From: Patellaria atrata CBS 101060
Taxonomy: Eukaryota
Length of the DNA: 64,000 nucleotides
NCBI GenBank assembly: GCA_010093705.1
Contig: MU006093.1
Location: forward strand, 429,557-493,556
Direction of reading: 5' to 3'
Below the pieces are notes generated by a model. That model did not search any database. It saw nothing but the letters and a program-made list of their open reading frames with translations, and had not been told where the DNA came from. The translations under genes were made by a program, and so were the position numbers. Numbering within the stretch: the stretch's first letter is position 1; the number at the start of each line of letters is the position of its first letter. Of the stretch, positions 1-64,000 are shown in pieces.

Positions 1-426
1 CTTATTAAATGAAGGTGAAGAGGGTGTGCTGCTGACGCGGTTGCTCGATTGGAAAGGCGGTGAGAGCGGAGATGAGTTATTCCCAGATACTCTGCCGTGG
101 AACGAGACATCAAGTGCAGCAGGATCGTCGTAGAACGATCTCTCAAATTTGCCATTCGGCCTGTTGTGAAAGCTCTAGTATCAGCATAGTATCACAGGTA
201 TTTGTGCTGATGTCGGCCCGAAATCTCGGTGTATCCCCTCTTGCCGACATAATCGGGTAACCCTAGCATCTGTCCGTCCCGAGTATGACGAAGGACATGC
301 TCCCCACCAACTTGTACCATCATCCCACTTTCTTCGTCACAAGCTCCACGATGCTTTCAAAACATAGGTCTACATTCTTCCAAATTGCCGTTAGGATTTC
401 AATATCAATTCCATCAGACTCCCAAA

Positions 427-1660
427 ATGGGTGATCCGTCCCGCGCACCACCCTTAACCCGCGCCTCCGTCATTGAAGCCCACGAGCTCATCAAGGAATA
501 CGTCCATCTCACCCCCGTTCTCACCTGCCACACACTCGATACCATTGCCTCAACACCGCAGGAGTTCACGGCACTGTCCGATACGCCTCACGACGGTCTA
601 GACGTACCAGCAAAACCAAAGATCAGATTCTTCTTCAAGTGCGAGAACTTCCAAAGAGTCGGCGCCTTCAAAGTCCGCGGCGCATTCCACGCACTGAAGA
701 GATTAAGCAAAGAAGAACTAGAGAAAGGAGTAGTGACACATAGCTCCGGTACCTACCCACTCTTGCTTCCAACCCTCCCTTCAAATTAAACCAGACCCAG
801 GAAACCACGCCCAAGCCCTCGCCCTCGCAGCCCGCACCTTCAACATCCCGGCGCACATCGTCATGCCAACAATCTCCACGCCCTCCAAAATCGCCGGCAC
901 CCGCTCCTACGGCGCCCGCATCGTCTTTTCCGGCTCCACGAGCCAAGAGCGCGAAGCAGTCGTGTCCACCGTGATCGCCCAAACGGGCGCGACCCTCGTC
1001 CCGCCCTACGACCACCCCAACATCATCCTGGGTCAGGGCACCATGGCGCTGGAGCTGGAAGCGCAAGTCACGGCTCTGCTGGCGCCCTCGGAGGGGCCGA
1101 GAAAGCTCGACGCCGTCATCACTCCCTGCGGCGGCGGCGGCATGCTCAGCGGCGTCGCGACCGCCCTGCTCGGGTCCGGCATCCGCGTCTTCGGCGCCGA
1201 GCCTAGCTTCCAGGGCGCCGACGACGCCCGTCGCGGTATCGCGGCCCGCGAGCGAGTCACGCACGTCAAGTCCCTCACTATAGCTGACGGGCTGCGCACG
1301 CCGCTCGGCGAGTGGACGTGGGGCATCGTGTCCGACCGATCAAAAGTCGCGGGCGTGTTCTCTGTATCGGAAGATCAGATCAAGGCGGCGATGCGGCTGG
1401 TGCTGGAGAGGATGAAGGTGTTTATCGAACCGTCGGCTGCGGTTCCGCTGGCGGTTTGTCTGTTCAATGAGGAGTTTAGACGGCTTGTTGAGAGGGAGGG
1501 TGGGGAGGAGGGGTGGAATGTGGGCGTTGTGTTTAGTGGGGGGAATACGACTGTTGAGGCTGTCGCGAAGATCTTTGAGACTACGGATAGGAAGGAGGAG
1601 AGGGCTGCGGGGGAGGTTGGGGCGTTGGGGGAGAGGGAGGTCCAGGACGTTGCTGGATAG
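427..1660 (+). CDS. SRY1: PLP-dependent serine racemase / threo-3-hydroxyaspartate ammonia-lyase (fold type II)
   Basis: ATG 427. Intron 749-800 (GT..CAG) joins HSS-G to NHAQALALAA. Motifs FKCENFQRVGAFKVRGA (PLP Lys), SSGNHAQA, PCGGGGMLSG, IADGL, IEPSAA, SGGN. TAG ends at 1660. Confidence 0.88.
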
Positions 1661-2028
1661 GGGTTTGTGGGTAGTAGGACTTCGAATGAAGTGGAAACTG
1701 CTGTATTTAATCACAGTGTAATGTCACCGGGGTCACTCACATCGATGAAACGAGTAATAGCTTCTCTCAGACTCGTAGCAAACTGATAAAAGTCTCGTAA
1801 TCTGATGAGTGCACAATCCAGTTACCCAACCGTGAACACGGGATTGAAGATAAAACACTGTACTCCGCTGACTAACTGAATTCATCGACACACACACACC
1901 ACAAAACGCTCCGAATAGACAATGACATCCCCACCGAACAATATATATTCAACACCTCACGAACCCACGCATCCCAAGCCCCCAAAGTTAACTCGCAACA
2001 GCACCTTAACCCACTCCGCCACACCTCC

Positions 2029-5000
2029 TCACTCCCATCCCCCACCCCCCAAAGCACCCAAAACACTCCTCCCAAACCCCCTCCTCGCCAAACTCCTAAC
2101 CCCCTCCTTCCTCCTCCGTTCCGCAGCCTCGACACCCTTCATCCTCTCCGCCTCCCTCGCCTGAAAATGAATATTACTCCTCTTACTCCCGCCCCTCCTA
2201 ACCCCCGCCTCCTGGGCCGAAATCATACTCCCCTCGCGGACCGAGACACCATTAGCATTACCATTGGCATTGGCGGCAGAAAGGTTCGACGTGGCCCTGC
2301 GCAGCAGACTAGGGATCTTGAACCCAGCCGCGGCGTGGGAGGTATTATGGAAAGCCATGGCCTCGGTGCTCTCGGAGGACGCGGAACTAAGGCTGTTCTG
2401 GCGGGAGAGGGTTAGTCTGTCTACGACGGGGGGTTTGGAGGTTCGACGCTCGAGGAGTGATGGTACTTCGTCGTCTGAGGCGTCGGAGTATTGGCTCTCG
2501 GGTACCATGGCGGCTGGATCCTCGATTAGGAAACTGACGCTTTCTCTGATCTCGGCGAGGGTGGCGGGACGCTTGATTGGGTTGCCGGTGCGGCGGAGGG
2601 GCCCGGGGGGACGGTTTTCATCGTTTGTGGTTATCGCTTTGCGTTTGAGGGGGTTGGCCGTTGGGATGGTTGTAGGTGGGGATTTGGGTGCGTTTGATGC
2701 TTTGGTGGTATTGTTGGATTCGGGTTGAGCTTCTTGCGAGTCGGGGACGGAACTGATGCTTTCTTCTGCCGGTTCCTCTAGGAAGTCGAAGTCTTCGTCT
2801 TCGGAGTCGCGGTCTTCGATTGCGCGGAGAAAGGCTTGTTTCTTTGGGTTGGTAGCTGTCGATCTTGTTAGCAAGGAATAAATAGCGACACGACAGAAAG
2901 CCCTACCGATTTTTTCTAAATTCTCATCCGCTAGTAAAGCCTTTCTCATTTTTGCAAATTCTCTCTGCTTCCGGCGAAGTCTTTCTTGAGCTTGATCTTC
3001 CTCGTCATCAGAGATGTCGAAATCACCAGCTCGTTTACGCCGAAGAACTCCGTTAGTGATATCTTTATATAGCTTTTCTACCCCCTTTTCCTCATCCGCG
3101 AGTTCCTTTTGGGCATAGTAAGCCGCGAGCTCCCTCTCATTGACTTTGACATCGCTCTCATCGATCATCTTCTGAACCTCTTCATCAACCTCACCAGTGC
3201 TCTCATCATCACTTGCTCCGCCAAGGCCCGCATATTCGTCTTCGGATTCGAAAGCTTGCTCATCAACCATCTCCTTTGCGCCACTCTTCTTCTTATTGAA
3301 AGCATCGATCTTCTTGGCTTTTTCCGCTGCTTTCTTCATCTTGCTAAATGCATTGACTGAGAGTTCAAAATCAGAATTGTCGTCATCGGCTACAGTAGGG
3401 TCCAGTTCGAGTTCTTCATCAGCATCTGAAAACTCAGCAGGTGCTTGCTTCCGACGTTGAAGTCTGCCCTTTCGCTTCACAATAGGCGATTGTGCTTCAG
3501 GAAGTAGTATAGTATCTATGGTGGACTGAGGAGCTCTAAGCAAAGCAGGAGATCTCGAATTTTCAAATCCTCCGTCTTGGGTAGGATCGGGGAACTCAGA
3601 AAACTGTGTGGAAAAGTTAGGTTGGGATTGCATCTGAAGTTGAGTTAACCCTAGGCTGATGTGCTGGGACTCGGTCGGCGGATGCTGTGAAGTTTCCGTC
3701 TGGCTGTCATGGACAAGGAAATCTTGTGACTGGTCCTGCATGATAGAGTCGAAGTTTGGAATAGTTGAAGTGGGTATTTCGCGGAGAAAAGCCAACGAAT
3801 CTTGCTCTGTATCAACATCATTAAATGATTCCTGGCTTTCCACTTGGGTTTCTAGATCAACCATCGTCCCGGCAAATGCTTGGGTGAGTCCGATGGGAGC
3901 AGAGGATGGAATGAAGCCAAAAGCTGCCATTTCATCATCTTGAGACTTGTCAACGAGAGGGAAAACAGCAGGATTTACTGAATATTCTTCGTCCTCATCA
4001 TCATCAATTACTCGTTTTGCTCGGTTCCCGCGACGAGGTACCTGTGGGATGGTATCCTCATCATCAGAAACTTCCTTGTCACCATCAGCTCCGAGGTGTT
4101 GATCAGTTTCTGACTCATTATCCTCCTCAGCTTCATTGTCGAAAAGAGCTACTGCATCGTTATCAACATCCGCAGAATCCTCATCCTCGTCTTCGATTTC
4201 ATCTTCTGAGCCCGAGAGTTCGATGTCGGCTTCTGCTCCTTCTTCTTCGTTAGCGCTTGCTTGCCACTCTTCATCTTCATCATCGCTAGCTTCAAGATCC
4301 ACTTCACCGTTATCATCTCCGTTCTTCTTTCTGGCTTGCTTTTCTTTCTTTGCAAGTGCTAGGGCTTCATTGCGAGCATTCTCGAGTAAATCATCGGTCT
4401 CAAGCTGGTCCTTTTCCCGTTCTTCCTCGGTTTGAATGAAGATACCCTTTGCTCGTAATTCATTTATCTTCTCTTCTCTTTCAGCTTTCGCCTGTTCTCT
4501 CGCTCGACGATTTAGGTTTGCTTGTAGCTCTGACGGAGTCAATGAAAGTCTACCTTTCTTTCGCGCCTTCCCGGGAGAAGTCAAATGTGCTAATGCTCTG
4601 AGGGCAATAAGTGAGTGAGATTCTTTGGCTTTTCGCGCTGGTAGATGATCGAAGACTGGTAATCTGCTTTTGACAATCTCAAGATCATCATCAGACTCCA
4701 GGTCGATAGTTTGAGGTTTGAGTTGTTTTGGGGTTGGATCAACTTTCTTCGACCGAGGTCTAGAAAGGATGCTATTTCCCAGAGAGTGTGTCAGACCAGA
4801 CGGCTGTACTTGTTTTGTAGGTTTACACTCGCTGGTATTTGCAATCAATTCGGAGTTCACTGCTCTACCTTTGCCTTTATCAAGCTTACGCGCCGGCTGA
4901 GAGAGCATTTGTTCGAGAGATTGCAGTTCATCCTCCGAATTATCATTTTGCACTGCATTAGATGTAGTAGTATCTTTCGGATTTGAGTCATGTTTATCAA

Positions 5001-6171
5001 TATCTATGCGATCCTTCAAGAAATCGTCGTCAAATCCGAGCGGACTAGTGGGTGGTGTGTCATTATGCTTTTGAGCATCAGCCCCACAGCGCACAGGAGA
5101 GCTACTTGTAATGGTATTCTCGTTCTTCCTCGGCAATTCCTCTCCTGACTGTTCATTACTTTGTCGATAGTTGAACGCTTTAAACAGATCCTTCGTGGTG
5201 TACGTCTTCTTGGTCCTAATCTCATGAGCCAATTGTTGGGCTCTTGCGATCCTCTGTGTTTCACGCTGGAGTTCCTCTCGTGCCTTTTTCCCAGCTTTCC
5301 TTGTTGGGCGACTTTGTTGTGTAAGAAGTCGCCCCGTAGCGTTCCCGTCACTATCGCTCTCTGCTTCCATCATTGCTTTCAATTTACGATTTGAAGCTGC
5401 ACGAGCTGCACGGGCTTCTTCCGCCTTTTTTTGTTCAGCTTCCTCTCGGGCTTGTCTCTCGGCACGTTTTCTCACAACCAACTGTTCGAACCGCGTCTTA
5501 CCTTCCAGATCTTGATTCGAGGAGGGGTCTACATCAGAACTATCTTCGAGAGATCTCGCCGTGGTTTTATAGGAAGCTCGAGTAGGTGATGATGATTGTT
5601 CTCTAGATATTTGTTGCAAAGTAGCTGATGCTGCGGGTGACGATGGAAGACCTGAACTTTGCATGACGGGATCCTTCCGTCTGGTTGGTTTGATAGGAGA
5701 TTCCTCGTCTGAGGAACCTCCAAAGATAGATAGTCTAGGCCTCTGCTGATGCTTCGATGCTTCTGAGTCTGGGGATGACAGGTTCCTCACGGGTGCGGAC
5801 GCGGTATCGTCACGGGTGTTCTCTTGTGCTTTCTGGGCTGACTTTTCCGCGTGTAAACGAGCTGCAAGCCTACCCTTAGGCCTCAATGCCGGAAGATCAT
5901 CTTCACTATCTTCTTCTTCCTCCTTCTCAATATCCGAGGACCTTAGTCTATTAGCGATAGGTATAGCTGTTAGCACGGGCTTCTGGACATTCGGGCGAGA
6001 TGGAGGTAGAGAGTCTTCGTCGGAATCCTCGTCAATCATTCTAAGCTTTGCTTGAATCTTGCTCCTCGGTGTGAGCTCCATTGGTGATCTTGAGGAGCTT
6101 GGAGAAGGTGTTGACGCAGCAGAACCGGCAGATACACGTGGTGACCGCGTTGGTGTGGAGGGGTTTGACAT
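2029..6171 (-). CDS. MRC1: Mediator of replication checkpoint Mrc1/claspin
   Basis: Long acidic, disordered ORF with the MRC1-like block EMVDEQAFESEDEYAGLGGASDDE..KLYKDITNGVLRRKR..RKALLADEN..NPKKQAFLRAIED. Probable 51-nt intron at 2856-2906. Confidence 0.88.
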   Translation of the reverse strand: MSNPSTPTRSPRVSAGSAASTPSPSSSRSPMELTPRSKIQAKLRMIDEDSDEDSLPPSRPNVQKPVLTAIPIANRLRSSDIEKEEEEDSEDDLPALRPKGRLAARLHAEKSAQKAQENTRDDTASAPVRNLSSPDSEASKHQQRPRLSIFGGSSDEESPIKPTRRKDPVMQSSGLPSSPAASATLQQISREQSSSPTRASYKTTARSLEDSSDVDPSSNQDLEGKTRFEQLVVRKRAERQAREEAEQKKAEEARAARAASNRKLKAMMEAESDSDGNATGRLLTQQSRPTRKAGKKAREELQRETQRIARAQQLAHEIRTKKTYTTKDLFKAFNYRQSNEQSGEELPRKNENTITSSSPVRCGADAQKHNDTPPTSPLGFDDDFLKDRIDIDKHDSNPKDTTTSNAVQNDNSEDELQSLEQMLSQPARKLDKGKGRAVNSELIANTSECKPTKQVQPSGLTHSLGNSILSRPRSKKVDPTPKQLKPQTIDLESDDDLEIVKSRLPVFDHLPARKAKESHSLIALRALAHLTSPGKARKKGRLSLTPSELQANLNRRAREQAKAEREEKINELRAKGIFIQTEEEREKDQLETDDLLENARNEALALAKKEKQARKKNGDDNGEVDLEASDDEDEEWQASANEEEGAEADIELSGSEDEIEDEDEDSADVDNDAVALFDNEAEEDNESETDQHLGADGDKEVSDDEDTIPQVPRRGNRAKRVIDDDEDEEYSVNPAVFPLVDKSQDDEMAAFGFIPSSAPIGLTQAFAGTMVDLETQVESQESFNDVDTEQDSLAFLREIPTSTIPNFDSIMQDQSQDFLVHDSQTETSQHPPTESQHISLGLTQLQMQSQPNFSTQFSEFPDPTQDGGFENSRSPALLRAPQSTIDTILLPEAQSPIVKRKGRLQRRKQAPAEFSDADEELELDPTVADDDNSDFELSVNAFSKMKKAAEKAKKIDAFNKKKSGAKEMVDEQAFESEDEYAGLGGASDDESTGEVDEEVQKMIDESDVKVNERELAAYYAQKELADEEKGVEKLYKDITNGVLRRKRAGDFDISDDEEDQAQERLRRKQREFAKMRKALLADENLEKIGRAFCRVAIYSLLTRSTATNPKKQAFLRAIEDRDSEDEDFDFLEEPAEESISSVPDSQEAQPESNNTTKASNAPKSPPTTIPTANPLKRKAITTNDENRPPGPLRRTGNPIKRPATLAEIRESVSFLIEDPAAMVPESQYSDASDDEVPSLLERRTSKPPVVDRLTLSRQNSLSSASSESTEAMAFHNTSHAAAGFKIPSLLRRATSNLSAANANGNANGVSVREGSMISAQEAGVRRGGSKRSNIHFQAREAERMKGVEAAERRRKEGVRSLARRGFGRSVLGALGGGGWE

Positions 6172-6328
6172 TTCGAGGATCTCAAAAGAAACAATGGGTA
6201 TAATATAAGGTTAAGAAGAACGGAACACAAAAGACATATGGACTTTCTGGCGTGTTGTGGTAATTGGAGAAATAGTAGTTGTATGGTATTGATATCAGAA
6301 TGGTCTTCCGTGGTTTTTGGTGTTGAGA

Positions 6329-6399
6329 ACGCGAGACGCGATTGTTCGCGTCAGTGGGGCGGAAAGGTCCCGCGTCAAGCCCCCATAAGCCACCCGCGC
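6329..6399. promoter_or_regulatory. Cluster of MCB-like CGCG elements upstream of MRC1
   Basis: ACGCGA 6329, ACGCGA 6336, TCGCGT 6346, CCGCGT 6370 and a further CGCG core, 160-230 bp upstream of the MRC1 ATG. MRC1 is an MBF target in yeasts. Confidence 0.55.
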
Positions 6400-6691
6400 A
6401 CCTGTGCATCGGGTATAGCTCTCGGTGAGCCGACTGCCCCGCTTTCTCTTGCCCCTGAATTGTAACCTCAACATATTACTGTTCCATGTCTGTGATGTCA
6501 ACTTGTTAAAGAGCGATAAGGGAGAATTCATCTTCATGAGGGGCTGTCAGCACTGAGTTTCTGAAGTCAACGAAGATCTCCATGTTGAAAAATGGGATCC
6601 CTACTCCGGAGTTCCGCAGCATCGAATCTTCGATTTCTTTAACCATTGTCTGATTCTTTTTGAAACTGAAAGAGCAAGGAATAGTGCAAAA

Positions 6692-8613
6692 ATGGCGTGG
6701 ATATATGCAGTTCCGATATCTCTTTCCATGCTCATCCACTCGTGGCTACCCTTTGGAAATAGTCAAAGAGACCAGAGCGTCATTCAATCAGGTCCACCAG
6801 GTTCGCAAGACCCGTCTTTCGTGGCAAATAATAGTAATCCCATCATGGATTACTCTTGATTGACTTCTTATAGAGTTCAGCAACCCTCCGGGTGTTGACA
6901 TTTGGTGCGGAAAAGCTTATCGTCCTGAGTATGAGGTACCATATTTATCACAGGGAGCTCTAGTCTTGACCATTTCACAGAAATGCTTCATTCAATCCTG
7001 GTGGTTGGCTTGATGAACCTGCGCAGTCTAATGAACCGCTCCTTGACCTTAGGATTTATCCACGCATGAGCATCTATACCGAAGATGATTTGACACTTGT
7101 ATTCGTGGTTGACGCCGCCATATCGTACATTAGAGGTGAGCCGATCGGAAATATCACTTCCAACGATCATAACTCTAGCGGCTCCCACCTACGCTTAAAG
7201 CTCAATATTCTCGTTGGCGACCAATCGATCCAACTACGGGAATACATTGGTCTAGGAACTACTTCCAATGAGTACTCTGTTCCCGCCAGCTATCTGCCTA
7301 CCACATTAACGCCATATCCAATATCTGCCACTGTATCTCTCCCTAACTCCAACCGCACTATCACTGCAAACTCAACCCTCTCCTACCTCCCCAATCCATC
7401 AGATAACCGCAGCATCGCCCGCATCGATAATCTCCACGGTGGTCTGTACGCGCGGTCTTCCATTACCTCTAAATCTTGGACACCCATCTTCCCGCTCTCC
7501 TACTACGTGAACTGGGGCGGCTGGGCTGCCAACTCCATCTCCAACCTCGACCTCTACGCCTCCCTCGGCTATAACCTGATCCACTTCATCCCCGGCGGCG
7601 GATCCAACCCCTGGGAAAACAGCACGCACTTCTCGTTCTACCTCCGTCGCTGCGACGAGCTCGGCTTATGGTTAATGTACGACATGCGCTGGACCTACCA
7701 AAACCTCACCCTCGTAACCTCGCAGATGGAAACCCTCCTCACCCACCCCAGTCTACTACTCTGGTACACCGCCGACGAGCCCGACGGGTACAGCGACCCG
7801 CTCTCCGCACCCTTAACAACGTACAACCACATCAAGAGCATAGATCCATACCATCCCGTCTCCCTTGTCCTCAATTGCGCAAATTTCCATTATGACAGAT
7901 ATACCGCAGGTGCGGATATCGTACTCGCGGACCCCTACCCAGTCGCCGTCAACACCTCTTTCTCCACCGTTTACAATACCGTCTGCAACGCGACGTACGG
8001 TTGCTGCGGGTGCGACAACTGCGCTGGGTCCCTCCTCGACGTCGCTGCTCGTCTAGACTCATACCGCTCCTATAGCGCGTGGCTCGGGCATGCGCCCCGT
8101 AAGGCCCTCTGGGGCGTACCGCAGGCGTTCGGTGGAGATAGCTTTTGGGCTCGTCCCCCGACACCAGATGAAGAGGCCGTCATGATTCTCACAATGATCA
8201 ATCATGATGCAAGGGGAATCGTGATGTGGAATTTTCCGACGACAGACGGAATCAGGGATGTCACGAGTGAGTTGGCGAAGGTGATAACGAGAGAGGAGAT
8301 TACGGCGTTATTGCTAGGGAATTCGACATTGAGGTTGGAGCTTAAGGTCGCAGGAATGGAAGAGAGTGGCGGTAGGGTAGATGTAGCAGGGTGGATGGGG
8401 GGGAATAGAATCATGGTGAGCGTGGCATGTGTTTCATGTGCTGGGCTCGAGGATACGGAGGTAGCAATCGAGCTGCCAGGTGAACTAGTAGTGGATCCTG
8501 ATTTCTTATTCGGAAGTGAGGGATGGAAATCTCATCATCATAAATTGGTCAAGATAGGATTACGAGAATTGGAAACCACGGTTATGATCGTTGATCTGGT
8601 GGGAGATACCTAA
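6692..8613 (+). CDS. Probably secreted glycoside-hydrolase-like (TIM-barrel) protein of an uncharacterised fungal family
   Basis: Exons 6692-6800, 6874-6928, 6981-8613 splice in frame (MAWIYAVPISLSML..WCGKAYRPE/NASFNPGGWL..YPRMSIY). Motifs WLMYDMRW, WYTADEPDG, DPYHPVSLVLNC, CGCDNC, WGVPQAF. Many N-x-S/T sites. Confidence 0.7.
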
Positions 8614-9224
8614 AACTAGTAAAGGCGGACATTTCAAGTACGATTTTTTTATGGAAAAGTAATGATTACTCCTCCTGACGCGTATCCCACGATTTCCATC
8701 CGCACTTCATAAAAAGGGTTAAACACATATGAGGGCAGAGTTGTCCTATTAACCACGTCTAGCTCGAGTGAGTATACTATATATGTAAACCACACTCTCA
8801 GAGCTGGACAATAGCTTGGCATTTCTTTTGTCATCAGTCAATTTCTAATCTACAATATTACAACCCTTAGCCATGTATTTTTTTAAATTTTTCTTTTAAT
8901 ATTCTATTTTTGTTTAATTCTTTGCTAATATCGTCTTCTCTATATTTCTATTTATTGTCTTTTATCCTTTAACCTTGTACTAGGATAAGAGGCACCGGAA
9001 TAAGCGCTTCCTTTAGTGAAAGGACGAGGGAGAGTTAAGGGGCTTCAAGACCATTCGGAAGGCAAAGAGTCTTCTTCTATAACTTTAGATTTTATCTGAA
9101 AGCTCGGGCAGTGGAGAAGGAAGTAGAATCAAAGAGAGAGGCAAAGCACCCCGCGATAGTCTACATCAAGCAATTGGAAGTCTAATACTAGAGGATAGTA
9201 TTGTAGGATAGTCTTTCTCGCTAT

Positions 9225-11191
9225 CTACAGCTTTACTCCACTTTCCGTAAAATAGAATAAGTTTCTCTTCCCATTAAATTCACTCCTAACCCACCCTATC
9301 CTCCCAATCATCTCTTTCACCCCACACAATTGTAACAGCGTCGCTTCATCGCCATCATTCGCAAGGAAACGATGTCCATTGCCTTTCAACCTGCCAACGA
9401 TGTGACCTTGCTCCGGTTTACCAGTTCGGGAAAACGAAACAGTATATGTCTGTCCGATATACATTAGTTTTCCTGGGTACAAACATGTGTATCTGACCGA
9501 GAGCTCACTTCAATTACCGCTTCACCCTCGGCTTGTGCCTCAACCGGTGGACCTGGAACATCGTCTAAAACAAGAGGAAGAGGGTTGTGGTCCGGATATG
9601 GCTTTCCATCTGCTCGCGGTTTGGAGGATAAGCAGACTGCGTGTTGGTACGTTAGCACGCCACCATTTGCCAGTATAAGTCCAGTTGTAGAAGGACCGTG
9701 GCGAAGTGCACGGGTCATGGCCGTTATTGCCTATCCATGTGAGTACCGTACTGATCGACTCGATATGCTGTGTAAAACCTTACATGCATAGAGTAATTGT
9801 TACCTGCCCCACCGAAGGAAGTGAGACCGCCGAGGAGGGTGATTGGTTTAGGTGGATTCGTGATGGAGAATCCTAGGTGGGCACATGCGAGTTTGGGGAC
9901 GATGGGAAAGCATCTGAACGTCGGTTAGACTGAAATAAGAAATGGGACTTGGGATACCAACGAGTAGATGTCAAATAAGTCTACCTGGTCCTTCGACAAG
10001 GACGAAACTTTCATTGCAGCATCAATAGATCGGGATATAGAGGGACTTGTGTGGTAATTCGGACGGTCCCAAACTATCAATAGGTAGATCAATAAAAGAA
10101 ATCAACTCGTCGTTCGAAGGGAGCGTTACAATTATCGCTGTCTCTAGTTCCTGCACCACCCAGTAGATAGATCCATTGGCTCTTCGGGATGCCGAGTTCT
10201 TCGGCATATTGAGTTGACGTTAAAATACATGCTGCAGCGAGATTGACAGTGTTGAAAGCATTCATCAAAAGAGTGTCTGGGACAGGTTAACCAATGAAAC
10301 CTTAGTTTTGCAGGGGAGTTTCTAACAAGGAAAGCATATCATTCTATTCTGCTGGGATGGGGTGCCGATAAAATGCTCAGTAGCAGCGGGTGTATCATAG
10401 TTCCACGCATATGGATTCTTTGAGGCTACCTGGGCGAATCTTGCATACAATTCGGCAGACTCGTTATTATTCTCTTTGATAGACTGATGACGATGAGCTC
10501 TTAACGCATTCTCATAGAGAGGATACACGGAGATAGGGGCTCCGAGATTGTGAATAGAACCAACATCTGGAAGAAGACATGTCAGAGTCTGAAGATGACA
10601 AATTTTCTAAGGTGAACGCACTGTCACCGAGATTTCTTCCTGTCGGAGAAAAAACTGTCTTAACTTCTTCCTCTGGTTTTGTCCAGCCTGGAGGAGGGAG
10701 TTTCTTTGCTTTTGCACATGCAGTCACTAACCACATAATTTGCTGATTAGCTCATCATGCCCCTTCCATTAAAATAGCGGAACATAGTGTCACAAACAAG
10801 ATGCTAAAGCCTCCCCTCCTGTCACAACAGCAACTTTACTCTGACCTAAGGATATTTTACGTGCTGCAAGATCTAGTAATTTTGCGGGTTTATCGCCTCC
10901 ATGGTCACTATAGAACTTATGTAGAGCATTAAAATGATCAAGGTCCAGTTTTCGCGCCAAAAGGTTTGGAAGGTCGGGATATGGCCAGGTCCAAGTTCTC
11001 ACAACGTTAATGCTGTCAATACTACTTTTCAGTTTGCTTGATTTGAGCGCAGTGAGTTGTGTATCATCAATAGCAGCACTTATAGCTTGGAACATCAGCT
11101 GCGCTGGTTCAACTGCATCTTCCAACTTTCGTGAGCTGTTCTTGATGTCGCCAACACCAATGATGACGGGAACAGGCCTTTGGTGGTGCAT
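9225..11191 (-). CDS. Thiolase-like / acetyl-CoA acetyltransferase-like protein (TLP1-type with extra C-terminal domain), 8 exons
   Basis: Spliced product: PVIIGVGD, TGGEAL, YPLYENA, NRMICFPYTLLMNAFNTVNLAAA, DIYSCFP, GGLTSFGGAGNNYSMHA, LANGG, EAVIETYTV, GHRFLAN. Seven GT-AG introns keep the frame. Confidence 0.85.
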
Positions 11192-11617
11192 ATCCTAATT
11201 AGATTATATAAATAATGAAGTTACATGGTCTTCTGATTGTATGTGAAATATTTAACGAGTATGCTAACATAACTCGACGTTGAGGCAGATGGGTATGTAA
11301 GTGTTGAGAGCCGAGGTACTGTATGTTTTGAGGACTAATGCTCGATTAGGCTACACCAGTGCTTGATTTGTAGCCAAGAATACAGGTATCCGCTAGAACG
11401 GGACGAGCCCCTATTTTAGAAATCCATTCAAGACTTGATAGTCCGCCGCGCTTAGTTAGATTGAAGTAAGCACAGAGTTATTGACAACTAGGAAGTATGA
11501 TGGGGATGAATTCTTGATCATTTATTCGTATACATTAACTACATAGCCCGCCCAAGAGATGAAAAGACATCATTCTTCGAACTAGGAAATCTATAATCAC
11601 ACGTAAAGTTACTCTCA

Positions 11618-12018
11618 TCAAGCGCGTTGTTGGATATGGCCACAATACCCATTTGACGCATAAATAGGATCAAGCTTACTGGCTGCCGTGAAACGTCGAG
11701 AGCAGTGTTAGCCTGTGAGCAAGTCCTGCCGTCACTGAATATGAATGTCAAGCAGTAGCCAGAGAAATACGCCGTACCACCACAATTCGCCATGTTTAAG
11801 CACGCGACACAGCAATCATATGGGTTAGCGGCGTTTATCCCAATGCGAGTAGCCCCTTGGCCTTGATATCCGTTCGAAATTGGGCTTCCATTGATAATGT
11901 GGACAATATTGGATGAATCGCATGCTAAGCTTAGGGCTGTATGAGGTAGGAGTGAATCGGTAAAGTTCACTATTGTCGGTTCTCCCGTGGACGTCAAAGG
12001 ATCAATTGACTTATACAA
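11618..12018 (-). pseudogene. 5'-truncated, frameshifted remnant of a Cys-rich (PAN/apple-like) fungal secreted-protein gene
   Basis: NPYDCCVACLNMANCGGTAYFSGYC..TC. A 1-nt shift near 11690 restores the ending PIYASNGYCGHIQQRA*. No ATG or signal peptide is recognisable upstream. Confidence 0.4.
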
Positions 12019-14136
12019 TTGATTTGAGGCGTCTATCGTGCGTGTCTCTATTGAGTGAGGTTCGTTCAGACGCCATTCCCCTGTAATACCAAGAGAATTT
12101 CCTAATCGAGGGTGTTTGCGGTCAGGGGCTGACTGATCTCGAAGTTTAACTTTAGAATTTTCACCGTCTTTATTCAGCTAAGCTATCTTACCCAGCCGTG
12201 CCAGCGAATAGTAGCTCGAGTACAGGACTAAATTTGTACTGTAGCTGATAAAATGAGACCATTACTTCTCGTGTTCGCCTATTACCGCGTGTTCGCTGCA
12301 TCGTGCGCGGTGGCTTAATACCGCACGTTTAAGGCCACTCTAGAACTGAATCCTGCCGGCTTGGGAATTTTCGGTATCCCAGGTTGATAATGGTTACTTC
12401 GGCGATTCGATAAATTCGCGGTACCTTCGTATCCTTGTTGCTCGGGTGCAACCGACTGAGTGATTTTGCTCTCATTTTAAGAAGCCCAAGGTTCGAGCTC
12501 TTAAGATTAAAGCCACATTATGCACCGTTGGGATATTTTTCACTTTCTGGAAGTCGACAATTGTCCTCAGCTTCGTATTTGATCTTGCTGGTACTATAGG
12601 GTACCGTACTTTGACACTCACGACACGTCAATACTGGTTTTTGGGCGTGTCGATGTCCTGTCAACTGCACTCTCTTCACGCATCCAGTGCGAAAAGGGCT
12701 GGAATTTTATACCAGTTTGAGATGAATGGCATGACTGCTCCCCTTTTCAGCATTCGGGTTTGACATGGTGCCCACTCAAATGCTAGTTCAGGAGTGTTGG
12801 AACTAATTGATTGCGGGACATCCTCGCCTTGAAAAATATTGAGCTGCAAGCTCAGTATTGATACGATTTGTTCGCCATAAATTCGACTTCGATGGGAGGG
12901 TGCAAAAGAAAAGAATAATTATCTCGAAAAAGGTAGAGAGTTAGCTTGATTAGCAGAGTCGGATTGAATTACCGCCTTACCATAGGACTGGTGCGGCTGA
13001 GTATATAACAAGCTTTGGAACATAGCACCAGGAACTCCAATACGTCACTCTCTACCACTCCCCTTGCTGGTACACTCGTGGCTGACAATTCATATTGCTC
13101 TACTTTCCTGTACACTTTGATCCAACTGTATCCAAGGTGTGGACACGAACCTAAGGAGCGGAATTTACCTAACAGTGAACTATTTCTGATAATCAGAGTT
13201 TGCAAAAGGTGGAGAGTCACTCACACTTCAGATATGACAGTAAACACCTTTAAGTGCAATAACAGTACGACAGCCAAGGAATGGTGGGTTCGGAATTGTT
13301 AGATTCAGAGAAGGGAAGTGATAGCTCCGAGGAAAAAAACAATGCGTTGCCGTACAGGAAGCAAAGCTAAATCGAACAGCATTAGATTGACGTCCCACAA
13401 TAATCATGCATGGTATCGCAAATTCCATAGACTCCTCGCCTCCCAGCACCCAATTCGTATCCTCAAGTTGTTTTGCTCTTACACAATTTCGTGCTAAACA
13501 GAACCGATCTACAACCCGAAGGACAACCCCACCTGTTGAACTATTCGGTCACATTCGCCACTAGAGGTTCCACGATGTGTGTGCTTGTCTCTTCGCGGCC
13601 AGAGGAAGAGCGTGATAGAACTCGATTTTATGAGTATGGATGGGACTCTGTTGATAAGGCCGGCCGGCGGCGAACAGTGTAAGTAGTAGATAAATAACGA
13701 TGCTTGAGAGCCTCGTGGCTACAGAGTTTCCTTAGGACGTAGTAGTTGATGAAGTCTAATCATCTGTTAAATTCAACGGACCAAAACCAGTTGAGGAGAA
13801 TAAACGAGGATTCATTTCGCAGTTTGCAACAAGCTCCTGGGAAATTGTACAGAGCAAGAACTCGACCGATAGTTGCAGGCACGCCCCGTAAGACCAAGGT
13901 ATAGGTAAGGTAGTTACATGCCAGAGAAGGTTTATCGGCCAAAGTAAGGTAACGAGACGGCGTTTAACGGGGTTCTGATAGTCAGGAAGGAGCTCTTCAA
14001 ATTTGGCAAGTAACAACAGTCTGCCATAATTTCGAGTCGATAAAGATTGAACGGATACTGTGACTGTGCTTCTAACAGTCAAATCATGGGATATGTATAT
14101 CTTGAGAAACAAGTCGCAGGACCAAGAACATCTCCC

Positions 14137-16097
14137 TCAATCGCTAAACCCATTAAATTCTTCATCTTCTGCTTGAGTCGTTAACCGGACCTGTTCAATC
14201 ATAGCATTCAACTTTTCCCTCTCCTGTCGTTGTTCTGGAGTCATCTTCTCGTACTTCTCCTTCTCTCTTCTCGCATGTTTCTTTTCCCTTCGTATCTCTC
14301 TAGTCTCTTTCACTTCCTTCTTGTGACTCCATGCTTGAGTTTGCCTCTTGACTTCCACCGGTCCTTTCTGTTCACCCCTTTCTTGACGTTGCTTTCGCTC
14401 CTCAAGTTCCATCTTTCGATGCTTTTCCCTTTGCTTATCTTTGAACGCATAATTTTCAAAATCGATACTCAATCCCAACTTCCAATCTCCATTCCAGTTC
14501 TTTAACTCCGGCATCCGCGGCATCTTCAATAGACCCCACGCGTTCGCAATGTCTCCCCACTTCAGATCAGTGACCCGAAAGATACTATTCGCTTCGTGCT
14601 TTCTATACGCTTGTACCCAGCTAACAAACGCTCGTTGAGCTTTCTCATGAATAGCGCGATCTTGAAGCACCAATCTTCTGATTTGTTCCGTCGTACTTAT
14701 GGCGTCTGCTGCAGATACACTTATAACAGGATTTGATAATTGTGAAATAGGTGTATTACGGACGGACAAATAGGGGACGTAGTCTTCCTCAGAGCCCGTC
14801 GTGAGAAATGTGACTGCTAACCCCTTGCGGCCTGCTCTTCCTGCGCGACCACATCTGTGGAGGAATTGTTTCGGATCACTCGGTGGGTCCAATTGAACAA
14901 CGAGATCGACTGATGGTATGTCAAGTCCTCGAGCTGCGACATCGGTCGTGAGTAATACCGAAGGCTCTACTGAATCCACGTACTTGCTAAAGTTTTTCTG
15001 TCGTACATTTGGCTGGTGCTTACCATGGAGGGGGACCACTGTAAACAACGGTAAGAGTAGTGAGAATATGTGCTGGAAATAGTCAACCTGAGCTGTAGTT
15101 GCTACATAAATAATTGATTTTAGTGGACGGGGTTGTAGTGTATGCAATAGGGCGCACACTGCCGAGGTCTTCACGATAGGAGGAGTTGTTATATAAGACA
15201 TTTGGAGCGATGCTGGTGTACGTTTTTCCATCGTACCCGAAGCAGATTTAACCCTTACTGAAATTCGTACGGGATTCCGCAAGCCGACCCGAATAATTTG
15301 ATCCACGGCCTCACTGACGCTTGCACTGAATAAACCAGTTCTACGCTGTTTCGGAAGCCGCTGGAGGATCTTTTGAAGATCATCTTTGAATCCCATATCA
15401 AGAAGTCTGTCAGCCTCATCCATTACAAGGACGTCAAATGATGATTGCGGGCAATGCACATGGCGCGAATTGAGAAGCTCAAGTAAACGGCCAGGAGTGG
15501 CAATTAGGAGATTAGGTGAATTTTTGAGGAACCGGCTTAAATCTTGAGCAGGCGTAGTGGTACCTCCAAGAAGAAGTTGTGGGATGACTTTTGACGACGT
15601 TGAAGAAGCAAACTCGGAGAACTCTAGCGCATTCTCCATCGGTATATCCACATCTTCCTTAGCCTTCAGAGCTGCAGCTGATGGGGCATGAAAGGAAAGT
15701 AAATTGATCAACACAGATGAGATTTGAGTGGCTAACTCCCTTGTCGGGCTGATGATGATTGCGCCGATGTGATGCTTTTCTATAGGTTCTTCTAATCGTA
15801 AGAGCCTTTCTACAATTGGAATGAGAAATGCCAATGTTTTACCACTTCCCGTAACGGCCTATACATTGTCAGAATAACTAGAAGGCCTCATTGGAATAAC
15901 GAGAATACCTCTACAACAACATCTTTGTTACCCATAAATAAGGGGATAGCGCTGGCTTGAACAGGTGTCATCCGTAAAAATCCCATACTGTCTACCGCTT
16001 GCAAGATCCATTCTGATAAAGATGGTGTAAGAGCATCCCAAGCTCTTGAGGCCCCTTGAGGGGCTTTACTGCCCTTGTCTTGATTTTCCGAAACCAT
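14137..16097 (-). CDS. SPB4: ATP-dependent rRNA DEAD-box helicase Spb4/DDX55
   Basis: Exon 16097-15909, intron 15908-15859, gives [13 protein letters not shown] motif (MTPVQ), [47 protein letters not shown]. Confidence 0.95.
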
Positions 16098-16917
16098 AAA
16101 TAAGTATGCACAATTTGTTCGACTCCTATGGCTGAAGTAGGGAGAACTTCTCCTATCGTGGCGGAATAAGGGCGTTGAGAAAGATCATGCTCGTCTTATT
16201 CACAAACCTTTAAGATAATTTTTGGTCGTTATCGTTATCTTCACGTGATTGGGCACTAGTTCCAGTTCTGGAATGAAGTGGGTGGCACGTGCGCTAAGAA
16301 GGAAATTCTGTTATTTCTGTAATCTCTGTTTGTCCCATTTGTCTCTATATCGCCGAGTAGTTTGGCAATTAACATGTTAATATTTGTCTCCTCTAGTCAT
16401 TATGAAGCTTTTCCTATGAGTGAAATCAGTTATGAGCCATAAGTGCTTGCCCTGTAGTCAGATTATGTGTAGAAACATCAAAAGAAGTCGGCGGAGGTTC
16501 GGAAACGTGGCCCAACTTCCAAGCCGAAATTTAGTAACTCCGGCTGGCCTTCATAGGAAATTAAAAATCACTTGACATCGCTATGCGCGTGTACTGTAAT
16601 AAGCTCTGATTTTACTGTCATTATACATTTTAAAATATAACACCATAGCTGTGGCCGCTGTATACTCTTCAGGCTCAGACGATGCGCCCGCGCTCTTTGC
16701 ACATGCACCACGTCTGGTTATCCCACGGGAAACAAGTTTGGTAGCCTGTGATGAATCCGCCGTCATAGAGGAAACAGAAGCCAACCCTTCCGCACACGAC
16801 AAACATCACAACATTGCTACCCTTTTAGTGTCTTTCCTCGCATCTGCGCATTCTACAGCGATTGGAGTCATCAGATCGCCGGTCCTTCCGTCCTTTACAA
16901 CCTGCTGGCGTCAGGCA

Positions 16918-18151
16918 ATGTCCTCTTCCCACGTGCCCGCGACCCCGAGGGTCATCTCACCCTCTCCCACTCCTTCCGAGACCAGCGAACACAGCTACTT
17001 TGGGCCGGTAACGCGCTCGATATCACGCGCCAATCGAACAGTAAAATCTCCACCGCCGATAGATGAAGATGGCTCCTCTTCCGATCCTGAAAAACGCGCG
17101 AGAACAAGAAGCCGCAGCCCATTACTAGATGGAAGCAGGAGAAGAAGAATGAGCGGGCTCACCGCTATAAACCCTAAGGGCAGGACATCTTCCATCTCAA
17201 GCTCGAAAGGACTTCGAAAAAGACCAGATTTGGCGCTTCCGAATGGATCCGCGAACGGCCATCTCTCCCCTCAGAGCGCTGCGAAGAATTACTGGAGAGA
17301 GATGAGCCGGAGTCCCAGTCCCCTTGGTCTGATCCCTATACATCAGGAGTGGAGATCTTTTGTATGTTTTAATCTCTACCCCATCAATCCTTTATGCTCC
17401 CGCTGACTCTGTCCTGTAGATCCATCGGCACGAGATTCCTCGCAAAATCCTACACGTCTCCATCGGCTTCTTTTCGCTATACCTCTATGTTGCCGGTTAT
17501 CAACCATCGCAGATACATCCTGTTCTCCTCTCAATGTTAATTCCCATTGCTGCCACGGACTTTATCCGTCACCGTAACCCCTCCGTAAACCACTTCTACA
17601 TTCGATGCCTGGGAGCGTTGATGCGGGAATCGGAAGTCGACGGATACAACGGCGTCATTTCATACCTATTAGGAGTTTTCATTGTCCTTAGGTTCTTCCC
17701 CAAGGATGTCGGTGTAATGGGAGTGTTACTACTCAGCTGGTGTGACACGGCAGCCAGCACTTTCGGAAGGTTGTGGGGAAAGTACACGCCCAAAATAAGG
17801 CGAGGGAAGAGTTTAGCGGGAAGCATTGCTGCGATGCTTACCGGTGTGCTAACCGCAGCTACGTTTTGGGGCTATATCGCGCCTGTTTGGGGTTCGGCAC
17901 TCGATCAAGGGGAACACGCATTTGCGTTCCAGGGATTTCTTTCCCTCCCCTCACAAGTACAAAAACTTGTTGGTGTCAAAGAGACCTCTACTGTCATCAC
18001 TGGCGGTCTTGCACTTGGTGTAATGAGCGTATGGGCAGGTTTTGTGGCAGCGGCTAGCGAGGCTGTTGATCTTTTCGGTTGGGATGATAACCTTACGATC
18101 CCCGTCTTGTGTGGAGCAGGACTTTGGGGCTTCCTGAAGACATTCGCTTAA
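16918..18151 (+). CDS. DGK1: CTP-dependent diacylglycerol kinase
   Basis: ATG 16918. Intron 17362-17419 gives SF/IHRHEIPRKILHVSIG. LMRESE, LLLSWCDTAASTFGR, KSLAGS, DDNLTIP and multiple TM helices. Confidence 0.93.
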
Positions 18152-19201
18152 TTCTTCTTTTTATTTGTAGGGAATCGGGCGTACTGGGCGTTGAATTCTC
18201 GGAGGTAGACAAGAGCGGCAAGTCATAGAGCATAAGGAGAAGGATCGAATATTGGGTTGGACTCGAACGTGCCCTGAGTCTGTAAGAATGTACAATTACA
18301 CCAACATAGCTGCGTAGCGCACGACCATGCGGAATCGGATATTACTAATCTTGATTCATCCTACACCCTAATCTCAGAGTGTGAACTTTGATATTACTCA
18401 TAGTCAAGAACTGACAAGACAGGACTTCCACATCGGATGCTTAGGATACGGTTAAGCATTGTTATTGAAGAAACTTAAGGCAAAAAGCAATGCTCCATCG
18501 GTTCGGCCCGCCTCACGGCGTTCTTGACCACACCCCATAGTGTTGTTCCTTCCAGATGAGTATCAAAAATCATTTCCGATCAGACACATCCGATATATCT
18601 AATATGGAGAATAAGGTACCTGTTAAGGCAAACCACGCCTAGGAAGCGCAATAGTGGGGTTTGCTGAACTCCACGCCCAAGGAACACGAGGTTGAAAGAC
18701 AATCTAAAGATAATCAAGAGGAACACTAACATATTGTGTCTATATCTAACTTCGAAAAGGATATCATACCCCTCGACCGCAGATTGAGATATTTGGTTGT
18801 ATACATAGGAATGGGAAATATGGACAAGAACCGAGTCCGCTCATGGGAGCTTATATCTGGAAAGCTAGGAAATTTGGAAAAGACCGGGGCGGATGATGGC
18901 ATTAACGCTCAATCTTTAGGAAGAAGTAGCGTAGTGGATGCATGTGGCCTTCGTAATGAAGTACCTTCCATTAGGACTGGACTGAAGCAAAAGGAAGGAG
19001 CGCAGAGATCCAAGCTAAGTGAGCTTCTTTCAACGCCAGGGGAAAAATCAACGTACAGATCAAAGCATTTGAACTTGCCCACATCCAATCGACTATCTAT
19101 TAATCGCTAGATATTGGACCTCAGGAACGCGATAACAACGATTAGCTTATGAGAGAACTTCAACTCAGGGCTGCCATCCTAAAGGCGTACTCAACCCTTG
19201 A

Positions 19202-19981
19202 CTAGGAGAACTTCGTTTTTGGTCTTTTTAATTTCTTTCCATCCAAAATCACGTCCACCTTCTCGTTGTAAAAACACAACAAACCGGTTATAGCATGACT
19301 TTCCGGTGTAGGATATCTATACCACCATGCAAGATCTTTGTGGACAGATCCATCATCCAAAACGATATCATAGTACTCGGCTTCCCCTTTGTATGGGCAA
19401 AGCGAGCGAGTATCGCTAGCCCTTAGTAAAGACTGATCGGTCACAGCCGTTTGAGGCAGATAATACCGAACCGGGAGCAATGGCTCGATCAAATGCATCG
19501 ACGAGGAACTTTTTGCCAAAGTCTTCCCGTTTACTTGAATCTCAACAGTCCGTGTGGAAGGTAAAATATCAATTCTCTTCGTCGGATCCTTCGGATGAAC
19601 ATATATCTTCGTGTCTTCCTCGAACCACTGATCCATTTCTCCAAAAGTCGGTCTAACAAGTCCCCTGAGACCTTTCCACTCGGCAATATCGAATAAATGC
19701 AGTACAGTCCCCATACGATCTTTCTGCTTCAGGTGCAGAACCTGTGCTACACCTTTGTCATTCACGTAGATGGTTTCTTTGGAGTCTGGAGATGCCTTAA
19801 GGTTGAAATATGGGAAATAGTACTGAGGATAGTAGGGATGCTCCCAAACATGTTGGCCCTCTGTTGAGTCAATGATGAATGATGAGCCAAAAAGGACTCG
19901 CACCCGTCGTCCAGAGGCTGGTGCAGCACGTACAGGGCCATCATCAAACAGCTTTTTAGCCAAGTCAACAAGGTTTGTCAT
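19202..19981 (-). CDS. Tandem DUF427 (NTP_transf_9) domain protein
   Basis: Intronless 259 aa. VWEHPYYPQYYFP, WFEED, HPKDPTKRIDILPS, PVRYYLP, CPYKGEAEYY, AWWY, FYNEKVD. Confidence 0.88.
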   Translation of the reverse strand: MTNLVDLAKKLFDDGPVRAAPASGRRVRVLFGSSFIIDSTEGQHVWEHPYYPQYYFPYFNLKASPDSKETIYVNDKGVAQVLHLKQKDRMGTVLHLFDIAEWKGLRGLVRPTFGEMDQWFEEDTKIYVHPKDPTKRIDILPSTRTVEIQVNGKTLAKSSSSMHLIEPLLPVRYYLPQTAVTDQSLLRASDTRSLCPYKGEAEYYDIVLDDGSVHKDLAWWYRYPTPESHAITGLLCFYNEKVDVILDGKKLKRPKTKFS

Positions 19982-22249
19982 CTCGTGGAAACTGCGTAAA
20001 AGTTGTTTTCGTGTATTTTGTTGGCTTGCAAATCGAGATAGATCTAGTCATGACGTTCAGACAGATGGCGAAACCCACCACCTAAACTGATCGCTGACTA
20101 ACAAAAAACCTTAACCTTAAGACAACCTACCTGACCTTAAATCCGGGCATGAGCAACAGAATACCAAAAGTCCAAATACGGGACTTGCGACGTACTTTTG
20201 GAATTAGAATGTAGTCCAAAGGATTGCGGCGACTGTATCTATTCAAATATGCGTAGGCATAGTCACACTTTTCTAACGTTTTGCTATGCAGTGGCGTGTA
20301 GGAGGGCTCCGTGTACTTCTGTTTCTGGAGCTAGTCAGCTACGATTTGTCAAGGACTTTGTACCGTGAGCTTGAGCGGCAATAATGATGATAGAAGTACT
20401 GTACAATGTATCAAATGTATGTACTGTAAGTCCAATTATCCCAGTCATTCAGTATGCGATCTTACCATGACTCTTTAGTCTTCAGAACGCAACTCGGGTC
20501 AAGTAGCTGGAGCCTCGAGTGAGTGGTTTTACACTACTCTAATGTATGTAAATGATGGCAGACCAGTCAGATAGTGATAATCTTCCCGAAGCAGTTCCGC
20601 CTGCCAAGACAAACGGGAACGCCGATTCAACTTTCCATTTCTTCTTCTTCCGGCACTCTCTTTTGGTATGGTTGGCCTGATTCTTCTCCTCACGATCCTT
20701 ATCTTGTTTAGTCTGACCCCAGATCTTAGCAAACGCCGGTGCGCTCTTATGCACCTACCTTAAAACCTTTTCCCCACAACAACTCTAACCGTCTCTATGA
20801 TTTACAGCTGGAGAGATTTGTATCCAGTATAATTATTTTATCGTGTGAAGTACTACTGTGTGTCAACACGATCGCGGATATCGGCATGTGGACATGGGGA
20901 AGACGGCTAGGAAACCTTGGATAACACGATGTTGATCACACTTCCCAGGCTGAATTTGGGGGCTCCTTGCAAAACCTTTGCAGGATTTCCTCATGCACGT
21001 CGACCATTCCGCTCCGGGAGTCCGTGTAACGGCAAATGGTCGCCTCAAATACCCCAAGGAGTGGTCACGTACTCCCGTTATTCGTCCATAGCGGCTACAC
21101 AATGCTCTCAACATCTCCAAATTTAAGGCTTCACAAACAGTAAGACATGGGAAAACACAGAACAGGAAGTTAAGAGTAGGTGCAATCAGTGCACCGCAAG
21201 GCGATGGAAGCTTGTCGTGCTTGTGTAAGCTTCAAAGAGCATCATCAAGCCGCTTTCATCATGGTCTCCGGAACCCATGATCATGTCCGGTCAGATCTCT
21301 AGAGAATCGAAGCTGTTAGCTGTGGAGTCATGGCCCCCGGTGTTATGATTTCCTTGGCACCTTTCGCCAGACGCTGGGCATCGTTCGTGCAGACCGCTAG
21401 GAAGTTAAGAGAGCTCTGAGAGTGCTGTGAACTGTGGGCTTTGTGGAGGCGTGAGAACTGAGAGAGCCTTCTGCCATTTTCGTCTGGCGTTTAGGAGAGC
21501 TTGGCGTAGCATTGCCTAGAGAACGCGCCGTGTACGCCCCTCCCCTTGGTCTTCAACTAAACCATACGGGGTATTCCACTCGACTATCACGGGTATTGTA
21601 ACACGATGTCAGTCGAATTTCCCACTTCTACCATTTATCTTAGTCTAACAACGGACTTGCGGTTATACTATGATGGAGAAAAATACTAAACGATGTCACA
21701 TCTTGGCGCAATAGCTTCTCTAAAAGCTTTATGTCTGCTTCAACTGTTCATGTCTACGTCCATGGTTTGCTGGCGCGGCTGATTTTTCAATTGCTCACTA
21801 TTCCTCACACTAGGTCTTGGAGTATCGTTTCACAGCAGGCCTGTCCACTCAGCTGTGGCAATCTATTTAGAAATCTGCCATGCTGCCCATTTTGGTGTGA
21901 AATTCATCTGCATGTTTCTAAGACCCCGGCCTTATTTCACCCAGAAATGCCTCCAGGATTCCAGGGTCCGTGGATCTACACCCCTCAGGCCAAGATGTGC
22001 AATGCTGTGCGATATGTGAAAGTCGAACGGTGATTTACTTCAGTAAATCTGTGTTGCATACGCATGGTCTAAGGGCCCCAGCTATCAGCTTAGGCCTGAC
22101 GTGCCCATGATTTATTTAAATGCCCTCCCTCTGTCCCGGGATAATGGTTGACACAGCTTCATATCCTGGGTCAACCATTCCAGCTCAAAAGCTCTCCTTC
22201 TTCCCCTCCATCAGAAGCTGAGTGTTAACATCCACCTTCCGCGCATTTC

Positions 22250-24579
22250 ATGATGGTCGATCTAAAGGGGGAAACAGTCGGAGCGCATGCCACGCACAAT
22301 GATGGCCTTGAGAGAGGTCGTTTGGACAGTGTTGCTTCGGTCAATCTCAACAAGAATCTTGACGCCAAGTGTGTTCTGTATTCATTGATCTTGTCAGAAT
22401 AAGACTGATGGGACTGCTAGAATCTCGAATCCTCTTGCCGATATTCCACATGATATTCTACTTAAAGACGTAGAAGAATTCGCATTGGAAAAGGGACTTA
22501 CTGATATTACCGATGATTTGAAAAAAGGTGCACTTATTGCGCAAGATCCTTCTCGATTTGATGAAGTTCCAGGCCTAGATGAAGGGGAGCTGTCCATTCT
22601 AAAATTTGAAGAAGCTCACCGATGGAAGCACCCATTTTCACTATACCTTACCATCTTCATCTGCTCCATCGGGGCTGCTGTTCAGGGCTGGGATCAAACT
22701 GGGTAGGTACCAAACATCCTCCGTGTCACTTTCAACTTTTCTGACGGTTTAAAGTTCCAATGGTGCCAATCTATCATTTCCAAGGGAGTTTGGCATCGGC
22801 AATGGCGACAACAAAGGTCACCCAAATAGAGAACGTGATCTTTGGCTCGTGGGTTTGGTCAACGCAGCTCCCTACATCGGCTCTGCTTTCATGTAAGCCT
22901 CCCATAGATAAGGAAGACTTGTGACTCTAATATTATCATAGCGGCTGCTGGCTTTCAGATCCCTTCAACTACTATATCGGCCGTCGTGGCACCATCTTCG
23001 TTTCAGCTGTGTTTTGTGTTATCACTCCGATTGGTGGTGCTGTTTCTCAAAACTGGCCTGAACTCTTTGGAACACGTATCTTGATGGGCATTGGTATGGG
23101 TTTGAAAGGTGAAGAGACATCGATCAATCTATCACCCTATTTATGTGTTAACATGGATCAGGCTCAACTGTGCCGATCTTCGCCGCCGAGAACAGCCCTG
23201 CTAGAATCCGTGGAGCTCTCGTCATGAGCTGGCAAATGTGGACAGCATTTGTGAGTCGCTCATTCTTTTTGCCCTTAAAACTACTTACCATCGAATAGGG
23301 TATTTTCCTAGGTTTCTGTGCCAATCTTGCTGTCTACAAGGTCGGTGATATTGCATGGCGTCTTCAAATCGGTTCAGCTTTTATCCCCGCTGTCCCTTTG
23401 ACACTGGGCATTTTTTTCTGCCCCGGTAAGTGCTTAGCCTAGCGCCTAGCATGATCACCAGCTGATAGATTTAAGAATCACCGCGTTGGTACATGAAGAA
23501 GAACAAGTATGCGAAAGCTTACAAGTCACTTCTCCGTCTTCGTCACCATAAGATCCAAGCAGCTCGCGATCTCTACTATATTCATTCTCAGCTTCAAGTT
23601 GAGCAAGAGATTATTGGAAAGAGCAACTATTTCACTCGATTCGCTCAGCTCTTTACTATTCCGCGTGTTCGCCGCGCTACACTTGCTTCTTTCGTGGTCA
23701 TGATCGCGCAGCAAATGTGTGGTATCAACATCATCGCATTCTATTCCTCTTCAATCTTCCGTGAGGCTGGTGCTTCAGAGAAGGAAGCATTGATTGCCAG
23801 TTTCGGGTTTGGTCTTGTCAACTTCGTCTTCGCATGGCCAGCATTCTTCACTATTGATACTTTCGGCAGACGCAGCTTGCTACTGTAAGTTCCCCGAGCA
23901 AGGAATACCAAAGTTACCTTACTAATTCGAAATTAAGCTTCACATTTCCCAACATGGCTTGGACCCTTCTTGCTGCAGGTTTCTGTTTCTACATCCCCAA
24001 GTCGAGCAGCGCTCACCTGGGCGTGGTTTCTATGTTCATCTACTTATTCGCTGCATTCTACTCTCCAGGAGAAGGTTTGTACCAGAGCCTGTTAATTCCA
24101 TCCATGGAAATTTAACTGACAATATAAAAGGTCCCGTTCCCTTCACCTACTCTGCCGAAGTATTCCCGCTCAGTCATCGTGAGGTTGGTATGGGTTGGGC
24201 AGTTGCAACGTGTTTGTTTTGGGCTGCCGTTCTTTCCATCTCGTTCCCCAAGATTCTCGAGACCTTTACCCCAACCGGTGCTTTTGGTTTCTACGCCGGC
24301 TTGAACATACTAGCATTCATCATGATCTTCCTTTGGGTGCCCGAAACCAAGCAACGCACGCTCGAGGAGCTGGATTACATCTTCGCGGTACCGACGTCGA
24401 AATTCATCGGCTACCAGACCAAGAAGGCCCTTCCATGGTGGTTCCAGCGCTGGGTCATGTTCAATAAGAACGCGAAGCTGGAACCGCTGTATCACTTCGA
24501 TCACGGTATTTCCAGTTCCCAAGCAGCTCCCCAAAGTGAGGTGGTTGAGAAGGATCAGGGTACTGAGAAGGTCATGTAA
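22250..24579 (+). CDS. MFS sugar porter (polyol/myo-inositol-type), multi-exon
   Basis: Spliced: [102 protein letters not shown]. Confidence 0.93.
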
Positions 24580-25963
24580 TCTCCTATTTCATGATCATAT
24601 GTGTTGAGGGGCCAATAGAGGCGGAAATAGATGGTTCTGAGAAGACTTAGACGTTTCATCCTGTACAGACAGGGGCAAGGGGAAATGAGTCGTTAAGCAG
24701 TGTTCTATACCAATCACTACTATCTGATTTTGATCTATTCGTTCTTTTGATTCCTACGGCTATAGTTACCGTTTGTAGTAGCTTCTTTTCTTCCCCTATT
24801 TTCGCCCGCAATTCCGAACACGTCTCTTCGGCAACTTTCAGAATTCTAGTACTTCCAGAACTCCAACCTTGGTGCATTACATATACCAGTATATGAGACG
24901 CATACGTCACGCGCACAGAAACAGTATTCGTGCATATGTACGATCTAAGATCGATCGTCCGAGCTCCCTAGGGGACGGTGCGGTGTACACAGGATCCAGA
25001 GCCAGGATCCCACATACTCACGTGGTCCCCTTCCAAATCCTCTCTACCTACCTACAAGTACCCGACGCCTTGGCATCCCCGGACTCCGCAGTGGGGTACG
25101 AAGGAACTATAAAGCTAGAGCGTGGGTGGCCTTAAATCTAGTCATGTATTGTACCCTTTGTCACTTGGTCGGCTAGCTGCGGTGCGTGTGTGGGATTGTT
25201 CTTTACTACCGTGGTAATTGCTTAGAAGAGTGGCGTGGTGAGCTACGGGGAGGTGGAGAGTGAACGATATGTTCGCTGGATTTACGGTAGGTTTTTCCTT
25301 TGGACTGACTAGTCGACGAGTCAGGTAGTATACTGTACTTATTCACTTAGGGTCAGAAATGTAGAGTGAAGCGATGACGTAGGGGAACATACTGACGATC
25401 CCCTGATGTGGTCGAAAGGAACATATCCTAAGTGTCTTTCCCGTGGCTTGACATATCAACATCTCCCAATGTCCGATTGCTGTCATAATAATGTGTAGAT
25501 AATTCCTGCGGTTCTGTTGCTTTTGTTACAGATATGGTATGTTATTCCTTTGTCCAAGATTCCATCTATGGAGATTTTTTCAGAAATCCCCCTAAGAAAA
25601 TATTCATTCAGTTCCTACCAAAATTATTTCATATCTCACCGGCCATATATTCTGAAACTCTATGAATTCGAATCGCACGAGATATTTTCGTCCACTTTTT
25701 ATTTTTAATTTTTAGATACGAGTGTTGCTTTTCTAGTCCTCTAGGTATTGTATACGCAGTGTGAAATCGAAAATATGTCATGTATCTGTTGAATAGTGTG
25801 ATTAGACAATTGTGACGCTTAAGTAACAGTGAGGTGTCTGTAGATATGATCAGGTCTGCTCCTGCATTGCTCTGAGGTAAGGTAGTCCTGTCTGTAACGA
25901 AACCGTCTTTACTAGACTCTTAGACCTACATTTATTCTACTCTAGAAACCTCCTCATATCCAC

Positions 25964-27152
25964 TCAACCCCACCTCTTTGGTAACAATGCCGGCTTGTTA
26001 TCGACAATCTCTTCAATCTCCTCCATAATCTCTTGGGTAAGCTTGGGCAGAAGGTCTAACGACTTGACGCTATTGATGACCTGCTCAGGCCTCGACGCTC
26101 CCGTAATAGCTGAAGAAATACGTGGATTCTTCAACACCCACGCCATAGCCAGAGTCGCCTGGCTCACACCTAATTTGTCGGCAACGATCTAAGCGCATTA
26201 GCGGTGTTGCTCAACACGGACATTCTGCTAACGTACCTTCAGCTTCCTGGTCCTCTCCAAGTCCTGCTTCCACCCCTCATCCCCGTACGTCTTCTTCCTG
26301 GCTTGGATATACCCATCGTTGCTCTCAGCGAGCCTCGTTCCCTCCGGGATCCCATCGTTATACTTCCCCGTCAATACTCCTCCCTTTAGGGGACTAAAAA
26401 TCGTCAATCCTAACCCTAGTCCCATGCCGCCATCCGGCCCGTACTCGAAAATGCCGCCGTTGACGTAATCCCCATCAACCTTATCGCGCTTCAGGAGGTT
26501 ATACTCTGGCTGCTCCATCGTCGGCCCAACCAGCCCTAGCTTGTCTGCGACCCGCCATGCCAACTGAATGTCTGCGGCATTCCACTCAGAGGTACCCCAG
26601 TAGAAGATCTTCCCGCGGAGGATGAGCTCGTTCATTGTGCGCACAATCTCTTCCATGGGTGTCAGGCGGTCCGGACGGTGGCAGTAGAGCAGATCGACAT
26701 AGTCGAGCTGCAGACGCTCAAGAGCATTGTTGAGACCTTCCACCAGGTGTTTGCGGGAGAGTCCAACGTTGTTGATGGGGCTGCGTCCGTGTGCTTTGCC
26801 GAAATAGATCTGGTTGGAGTTAATATTGGTACTTCAGCTGGCCCCTCAGGGCGATCTCGGGGCACGATCGAACACCAAACTGTACCTTTGTTGAGATAAC
26901 TAGATCATTCCTCTTCCATCCGAATTTCTTGATCGCTTCTCCCATCACCCTCTCGCTCTCGCCGTCCGAGTACCCTTCTGCACAATCGAAAAAGTTGATG
27001 CCAGCGTCATACGCTGTCTTCATACACTCAAAAGTCTTCTCGTTCCCTACGTGGCCGCCATAAGTGAGCCAGCCACCGAGGGATATCGCGGAGACTTGCA
27101 ATCCTGAACGGCCGAGGAAGCGGTATTGCATTTCGGGCAGATCTGAAGCCAT
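25964..27152 (-). CDS. Aldo-keto reductase, voltage-gated K+ channel beta-subunit (AKR6) type
   Basis: YRFLGRSGLQVSAISLGGW, FFDCAEGY, STKIYFG, GLSRKHLVEG, HRPD, WGTSEW, EQPEYN, FSPLKGG, ITGAS. Two introns (first 26810-26885). Confidence 0.92.
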
Positions 27153-27803
27153 TTTGACTCTTTAATGTGTTCTCACTTAATGATCCCAATCTTAGACCTA
27201 TAGGTTGATATCTCTCGGCAGAATTCTGGGGAGGGATGTAGGGAGAAGGGGTACAAAATGGAAAGCCGCGGGGTACAACAGCCCACTCTATGCACCGTCA
27301 TTGTGCCATCGCGGTGGGATGTACTAAATACACTTCATGGTTAATTATTGAAAACGGCAGTTAGTTTCTTAAATCCGTCTCCGCTTAAATGGTGGACGTC
27401 ACTTGCGTAGTCGAGGGGTTGTTGCGGGGTAGCAAAATCTTTCTTATCTTACAGCAATATATGAAGTATTCAACAGAGATATGAGGAACAAGGCATTAGG
27501 AAAACAAGGTACATAAAAGGGAAATGTACATAGTTCGAAGAGAAATGCTTTTGATCCTGGCGTGAGCCGTAGCGGTTCTTAAAGCAGATTAGGCCGCCAA
27601 CCGAAAGAGCTAAGCTTCAAGACTCCTGAAAAAGTGAAAAGAGATCCTCCATTCAAAAAAAGAAATGCGTACACCGTGAGGAAATTTTCACTCCAGGAAT
27701 TGGTGTCCATAAGTTGTCACATCTTTAAGGAATATCCGACATGTTTTATGCTTTAATTGGACTGTATAGGCAAGCCAAAGAGAGGAAAGTTCTTGTACGT
27801 TCT

Positions 27804-28960
27804 TCAGTAATCGAAGTCATCACGAGGTAGAGGGACCACTCCATGTGTACGTCCATTCAAAACGTATCGACCGTACTTGTCCCTTGCAAAGGAGTCACCT
27901 TTGAGAACATAGACATCATAATGCGACGGGTGCTTGACATCTACACCTCCCCTCTGGCCCCAGATTATTTCCATATCTTCCCTAGTCTTGCTCTTCTTCT
28001 TACCCTCTTTGATACTCAGCTTCTCGAAGTAACAGTAAGCTCCGTAGAAAACAAAGCTAGTATTGCCCGCATCAACTCCGGATTTGTTGCGGAAATCATT
28101 AAGTTGCTTTGACTGGATCTTCTTTGAGTTGGCATAGAATTGGTTTCCAATGTGGCGGAGGAAGCTCGCTTGAGTCACACCAGGCTTTTGAAGATGCGTG
28201 GTGATCTTGCGCCGAATCTCTTGGCAGGTGTCGTAGATTTCGACGTCATTATCTATTTGCCCATCTAGATGGATATCGCTAACCTCAAAATCCTGGACAG
28301 GAGAGGGAGCAGCGGCGAGTTTGGCTTTCTTCGCTACTAGAGCTGTAACTGATGCAGTAACAACCCCCACTTGTTTTCTGAAGAACGCCAAACCTAAGAA
28401 GTTTAGAGGGTTGTAGACGCCTTCAACTGTGCCATATCCGCGCAGACCTGTCGTGATCTTCTTTCGAGACGTGTAGCTCTTTGCAGAGGTCGTCAGCTGT
28501 CATTATACCTAAGTCGACTAGCGCTCGAATGTTTTGACGGATATCGTCACAACTCTTGTCAATCTTGAGGTGAACGACTATACCAACTGGGTAAATGACG
28601 CTTGGGTGGATGATGTAGGAGGAATTGCTGGCTCTTGTATGGCATCTGCGCGAGGTCGTTTGGCCGCAGACTTCGTAGGGCCTAGGACAGCATTGGAGAC
28701 TTGCTCGCGCCTCTCCGGGTCCACATTTTCGTCAATATATTCTTGATTCCTTTGCGAAGCACGCCACTGGCCACATTATCGACAGTGACTTCTACGTCGC
28801 CCAGAGCGAAGCCTTCGCCATCCTGAGTGATCTAAAGCGCTCCTCCCGCATGGTTTCCCTTGAAGACTTGTTTCATGCCGATATCGAGGCATGCATTTCG
28901 TGCTTTCTGAGGGGACAGCTGGAGGTTTGTCACGAGCTCTGCGAGAATCTGCCGATTTCC
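27804..28960 (-). pseudogene. Degenerate gene for a fungal helical-repeat protein of unknown function (DUF7726-like), intact only in its 3' part
   Basis: The 3' ORF has IYDTCQEIRRKI..GVTQASFLR..GNTSFVFYGAYCYFEKL. A related first repeat (IDKSCDDIRQNIRALVDLG..LAFFRK) is split by frameshifts. An in-frame TAG lies further 5', and the ORF has no ATG start. Confidence 0.55.
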
Positions 28961-29535
28961 CTACAGAACATATCAATTAAATGCTTCATCTCTAGGATTG
29001 GCTAAATTCTAGTTTATCCCCTATCTTACTCATTTCGAAGAAAGGCAGTAAGGTAATTGATTCGTACCTTGGACGTGTTGTGTAGGTATTTTGATGTGAT
29101 ACAGGAGTTCACGCGTTCGAAGTAGCTTTAGAACTAAGGTAAAACTAGCCTTTGCACAGACTAGTTTCGCGAATCTAGCAGGCGGTCACATGAAAACCAC
29201 CCCCTTTTTCTTTAAAGTAACTTGGAAATATTCCTGCGTACTCCACTTCTGAGGGAAAAGGTGATGTCAAATTGATATTCATTCTTATGTATCTCTGATT
29301 CCTGAGAGCTGGGATAAGATCCAAAATAAAAAATATAGCAAAACGAAACCCTCCACTTTAAGACCCGGAACCTTGATGGTTACCGACGGTACCTTCTGGA
29401 GACGATCAATGCAAGATCTAGGATCTTACTACTGTACTAGGGTGCTGCGGCCTTGTTAGAGATTGTACACGGAGGGTGCGTATATAAGGTACAAGTTCCG
29501 TGTTGACTCTACGCTATGGGTAGTACCTGTTCTAC

Positions 29536-29612
29536 TCTTCCTCTTCTTCTTCTTCTTCTTCTTCTTCTTCTCCTTCTTCTTCTTCTTCTTCTTCTTCTTC
29601 TTCATCTTCATC
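29536..29612. repeat. (TTC/GAA)n microsatellite, about 25 imperfect units
   Basis: Directly visible, about 160 bp downstream of the ALG13 stop. Confidence 0.95.
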
Positions 29613-29771
29613 ACTTTAGGGGTAAGGGCCATATGATTGGAGATGTAATCGGCCCATTGTATTCCTCATGATCTACTGTACTTGCTATCCAAACATTTCC
29701 CTGGTCGACTTACTCTCCCTAATATGATAAGTATTTTCTCAATACTGCTTCTCAGAGCACATCGGGACTTC

Positions 29772-30484
29772 TCATTCAGTAAGCCCTGTCTCATCGCCTA
29801 CTATACCAGGTACACCACGGGCTTTCCTATGAGTGCCACTATTGACTGGTGGCCATGTTCTATGCTTCTGCCGCAGAGTCTCAGACTCGTGCAATGCAGC
29901 AGAAAGATTGCTAAGATCAGATTAGCAACTGATTTGATTACTACTATAAGAGAATGAGAGTGGCTCACTTTAAGTTCCCATAGACAACATAGCCTTGTCC
30001 TTCCAGTGCTTCAGCTAGTTGCGCCTGGTGGTTATCGAGAAGGGTCGAGTTGGGGACTACAATGAGTTGGACTGAGAGACGCAAAGCATCAAGTACGGTA
30101 CCGGATCCTGGATACGATAGTTAAGACAACGAGATTCGTATGTATGCAGATTGAGTAATTACCACCGTGAGTGATAACCACACCCTCAGCATTTCCCCAC
30201 TCTCCCTTAGCGTCTAGCATATCGTCCTCTAAACCATAACTACGAAAATCGAATCCGGTGATGGTGAGCCCAAGCTCAGAAATGGTTGAGGAGTTCGCCT
30301 TAACGACAGATTCAAAGAAGCTTTTGGAATAATCTCCATACTGGATGGTTACATCCGTGTAGCCTAATTCTTTCAATGTCTTGAGGACCTTAGGACTAAT
30401 AACTGAATCGATAAGACGATCAAAAGACGCTGTAGCTCCAACGGTGACGAAGCACAACTTCTTTGTCTGGGAGTGTCTGCTCAT
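29772..30484 (-). CDS. ALG13: UDP-GlcNAc transferase catalytic subunit Alg13
   Basis: [49 protein letters not shown]. Two introns; TGA at 29774-29772. Confidence 0.93.
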
Positions 30485-30843
30485 TGCCGCATGTAGAGTC
30501 TCATACAGCACAGTTAAGGTACAGTTGGTACTCGGGAGCGGTGACTTGATAGTTTAAAGAGGGTTTTAAGGAGTGACGTAGGATGAAAAGACTTAGATGT
30601 GATAGTATGAGAAACTGCGATTGTCCACTGTATCAACGAAAGACTTACTCTAGGAGACAAGTGATACGCCTAGAATTAAATCTTTTAAAATGTATTGCGA
30701 GACGAATGTTTTTTTTGGCAGCTCTTTCGAGGCCGAGGGTTACGGTTACCCATACGGGCCTTTAGTGCTATCACGAACTTTTTCCATCCTCACCTCCTTC
30801 ATCAACAAAACGCTCCTTTAAACTCCAAACGTCATCCATTGCG

Positions 30844-31650
30844 ATGAGCATGACCCTCGTAACTCGACCTCTGCGGTCACAGAATATCATTACCTCCTCG
30901 AATTGTTTTCTTAACACCTCATCGCAGCAGTCCCGAAATCACCCATCTTCCATCCCCCATCAACACCGCCATGCATCTACAACAGGCCGGCAAACTCGAC
31001 GTTTACGGCTCCCACCCGCTCCCTCATTCACAAATACGAATATAACACAAGACCACATCATCTTCAATCCTCCCTCCGCGGCCCCGAACGTGTACCACAC
31101 ACCTCCCATCTTCCTGCCAAAAGGGGACCGACGACGCCAGCTCTTCGAACGCACCGCAGCAGCTACATCCACATCGAACCCAACAACACCACGATCCTCA
31201 GCCGTACCATCAGGCGCAATCGAACCTCAAAACCTGACCTCGGACGTACCCGCGCCGTCGGCCCTTAGCACGATAGCCGCAACCCGCACCGCTCTCGCTT
31301 CCTCCTCCCTCCCCGCGACGCAATATCTCTCATCCAGCACCGCTTCCTCCGAAGCCTCTCTCCCGCCTCTCCTCCGCCCCATTAAAGAGAAGAAATACCA
31401 TATTACCGCAGAGCAGGTAGAGGAGATCCGGGCGCTGCGAACGGGTGACCCGGAGAAGTGGACGTGCACGAAGATCGCTGCGAAGTACGATTGCTCGCCG
31501 CTATTTGTGGCGATGGTGGTGAAGAGTCCGGAGATGCAGAGAAAGCATGAGGAGAGGTTGGAGGAGGTGAAGAAGAGGTGGGGACGGAAGAGGAGGGAGG
31601 CGAGGGAGGATAGGGCGAGGAGGAGGCAGTTATGGGGGAGAGAGGTGTAG
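30844..31650 (+). CDS. MRPL20: Mitochondrial large-subunit ribosomal protein mL58
   Basis: Presequence-like N-terminus. FNPPSAAPNVYHTPPIFLP and KKYHITAEQVEEIRALRTGDPEKWT..YDCSPLFV. Divergent from ALG13 (360 bp). Confidence 0.85.
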   Translation: MSMTLVTRPLRSQNIITSSNCFLNTSSQQSRNHPSSIPHQHRHASTTGRQTRRLRLPPAPSFTNTNITQDHIIFNPPSAAPNVYHTPPIFLPKGDRRRQLFERTAAATSTSNPTTPRSSAVPSGAIEPQNLTSDVPAPSALSTIAATRTALASSSLPATQYLSSSTASSEASLPPLLRPIKEKKYHITAEQVEEIRALRTGDPEKWTCTKIAAKYDCSPLFVAMVVKSPEMQRKHEERLEEVKKRWGRKRREAREDRARRRQLWGREV

Positions 31651-32216
31651 TGAGTGATTTTGGAGTGAGAGTTTTAGACCAGGGGGCTTGTTGAACCCAT
31701 TAAATTCGTTTGGGAGACACATGTATGATGTGTAAGATATGTTGGATCGCTGTATGAGGAAAGGATTTGTACAAATCAGAAAGACGGCATCTACGGGCGT
31801 TATCATATTCAAGCAAAGGTTCTACGCTAAATCTTCCTATCACAAATTTACTAAAACAACTCATATGTATCTGAACTTTCATTTTCGAATTCAGAAACAC
31901 CTCAAGCACGTGGTTCCTAAGGTCCGCGGAGGCAAACATGTTGGGAGCCTATCATAACCACTGTTCAACAACGTGATGTCCGAAAGAGGAAATTATGGCA
32001 AAGTTCGTCGAACGCGTGTTGTTGTCCCGTGGAGTTGTCCAGCTTCCGAGCTTGACCCACAATCTGTCCGTACAAAAACTGTATGGTACACAGAGTGCAC
32101 CCACTGTACTACCCCCTTTACCATGTCAATAATACTTACACCACTGGCTCAACAAATTCGTAGTAACCAAACACGTATATTTTTTCCTACAGAGCACCGT
32201 CGTGTATATAGCTAAA

Positions 32217-33698
32217 TCAACCCTCCATCGGTTCCTCAGCAACATAATGCAAATATGCGCCCAACAGCTTAGTCCCCTCAATATAATTCCTCCGATCCAA
32301 CTTCTCATTGATACTATGCGCCGCATCCGTACTGCTCCCCATCGGCAACAATAGCACATTCTTCCCCGTCGCCTGCTCAAATGTCAACGTAACCGGAATA
32401 CTACCACCCTCGCGCGTCAGATCCGGCTTCACGCCCCACACATGCTCGACCGCCTTACCCGCCGCGGTAAAGTTCCAGTGCTTTGGACTCGCGACCCACC
32501 ACTTGCCGGCGTGCTGGCACCATACCTTGCACGTGTTCTTGGAGTTGAGTTTGGAGAAAGCGTCTTGAACGTGTTTGATGACGAGCTCGTTTACGGGGTC
32601 AATCTCCATGTTTGGGACGGTGCGGATGCTGAATTTTCCCGTTACCTTTGCGGGAATGACGGTTTTAGCACCAGGAGCGGAGAAGGCGCCTTCGATGCCG
32701 TGGATGGAGAGGGAGGGGTAGCGCCAGCGGCCCATGAGGGTACGTTCTTTGTCGGGGAAGATACCGGTTTGGGAGCCGAGAGATTCGTAGAGGTTATCCA
32801 TGGTGAACGCTATATCACCATATAGACTCTTCTCTTCATCGGTAAGGGGCGCTACAAAATCTTTAATGCCCTTGATCAGGATGGTACCATCTGTGTCTAC
32901 CAAGGTTCCGAGAACCTTTGTGAGATCTGTCATGGGCTCGTGAGTTGTACCGCCAAATACACCACTGTGTAAATCCTGCCCTGGACCTGAAATCTCGATC
33001 GAGTAGTAGTTTACCCCTCGAAGTCCGTAGGTGAGACAGGGCTTCTCAGTTCCGAGCCAGTAATTGTCCGAAATGCACACTGCATCTGCATCTTTGAAGT
33101 ATTTCTTTGCTTCCTCGTTGATGAAATCGTCAAGACCTTCTGAGCCATATTCTTCCATGCCTTCGAAGCACATGAGAAGATTGACTGGGAAACCTACGCC
33201 AGCTTTTTGGTGGGCCTCTATAACGTTCAGCCATCCCAATACCGGACCCTTGTCGTCTGTACTTCCACGTCCATACATCCTCCCTTTTTCATCCACTGAG
33301 AGCTCGAATGGCTTCGTGCTCCAACCATCTTCCATTAAAGCAGGCTGGACATCATAATGTCCGTATACGAGGATTGTCCGCTTCTTCTTGTCATTTCCGT
33401 ATCTCCCTATGACTACCGGCGGTAAATCTAAGTACTCCTTATGTGGTTGCTTGCCCAACGGCCTGAGTTCTACTTCTGCGCCTAAGTTCTTAAGCTCTGA
33501 TGCTAGCCATTGGCCCATCTAAGAGACATCAGTTATCGTCATAGGTATGTGATCGATAATATATACTTTAACGACGTCCGGTCTATGCTCATCCATCGCA
33601 GAGACCGAAGGAATCGCAACCGCTTTCCTAAGCCTCTCGATGAAGTCTTCCGAAGAAGCTTCCACCTGCTTGAAATATGCATCTAATTGCGGCGCCAT
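32217..33698 (-). CDS. DUG1: Cys-Gly metallodipeptidase (M20A, CNDP2 orthologue)
   Basis: MAPQLD start, intron 33519-33566. YGHYDVQPA, GRGSTDDKGP, EGMEEYGS, DLHSG, REGGSIP, AHSINEK. Confidence 0.95.
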
Positions 33699-34306
33699 GA
33701 TTCTTTTGGAGCTATACAGATATGGCCAAGTTGCCTGTGATCGTTGGAAGCGGAGAGGGGTTGAGAGGGGGCAAAGAGTAATATATGAGCAACTTTTGAA
33801 AGAGGAGTGAGTACACCTTCGGTATACAACACTAGTGAGGGTCGTGTGCACAGAATTATATGACCCAAAAGATGTAGAGAGTGGGTTGCGGGGCATACCG
33901 AACCTAGGTGTGGAGAGGATGATGTGAGGTGCTCGCTTTACTACGGGACTGTTCAGAGCTACCTTCCTATTTCATCTATGTTCGTAATAAAACAATATTT
34001 AATTCGTTGAAATATATAATTGTGGTCCCGTCTTATAACATCTTAACTCCTAATTTGCAGATTTGATGATCAGTAACTTTATATTTTCTCGAGTAATGCT
34101 GTCAAAATTTATGCAGAATAGTGCACGTTCTGTAGCCGAGTCTGTAAATGATTACGATATGATGGTACAAAAGTATCGGAGTCTTCCATGAGTGGAGAGT
34201 TGATGATACTATTCGGACAGAGACGTTGAACAATAAAGATAGCCGGATTGAACTCCTATCCTGCGTCGGGTACAGGTTCATGATTATATCTTACACTGAC
34301 GCCCCA

Positions 34307-34864
34307 TCACTTGCTGCCACCAAACAATCCTCCGAACCAACCTTTGGCCTGTGAAGCTTTCTCCATGGTAGTCTTGTCAAACTTATCTACCGCTGATTTG
34401 AGCCCACTTTCTGTCTCCTTCTTGTACTCTTCCATCTTCTTCTCCGCATTGGCTCTGTATTCCTCGAGCTTCGAGTCAACCTTATGTGTTGTCTCTTTAG
34501 CTTCCGACATCTGGTTAATGTCAGTTAAGAACACCATAGAGAGTAATTAGAAGCTGAACAGACAATGGATATACTCACAGCATTATCAAACTTTTTGCCT
34601 GTCTCTGCTCCTAGAACTTTCGCCTCGGTTTTGGCTTCTTTCTCTCTACCGGGAAGCTCGCTCCTCATGCTAGAAGACAGGCGCGCAGCATCATCTGATA
34701 CAGGGTTAAACGTTGAGGGATCTCAACAAGGTACATGTAATAGCTGACGTACGTTCGAATTTCTTCTCTGCTACTTTTGGGCTTCCGCCTGCTTGGTAGA
34801 GGTAATAGCCAATGCCACCTGCAACAGCCACACCACCGACCTTGAGCGCACGACCGCTAGACAT
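34307..34864 (-). CDS. Small conserved fungal protein with an N-terminal Gly-rich hydrophobic helix and LEA-like charged helical body
   Basis: Three exons: MSSGRALKVGGVAVAGGIGYYLYQAGGSPKVAEKKFE..ELPGREKEAK..AVDKFDKTTMEKASQAKGWFGGLFGGSK*. Canonical splice sites. Confidence 0.75.
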
Positions 34865-35410
34865 TGTGATAAGGTAGGAATATGCCCAGAACTTCGGTTG
34901 ATGGTTGACGTATTCGTGATGATGAGTTGAGATTTCAATGGAAGGTCTGTATATTTGTATGAAAGAGGGGATAGGGCGGGTTAAGTAGGTGAGGTGAGTT
35001 ATAGCTTATTGTTTGAGGGGTCTTTGCCCTCTTCTTAGGCTCTTAGGTCCCTATACAACAATGACGTACCGACCGACAAGTCCAAGCTCCTTAAGCCACA
35101 AAATTTACCTAGGTATACCTTAAAACGCGTAACCTTACCGACACCACTTTAAGCGTTCACCAAACTCCTTTCCCTACATTAATTCTATAATTGTGTTTTC
35201 GTCTTATCGCTCCTTTCCAAAATAGACATTCTCTATATCTGTTACGCTTTCCTTTATACTATTCTCAAGACCGTGCTTGAGTCTTGGCCCAGTCCTTATG
35301 TTCAGCCGTACTCTTATGTAGCATACCCGACATTAACCCAAGTGTACATTTAGACCGTTAACAGACGAACGGTATATTCTTCGCTGTGTAAATGCTTTTT
35401 TACTTCTGTC

Positions 35411-36937
35411 ATGTCTACATCTGCTTCTATATCTAGATCGATGGACGGTCAGAAAGATGCATCCCCCAAGCTTAACCACAAGATCCTCCTAGTCGACCAT
35501 ACGAAACCTGCGGGTGACAGTGCAAGCACACCAGATTCCCCCAATACTTCAGATACTCGCCTTTCGAAGAAATGGACCCATGCTTCTTCAATCCGCGATA
35601 TGCGTTCGAGGCGGAAGTATGCGAAGTGGAACGAGGATAAAGGGACGTCTGAAGCGACAGACATACCAGAGACTGAAAGCTCAGCTGCAAAAGAAGATAT
35701 AGAAGGAAACGATCAAGGCGCAGGATCCGATACTGGATCAAGGCTAAAACGAGGGCGACAGAAGATCAAGGGTATACTGAACCCCAAGAAAGCTGCTGCA
35801 TCCGCGAAAGACGAAAACACCGTGATTGATGCTCTGTACGAGAACCAAAGGGGCTCATTTTTCTGCGGGATACCTCTCTTCTCCTCTAACACACTTCTAA
35901 ATTTTGATCCTCCAGCTTGGGTCGACAGTCGATTTAAGCCAAGCCCGGTCAACATCACCAATGCACAAGTACCTGATCCCAGCTGGATATGGGAGTGGAA
36001 ATCTTGGTATGTGGATATGTCTCGCGATGTGGACGAGGAAGGGTGGGAGTATTCCTTCATGTTCCAAAATCGGTTCGCGTGGCATGGGACTCATCCATGG
36101 TTTCACTCTTTCGTTAGGAGGAGACGATGGCTTAGGAAACGAGTTCGTACTCATATTCGTCATGTCCATGGACAGGATTCACGGCAAAGGAAATCAAATC
36201 AAGCACACATTCTAGATGTCGAATACTTTACCATACACCCGAGCAGGAATCGAAGCCCGAGTTCTAGTCGAAGTCGTCCTACCAGTTCACATATGTCAAA
36301 GCGCAATAGCAGACTCAGCGGGCAAGATGATGAGCCAGAACCATTAGACGATATTCGAGATATTCCAGCTTTAATGAGACGCTTGAAAAACTCAGCTATA
36401 GATCGAGAAAAGCTCGTCGCCATTCAAAGTTTTGTCAAAAACGCTAACGACGAGCTTTTCTACTTAGCAGATCAGGTATTTTGATTCAATTGTGAACCCA
36501 TCATTATCGGACTAACGATGTTACAGATACCGGTAATTACCTCCCTTTTCACGTACCAGGAGTCACGAAGACACTTGCTAAGTATCCTTACTGCTCAATT
36601 CGACGCAGCTACGCGACATCGAAAGAAGCATGAGGAGCGAGAAGAAGAAGAGGATGCGATTGAGAGAAAACGGATTGATAATCTACTAAGAGCCGTTGAA
36701 GCAGCTGATGATGAAGCTAAAAAGCTGGAGTATTGGAGTGATATTCGAGGAATGGTCCGCAAGGGTGAAGTCGCAGGGGCTGCAGATGAAGATCACGGAT
36801 GGCATCACGGTTGGCAAGGCGTCGATAACAGCGCACCTGGCGCAATAGAAGTGAATGCACCTACATCTGGATTTGAGGATGATGATGAAGAGTTCGACCC
36901 TAGGCCCAAGGATAAAGGGAAAGCTCGTCAGGATTGA
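35411..36937 (+). CDS. SPO73: Spo73/Mug65-like dysferlin (Pex24p-type) domain protein
   Basis: LYENQRG..PLFS..DPPAW..PDPSWIWEWKSWYVDM..VDEEGWEY..SFVRRRRWLRKR. Intron 36476-36526. The start could be 35411 or 35441. Confidence 0.75.
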
Positions 36938-37688
36938 TGATTCTTAGTTTGATACCTAATGCGCGCTCGAAACGCGTTATATTTTTGAGTCTAATGCTTT
37001 TGAGGAGGCTTTTATAGTCCGCAATGTCCTTCCTGCTCAATGTTCTGTCAAAATGAGCCATGGATCTCTGATATCCGTCTATTCATACTTGTAAGCCATT
37101 ACCACTAGTCCCCACTTTTACTACTATTGATATTGGGGGCATTTGGTGTGGTCTCGTAGAGAAGTTGACTTGTGAATAAGTCGTATGCTCAACCCACTGT
37201 TGGAGAGATGGGCAGATTGACTATTCAGCACTCGACCTAAAACGAGGTTGATGATGCGCGGTATGGGAGCCCTATGTCAATAACTTTTTCAGTTTTACCA
37301 GGCTTACTTCACTACCTTTCTTCTGTGTTAATGATCCGACTGAACATAGGAGCTCGATTCCTTACTTTTTTATTGCTTTTTTCAAATTCTTTTACCATAC
37401 CTTTCCTTCCCACTTTGATGCCTGCATCTTAGCTGTTTTGGACTGGTATAAAACGACTACGTCGTGAGGTTATGCAAGAATTTTTAAGATCAAAAATGAG
37501 GCAATTATAAAAGTTAGCTGCTAGTATTTTTGTATTTCATAACTTTTCAGTTGTATCTCCTTCTAACACAATTGAAAGTGGTTTCAAGTGATCGTTAACA
37601 CTTTATACTGCATTGCTTTATGATGGAGTTGTGATTAGTCGGTCCCTCAATCAAAAACCCAGCTCAGGTTATAGTCTTGGCGTGGTTC

Positions 37689-37703
37689 TTTCGCGTCGCG
37701 CGT
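37689..37703. promoter_or_regulatory. SCB/MCB-like element upstream of CDT1-like gene
   Basis: TTTCGCGTCGCGCGT about 165 bp upstream of the ATG at 37865. Confidence 0.5.
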
Positions 37704-37864
37704 AACCGCCAGCCAGCTCCGACACCCCCATATCAACATTACCTTTCCCCTCGAGTACATCACTCCCCACTACAACACGGCGAAATATTCTTGCGCCGAT
37801 CAAATCATTAGAGGAATTCCTAATATCTTTTGCGCAAGTATCCCTTACGATATAATTATTCACC

Positions 37865-39418
37865 ATGGCCGCTCCTAAAACTCAGAGACGGGCCGTCCGG
37901 TCAGGGGTAAACAAACCGCAGAACTTGATCCAACCGGGCATCCAAGCCTTCACAAAGGTTACCAAAGCACAATCAGGTGTTACGGACTCAAAAAAGAGGA
38001 AATCTGCGTTTGAGGAGGAGTCGCCGCGTTTGAAGGTCGTTAAGCATGAGATCGCGTCGGTGCAGAAAGACGTGGGAAAGAGGAAACGCGGTGTGACACC
38101 AGACTCCGATAGCGAGGCGAAGCAGGCAAGGAACAAGGACACAATTGAAGAGAGCGGTGGTGAGATAGCTCTATTTGTAGAGAAGCGGCCTCAAAGGAGT
38201 AACAAGAAGCGTCGAACACAGCGCCAAACAGTTCCTCGACCAGATACACCTACCAAAGGAACGAGTAACCTACTCGCTGGCCTTGCCCTCGATTCCACAC
38301 CAGCAAAGAAACTAGCATTCAATGATTCAGCCTACGGTACTCCGGTAACTAGTCCCGAAAATCCCGCGTACGCCTCCGAAGACGAGAGTACTGAGCTCCC
38401 TCACGAACTCCAAAACCTGCTCTCTCTCCACGCAAGCTTCCTAACATCCCTCTCTCTGCACTACGCTCACAACGGCACCGCGACCCCTGTCGATCTCAAC
38501 ACCCTCATGCCCTCCATCTCCAAGCTCTGGCGCAAACGCCGCGTCCTCCTCCTCGACCTCCGCCGCACCCTGCACATCCTCCAAACCGCCTCCTCCAACC
38601 CGCGCAACCCCGCCGTCGCTCAAGCCGCCAACCTCAAACTCGCCGACTACGGCCGCGGCAAAATATGTCTCGAGATGAGCGTCCAACGCAACCCAGGCCT
38701 GCGCTCCGGCCACATCGACGAAAACGCCCTCAACGCCCTCTTCACCAAAGGGCTGATGCAGACCTGGACATCCTGGCGCTCTTCCCCCTCTCACGCAGCC
38801 TCTCCCGCGGAGGACTTCGTGGCACAACTTCCCCTCGCCCCCATCACCGTCTGCGCCTCCATCGCCAAGGTCCGCCCCTTATTACAGAAAGGCCAACAGC
38901 GCCTCGAAGACCTCAAAACCTCCACCGCGCAACTCAAAGCCTCAGAGACCGCGAAACGCGACGCTCTCCAACAGACATCCATGAACACGCAGAATAAAAC
39001 CCCCGCTGCACTCCAGAACCGCGCCACCGCGCTCCTCGATCGCATCCTTGCCAAACAGTCCGCCCTCGCCTTCGCACCCGCCGGGCCGAATAAGGAACAG
39101 CAAGAGCGCGCGGCGGCCCTGCACCGTGTCGAGGAGGTCGTTGGTGTGCTGGGTTTGCTGGCTGCGGGCAAGGGGACGGGGTTAGGCAGGGTTAGTTTCG
39201 GCATGCAGGCGCTTTGTCAGGCCGTGCAGGGGAGTGTGAGGAATTCGATTTCCGTGGAGGAGGCGGGGAGGGTTGTGAGGGTTATTGCGGATGAGGTAGC
39301 GCCGGGGTTTGTGAAGCTTGTGAGGACGGGGAGCGTGGTCGGGGTTGTGATTAGTCTTGGGGGGAGGGTTGGGGGGAACGTCTTGAGGGAGAGGGTAAGG
39401 GTTTGTTTGGAGGGGTAG
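37865..39418 (+). CDS. CDT1: DNA replication licensing factor Cdt1-like protein
   Basis: Intronless 517 aa. PIP/degron-like N-terminus (QPGIQAFTKVTK), CDK sites, LPHELQNLLSLHASFLTSLSLHYAHNG winged-helix-like block and C-terminal LLDRILAKQ..SVRNSISVEEA block. CGCG elements in the promoter. Confidence 0.7.
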   Translation: MAAPKTQRRAVRSGVNKPQNLIQPGIQAFTKVTKAQSGVTDSKKRKSAFEEESPRLKVVKHEIASVQKDVGKRKRGVTPDSDSEAKQARNKDTIEESGGEIALFVEKRPQRSNKKRRTQRQTVPRPDTPTKGTSNLLAGLALDSTPAKKLAFNDSAYGTPVTSPENPAYASEDESTELPHELQNLLSLHASFLTSLSLHYAHNGTATPVDLNTLMPSISKLWRKRRVLLLDLRRTLHILQTASSNPRNPAVAQAANLKLADYGRGKICLEMSVQRNPGLRSGHIDENALNALFTKGLMQTWTSWRSSPSHAASPAEDFVAQLPLAPITVCASIAKVRPLLQKGQQRLEDLKTSTAQLKASETAKRDALQQTSMNTQNKTPAALQNRATALLDRILAKQSALAFAPAGPNKEQQERAAALHRVEEVVGVLGLLAAGKGTGLGRVSFGMQALCQAVQGSVRNSISVEEAGRVVRVIADEVAPGFVKLVRTGSVVGVVISLGGRVGGNVLRERVRVCLEG

Positions 39419-40171
39419 GAGTTGGGGTGGGAGTTGGGGTGGGAGACTGGATGTTAGGGACAGAGTGTGATTGAGTGGAGTGGAATATAGTCTGATTCTT
39501 GGATAGGTGCGTCGGTCTTGTAGTTTTGACTCGGGTTAAGCATGTATCGGAGTTTGGATATGGCATTAGCGTAACATATTTATATTATATCAATTAACCA
39601 TATTTATCATATACTCTGACTCATTTCCCGCTCTTTGAAAGATTAAATCACTGGACAAGAGACCCTGTGAGTGAGAATGAGAATCGCATAAGGTACTGTC
39701 CTGCACTTCCCGAGTGCTCTATCGATTTCGCTCTAAAATTTTCTATCCACGCGAATATTTTACGGATATGGTAGGGGAGGTCAAATGTCAACTTTCTTCC
39801 GGTGTTGGAATTTCGACGTAGTAGAATACCTTATTAGCGTTCCCCGTTGGGGTGTTACAACGGGAGTCTATACTTATCAAGACGGAGCTGGATAAGTCTA
39901 GAAACGCGCCTGGCTTCTCACTTAACGTGGTCAACCACAAAGGTAGGTTTGGCAAAGTGATAGGATACGTATAACAAAGGCACTTCAAGTTGTCGATACA
40001 ACTTGCTGACTCCTTGACTTCGGGTAATGCTCACAATGAGACAAGACGTACTGTATGGAAACAGCGTAACAAACGAAGTCAAGTTCAAAACCGTAACATC
40101 CAAATCTATGGGTAAGATTGATGGTAAGAATAACTACGAAGAATCTAAATACATGAGGGAAAGACCGTCCT

Positions 40172-40317
40172 NNNNNNNNNNNNNNNNNNNNNNNNNNNNN
40201 NNNNNNNNNNNNNNNNNNNNNNNNNNNNNNNNNNNNNNNNNNNNNNNNNNNNNNNNNNNNNNNNNNNNNNNNNNNNNNNNNNNNNNNNNNNNNNNNNNNN
40301 NNNNNNNNNNNNNNNNN
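40172..40317. other. Assembly gap (146 N)
   Basis: Run of N in the sequence. Confidence 1.
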
Positions 40318-40939
40318 ACGTCACGTGATCTCCGTGCTCGTTGTTCCGTTCCGACGTCCTCGTGCTACCATTCCGCTGGTGATGCACTCTCTGTCGTCCT
40401 GTGGCCGTAACATGGGGATACTCGCAAGCTCGAGATCCACGGTACCTCTGACCTCGACTATGGTAGAGACATAGATTTTTGTTTCTCCTAGGATTTTCGT
40501 ACTGTTTAAAAGGGCGTTCTGCTTCTTCTTCTTCTGCTCGACCGCCTTTAGTTTTCTCGGTTTTCTTCATCTTACACCTCCATCTTTATTTACTCCTTTC
40601 TGTGAAATTACCTGTATATTATGTCCATATATCCTATATAGCATCTCGTGCATTGGGTTTCTGAGTACTTTTTATTCCAGTACAGTCTGTACGGCAATTT
40701 CTTCGGTTTCCAAATAATTTTCGGCTTTGTATAGCTCGTACAGCGGACAGTAGCACGAATGTCCCTCCAGGCCTTGGGATCATTCGTACACGTACGTCGG
40801 ACGGTATCACCGTGACTTACTTCCATTTTCCGAGTATACGCACCTACACGTCGTACCGAACCTCCTCTTAAAGATGTGCAAAGATACTCAATAACGATCG
40901 ACCGGGAGGCAGACAAACAACACTAGCCTCGTACAAACC

Positions 40940-41755
40940 ATGATCTTGGTTTGCAGGTCAGAGAAGAACAGGGAAGAAAAAGAAAGAGTTCACTTCCTGA
41001 GTCTGCCACAGAACATCCGGCGGGAAATCCTCCTCGAAGCACTTCTACCGCGCGGTGTAGAGTAACATATGGCGATGTTGATGGCCGAAAAATACGCCAC
41101 GAGTCGAGAGACCGATCCGGCTTGGTATTTAGAATGCATGTCCTGGGAGACCGAGCAGGCGTGGAGAAAGGTCATTCCGATTCTCTGGATATGTCGCTCG
41201 GCGAGGATAGAGATGGAATGTTTATTGGGGCAATGGGCTAGACGCGGCACGAGGCACATGCCGCTTCGTGGTTTTGAAAGGTTCGTGGGAGATCCGAAGC
41301 GATATGCAGGCGTGACGGAATTCAGTGTCGAATTCTTCCCCTGGGCATGCTCTGGTCACCGTGAGTGTATAGATAGAGATCTGAGGAAGGATGAGAAGCG
41401 GCCCTACGTTGATAATAACCTCTGGATGACCGTTTCGCGTTGGCTCGATGCTGTACGGATGCTACCGAAACATGTCACCACTCTCGTGGTGTATAATCCG
41501 ATTTTGGTAGAATACCTGTAGGACGGGGAGGGGAAGGTATCGCCAAGTCCGTGGGAATGGGAGCATATACACAGTAAGCAAGAGGGTACGGGTAGTCCAT
41601 GGGCAAAATGAGCGTATGGAATTTTGCACGCAAAGGGAAAGTGTAGATCCCGCGTACGAACATTTATTGGATATACTAGGACCAAAAAAGAGACGGGAAC
41701 TCGGATGGTAATATTAAGGAGAGAATGTATCAAAACATTATACCCACCTTTGTAA
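40940..41755 (+). pseudogene. F-box-like orphan gene interrupted by three in-frame stops
   Basis: One frame from ATG 40940: HFLSLPQNIRREILLEALL (F-box-like), TAA 41063, ILWICRSARIEM, TAG 41519, TGA near 41609, final TAA 41753. Confidence 0.55.
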
Positions 41756-43168
41756 CTGGGCAGTATCAAGGCCAGCATTGCCTATTATTGTATTTTAGAT
41801 ACCCATTAACTTATTCTCTGCAACCAAGCAACGTATGGACTGTAAGACTGCGAAATACAAGTAGTTCTTCATCATCCTTCGATTTGGCAATTCTAGGTTG
41901 TTGTACACTTGCTGTACGTACAGTGGCATAGGCACCATTAACTCTGAATTAAAGATTCAACTTCCTGTACGGTGGAGTCGGAGTCGAGAAGCTCCTTTCC
42001 GGAAGAGTAGTGCTGGGGTAAAGTGGTGAAGAATAGTAACGATGTACGGAACCGGAGATATTGGAAAAGCATCATTCCTGAAGGCTATGTCGCCCAGGAT
42101 TCTCGTATCTCTTCTCATCTCGCGGTATGGCTCCTGGCTTACAGTACACTTGCTGTTGGGGGAATTTTGCCTCCATCGATGGTATCAACCAGACTGGACA
42201 GATAACTCTCCGTTGTTGTGATGACCGAATGGTACATGCCTTGTAGAGTTGTCTTGGTTGCAACTTGGGCGTTCACCGATTGTGGGTGTAGCAAGTCTAT
42301 AGTGGTCCTCTACAAAAGCCCTAGCCATAGTTATTGAAGAAGGACTAGGCCGAATACATGATGGAGTGGTAGATGATATATGAAGTTGGCTCGTCGCAAC
42401 CTTTTCTTCAGTCCTGGTTCCATACTGAAGCTCTAGCGGTAAGGCAAAGTACGCCAGTAACCTCGCAACGTATGTGGTATCCGAGAACCTGACTGCATAC
42501 AGTATACCATATACCTTTCACTTAGCTCATTGATGGTGCAGACCGCCTTTGAATGCATATTGGCTTATACAAGATCCGATGGAGGTTGGATGTTTATGGC
42601 GGAGAAAGGGTTGCCGAGAGAACGAATGGTAACCCAAAAGAGTCACCCCTCCAAAAGTTATTGAAGTTATGCAGCAAACCCGCTTTACCTAAGCAGATTC
42701 AGAGGGAAAGATTGGATGCTACCGGGATGTGAACGACTTGGTTACTGCAGCTGGTTTGGAGTCATCGTGTGCGGTGTCTGTATCCGGTTTAGCTAAGTGT
42801 GGCAGAGCGAGCCTGGGGGTTGAAATGCGCAGCTGAATTGCTGAATTGCTCTAATCCCTCAGGCAGATATCTATACTCACTTTGCTCCTCAAATCTCAAA
42901 TTCTCTTCTGTTCTTTATATCTCAACTTTGCCTCTTGTATAGGGCATAGGGTGGTAATCGACTCTCAATCCGTAGTACTCGTTCAGCCTGAATAATCTGA
43001 TTTCACAAGGAACGAGAAGACCATTGTTGGAATCAATCGTATGTCCTAAGGAGAGATCGTGAAACTGGACAGAAGGGTTAACCTCTCTTAGACTCCGATT
43101 GCAGAGGGATAACACACACAATTCAATCTTCTTTCTACCTCAATCAATTACTTCCACAATCGTTCAAT

Positions 43169-45360
43169 ATGTTCATCAACACTAGCCCCGTTCGACGATA
43201 CCAGATCTTCCGTGCCTCAGGAAATCCCGGAAGCGTCTTCGATGCCAGCGCGAAGCTTATCTGGGAACCATCTCTGGAGTCTGACGAGTTGTATGATGCT
43301 TTGAAGGAGGCATTCCCTTACCTTGACACTCATCAAAAGAGAAAGAAGCAAGCCGTCCTCGAGTTCCTACATCAGGAGCTTGAAGAAAGTACGAAAATTC
43401 AACTTTTCAAAACATCCTTGTGAAGATCCCATCTAATACCTTTGACAGCTACTCTTGATCCCATCATCGAATCAATCTCATCTTCTAGATCTACTCAATC
43501 TCCAGCAATGCCAATGTTCAACATTGATACGCCATCTACCTCAACAGAATATCCATCAACGGTTTATTCTTACGCAAAGTCAGCATCATCATCATCTTCT
43601 TCTTCGCCATCTTCAGATGGTGCTACTGGTTCAACTCATCCCCCATCCCCCATGGAATCTTTCTCTTCTTTGAAAGCTCCCGCTTCCATGCAGGAAATGA
43701 CCAGCGTCTGGAATGCGGGCCCGAATCGAGAAGTTAAGATTCATACGAGACGTAACATGACTGAACAGGAACGGGTTGAGTACAGAAAACGACGAGAGGT
43801 CGGAGCATGTGACTTGTGCAGGAAGAGACGACGGAAATGTAAGCACAATGTGCTCACCACTTCCGAATCCAGCAACAAAGTCGTGAAATCACATTCCAAA
43901 TCAAGGTTAGTACAAACATCAGATTGGAGTTTCCCAACATTAACATTCGCAGACAATACCGCGGCAAACCTGAGGATAGCACTGCGAGACAATCGTCAAG
44001 GCAGCCAAGCTCTCCCGCCGTGAATAGCAATGAGGACTTCACAATCTGTGATCAGCTACCCCTTGATTCGGTTCCTGACACTATTTGGCAAATGTCTGCA
44101 TTCCCAGGAGCAGACTTTGACGCGTCATTCCAAGACATCATTGATTTCGATGCTTCACATGGTCAAAACAATCTACCATCATTAGATTTTGACAACGTCT
44201 TCAATGAGTTCACTAATGACCTTGACCTACCATTCAACGATCATAGCCTACCTATTTCACAATCTAATCCTTCCATCACTACAACGGACTATTGTGTCGA
44301 ACCTTCTAAGCAACAGAACACTTCATGGCCCACAAATTCTATGAGTGACCCGTCGGTAATTAGCCAACCGAACGGCGCTGCTAATGATAATGTTGCGTAT
44401 CAATCTACACTCACCGATACAAGACTTGGAGGTTGGGAGTTTGTAACCATGGATTCTCCTAGTTCGCTCGAAGACCAGACTGCAGTGCATTCTCAAACTG
44501 GCCTCGCAGGCTTTAATGCCGCGCAGCAACCTCTACTGGTTCGCCAATCTATATACCTCAATGCTTCATCGTCTGGACGACTTCGAGGCCAAAATAGCCA
44601 AGCCGAACAAGCTGGACACGTACAACTACCTGGCCAAAGTCTACTAGCGAGACCTACACCGGCCGAACCTCTTCAGCTAACCAACCAGGGCCTATATGGC
44701 AATGCTGCTTCACGGGATGAGATGCTACATCCAACTACGCAGGGCCTATATGGTAGTGCTATACCAGTTGGAGTGGTAAAACCAACCGCTCAAGACCTAT
44801 TTGGTGGAGCTTCACGGGCTGGAGTGACGAGACCAACCACTCAAGTCCTATCAGCGGGTGTACTTCTACGGACAGCTTCACAAGGCGTATCCGGTCAATC
44901 TACACCGGCTGGTATACCGCAGCCAACTGCGCAATGTGTATCTGGCCAAGCTTCACTGGCTGGCATTATACAGCTAACCGAGCAAGGCATATTTGGAAAA
45001 TCTGCACCCGCGGGAGTTGCACGTCCAACTACGCAAGGCCTCTTTGGTTCTCTCGGAGGATTCGTCTATTCCATTGCAGGTCTTTACAACGAGAATCCGT
45101 CTTGGGCTACCGAATGGCTATGCGACATCCAAGATGGAGCAGCATCCTTTTCCTCCGCAAAATTCATTGCCACTTCTGCCTTCTGGAACTTTTCGTTCCC
45201 CGTTTTGGCCATGTTCCTTTTGTTTGCAGGCTTTCTTCACTGGAGTACCAACGATACTGGGCGTGTGCTGTTCTCTGCTTTCTTGTTTGGTCTTTCTGTC
45301 TTGGGAAAGAATGGCCCTCGCCACCCTGAACAGAATGCAGGGCTTTTGATCAGCTTCTAA
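43169..45360 (+). CDS. Putative zinc-finger regulator (CX2CX6CXH) with internal repeats and two C-terminal hydrophobic helices
   Basis: Introns 43389-43448 and 43906-43952 join three ORFs in frame. RRNMTEQERVEYRKRREVGACDLCRKRRRKCKH, then an acidic/aromatic region, 17-aa repeats and hydrophobic segments FSFPVLAMFLLFAGFLHW and VLFSAFLFGLSVLG. Confidence 0.7.
44620..45060 (+). repeat. Degenerate coding minisatellite, about 51-nt/17-aa unit, about 8 copies
   Basis: LQLTNQGLYG, LHPTTQGLYG, VKPTAQDLFG, TRPTTQVLS, LRTASQGVSG, PQPTAQCVSG, IQLTEQGIFG, ARPTTQGLFG. Confidence 0.8.
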
Positions 45361-46000
45361 GGTGATCTTGTTGCTCTGGGAAGGTCGGTGACTGGTGATC
45401 AGCGTGCATGAGAAAAGTGTGGCTTCCACTCCTCTACGTCGATGAGGGGCATGTGTATATTTAGATTATATCGTCGATAAGGTAATATCGATGGCTTGAT
45501 ACCCTAATTTCATTGTATTATTACTCTTCAGGTTGATCAAGCGATCTGGCTCACCATCATAGTGAATAAAGGGATACTAAGTACCTAAGATACTGTTTAC
45601 ATGATTGATTGAGAAAAGTTAGAATCATATAGTAATTGGTTGACATATCACTCCTTCATGGGCTATTTAATGTATGTTTATGCATGGAGGTAGCCCTCAC
45701 TCATTGTCCGCATACTTTATTAAGATAGAAGAGTAAGACTTGTCTCATATGAGGTTATACATGGACCTCTCAAATCTATCCAAAGCACGAACACGCCCCC
45801 ATTGTCCTCTTGCACGTTGACTCGGAAGATATTCCCTTTACGTCAAAAACCGTTGTCCTGGTCTGTTTTATGTACGCCGTTGTATCCCTCCATAGAATCT
45901 AACGCCAAGTATCATCGGCAGATATACTATATGTACAGCTCATTTCTTCGCTTGCAAAAGCGCTCAAAAAAACCACTGTCATCAACCAGTGCGCCCCTGT

Positions 46001-46502
46001 TCATAGACTCGCTGCTGCCTCCACTGCACCTGCGGCTCTGAATGTCCTCGGACTTGTCACGACAACCTCGAGGTTTGGATATTTCCATTGCATGAATCGT
46101 GCCCATCCTGATATGAATGATTAGCATCTATACTCTCATTAGAGCTCACCCAATTCATCACGCCTATTTCAATCTCTCCTCCACCCCTTTACGAAGGTCG
46201 CCCACATAGGAGAGTACAATTCCGATCAGGTATCCTGATAGTGCGATATAAAGGAAGGACCTACCCCAATATGCGGCCTTCCTCCCAAAATATTTGCCCA
46301 AATATGGTACCAATACCATCGTTAACACGAGCTCTAGCTGCTGCAGACTCTCCCTCCATTCCCGTTCCGCGTCGGAGCGAAACTCTTCAGAATCCACGTC
46401 GCTTGAGACGTCTGTCGAGGGAAGGGAATCGATCTCATCGTTATGGAGATCTTCGGACGGAGGAGAGATGAACGATTCCGAAGCCGTCAGGTCGTCGGAC
46501 AT
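46001..46502 (-). CDS. MIM2: Mitochondrial import protein Mim2
   Basis: Acidic N-terminus then SDAEREWRESLQQLELVLTMVLVPYLGKYFGRKAAYWG/WARFMQW. Intron 46108-46264. Confidence 0.85.
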
Positions 46503-46846
46503 GATGCGGGACGTATTTTGGGGTGGCCAAACCGGAGACGGAGGAGACGGCAAAATGTCTTGAATCTCTTTGTTATTGCTTGCTCATTGAGAAATTTGAT
46601 ATTGTGTAGATTGGTCAGATTGATGCATCTGATAATGTTGAGGTGAGCTTCGGCAGGGTTCCAGCATAATTAGTCGAAGAATTGGCGAGAACGTCACAAT
46701 ATGATTTCGTTGATCCAGATTGACTCATCAACATTTCCATATTATAATTCAACAACCTTCCGTCGTTTTAACAAGACCAACTTATACCACAAATTGAAAG
46801 GATAACAACAATATCAAAGGAAAGTATTAAGAGACAGCTTGCAATC

Positions 46847-48003
46847 ATGGCGGACGTGGTAAGCACCCTTCTCAGTTACCCCTCCACAAATCGACCAGGA
46901 CAATCGCAGCAAAGGTATTGAGCATGGCTGACATTTAATGTATAGGAAACTGCACCCACCGAGCGCAAGGCTAGGAAATCAGTTGCCTTCAGCGACGGCG
47001 CGACGATCGTCGACAGCGACGGAAATGTCACCGAATCGGCCAGCGGAGGTGGCGAGAAGAATAGTGCTGAAAGCCATGCCGGTACGTCTTCCATGGACCG
47101 CGTTGATACAGCTCACTTGAGTCATACCTTCCAGCTCTAATACTAACGGAAGTTCACTTAGATGCAGCCGACAAAGCCGTAGACGAGGTAACAGACATGT
47201 TCAAAGACCTCGCAAAGAAGAAAAAGAAGAAGCCAAAGAAGGAAGAGGGTGATGCTGAGGCACCAGCAGGAGACGGAGATATCGACCTCTCTGCCCTGAA
47301 GAAAAAGAAGAAGAAGAAGCCAAAGGCGGCAGATCCTGATGAATTCGAGGCCAAGCTCGAAGCTGCTGGAGCAGGTGAAAAGGAAGATGGCGAAGAGGCT
47401 GCACTGGAGGAGCCAGCCGATGCTGGTGATCCGATCAAAGGAACGGGAGTTTGGTCGCATGACGCTACACAACCGATCAATTACAACCTTCTCCTCAATC
47501 GATTCTTCACTCTACTGCACGCAAATCACCCGGATTTGGCTTCTAGCGGCTCGAAGAGCTACAAGATCCCACCTCCTCAGTGTCTGCGTGAAGGAAATAA
47601 GAAAACCATCTTTGCAAACATCGCAGAAATTTGCAAGAGGATGAAGAGAACTGATGAGCACGTGACTCAATTTTTGTTCGCCGAACTGGGCACAAGCGGC
47701 AGTGTAGATGGAAGCCGGCGTCTTGTCATCAAAGGACGTTTCCAACAAAAGCAGATTGAGAACGTCTTGAGACGGTATATCGGTAAGCTCCTCTATCTAC
47801 ATCACTCAGCTTTGTTACTAACAACAAAATTAGTCGAATATGTCACGTGTAGGACATGTAGATCCCCAGATACCGAACTCAACAAAGGAGAGAACCGTCT
47901 CTACTTCGTTACCTGTAACTCATGCGGTAGCAGACGTAGTGTGACAGCCATTAAGACTGGTTTCTCTGCGCAAGTCGGCAAGCGGAAGAGGCAACAAGGC
48001 TAA
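46847..48003 (+). CDS. SUI3: Translation initiation factor eIF2 beta
   Basis: 12-nt first exon, poly-Lys boxes, [24 protein letters not shown]2-C2 finger (CRTC..CNSC). Three introns. Confidence 0.96.
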
Positions 48004-48840
48004 ACGACGTAATCAACCTGGAAGAGCCTAGTTATAGCTTCAACAGTTGATTAGAGCGCTTCGGAACGAAATTCACAACGGATTCACCAAAGGTTACCCG
48101 CTAAAAAATTAGGTTCAATAGGATTCTTTATCCATAAATCATCAGCATAGGCGTTCGATTGTACGTATACTAGATCATTAATGATATACGGGTCATATAG
48201 CTTGCTCATACTTCGTGTTCCACTACTCACTCCTAGGCTTGATTCATGGCATGTCCAGATGCCGTGATTGTGCTTTAGCTCAAGTTCTAACACCAAGCAA
48301 GTGTCATACCACTCACATAGCGGGATGTTTTCCTTAGCATCTTACTGCGCTTTATTTAGAGCACGGAGCTCTGAAATGCAGGGGATAGGCTTGGGCTGGC
48401 GCGTAGAGAAGAGCTTTGGTGGGGTAAACCGCGAATGGAAGCAGAGCTGGCTGCGCTCCTCACTCGACTATTTTCCACGCGGTATATGTCTCTCGTCCCC
48501 AATTCTTCTATTACTCCTTTTTTTCTCCCATGACTGGCATTTCTGTGATACTCGGGACAATATCGAATAAGCTTTTGCCTTTGCTTCCTGTGTGAGTCGG
48601 ACTGCGAACCTAACTGCGGGGCAATAGCTGGGCTGAGGCTGAGTAGAGAGTTGAACAAATATCTCACCATACGAGAGGAACTAGTGGTGAGCTGAGCGTT
48701 GAAATATTACTTGGGATCCTTCTGATTATCTTAAGGTTGATTACCACTTTCTTTCCATCCACATCCATCCACAACTCTTGAAGTAGGTTAGCAATCGAGG
48801 TCAAGAAGCAGACAATACAGCGCGAAGAGACCGCAATACC

Positions 48841-50355
48841 ATGTCGTTCCAGGGCACTCCTCCTCCTCCAGGTGGACACTATCCCCGTAAGTTCCATACT
48901 ACGAAGATCAAGAGAAGAAACTAACATCTCCCAATAGCTCCCCCACAACCAGGCACGTCTCCTTGATCCCTACCTTTCCGAGTCCCCCATCTCTTAACAT
49001 ACCATTCAGGCACTCAGCAACACTTCCCCCCTCCCGGTCAACAACAGCAATTTCCCCCACCAGGCCAACAACAACAATTCTACCCTCCTCCGGGCGGCCA
49101 ACAGCAACAATCCTACCCTCCCCCACCGACCCAAAGCCCACCAGCACAGCAATACCCCCCTCCACCCCAAGCGCAGCAACAGCAATTCTCTCCTCCCCCG
49201 GATGCCCACTCGCATCGTGCCTCCTTCCAAGCGCCACCCCAGCAACAGCAGCAGCAGCACTTCCCCCCGCCCGGTGGAAATGTCGGGCACGCGCCCTCCC
49301 CTGGTCCGCAGCAGCAGCAACAGATGGTCCCGCAGCAACAGCAGCAGATGGCGCCGTTGAACATGAATGCGCCCGGTGCGCTGCAAGGGGGAGCACCACC
49401 GCAGCAGCATTTCATGGGCGCGGCTACGAACCAAGATGACGTGGGGACCTTCAACGGCGGGAGTTACAGGGTCAGTCATCGGGATACGAATTCAATTCTA
49501 ACGGTGCAATTGGCGCCAGGGGCGCCCATGATCGCTAAACCAGGTGAGTCCACATAGCCCCTTTCCACTCCATGTACCGAGTATGGGATGATACCGCGAT
49601 GTGATGCTGCGGTTACCAGATGATGATCGATACTAACCCCTACCCTAACCCCAGGCGCCATGATCGCAATGTCCCACACCGTAACCCTCAAAGGCGCGCT
49701 CAAGTTCTCGATGAAAAAACTCGTCACCGGCGGCGACATAGCCACATCAACTTACACCGGGCCCGGCGAGATCCTCCTCGGTCCCGAAGCGCTCGGCGAC
49801 ATCACCTCTATCCGTCTCACCGGCCAGGAGCAGTGGTCCGTCGGCAAAGACGCGTTCCTGGCCGCCACGCAGGGCGTCGTCAAGGAGTATAAGAGCCAGG
49901 GGTTCGGCAAGGCCATGTTCTCCGGGGAAGGGCTGTTCGTGTATAAGATTAGCGGACAGGGCATCCTGTGGATCACGAGTATGGGCGCCATCATCAGGAA
50001 GGATGTGAGTACCTCTTTCAGCCTATACCTCTCCTATGGGATTTTGAAAGGGAAAATGTATTGACGCTGAATACAGATGGTCGAGGGTGAACGCTACGTG
50101 GTCGACAACGGCCACCTCGTCGCGTGGAATTGCAAGTACGTCATGGAGCGTGTGGCGAGCGGCGGCATCGTGTCCGGACTTGCCTCTGGCGAAGGCCTCG
50201 TGTGCAAGTTCACCGGTACGTCTCTACCTTCACGCAGACATATCTCAACCCGCTAATTAACGATTGATACAGGCCCCGGCACCGTCTTCATCCAGACGAG
50301 GAACCCGATCGCCTTTGCGCAGTTCCTCGCCGCGCACTCCACTGGCGCGGCGTAG
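48841..50355 (+). CDS. AIM24: AIM24/DUF124-family protein with a long Q/P-rich N-terminus
   Basis: Six exons including a 15-nt microexon. [73 protein letters not shown]. The symbol denotes the family only. Confidence 0.85.
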
Positions 50356-51173
50356 AATGAGTTTTAGCTCCCGTGTCCAGTTACTTGCTGTCTCTTTGTT
50401 TGGCTTTCTATCATTCGATGTCTTGGATATGTATGCTAGGTCGTTTGGCTAGTTCTACTACCGAATATGAAAAACGAATCTCCTATTTGAAAACTTGTAT
50501 TGTTGCTCCCATTGTAGCCTTTGACTGCTTACATAACCGTGCCCAGCTCGTCCTGCTTATGTCATTGCATACCTTAGTAAATTCCGAACTAAGGTAGGAA
50601 GAGGCGCAGCCGTTCATTGCGCCTCCACCTTGGTAGCCTTGTAGATGTGCAGGTATGCCTTTGAAGGGTGGTACTGAACTGGTCGCGTTCCGTCCCGCAA
50701 GTAACGTTTCGATTGCTGGTAGGTGAGATGTTCTGTTCTCAAGTTTACTTCTGTACTGGACAAGGAGATTTTTTTCTTCTTCTTCGGCCTCAAATGTTTT
50801 TGAGACATTTTGTGAACGGATGAAATAGGCCAGCGGATGAAGTATCTAGAGTTGAAGCTGCTATCATACAGTACAGTATAGCACCCTCGATTTACCAACC
50901 TCAATCATTTCCCCCTTTCTCTATTAGTATCCCCGGTTCGCTGTATGGGAAGTCGATAACGTCGAGCGACGAAGGGACGCGCGGTGAATACACCGTAAAG
51001 TAATACAGAATCGGGGTTCGGGAGGTGACAAGAGTTTTTGAGGGAGGGAGGATTATCCACGCAGTCGGGAACCGTACGCAAAAATCGTTCAGTACGGATA
51101 ACTGAGATCGGTCGACTCCTCCCAGGGGAGGACGTCGTTCTAAGCGTGTTTCTCGCGCTTTCAGCTTGTCGAA

Positions 51174-53393
51174 ATGGTCGTACGGCAGAATGTGCGCTTT
51201 CCGTGGAAGAATGCTCTGCGGAAGGAGGTATCTGGTGCTAGAAATCAATCGGGCAGTGAATATCGGTGTGGTGAAAAAGACCAGTGTGGTGCGAAAGATC
51301 AATCTGGTACGAAAGATCAGTGTGGTGTGGAAGATCAATCTAGTGGTACAAAAGATCCCTCTTGTGCTAATGACCAATCTGGTACAGAATATCAGAGATT
51401 CAACGTCGAAAAAGAAGATCAGCTTTTTACGTTCTCAATCAACCTGAAAAATAAAAGTCCAACCCTAGTCCAGAAGATGGAGTACAAACCTCTCAACCAC
51501 TTCCGGAGTGAAATACGACTTGTCACCATCATTCCAGGAGAGGGGAGCCGGATCGAATGTACCATAAAAGTGGTATCACTTACCCTTCCTCCAGAGTATA
51601 CTGCGCTGTCTTACTGCTGGGGAAATCCGAAAGTTACCAGAGATATCTACATAGGTGACCATGTTTTGACGGTTACAACGAATCTTTATGCCGCCCTGAT
51701 GCACCTACGTTTGAAAGATAAACCAGTTACGCTATGGGTCGATTCCATTTGTATTAACCAGGCCGACATATCGGAGCGTAATCGACAGGTATCGTTAATG
51801 GGTGTGATCTATCGAAAAGCTAAGATGACAATTGCCTGGCTTGGTGAAAGTGATGATGAATCACACCAGTGTTTTGACATTTTGGAGTTTTTAGCTTGGG
51901 GACTTCAGGACCAGGCTGGGAATCAGTTTTATCACCGGTTGCAATTGAAGAACTTGAAATTCCAGAAGCTGGTAAAACTGTTCTCTCGTTGTTATTGGAT
52001 ACGGTCATGGATAATTCAAGAAGTTTGTTTGAGCCAAGATGTCGAATTAGTATGTGGGAACCGTCGATTAAACTGGAATGTCTTTTCTCAGGCTCTGGAG
52101 TATATCCAAAGAGACCCGGAACTATTTACGCCGGAGTTTCGGTTTCCTTCTAGCTATTATGAACATATCACGATGTTGAAGGCATGTAGAGAAGATATGA
52201 CTGGTGATGTGCCTCTTCACTTCGTTGATGCTGTCTCCAGATGTCGGCAGTCAATAGCTACGGACCCACGAGATAAAGTTTTTTCTTTGCTCGGGCTCGC
52301 GTACAATGGGACCGCATTCATTCCAGTTGTCGACTACGGTCAGAGTACTTCAGATTTGAATCTCGAATTGACTGTAACAGCGACTGACTTAACACGATCC
52401 TTGGATATTATAGTATTCCTAGCAGGATGGGCCAAAGAAACACGACGCTCATGGATGCCGAACTGGCTGGGTAATTACTGGGGAAGCTCGGACTATCGAA
52501 AGATAAATTACTTACGCAAACGCTCGTCTTTCTTGATGCCAAAAATACCAAGTTCGCTAGATCCACGCAAGGGGAAAAGGCCGATATCATATGGAGAATG
52601 CTCAGAATTAACTTATAAAGCACAATGGACGGCAACGCTTGATCATAGGATGAGATTCGATGTTATTGACAATGTTCTCCGAGTATTTGGCGTACAAGCA
52701 GGCATAATTGCGTCCGTTACTAGTGCGACCGCCGAAACTCCAGATTTGTCGTCAGAGAACTACACAGGGGTTAGTTTTCAGTATGCTCGTCCCTGGACAG
52801 CATGGCCTCATTCAAGATCACTCTGGTATCTTCTCTTCGGAATCAAGAATACGACTAACTTTCTCCGTATGAATACTCGGGAGGACCAAGTTAGCTTTGT
52901 AGCCCTCTGGAGTTCATTAACTGACCCAAATATAATGAGATGGCTGTCCTCTAACTACACCTTTCAAATCGATGGAATTGAGTTGGGTCAATACTTGGTC
53001 CCTATTCATCCAGAACACCCACTTGAGAACTATAATATCAACAGGCAAAAGAAACCTATTTACCTTGGAATACGCGAGACTATTGAACGGAAAGTCATTA
53101 ATATCAGGAATAGAGCTGCTTACGAGGAATGGTGTGAAATGATTCGAGATATCTTCGGCTGGGGTATGCGATTAGCAGTCACTCAGCAGGGAGATTTGGG
53201 CTGGGTAGATAGTGAAGCCCGTCCAGGTGACGTGATTTGGCTGCTAAAGGGTTGCTCTGTCCCAGTCGTACTTCGCCCGCTGCCTGGAGGTGGATGGAGT
53301 CTAATTGGAGATTCCATTATGGATGGTTACATGCAAGGTGAGGGTCTTCGAGGTGGGAAGGTGATTCAGTGGAAGAGTCTTCATATCCACTGA
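51174..53393 (+). CDS. HET-6-like heterokaryon incompatibility protein (HET domain plus conserved C-terminal barrel)
   Basis: Intronless. YKPL..EIRLV, YTALSYCWG, NLYAAL, LWVDSICINQ..ERNRQVSLMGVIY, YWIRSWIIQE, ATDPRDKVFSLLGL, RPGDVIWLLKGCSVPVVLR..LIGD..GYMQGE. The family-typical start is ATG 51477; ATG 51174 adds 101 aa. Confidence 0.92.
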   Translation: MVVRQNVRFPWKNALRKEVSGARNQSGSEYRCGEKDQCGAKDQSGTKDQCGVEDQSSGTKDPSCANDQSGTEYQRFNVEKEDQLFTFSINLKNKSPTLVQKMEYKPLNHFRSEIRLVTIIPGEGSRIECTIKVVSLTLPPEYTALSYCWGNPKVTRDIYIGDHVLTVTTNLYAALMHLRLKDKPVTLWVDSICINQADISERNRQVSLMGVIYRKAKMTIAWLGESDDESHQCFDILEFLAWGLQDQAGNQFYHRLQLKNLKFQKLVKLFSRCYWIRSWIIQEVCLSQDVELVCGNRRLNWNVFSQALEYIQRDPELFTPEFRFPSSYYEHITMLKACREDMTGDVPLHFVDAVSRCRQSIATDPRDKVFSLLGLAYNGTAFIPVVDYGQSTSDLNLELTVTATDLTRSLDIIVFLAGWAKETRRSWMPNWLGNYWGSSDYRKINYLRKRSSFLMPKIPSSLDPRKGKRPISYGECSELTYKAQWTATLDHRMRFDVIDNVLRVFGVQAGIIASVTSATAETPDLSSENYTGVSFQYARPWTAWPHSRSLWYLLFGIKNTTNFLRMNTREDQVSFVALWSSLTDPNIMRWLSSNYTFQIDGIELGQYLVPIHPEHPLENYNINRQKKPIYLGIRETIERKVINIRNRAAYEEWCEMIRDIFGWGMRLAVTQQGDLGWVDSEARPGDVIWLLKGCSVPVVLRPLPGGGWSLIGDSIMDGYMQGEGLRGGKVIQWKSLHIH
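51237..51401 (+). repeat. 18-nt coding minisatellite, 9 imperfect units (x-K-D-Q-S/C-G)
   Basis: Units include gaaaaagaccagtgtggt, gcgaaagatcaatctggt, acgaaagatcagtgtggt, gtggaagatcaatctagtggt, gctaatgaccaatctggt. Confidence 0.9.
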
Positions 53394-53766
53394 AGGCTCG
53401 GTTGACCTTCAAAAGGACCTCATATCCCACACGACGCAAATTAGAATGTACAGATGTCTTCAAGCTGTGCGATTCACTGGTACTGCCCCCGGTGTACTGT
53501 TCCATAAACCTGCAATGGATGAGTGCTAATCGTGAAAATAAAAGAAAGAGACAATCGGGCATTATCGTTATAAATTAGAATCTCACTGTGTTCCACATGC
53601 CAAAGCAACTTTGAACATTGAATGAGAAGCATTAAGATTGATAAGTATTATTCGAGCTCGCATGAGATAAAGCACAACCTTCTTGTGATCATCCGAAGAA
53701 TATCCGACCTAACATCTCACATTCCCAAGAACATTTCCCAAAGCTCCCATTCCATCAGTACAACCC

Positions 53767-54987
53767 ATGGCCACATCTCTGAAACGCCTGAGCCTTAGGG
53801 CCAGGAACTGCACATGTCAATTTACACCCCCCGTGCGACGGCATGCCAACGTTTCCTCACAATGGCCCGTTCCCAGCCGCCCCTTCTCCTCCAGCATCCG
53901 CCGACTCGCTGAGGAAGAAGAGGAAGAAGAAGAGGGGGGGGAGGACTTTACCGCCTACTCCGACTCCCTCGAAAACATCAGGCCCTCCGGACGCACAATC
54001 AACCAAATGAAAACCGCTTGGAGAAACCTGGGACTGGATCCCAAAGCGGAGCTGAATCAAGAGGAGCTCCTCGACAAACTCGGTCAGAGTGCCAAATTTC
54101 ACCGCATGTTCGACGTGATTGATCGCCGTCCACCCAGAGAACCATACCTCCCGCCACCAGTCCGGGACAATAGGGGTTTCTGGCAGGATGGAGAAAAGGA
54201 GGCCGTTGCGCCGGACGAAGAGTTCAAGGGTGATGATATGAGTAGTCTTGCGCATGGGGAGCTGGAGTTACATAGAGAAAGGAGGGAGTATATGCGATTA
54301 GCGGCGTGGGAGATGCCCTTGTTAAGTAGTAAGTTCATATTCAATCTCACCCACTCCTGAGATATGAAAATACCCCTTTTGGAAAAGTTTTATGCTAATA
54401 ACTTCTACAAAGAACTCGCCAAACCCTTCAACCCTCCGCAAAAGACCCACCCCCTTCGCTTTCGCTATACAACCTATATGGGCGAACAACATCCCGCGGA
54501 ACCCAAAGTTGTCGTCGAATTCTGTCCATCCGACCTTCCCTCTCTTTCCCCTCAGCAGACCCGCAAATTCATCAAGCTCTGTGGTCCCCGCTACAACCCC
54601 GGCACCGAAATTGTCAAGATGTCTTGCGAATCCTTCACCACGGCGGCTGAGAACAAGCGCTACCTATCCGATATGGTAGACGCCTTGATCGCCGAGGCGC
54701 AGGACCCCAAAGATACGTTTGAGGACGTTCCGTTCGATTTCAGGCATCATAAGGAGAAGAAGAAACCCGAGTTTCCGAAAGAGTGGCTGCTGACCGAGAC
54801 CAGGAAGAAGATCCTGGAGGCGAAGCGAGCAGGACAAGAGTTGGAAGATCAGAGGAAGGTGGATGATGGGAAGTTGATTGATGGGGGTGTATTAGTGGAG
54901 GAGGCCTTGAAGAGACTACCGGTCAATGCTCCTGTAATGGAGGAGGTGATAAGTAGGGGTAGAGGGAAAGCTGGAAGGAAGAGATAA
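53767..54987 (+). CDS. RSM24: Mitochondrial small-subunit ribosomal protein mS35
   Basis: Presequence, DDMSSLAHGELELHRERREYMRLAAWEMPLL/KLAKPF, PLRFRYTTYMGEQHPAEPKVVV, GPRYNP, DTFEDVP. Intron 54329-54412. Confidence 0.93.
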
Positions 54988-55445
54988 GAAGCGCGAGAAA
55001 TCCTGTAACATGTGTATAGAGTCGTTTGTAAGACAAGAAACCCATTCACGTGCCTAGCATACCTATGTCACGATTATGAGGTCCGTGCGTTTACATCAAT
55101 TGTTATGTTTGGGATAGCAATAGTATAAGGTGAGCAAGTTTTGCTATTGTTCTGGCATTATTGAATACCCCAAGCATCTCCCTCGTCCAACATTAGTAAA
55201 CATGATTGTAGCATTGAGAACCCATTGTTCAACAACATGTCGACCACACAATAGTCCATTACGCGAGTCTCCCTATTGAAGAGACTTCTATACTCAAATA
55301 TAAGAAAACCCTTTTCCTTCCCATAACTTTTGTTCTTTTCGCACTCCTCGACAAACACATTACATACTCTACATCATAACCATATCACATCTCTCACTCA
55401 CATACACATTTTAAACCTCTCTCACACAAACAATCCCTCGAAAAA

Positions 55446-56993
55446 ATGGCCCCTAAGCGCAAAGCAGCCGCTCCCGTCCTCTCCGCCCCAAGGCGGAGCA
55501 CTCGCGAGCGCCGGACCCCCTCCCCCTTCGGTCTGGAGCCTCTCCCGACCTTCCCCGGCCGACCTAGCAAAAGGGTCAAATTCGACACGCCCGGCAACCG
55601 TACTAGATACTTCTCCGCGGACCAGCCGGTAACCCGTTCCTCCGTCCCCTCCCGCCATCCTCCCCCAACCTTCCCTCCCCCGGCTCGCGTACAGTGGCCG
55701 ATTCCGCTGTACCTCGACTGCAGGATCAAAGACCAGCCGTGCGGTCTAAAGCCGGTCACCAGTGCGTCCCTCTTCGAGACAAAGCTCGCGCCGGAGATAC
55801 GCAAGAAGATCTACGGGTATTTCTTCCCGGACCGAGCGGTGCCCGCGACCCGGAAGTGGGACGACATGAGGCCGGCGAACCCGTATTACGGGATGTTGAA
55901 CGAGGTGTACGCGGATGCGTCACACGCCCTGCGCTCGGACGGGTTGCGGTGCCGTACGGAGATTCTGGCGACGAACCACTTCATCTACGCCGAAGCGGTC
56001 GAGATCCTCTACAAGACGGTGCCGTTTCAGATCGTTGTGGATGACTGTGCGGTGCAGTTCTGCGGCGAAGCCGTTTCGAAGAGCGGAATGCTGTGGGAAG
56101 GGATGTTTGCGCAGCGTGCTGCGCTCTGGCGGTTTGTGAAGAGCGTGGACATCACTGTGCATGCAGATCGACGGTTCGACTGGGATGAGGTTTTACCCAA
56201 TTTCGATGCGAATGCTGGGACGGAGCCGGTGCCGCTGGCCAGGCAGTTCCTTGAACGCGCTTACAAGATCAAGGACCATGTGAGACATTTGGTCGCGCGA
56301 CTTCATACCTGTGATAATCTGGAAGACGTCAAAATCTCGATCAAGTGGCCTTATCTGAGAGGCGAGGCTGAATACAAGATGTTGGGGATGAAGGCATCTC
56401 CTGAGCGACCATTCGACACCAGAGGACAGGATGCGCAGTGGGTCCTTAGCCCGTTCATGTCTTTGAGGAACATCACGAATCTCTCTTTTGGACTGATGAG
56501 CGTTGCCGCCAGGGATATGCAAGACTTAGTTCGATGGATGAAAGATGCACAAGACTCGACAAAAGAAACCAAAGTCAAATGGCGAAAGGAGGATGTTCTA
56601 CTCTGGAATTTGCTGACCCACATCGAAGTCAACGGTCCACCATTAAATGTCGTAAGGCTTGAGGACGTCGCATATTCTTCCATCATGATGCAAAACGTTT
56701 CCAAGCTTGGGTATCTTAACCAGAGGTCTTACGGTCACTATATGGCACATCATGTTCGAATTGCTGAAGATGAGGGTAGAGAGGCTGACGTACTCAGACT
56801 GGTTAGGAACATTGAAGAAGCTTGCCTTGCACAGAAGAAAGACGGATTGAAACTTTGGATTCGTGGAGTAACGGAGCATCTGTCAGGAGCTGATGGAGCT
56901 GATGAGTATGAGATCGGTAGAAGAATCGATGCATACATCGGACAGGGACTTTGGACTTACTATGACCCAAGCCTCCTGGATGATGAAGAGTAA
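55446..56993 (+). CDS. Hypothetical F-box-like fungal protein
   Basis: Intronless 515 aa. Basic N-terminus, LFETKLAPEIRKKIYGYFF (F-box-like) and EILATNHFIYAEAVEILY, a pattern typical of these expanded orphan families. Confidence 0.6.
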   Translation: MAPKRKAAAPVLSAPRRSTRERRTPSPFGLEPLPTFPGRPSKRVKFDTPGNRTRYFSADQPVTRSSVPSRHPPPTFPPPARVQWPIPLYLDCRIKDQPCGLKPVTSASLFETKLAPEIRKKIYGYFFPDRAVPATRKWDDMRPANPYYGMLNEVYADASHALRSDGLRCRTEILATNHFIYAEAVEILYKTVPFQIVVDDCAVQFCGEAVSKSGMLWEGMFAQRAALWRFVKSVDITVHADRRFDWDEVLPNFDANAGTEPVPLARQFLERAYKIKDHVRHLVARLHTCDNLEDVKISIKWPYLRGEAEYKMLGMKASPERPFDTRGQDAQWVLSPFMSLRNITNLSFGLMSVAARDMQDLVRWMKDAQDSTKETKVKWRKEDVLLWNLLTHIEVNGPPLNVVRLEDVAYSSIMMQNVSKLGYLNQRSYGHYMAHHVRIAEDEGREADVLRLVRNIEEACLAQKKDGLKLWIRGVTEHLSGADGADEYEIGRRIDAYIGQGLWTYYDPSLLDDEE

Positions 56994-57659
56994 AAGACGG
57001 TGATAAAACCTTGAATAGTCAAGGTGGTTGATCGATTACATATGGATGGCTTTTGAACATTGACGCTAGTTTCTGCAGGATAGAGCTTTTATATTTCGCG
57101 TCGTAGATAGGTGATCCTCATTATGTGCGGATATCGCAGTTATTCTCGAAGAATACTAGACCTTTATCTCTCGAATATCTTTGAATTCTTCATAATCTCC
57201 CAGTGCATGGACTTGAACACCCGCTGAACATTCTGCCTGCTTTCCCAAAGTGTTTTTACACTCATCCATATTCGCGATCTATCCCTCCGCTACCCTATCT
57301 CTGTATATCACGGTGATGTACTCTACAATACATCTATTTATAGGATCTTACAAGATTAGACGAATCTAATCAGGCCCTCCTTGAGTACCCCTCCAAATAT
57401 CTCTCCTTCCCCACGGCATTCCCGGGTTGAGGTAATCTATACCTGGAATTGCCCTCCACCTTCGGTGTACATACTAAGTCAGGACTGTACAGTGGACCAA
57501 AAAGTGTACAACATTTCTACCATACATATGTCGGAACGATTAGCAAAATGCAGGTTTGATCGAGTCGGTGAGAAGGTGTAGTAACCGTATAGCAACCGCA
57601 GAGACCCAATTGTGACAAGCGAGGAGTTGCTATTATCCCCTTTTACGTGCTCAAGAATA

Positions 57660-58892
57660 TCAGCCCTTAGTTCGCGATTCATACCACGAGCTGGCCATCC
57701 AAGCTGCAGCACATCCAAGTAGAGCAGTAGCGCCAATCACTTTCTTGCCCAAGCCATTGCTCGCATCGATTCTTGCGGCGCCTTCGAACTTTCGTGCTGG
57801 TGCTGGCTTAAATGATGATACCGCGGCATCAGATGAGGGATGATCTTCAGTGATTCTACTAGTATTCTGTCTCTTGCGGGCTTCTTCGATCATTCTGCCA
57901 AGTTGTTGGAGATCTTCCCTCCACCTGGTCTCGTTTATGGCGCCTGCTTCTTCAATTTCGACGTTCTGAACATTACCAAAGAAGTCTATGACTAGCCTAG
58001 ATCGAACTTCTTGTTCGCCACCTCTGAATAAATCATATCTAACGCCTGGATGACTGTGAATCTTTGCTTCATCGTAGCTGTCAAATAGGTCCCCGAGCGT
58101 TAGTTTACTCGATGGTGAGAGTACTTGAGTTTCCAAGAAGTCGAGATTGTAGTATGTGTATCTGTCAATGACGGCAACGCCTACATCACTGTCTGCATGA
58201 TGTGAATATGAGGATTGGTCAATCTCAGAGGATCCAGTCGCGATGATATTGGGGGAGTAGATCTTGCTGTACATTGTATTGGCTTGGCAGGTATCAATCA
58301 TGAAAAGAAGCTCATGATAGCTTTAATTTATGTTAGTAAAATTGGTCTAAACATACACAGGATCATCATACCGTTTCTTCTCCCACATTTGCTCAAACGC
58401 GTCCGCTAGATCGAATGCACTTATCTCCTCAGCGTCCTGAAACTTTAAGAACTCATTACCTCCATGTCCGGTCATGTATACAAGAATATTACTCCTATCG
58501 TCCGTTAGGAGTCGTTTACTCCTCGGCATATCCTCGCCTACGCGATCTGTCAAGAGCCTTATGAAGTTTTCTACCGTAACCTCATATCCACGATAATCCA
58601 CCTCAATGTTATCACCATAAAGATCCAACGCACGATCAGCATTATTGTAAACTGTTCCGGGAAAAGCATTTCGAGGGTTACAGGCCATATCATCGGGCAG
58701 CATCAAGATGATCTGGGAATCCGGGATCCCCAGTCGCTTCACCGTGCGGTACAGTGAGAGGACGTTCGCGAGATGCCGGTAGTTAAACCAAAAGCGGGAG
58801 GTTGAAACCAGTACTGCCCAGTTGGAGGTATGCTGGGCGCCGACAAACACGGAGAGGAGGGAGAATAGCCATAGTCTGAGTAAAGGGGTCAT
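57660..58892 (-). CDS. GPI8: GPI transamidase catalytic subunit (peptidase C13, PIG-K)
   Basis: Signal peptide, [23 protein letters not shown] (catalytic His), IDTCQA (catalytic Cys), C-terminal TM. Intron 58321-58371. Confidence 0.96.
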
Positions 58893-60110
58893 TTTTCACG
58901 GGATGAGATGGGAACCCAGCCGATAATAATTACAAGCTGGTATGATCGTACTAAAAGGTAGCAGAACGCCTAGGTATGGCAGAACACAGTCACAGTAGGT
59001 ACTGAGAATATCAAACGAGGTAGAGTCCAGGTTGAGAATATATCAGAGTATGATTGGGGCCTTTGAGGTTGATGTCCTAGCTCTTGGCAAGGATATGCTT
59101 AGAAATGTGTTGATTCAAGTTTCGAATTCACGGGGCGGACTCAGAAGCGCTTTTGTTCTGAAACGTCAGGTTTCTAACCTTCCAGATCGTAATATTATGC
59201 GTTCTTGTAAACGATGAAATCAGATGTAATGTTCTGAGATATCCCCCTTCCAGAACGCATCCCGATCCCTGATCCAGCCTCAGCACGTCAGTTGCGTAGA
59301 GTTCTACAAGCCACAGGACAGCAAAACTGTCAGGAACCGAACACCTCATAACGCCACTGGCTTAAGGTACAAGTACAGTAAAGGTGACATACAACGGCTG
59401 CTTTACATATAAAATTCATCCCGCCTGGAATATTTGATACTCGTTTAACAATAATGATTATTGAGGTGGAGCTTCGTACCTACGTTCCGAGTATTTGAAT
59501 GTGATGATCCTTACCGAGTATCGTATTTCACGTTGTTTTCCCAGTTTTTTCGGCTTTTGCCTCCCCGTTGTGTGTTGTGTTAATCCCGTTAAAGAATCCT
59601 TGAGTATTTTAAGACTTTCAAACCTGTTCTATACCCGAATCAGGCAATTGTAGATGATCTCTAGTAATGAACATGACGTCCCGATGCCACCTCGTATCCA
59701 ATTGGACCCATTCCAACCTTATGATGTATTTCTGCTACAAACTGTCTTCTCACTCTCCTGGCACTTTGCCTTTCAACGACACCTCTTCCTCCCCAACTTC
59801 ACCATCACGCTCACAAACGCCTTCGATATTTGAAAGTGCGGCATTTGTGCAGTAAGAAGACGGCACAGCAGCCGACAGTCCACGCCGACCTCGTCAAAGC
59901 TGGCCCTGCACGTTGCACACGAACTACCAGGATAGGACCTCCTTTGGACCTTCTCCGTTTGGCACATATAGTAGTGCCCTGTTGCCATCAACACTCCAAC
60001 TTCTGCTCCTCCCATCTCCAGAACTTCAACTTCCTTCGATACATTCTTCGCGTGACTGCGACCGAAAATACACGATATTTCATGATTCAATCGCTATAAT
60101 ATCCGTCGCC

Positions 60111-61593
60111 ATGCGGTCATCGGTCGTTGTCGCTTTCACCTCCCTAGTACCATTGGCATTTGCGCAATGCTATTGGCCGAATGGAGTAGAGTCGGATACA
60201 GATGCGCCTTGTGGAGAAGGAGATGCTGCTGTTTGCTGCCCTTTGCAATGGGAATGCCTGTCGAATGGACTTTGCCATTATCCAAACGCAGACTATCTCG
60301 GACGATATACCTGCACGGATAGAAGTTGGGATTCAGACAATTGCCCTAAGATCTGTCTAGACGGTAAGTAACGTTCTTATATCTCCATGCTTTGGGATTA
60401 TATCATATTCCAAGAGCATTATCAATGAAAATCAGCGTGTTTAATGGCCCATAAAATAAGGTCGAAATTAACAGTTCAACTAGATAATACGAGTACCAAC
60501 GGCACAGATAGTGGGAACGAAGCTGTAAGTTTATGCAGCAATGGGCAATACTGTTGCAACGGTAATCGGTCAGGGAACGTTCGTATAACCTTCCCTTCTC
60601 CTGAATTATTCGCTCACTAACTGCACTTAGTGCTGCGATGATGACGCAGACTTCTTCGACCTGGATGAAGGATCCGTCACTGCATACATTAGTTCCCTGG
60701 GTGGCCCAAATGGAGCCGGTCCGACTTCTAGCGGAGATAGCCAATCCACAATTCCAAGCGCAACACCAACTTCGTCCGATTCACCATCTTCTTCTGGCTC
60801 ACCACCTTCATCGAACGGTCAATCAACGACACGACCAGGAGCTTCCTCCGGACCCAATGAAACCGCAAGTGCCCAGGCTAGTGAAACTGTACTCACGACT
60901 AGATCCACGCTCGTTACCTCAGTGTCCACAAACTCAGCAGGTGGAATCACTACGGTCGTGAGGACAGATATTGTCACAGCTACTGCAGGTGCCTCTTCTT
61001 CAGGATCGTCTTCTTCGGACAGTGGCAGTTCTAATACAGGCGCAATTGCGGGTGGTGTTGTAGGAGGTGTAGCCGCTATTGCAATTCTTGCGCTCTTACT
61101 CTGGTGGTTCCTGAGAAGGAGGAAGAGAAGAGATGGTGCATTCGCTCGACCAACATCTGGTGCCCTACCCGATAGGGAATATATCCCACCCACAGACGGT
61201 GAAAAGCGGATCTCAGAACTCTCCGGTTCCCCGGTCACTCCCGTAACAGCTTCCGCAGTTAAGCCAGGTTCGACAGCTAAACCGGGTTCCAGTGAAGGGT
61301 ATAGAGGATGGGGAAACCCAGTAAGTGTTTTTAGCAGAAGACTAGTGACGATTTCGCGAATTTCAACTAATCATGTATAGGCGCCTCAACCCCAAATGCG
61401 AGACTTCAGCGCTGTCAACCCGCATCAGCAGGCTTATACGGCATACCATCCACCAGCCGCAGAGTTAGATAGCACAGAGGTCGCTCCTCCCGCAGAGCTA
61501 TCATCCAACCCTTCTCCCCCGACCCATCCCCCACCGGTGAAATGGGCACAGGGGCATGGAGACGCGGCAACAGGTCGCGTAAATAGCAATTGA
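60111..61593 (+). CDS. Type I cell-surface protein (Mid2/mucin-like): Cys-rich ectodomain, S/T stalk, TM, cytosolic tail
   Basis: MRSSVVVAFTSLVPLAFA/QCYWPNG..CCP..CLSNGLC..CTDRSWDSDNCPKIC, YCCNG..CC, GAIAGGVVGGVAAIAILALLLWWFLRRRKR, AELDS/AELSS tail. Three in-frame introns. Confidence 0.85.
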
Positions 61594-61695
61594 TTCTTTT
61601 AATGGAAGTTTAGGCGTTTCTCGTCCGAAAGCGATGAATGTGACGATACCGGTACATAGGCGTACTATACTTATTTAATCTAATCTTTTCTTGTA

Positions 61696-62827
61696 ACGTG
61701 TTTTACCACTCAAGTGGCCACCCCACTCAAGTGGCCACCCTATCAACATCAACACGCATCTTCGTACGAAAACAGAAATGGCAACATAGCAAGAACCTAC
61801 CGCTTCTCAAAAAGATGGTAGATTACTTCTTGCTCTACAAGCTCTTCAATCTAATTCAATTTTAAGCGTACGACAGGCTGCAAAAGTCTATAATATTCCT
61901 AAATCAAAAATTCAGAAGCGACTTCAAGGAGCAGCACCAAAACGCGAAGTAAACCAACAAAAACAAAAGATCTCCTCGTACGAAGAGAAAGCTCTTGTAG
62001 ATTGGATGCTTAGCCTAGATCGACGAGGCTTTCCCCCCCAGATTATTGATGTACGAAGAATGGTAAACACTTTACTTGCTGAACGCGGTCAGAATCCACC
62101 ACCAGAGCCTATTGGCAAGAACTGGGTTTCACGCTTTATCGTACGACAACCTGAGCCAAAAACACAATGGAATCGAAAGTTCTACTTATAACGCGCCAAA
62201 TGTGAGGACTCTTGTACGATAAACGCGTGGTTTCAACGCGTTCAAGAGACGCATCTCTCGTACGGCATCAACGATGAAGATATCTACAACTTTGATGAGA
62301 CAGGCTTCCAAATGGGTATCAGAAACGCCTCATAACGTCACTGAGCTTAAGAAGCAGACAAAGCTCGTGCGAGAGCTACTTCAGCGATCCTCACAGAGCC
62401 CTGTTAATCAAGCTGTGACTCAAATTATCAAGGGCTGTCATATGGCAATGCATCAGGCAGTTCTCCTTACAAAGGAAGTTCAGGAGCTTCGTACGGCGAA
62501 TGCGCGACGAGAACGAAAGAAGCAGCATCGTAGACGTTATATCTCGTATGAGACTACTCTTCAGGCTCAGCAAGGGCAGTTTCTTCTTAATAGAGCAGAA
62601 AATAGAGGGCAAGAGGCTGGTCAAACTGGTGAAGCCATTGTACGACAACGCGCGCCGCCAACGTGCAGTAAATGTGGGATTCAAGGTCATACTGCTCGTA
62701 CATGCTCAAATACATAAAGAATTAGCTAAATAAATTTTTAAATAAAATAATATTTATTTTGGTTAGGTTTTCGTACAAAGATGCGTGTTGATGTTGATAG
62801 GGTGGCCACTTGAGTGGTGAAACACGT
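61696..62827 (+). mobile_element. Non-autonomous, internally deleted Tc1/mariner (pogo/Fot1-type) DNA transposon
   Basis: About 60-bp TIRs (ACGTGTTTyACCACTCAAGTGGCCACCC..GTACGAAAAC) and a TA duplication at 61694-95 and 62828-29. Transposase from ATG 61778 with HTH-psq/CENP-B HTH, IGKNWVSRF, YNFDETGF, then a jump to the C-terminal CSKCGIQGHTARTC knuckle. Premature TAG and TAA. Confidence 0.95.
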
Positions 62828-64000
62828 TATATCGGATTAGGGAATACGCCATAGATTTGGACTTCTTCGAGTGACACTTTTTGAGGGAATTGGATACCGA
62901 AATAATGGGTTTCCTGATTTGTGCTACAGAAGTAGTAATTTCTTCTATTTGTACAGTAACTCATCGTGTGTTTCGCATGTGAACATCACGAATGATCCGA
63001 TACTATAGTACGTACGAATGAATCTTTTACCATTCCGGCGATCAGAAAATGCTCGACAACAGCGATAGGCGCGGTCAACCATCTCAGCACAAAATGCGAC
63101 CTAGTGCAGTATTCCCAGAAAATCATCGCTTGTCTGGATACCTTAGCCTAACATCTCCATCAACGCGTTTCCATGCCACGGGATCCATGCACTGGGGAAT
63201 TGCTCAATTCAGCAGTCACGGTGCTAAGCGCCGCTTCCGCGTGCGGCAGAGCTCGATGTTAGGGTAAGCGCGATGTTGGATTTGGACGTGCTAATATACT
63301 TCCAACCTGAGGTGGATCTCAAGAGCGCGCGTTCTTTTCATGGAGCAAATTTGTGGGAATATCTCTTGCGTCTGATGCTTAAGTTTGTGACCCGATGAGG
63401 GTTCGGTAGGGCATCGTGCTTCCTTCTTCTCTACTCGCACCGTAGCCACGAGGTCCTAGAGAGCTGAGGGGGGACATTTGTCTTGGTATGTCGTTTGACG
63501 AGGACGTGTGTATATGCATGAAACGGGTTGAATTGTGTCATTTTCGCATTCGTGATACATAAGATATGGGATTGCTTCTGCAAGGTCTCAGCCGGGTGAT
63601 ATCACAGCTCTCCTCATTCAAATGATCCTACAACCTGACACATATAGCGGTATCTAGTCATCAACATCGAAATCATGAACGTGAGTCAAGCAGACCGACT
63701 GTCCGCCTGTGAAAATATCCTAGAAGTTTTATATATACCTCGCTCCTTACCAATCAATCCGCCTTCAGGTTCAATAACGCAGGAGTGCGGTTCGGGCATT
63801 GCAGTCTTTGGAGATAGTCTATTCGTTTCGGGCCTATAGGATCCCCCATGCGCTATTGGGTGTGCCGGGGGGGAACAAATACACCCCGTCGTTTCCAAAA
63901 CCTTATTTCGTTGGAAGTTGTGCTCGTGCTTGATAGCGAGAGGTGTATTTAGGGATTGGGTATGATGATAATCATTGCGTTGGTGTGGTGGTGAGGTTCG

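Follow-up and report, generated by a model that had tools for sequence, protein, structure and literature searches.

The gene at positions 51174 to 53393 (forward strand) of the window, that is, of the whole 64,000-nucleotide stretch of Patellaria atrata CBS 101060 that was analysed, is intact, as judged from its sequence, and encodes in a single exon a stand-alone HET-domain protein, to which family membership would assign a role in cell death. Ahead of the start codon typical of its family, the same frame runs on through 101 further codons that contain a tandem repeat, and we consider it probable that this repeat is a lineage-private coding minisatellite, which would place a disordered N-terminal tail on an otherwise ordinary HET gene. 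The protein would then be folded from Met102 onward, and the roughly 100 residues ahead of this point would form a tail private to the lineage. Among fungal cell-death genes, those with a HET domain rank with the most numerous and the least well understood, and an add-on with control over them would be of value; the importance of the present array is low unless its length or sequence tracks incompatibility types in isolates. For workers on this fungus, the locus offers a cheap test case, in which array length can be compared across isolates and toxicity can be compared with and without the tail.

An intact HET gene with a family-typical core

The longest form of the gene is an unbroken open reading frame (ORF) of 739 codons plus a stop. 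The original prediction that this frame holds an extra 101 codons before the MEYKPL start at 51477 was confirmed, with the ATG at 51174 and a product of 739 amino acids. These two ATGs are the only ones in frame ahead of the HET domain, and the first in-frame stop 5' of ATG 51174 lies at 51141. The HET domain (Pfam PF06985) occupies amino acids 142 to 283 (51597 to 52022, forward strand); the match spans profile positions 1 to 146 of 146 and is above the gathering score (E = 1e-31; 110.7 bits versus a cut-off of 22.5). A search of 5.8 billion proteins returned 219 relatives at E <= 0.001, mostly stand-alone HET proteins of 550 to 750 amino acids, so the protein both carries the predicted domain and has a place in the stand-alone HET family. 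The closest relative, P0001, shares 33% identity across 85% of the query. In the alignment, its first methionine falls on Met102 of the ORF, at the aligned MEY, and the homology reaches the ORF's final residues; the family-typical coding region, with first residues MEYKPL, accordingly extends from 51477 to 53393 on the forward strand.

An alignment of 82 family sequences contains 12 invariant columns, and all 12 (S146, W149, D190, I194, Q196, E201, M209, R277, W279, Q282, E283, and D367) are present in the protein. Since every invariant column is kept, the HET gene looks intact. One of these residues, with the Q282/E283 pair among the candidates, may be the functionally relevant glutamate of PMC9815663. 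The architecture resembles that of the stand-alone HET proteins of filamentous ascomycetes (het-6/tol/pin-c type), with an N-proximal HET domain, retained invariant residues, and a C-terminal region conserved with relatives of 600 to 700 amino acids; one relative, P0112, is labelled het-6 by its source. Unlike these relatives, of which even the closest is only 33% identical, the present protein has a hexapeptide array, which was found in none of them.

By exact look-up, neither the 739-amino-acid form nor the 638-amino-acid form of the protein is present in the protein collection. The public gene model, P0124, is 100% identical to the locus; it starts at ATG 51477, ends at ORF residue 378, and encodes 277 amino acids, and the homology to the family extends 361 codons past its end. 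Because P0124 is incomplete at its 3' end, it is weak evidence on the start codon. The correction of this truncated public model is of modest practical value.

Structure of the minisatellite

The array was observed at 51237 to 51401 on the forward strand and consists of eight recognisable 18-nt units and one degenerate unit, with a higher-order period of 36 nt and the reading x-K-D-Q-(S/C)-G, as established by Tandem Repeats Finder and by motif and consensus comparison. Tandem Repeats Finder reported a period of 18 at 51262 to 51337 (4.2 copies, 77% matches, score 89) and a period of 36 at 51275 to 51395 (3.3 copies, 72% matches, 6% indels, score 124). Nine units had been predicted, and their peptides were read correctly from the DNA. 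The count itself is better given as eight, however, in that units 1 to 8 agree with the consensus at 11 to 17 of 18 bases, whereas unit 9 shares no more than 7 with it. The statement that the sole indel is 3 nt long proved accurate, the indel being a single AGT in unit 6.

The pattern of substitution was less clear than had been proposed. Variation between units had been described as synonymous in the reading frame, and there is some truth in this, as synonymous codon pairs account for 34 of the 232 pairwise base differences in frame 1 compared to 16 in frame 2 and 19 in frame 3. Nevertheless, most differences are non-synonymous, and the 42 bases (of 162) that depart from the consensus are distributed over codon positions 1, 2, and 3 as 13, 11, and 18. 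Moreover, CAA is invariably paired with TCT or TCG, and CAG with TGT; the CAA/CAG change at the glutamine codon thus rides with the 36-nt super-unit and is therefore not independent evidence of selection.

A degenerate unit motif searched across the whole 64-kb window matched five times in the array and once at 52813, the latter at chance level (0.48 matches expected), and none of 100 shuffles reached six matches. Copies of the minisatellite in non-coding DNA, which had been named as an observation that would count against the original prediction, were not found anywhere in the window outside the array itself. The history that we infer is one in which an 18-nt unit, paired as a 36-nt super-unit, would have grown into an array of about eight through slippage or unequal exchange, and the units would then have drifted to roughly 26% divergence from the consensus. 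Since the unit is a multiple of three without an in-frame stop, the minisatellite reads as a peptide repeat, and this repeat, x-K-D-Q-(S/C)-G, would be hydrophilic and charged.

Coding potential of the N-terminal extension

Whether the array is translated depends on the status of the 101-codon extension as a whole (51174 to 51476, forward strand), and this was assessed with a codon log-odds score trained on the 14 Pfam-supported ORFs of the window. Over the entire extension the scores were 0.167, -0.073, and -0.655 in frames 1, 2, and 3, respectively. For the opening 101 codons of the core the scores were 0.015, -0.401, and -0.46, so that in frame 1 the core scores below the extension. The two unique flanks of the array (46 codons), which are free of stops, scored 0.249 in frame 1, a value matched by 4.35% of 1747 stop-free non-coding windows (p about 0.04) and lying at the 66th percentile of coding windows. 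The signal is strongest in the 26 codons that separate the array from ATG 51477, where the score was 0.358 and was matched by 1.5% of 7352 stop-free non-coding windows (p about 0.015); the 20 codons 5' of the array, at 0.107, were uninformative (matched by 22% of stop-free non-coding windows). The array itself scored 0.098 in frame 1, as did 18% of open non-coding windows or better, and 0.294, a higher value, in frame 2. Two further open frames over the array were considered and rejected. The frame-2 ORF at 51190 to 51447 (85 amino acids) had flank scores of -0.455 and -0.555, and the minus-strand frame at 50901 to 51434 (177 codons, stop to stop) had neither a methionine nor a Pfam match and was open solely through the repeat.

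The openness of the array had been taken as a sign of its translation, and here the original argument was weak. Frame 2 runs open through the array as well, and in a neutral simulation, in which 42 random substitutions were placed on nine consensus units, frame 1 was open in 17 to 24% of runs and frame 2 in 43 to 60%. Because frame 2 is open too and a share of the neutral runs stays open, the openness and the phase pattern of the array say little on translation. The general lesson is that, where the unit of a minisatellite is a multiple of three, an open frame over the array is poor evidence that it has a function. What stood of the original argument was the conclusion that the extension is probably coding, which now draws on the codon usage of the flanks and on a candidate 5' leader. 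This putative leader, at 50948 to 51173 on the forward strand, comprises 226 nt with no ATG, compared to a mean of 3.84 in windows of the same length, 3.5% of which have none. On these grounds, the odds favour a coding extension over a non-coding one, and the real start would most likely be ATG 51174, the first AUG past the AUG-free leader. Translation from this codon would yield the repeat as a flexible, disordered N-terminal tail, and we judge such translation to be somewhat better than an even prospect.

The array could instead be untranslated, with the true start at ATG 51477, the minisatellite in the 5' untranslated region or promoter, and the frame open by chance. Both P0124 and P0001 favour this start, the former by beginning at ATG 51477 and the latter at the aligned methionine, and the context of ATG 51477 (A at -3, G at +4) is suitable as well. 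Openness in two of three frames, with the frequencies seen in the neutral runs, and phase counts that show no clear third-position excess would also be expected of DNA that is not translated. Among the 111 relatives whose alignment reaches the start of the core, the N-terminal extension is at most 5 amino acids in 48, 6 to 30 in 31, 31 to 60 in 13, 61 to 100 in 9, and more than 100 in 10. The shortest class suits an untranslated array; the 19 of 111 that reach at least 61 amino acids show that extensions are common in the family and speak for a coding tail. These counts carry limited weight because the gene models of the relatives are predictions that may favour long ORFs. Against this explanation stand the stop-free flanks with their coding-like codon usage, and P0124, being visibly cut short at the 3' end, is a poor guide. 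Furthermore, a transcript that began 5' of 51174 would carry four upstream ATGs (51174, 51190, 51211, and 51370) before its start, and the 226-nt ATG-free stretch stops exactly at 51174. We therefore regard an untranslated array as unlikely, at roughly one chance in a handful.

An intron would be another way for the array to escape translation. A candidate in-frame intron of 204 nt at 51192 to 51395 on the forward strand would excise the array, and the mature tail would then be 33 residues long and free of the repeat, or both forms would arise through intron retention. The putative donor, GTGCGC at 51192, falls between two codons; a single branch-like sequence, CTAAT at 51367, is 28 nt before the acceptor, a CAG that ends at 51395; and the length is a multiple of three. 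The coding signal, moreover, is weak in the array and peaks after 51399. These splice signals are weak, however. The usual fungal donor is of the GTAAGT or GTATGT type, from which GTGCGC is far removed, and since the region offers 32 loose donors, along with two acceptors close to the one branch site, chance alone would be expected to produce one in-frame pair. A true intron would, in addition, have no reason to be free of stops and a multiple of three in length. Excision of the array by splicing thus appears improbable, and translation of the complete extension from ATG 51174 remains the preferred reading. No RNA run with this stretch was found. The two sequencing runs that contain it come from a single sample and look like DNA, in that their contigs cross intergenic DNA and lack joints; no differences were seen.

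Properties of the tail and search for relatives

In an AlphaFold2 model built with 82 sequences, the tail (residues 1 to 99) had pLDDT values of 32 to 45, in the range below 50 that predicts disorder, and the values rose above 90 from residue 101; no strand was predicted in the array. The array segment (residues 21 to 76) has a mean hydropathy of -1.58, with 30% charged residues, 7% ILVFMWY, and four cysteines.

Relatives of the tail were absent from every collection searched. With HMMER, none was found among 1.84 billion representative proteins, the only two matches (E = 3e-6 and 1e-4) being unrelated low-complexity or repeat proteins. The collection behind this representative set includes the annotated proteins of this genome, as the product of a neighbouring gene was found there letter for letter, together with P0124 from the same 1.5-Mb contig. 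Since the fungus's own annotated proteins sit in the source collection, the repeat is carried by none of its annotated NLRs or effectors; the proposal that KDQ[SC]G repeats might occur at the N termini of NLRs or on other effectors was thus not borne out among the 1.84 billion representatives. That residues 1 to 101 match no recognised motif was upheld, in that no Pfam family matched them at E values up to 10. In the ESM Atlas, the best score for residues 1 to 101 was 0.79, under the level reached by shuffled proteins, and when the tail was compared by BLASTP with 144 family members, no match was better than E = 2.2. Metagenome contigs yielded no relative in a protein-based scan and no match to a two-unit DNA pattern. 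A "Q-F-N-V/I" motif shared before the core with P0002 and P0109 was rejected as not significant, as it occurs in 2 of 55 extensions and was chosen post hoc. In the open-access literature on the HET domain with amyloid motifs, NLRs, or N-terminal extensions, no paper on a peptide repeat on HET proteins was found, and the word "hexapeptide" has no occurrence in PMC9815663.

In-frame tandem repeats that give rise to low-complexity peptides are widespread in fungal proteomes, according to the excerpted part of PMC6162428. The present array resembles such coding minisatellites in having a unit that is a multiple of three (18/36 nt), expanded in the frame of the HET gene, with one 3-nt indel; it departs from the typical case in that the host is a HET protein and translation is predicted. 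In-frame repeats in fungal ORFs are hence already known, and the tail itself is most likely private to the lineage. Fungal coding repeats are best known from cell-wall proteins rather than from HET proteins.

Amyloid signalling and other proposed roles

The original prediction had gone further and suggested that the repeat is a functional module on a HET effector, acting in amyloid-like activation, oligomerisation, or allele specificity, or in redox or metal sensing through its cysteines. In excerpts of PMC9815663, fungal amyloid signalling motifs are described at NLR N termini and at the C-terminal ends of HeLo, HeLo-like, and other effectors, the partners are usually gene neighbours, and the motifs are patterned by hydrophobic residues, PP being G-hydrophobic-Q-hydrophobic-G and HET-s having a hydrophobic core. 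The array is similar to the HRAM/HET-s motif, PP, sigma, and PUASM in being a short, repeated sequence that contains Q, G, and S and lies beside a cell-death domain, and the idea of a module gains from an open frame that is probably translated, from four cysteines at regular spacing, and from the first codon of the unit, which is the most variable (13 of the 42 differences). Specificity also resides in repeat arrays of other fungal incompatibility proteins (PMC9815663, in excerpt).

Nevertheless, unlike HRAM, PP, sigma, and PUASM, the array is at the opposite end of the effector, lacks a paired NLR, is hydrophilic and charged, and matches no profile. No NACHT or NB-ARC domain was detected in the 70 ORFs of at least 120 amino acids in the window, in agreement with the earlier statement that it holds no partner NLR. 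Known effector motifs are C-terminal and hydrophobic-patterned (PMC9815663, excerpted) and of about 17 residues or more, whereas the array is N-terminal, with a unit of 6 residues, 7% hydrophobic and 30% charged residues, and a hydropathy of -1.58. Pfam contains models for the HET-s and sigma motifs, and no Pfam amyloid-motif model matches. Add to this that the tail has no relative among the 1.84 billion representatives, whose source collection includes this genome's annotated proteins, that its pLDDT is below 50, and that the variation among units fits a drifting minisatellite. The proposed activation, amyloid, or oligomerisation module was accordingly not supported; as far as the sequence can tell, the amyloid-signalling reading fails, being contradicted by every feature tested, and a functional module of any of the kinds proposed is highly improbable.

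The array also differs from the hypervariable recognition repeats of fungal NLRs (WD40, ANK, and TPR), each of which is folded and closely similar to its neighbours with few variable positions; here the units have 6 residues and 72 to 77% DNA matches and no predicted structure. The lineage-private tail that we favour would thus show no sign of a signalling or recognition role and would be at most a spacer, possibly of a length that varies among isolates.

Fold of the HET core and neighbouring genes

The HET core (residues 102 to 419) was modelled with a pLDDT of 92.7. In a comparison with 48,161 solved chains, 11 of the 20 best rows were TIR domains or ThsB and 6 were nucleoside deoxyribosyltransferases, although the matches were weak (best Z of 4.4, root mean square deviation of 3.6, 103 aligned residues), and a Foldseek search of the full model against the PDB returned nothing at E <= 0.001. 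Any likeness would be to TIR domains (SARM1, the IL-1R family, and bacterial ThsB) and to nucleoside 2-deoxyribosyltransferases. To our knowledge, no enzymatic activity is known for the HET domain. Remote homology of HET and TIR domains, with a conserved glutamate, has been described in PMC9815663 and PMC10197012 (both in excerpt), and the weak structural matches of the predicted core would agree with this link and add little to it. A translated N-terminal module of variable copy number might gate or tune such a TIR-like domain as an autoinhibitory or partner-binding tail, with its length or cysteines setting allele specificity or sensing redox state or metal; we consider this very unlikely. 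If true, HET proteins would have in such a gating tail a control element of a new kind.

The HET gene lies between housekeeping genes, with AIM24, whose end is near 50355, upstream and MRP-S28 downstream. A neighbouring gene also contains a coding-type repeat, which was counted in favour of a coding minisatellite.

The HET gene and its N-terminal extension

The public protein of the HET locus, P0124 (277 amino acids), corresponds to positions 51477 to 52307 of the window and spans residues 102 to 378 of the 51174-53393 open reading frame, and no more. Judged from the sequence, this public model looks truncated relative to that reading frame, because the frame stays open beyond residue 378 for 361 further codons that can be aligned to the conserved C-terminal region of the family.

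The minisatellite array within the N-terminal extension is also crossed by an 85-codon reading frame on the forward strand in frame 2 (51190-51447), which begins with ATG. Within the array, the codon log-odds score was 0.294 for frame 2 versus 0.098 for frame 1, the HET frame; the flanks of the frame 2 reading frame outside the array scored strongly negative. This second reading frame probably exists as a side effect of the repeat.

A short Q/R-F-N-V/I stretch was present approximately 22 to 26 residues N-terminal to the HET core in the window protein (residues 74 to 78) and in two relatives, P0002 (residues 19 to 24) and P0109 (residues 10 to 14). The stretch occurred in 2 of 55 extensions among the relatives; the motif was picked post hoc, and its occurrence is not significant.

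Other repeats and a probable transposon fragment

Upstream of the AIM24-domain exon, three short tandem repeats with periods of 27, 35, and 24 lie at 49018-49351 and are C/A rich and Gln/Pro-like. Contigs from X2, one of two sequencing runs of the single sample, were fragmented into small pieces across 49056-50170. A (TCT)n microsatellite was found at 29536-29609 (24.7 copies; 91% matches). At 61790-62188, a forward-strand open reading frame fragment carrying Tc5 transposase DNA-binding and Psq helix-turn-helix domains is probably a remnant of a pogo/Tc5-type transposon, and a perfect 17-nt tandem repeat (61706-61740) lies immediately 5' of it.
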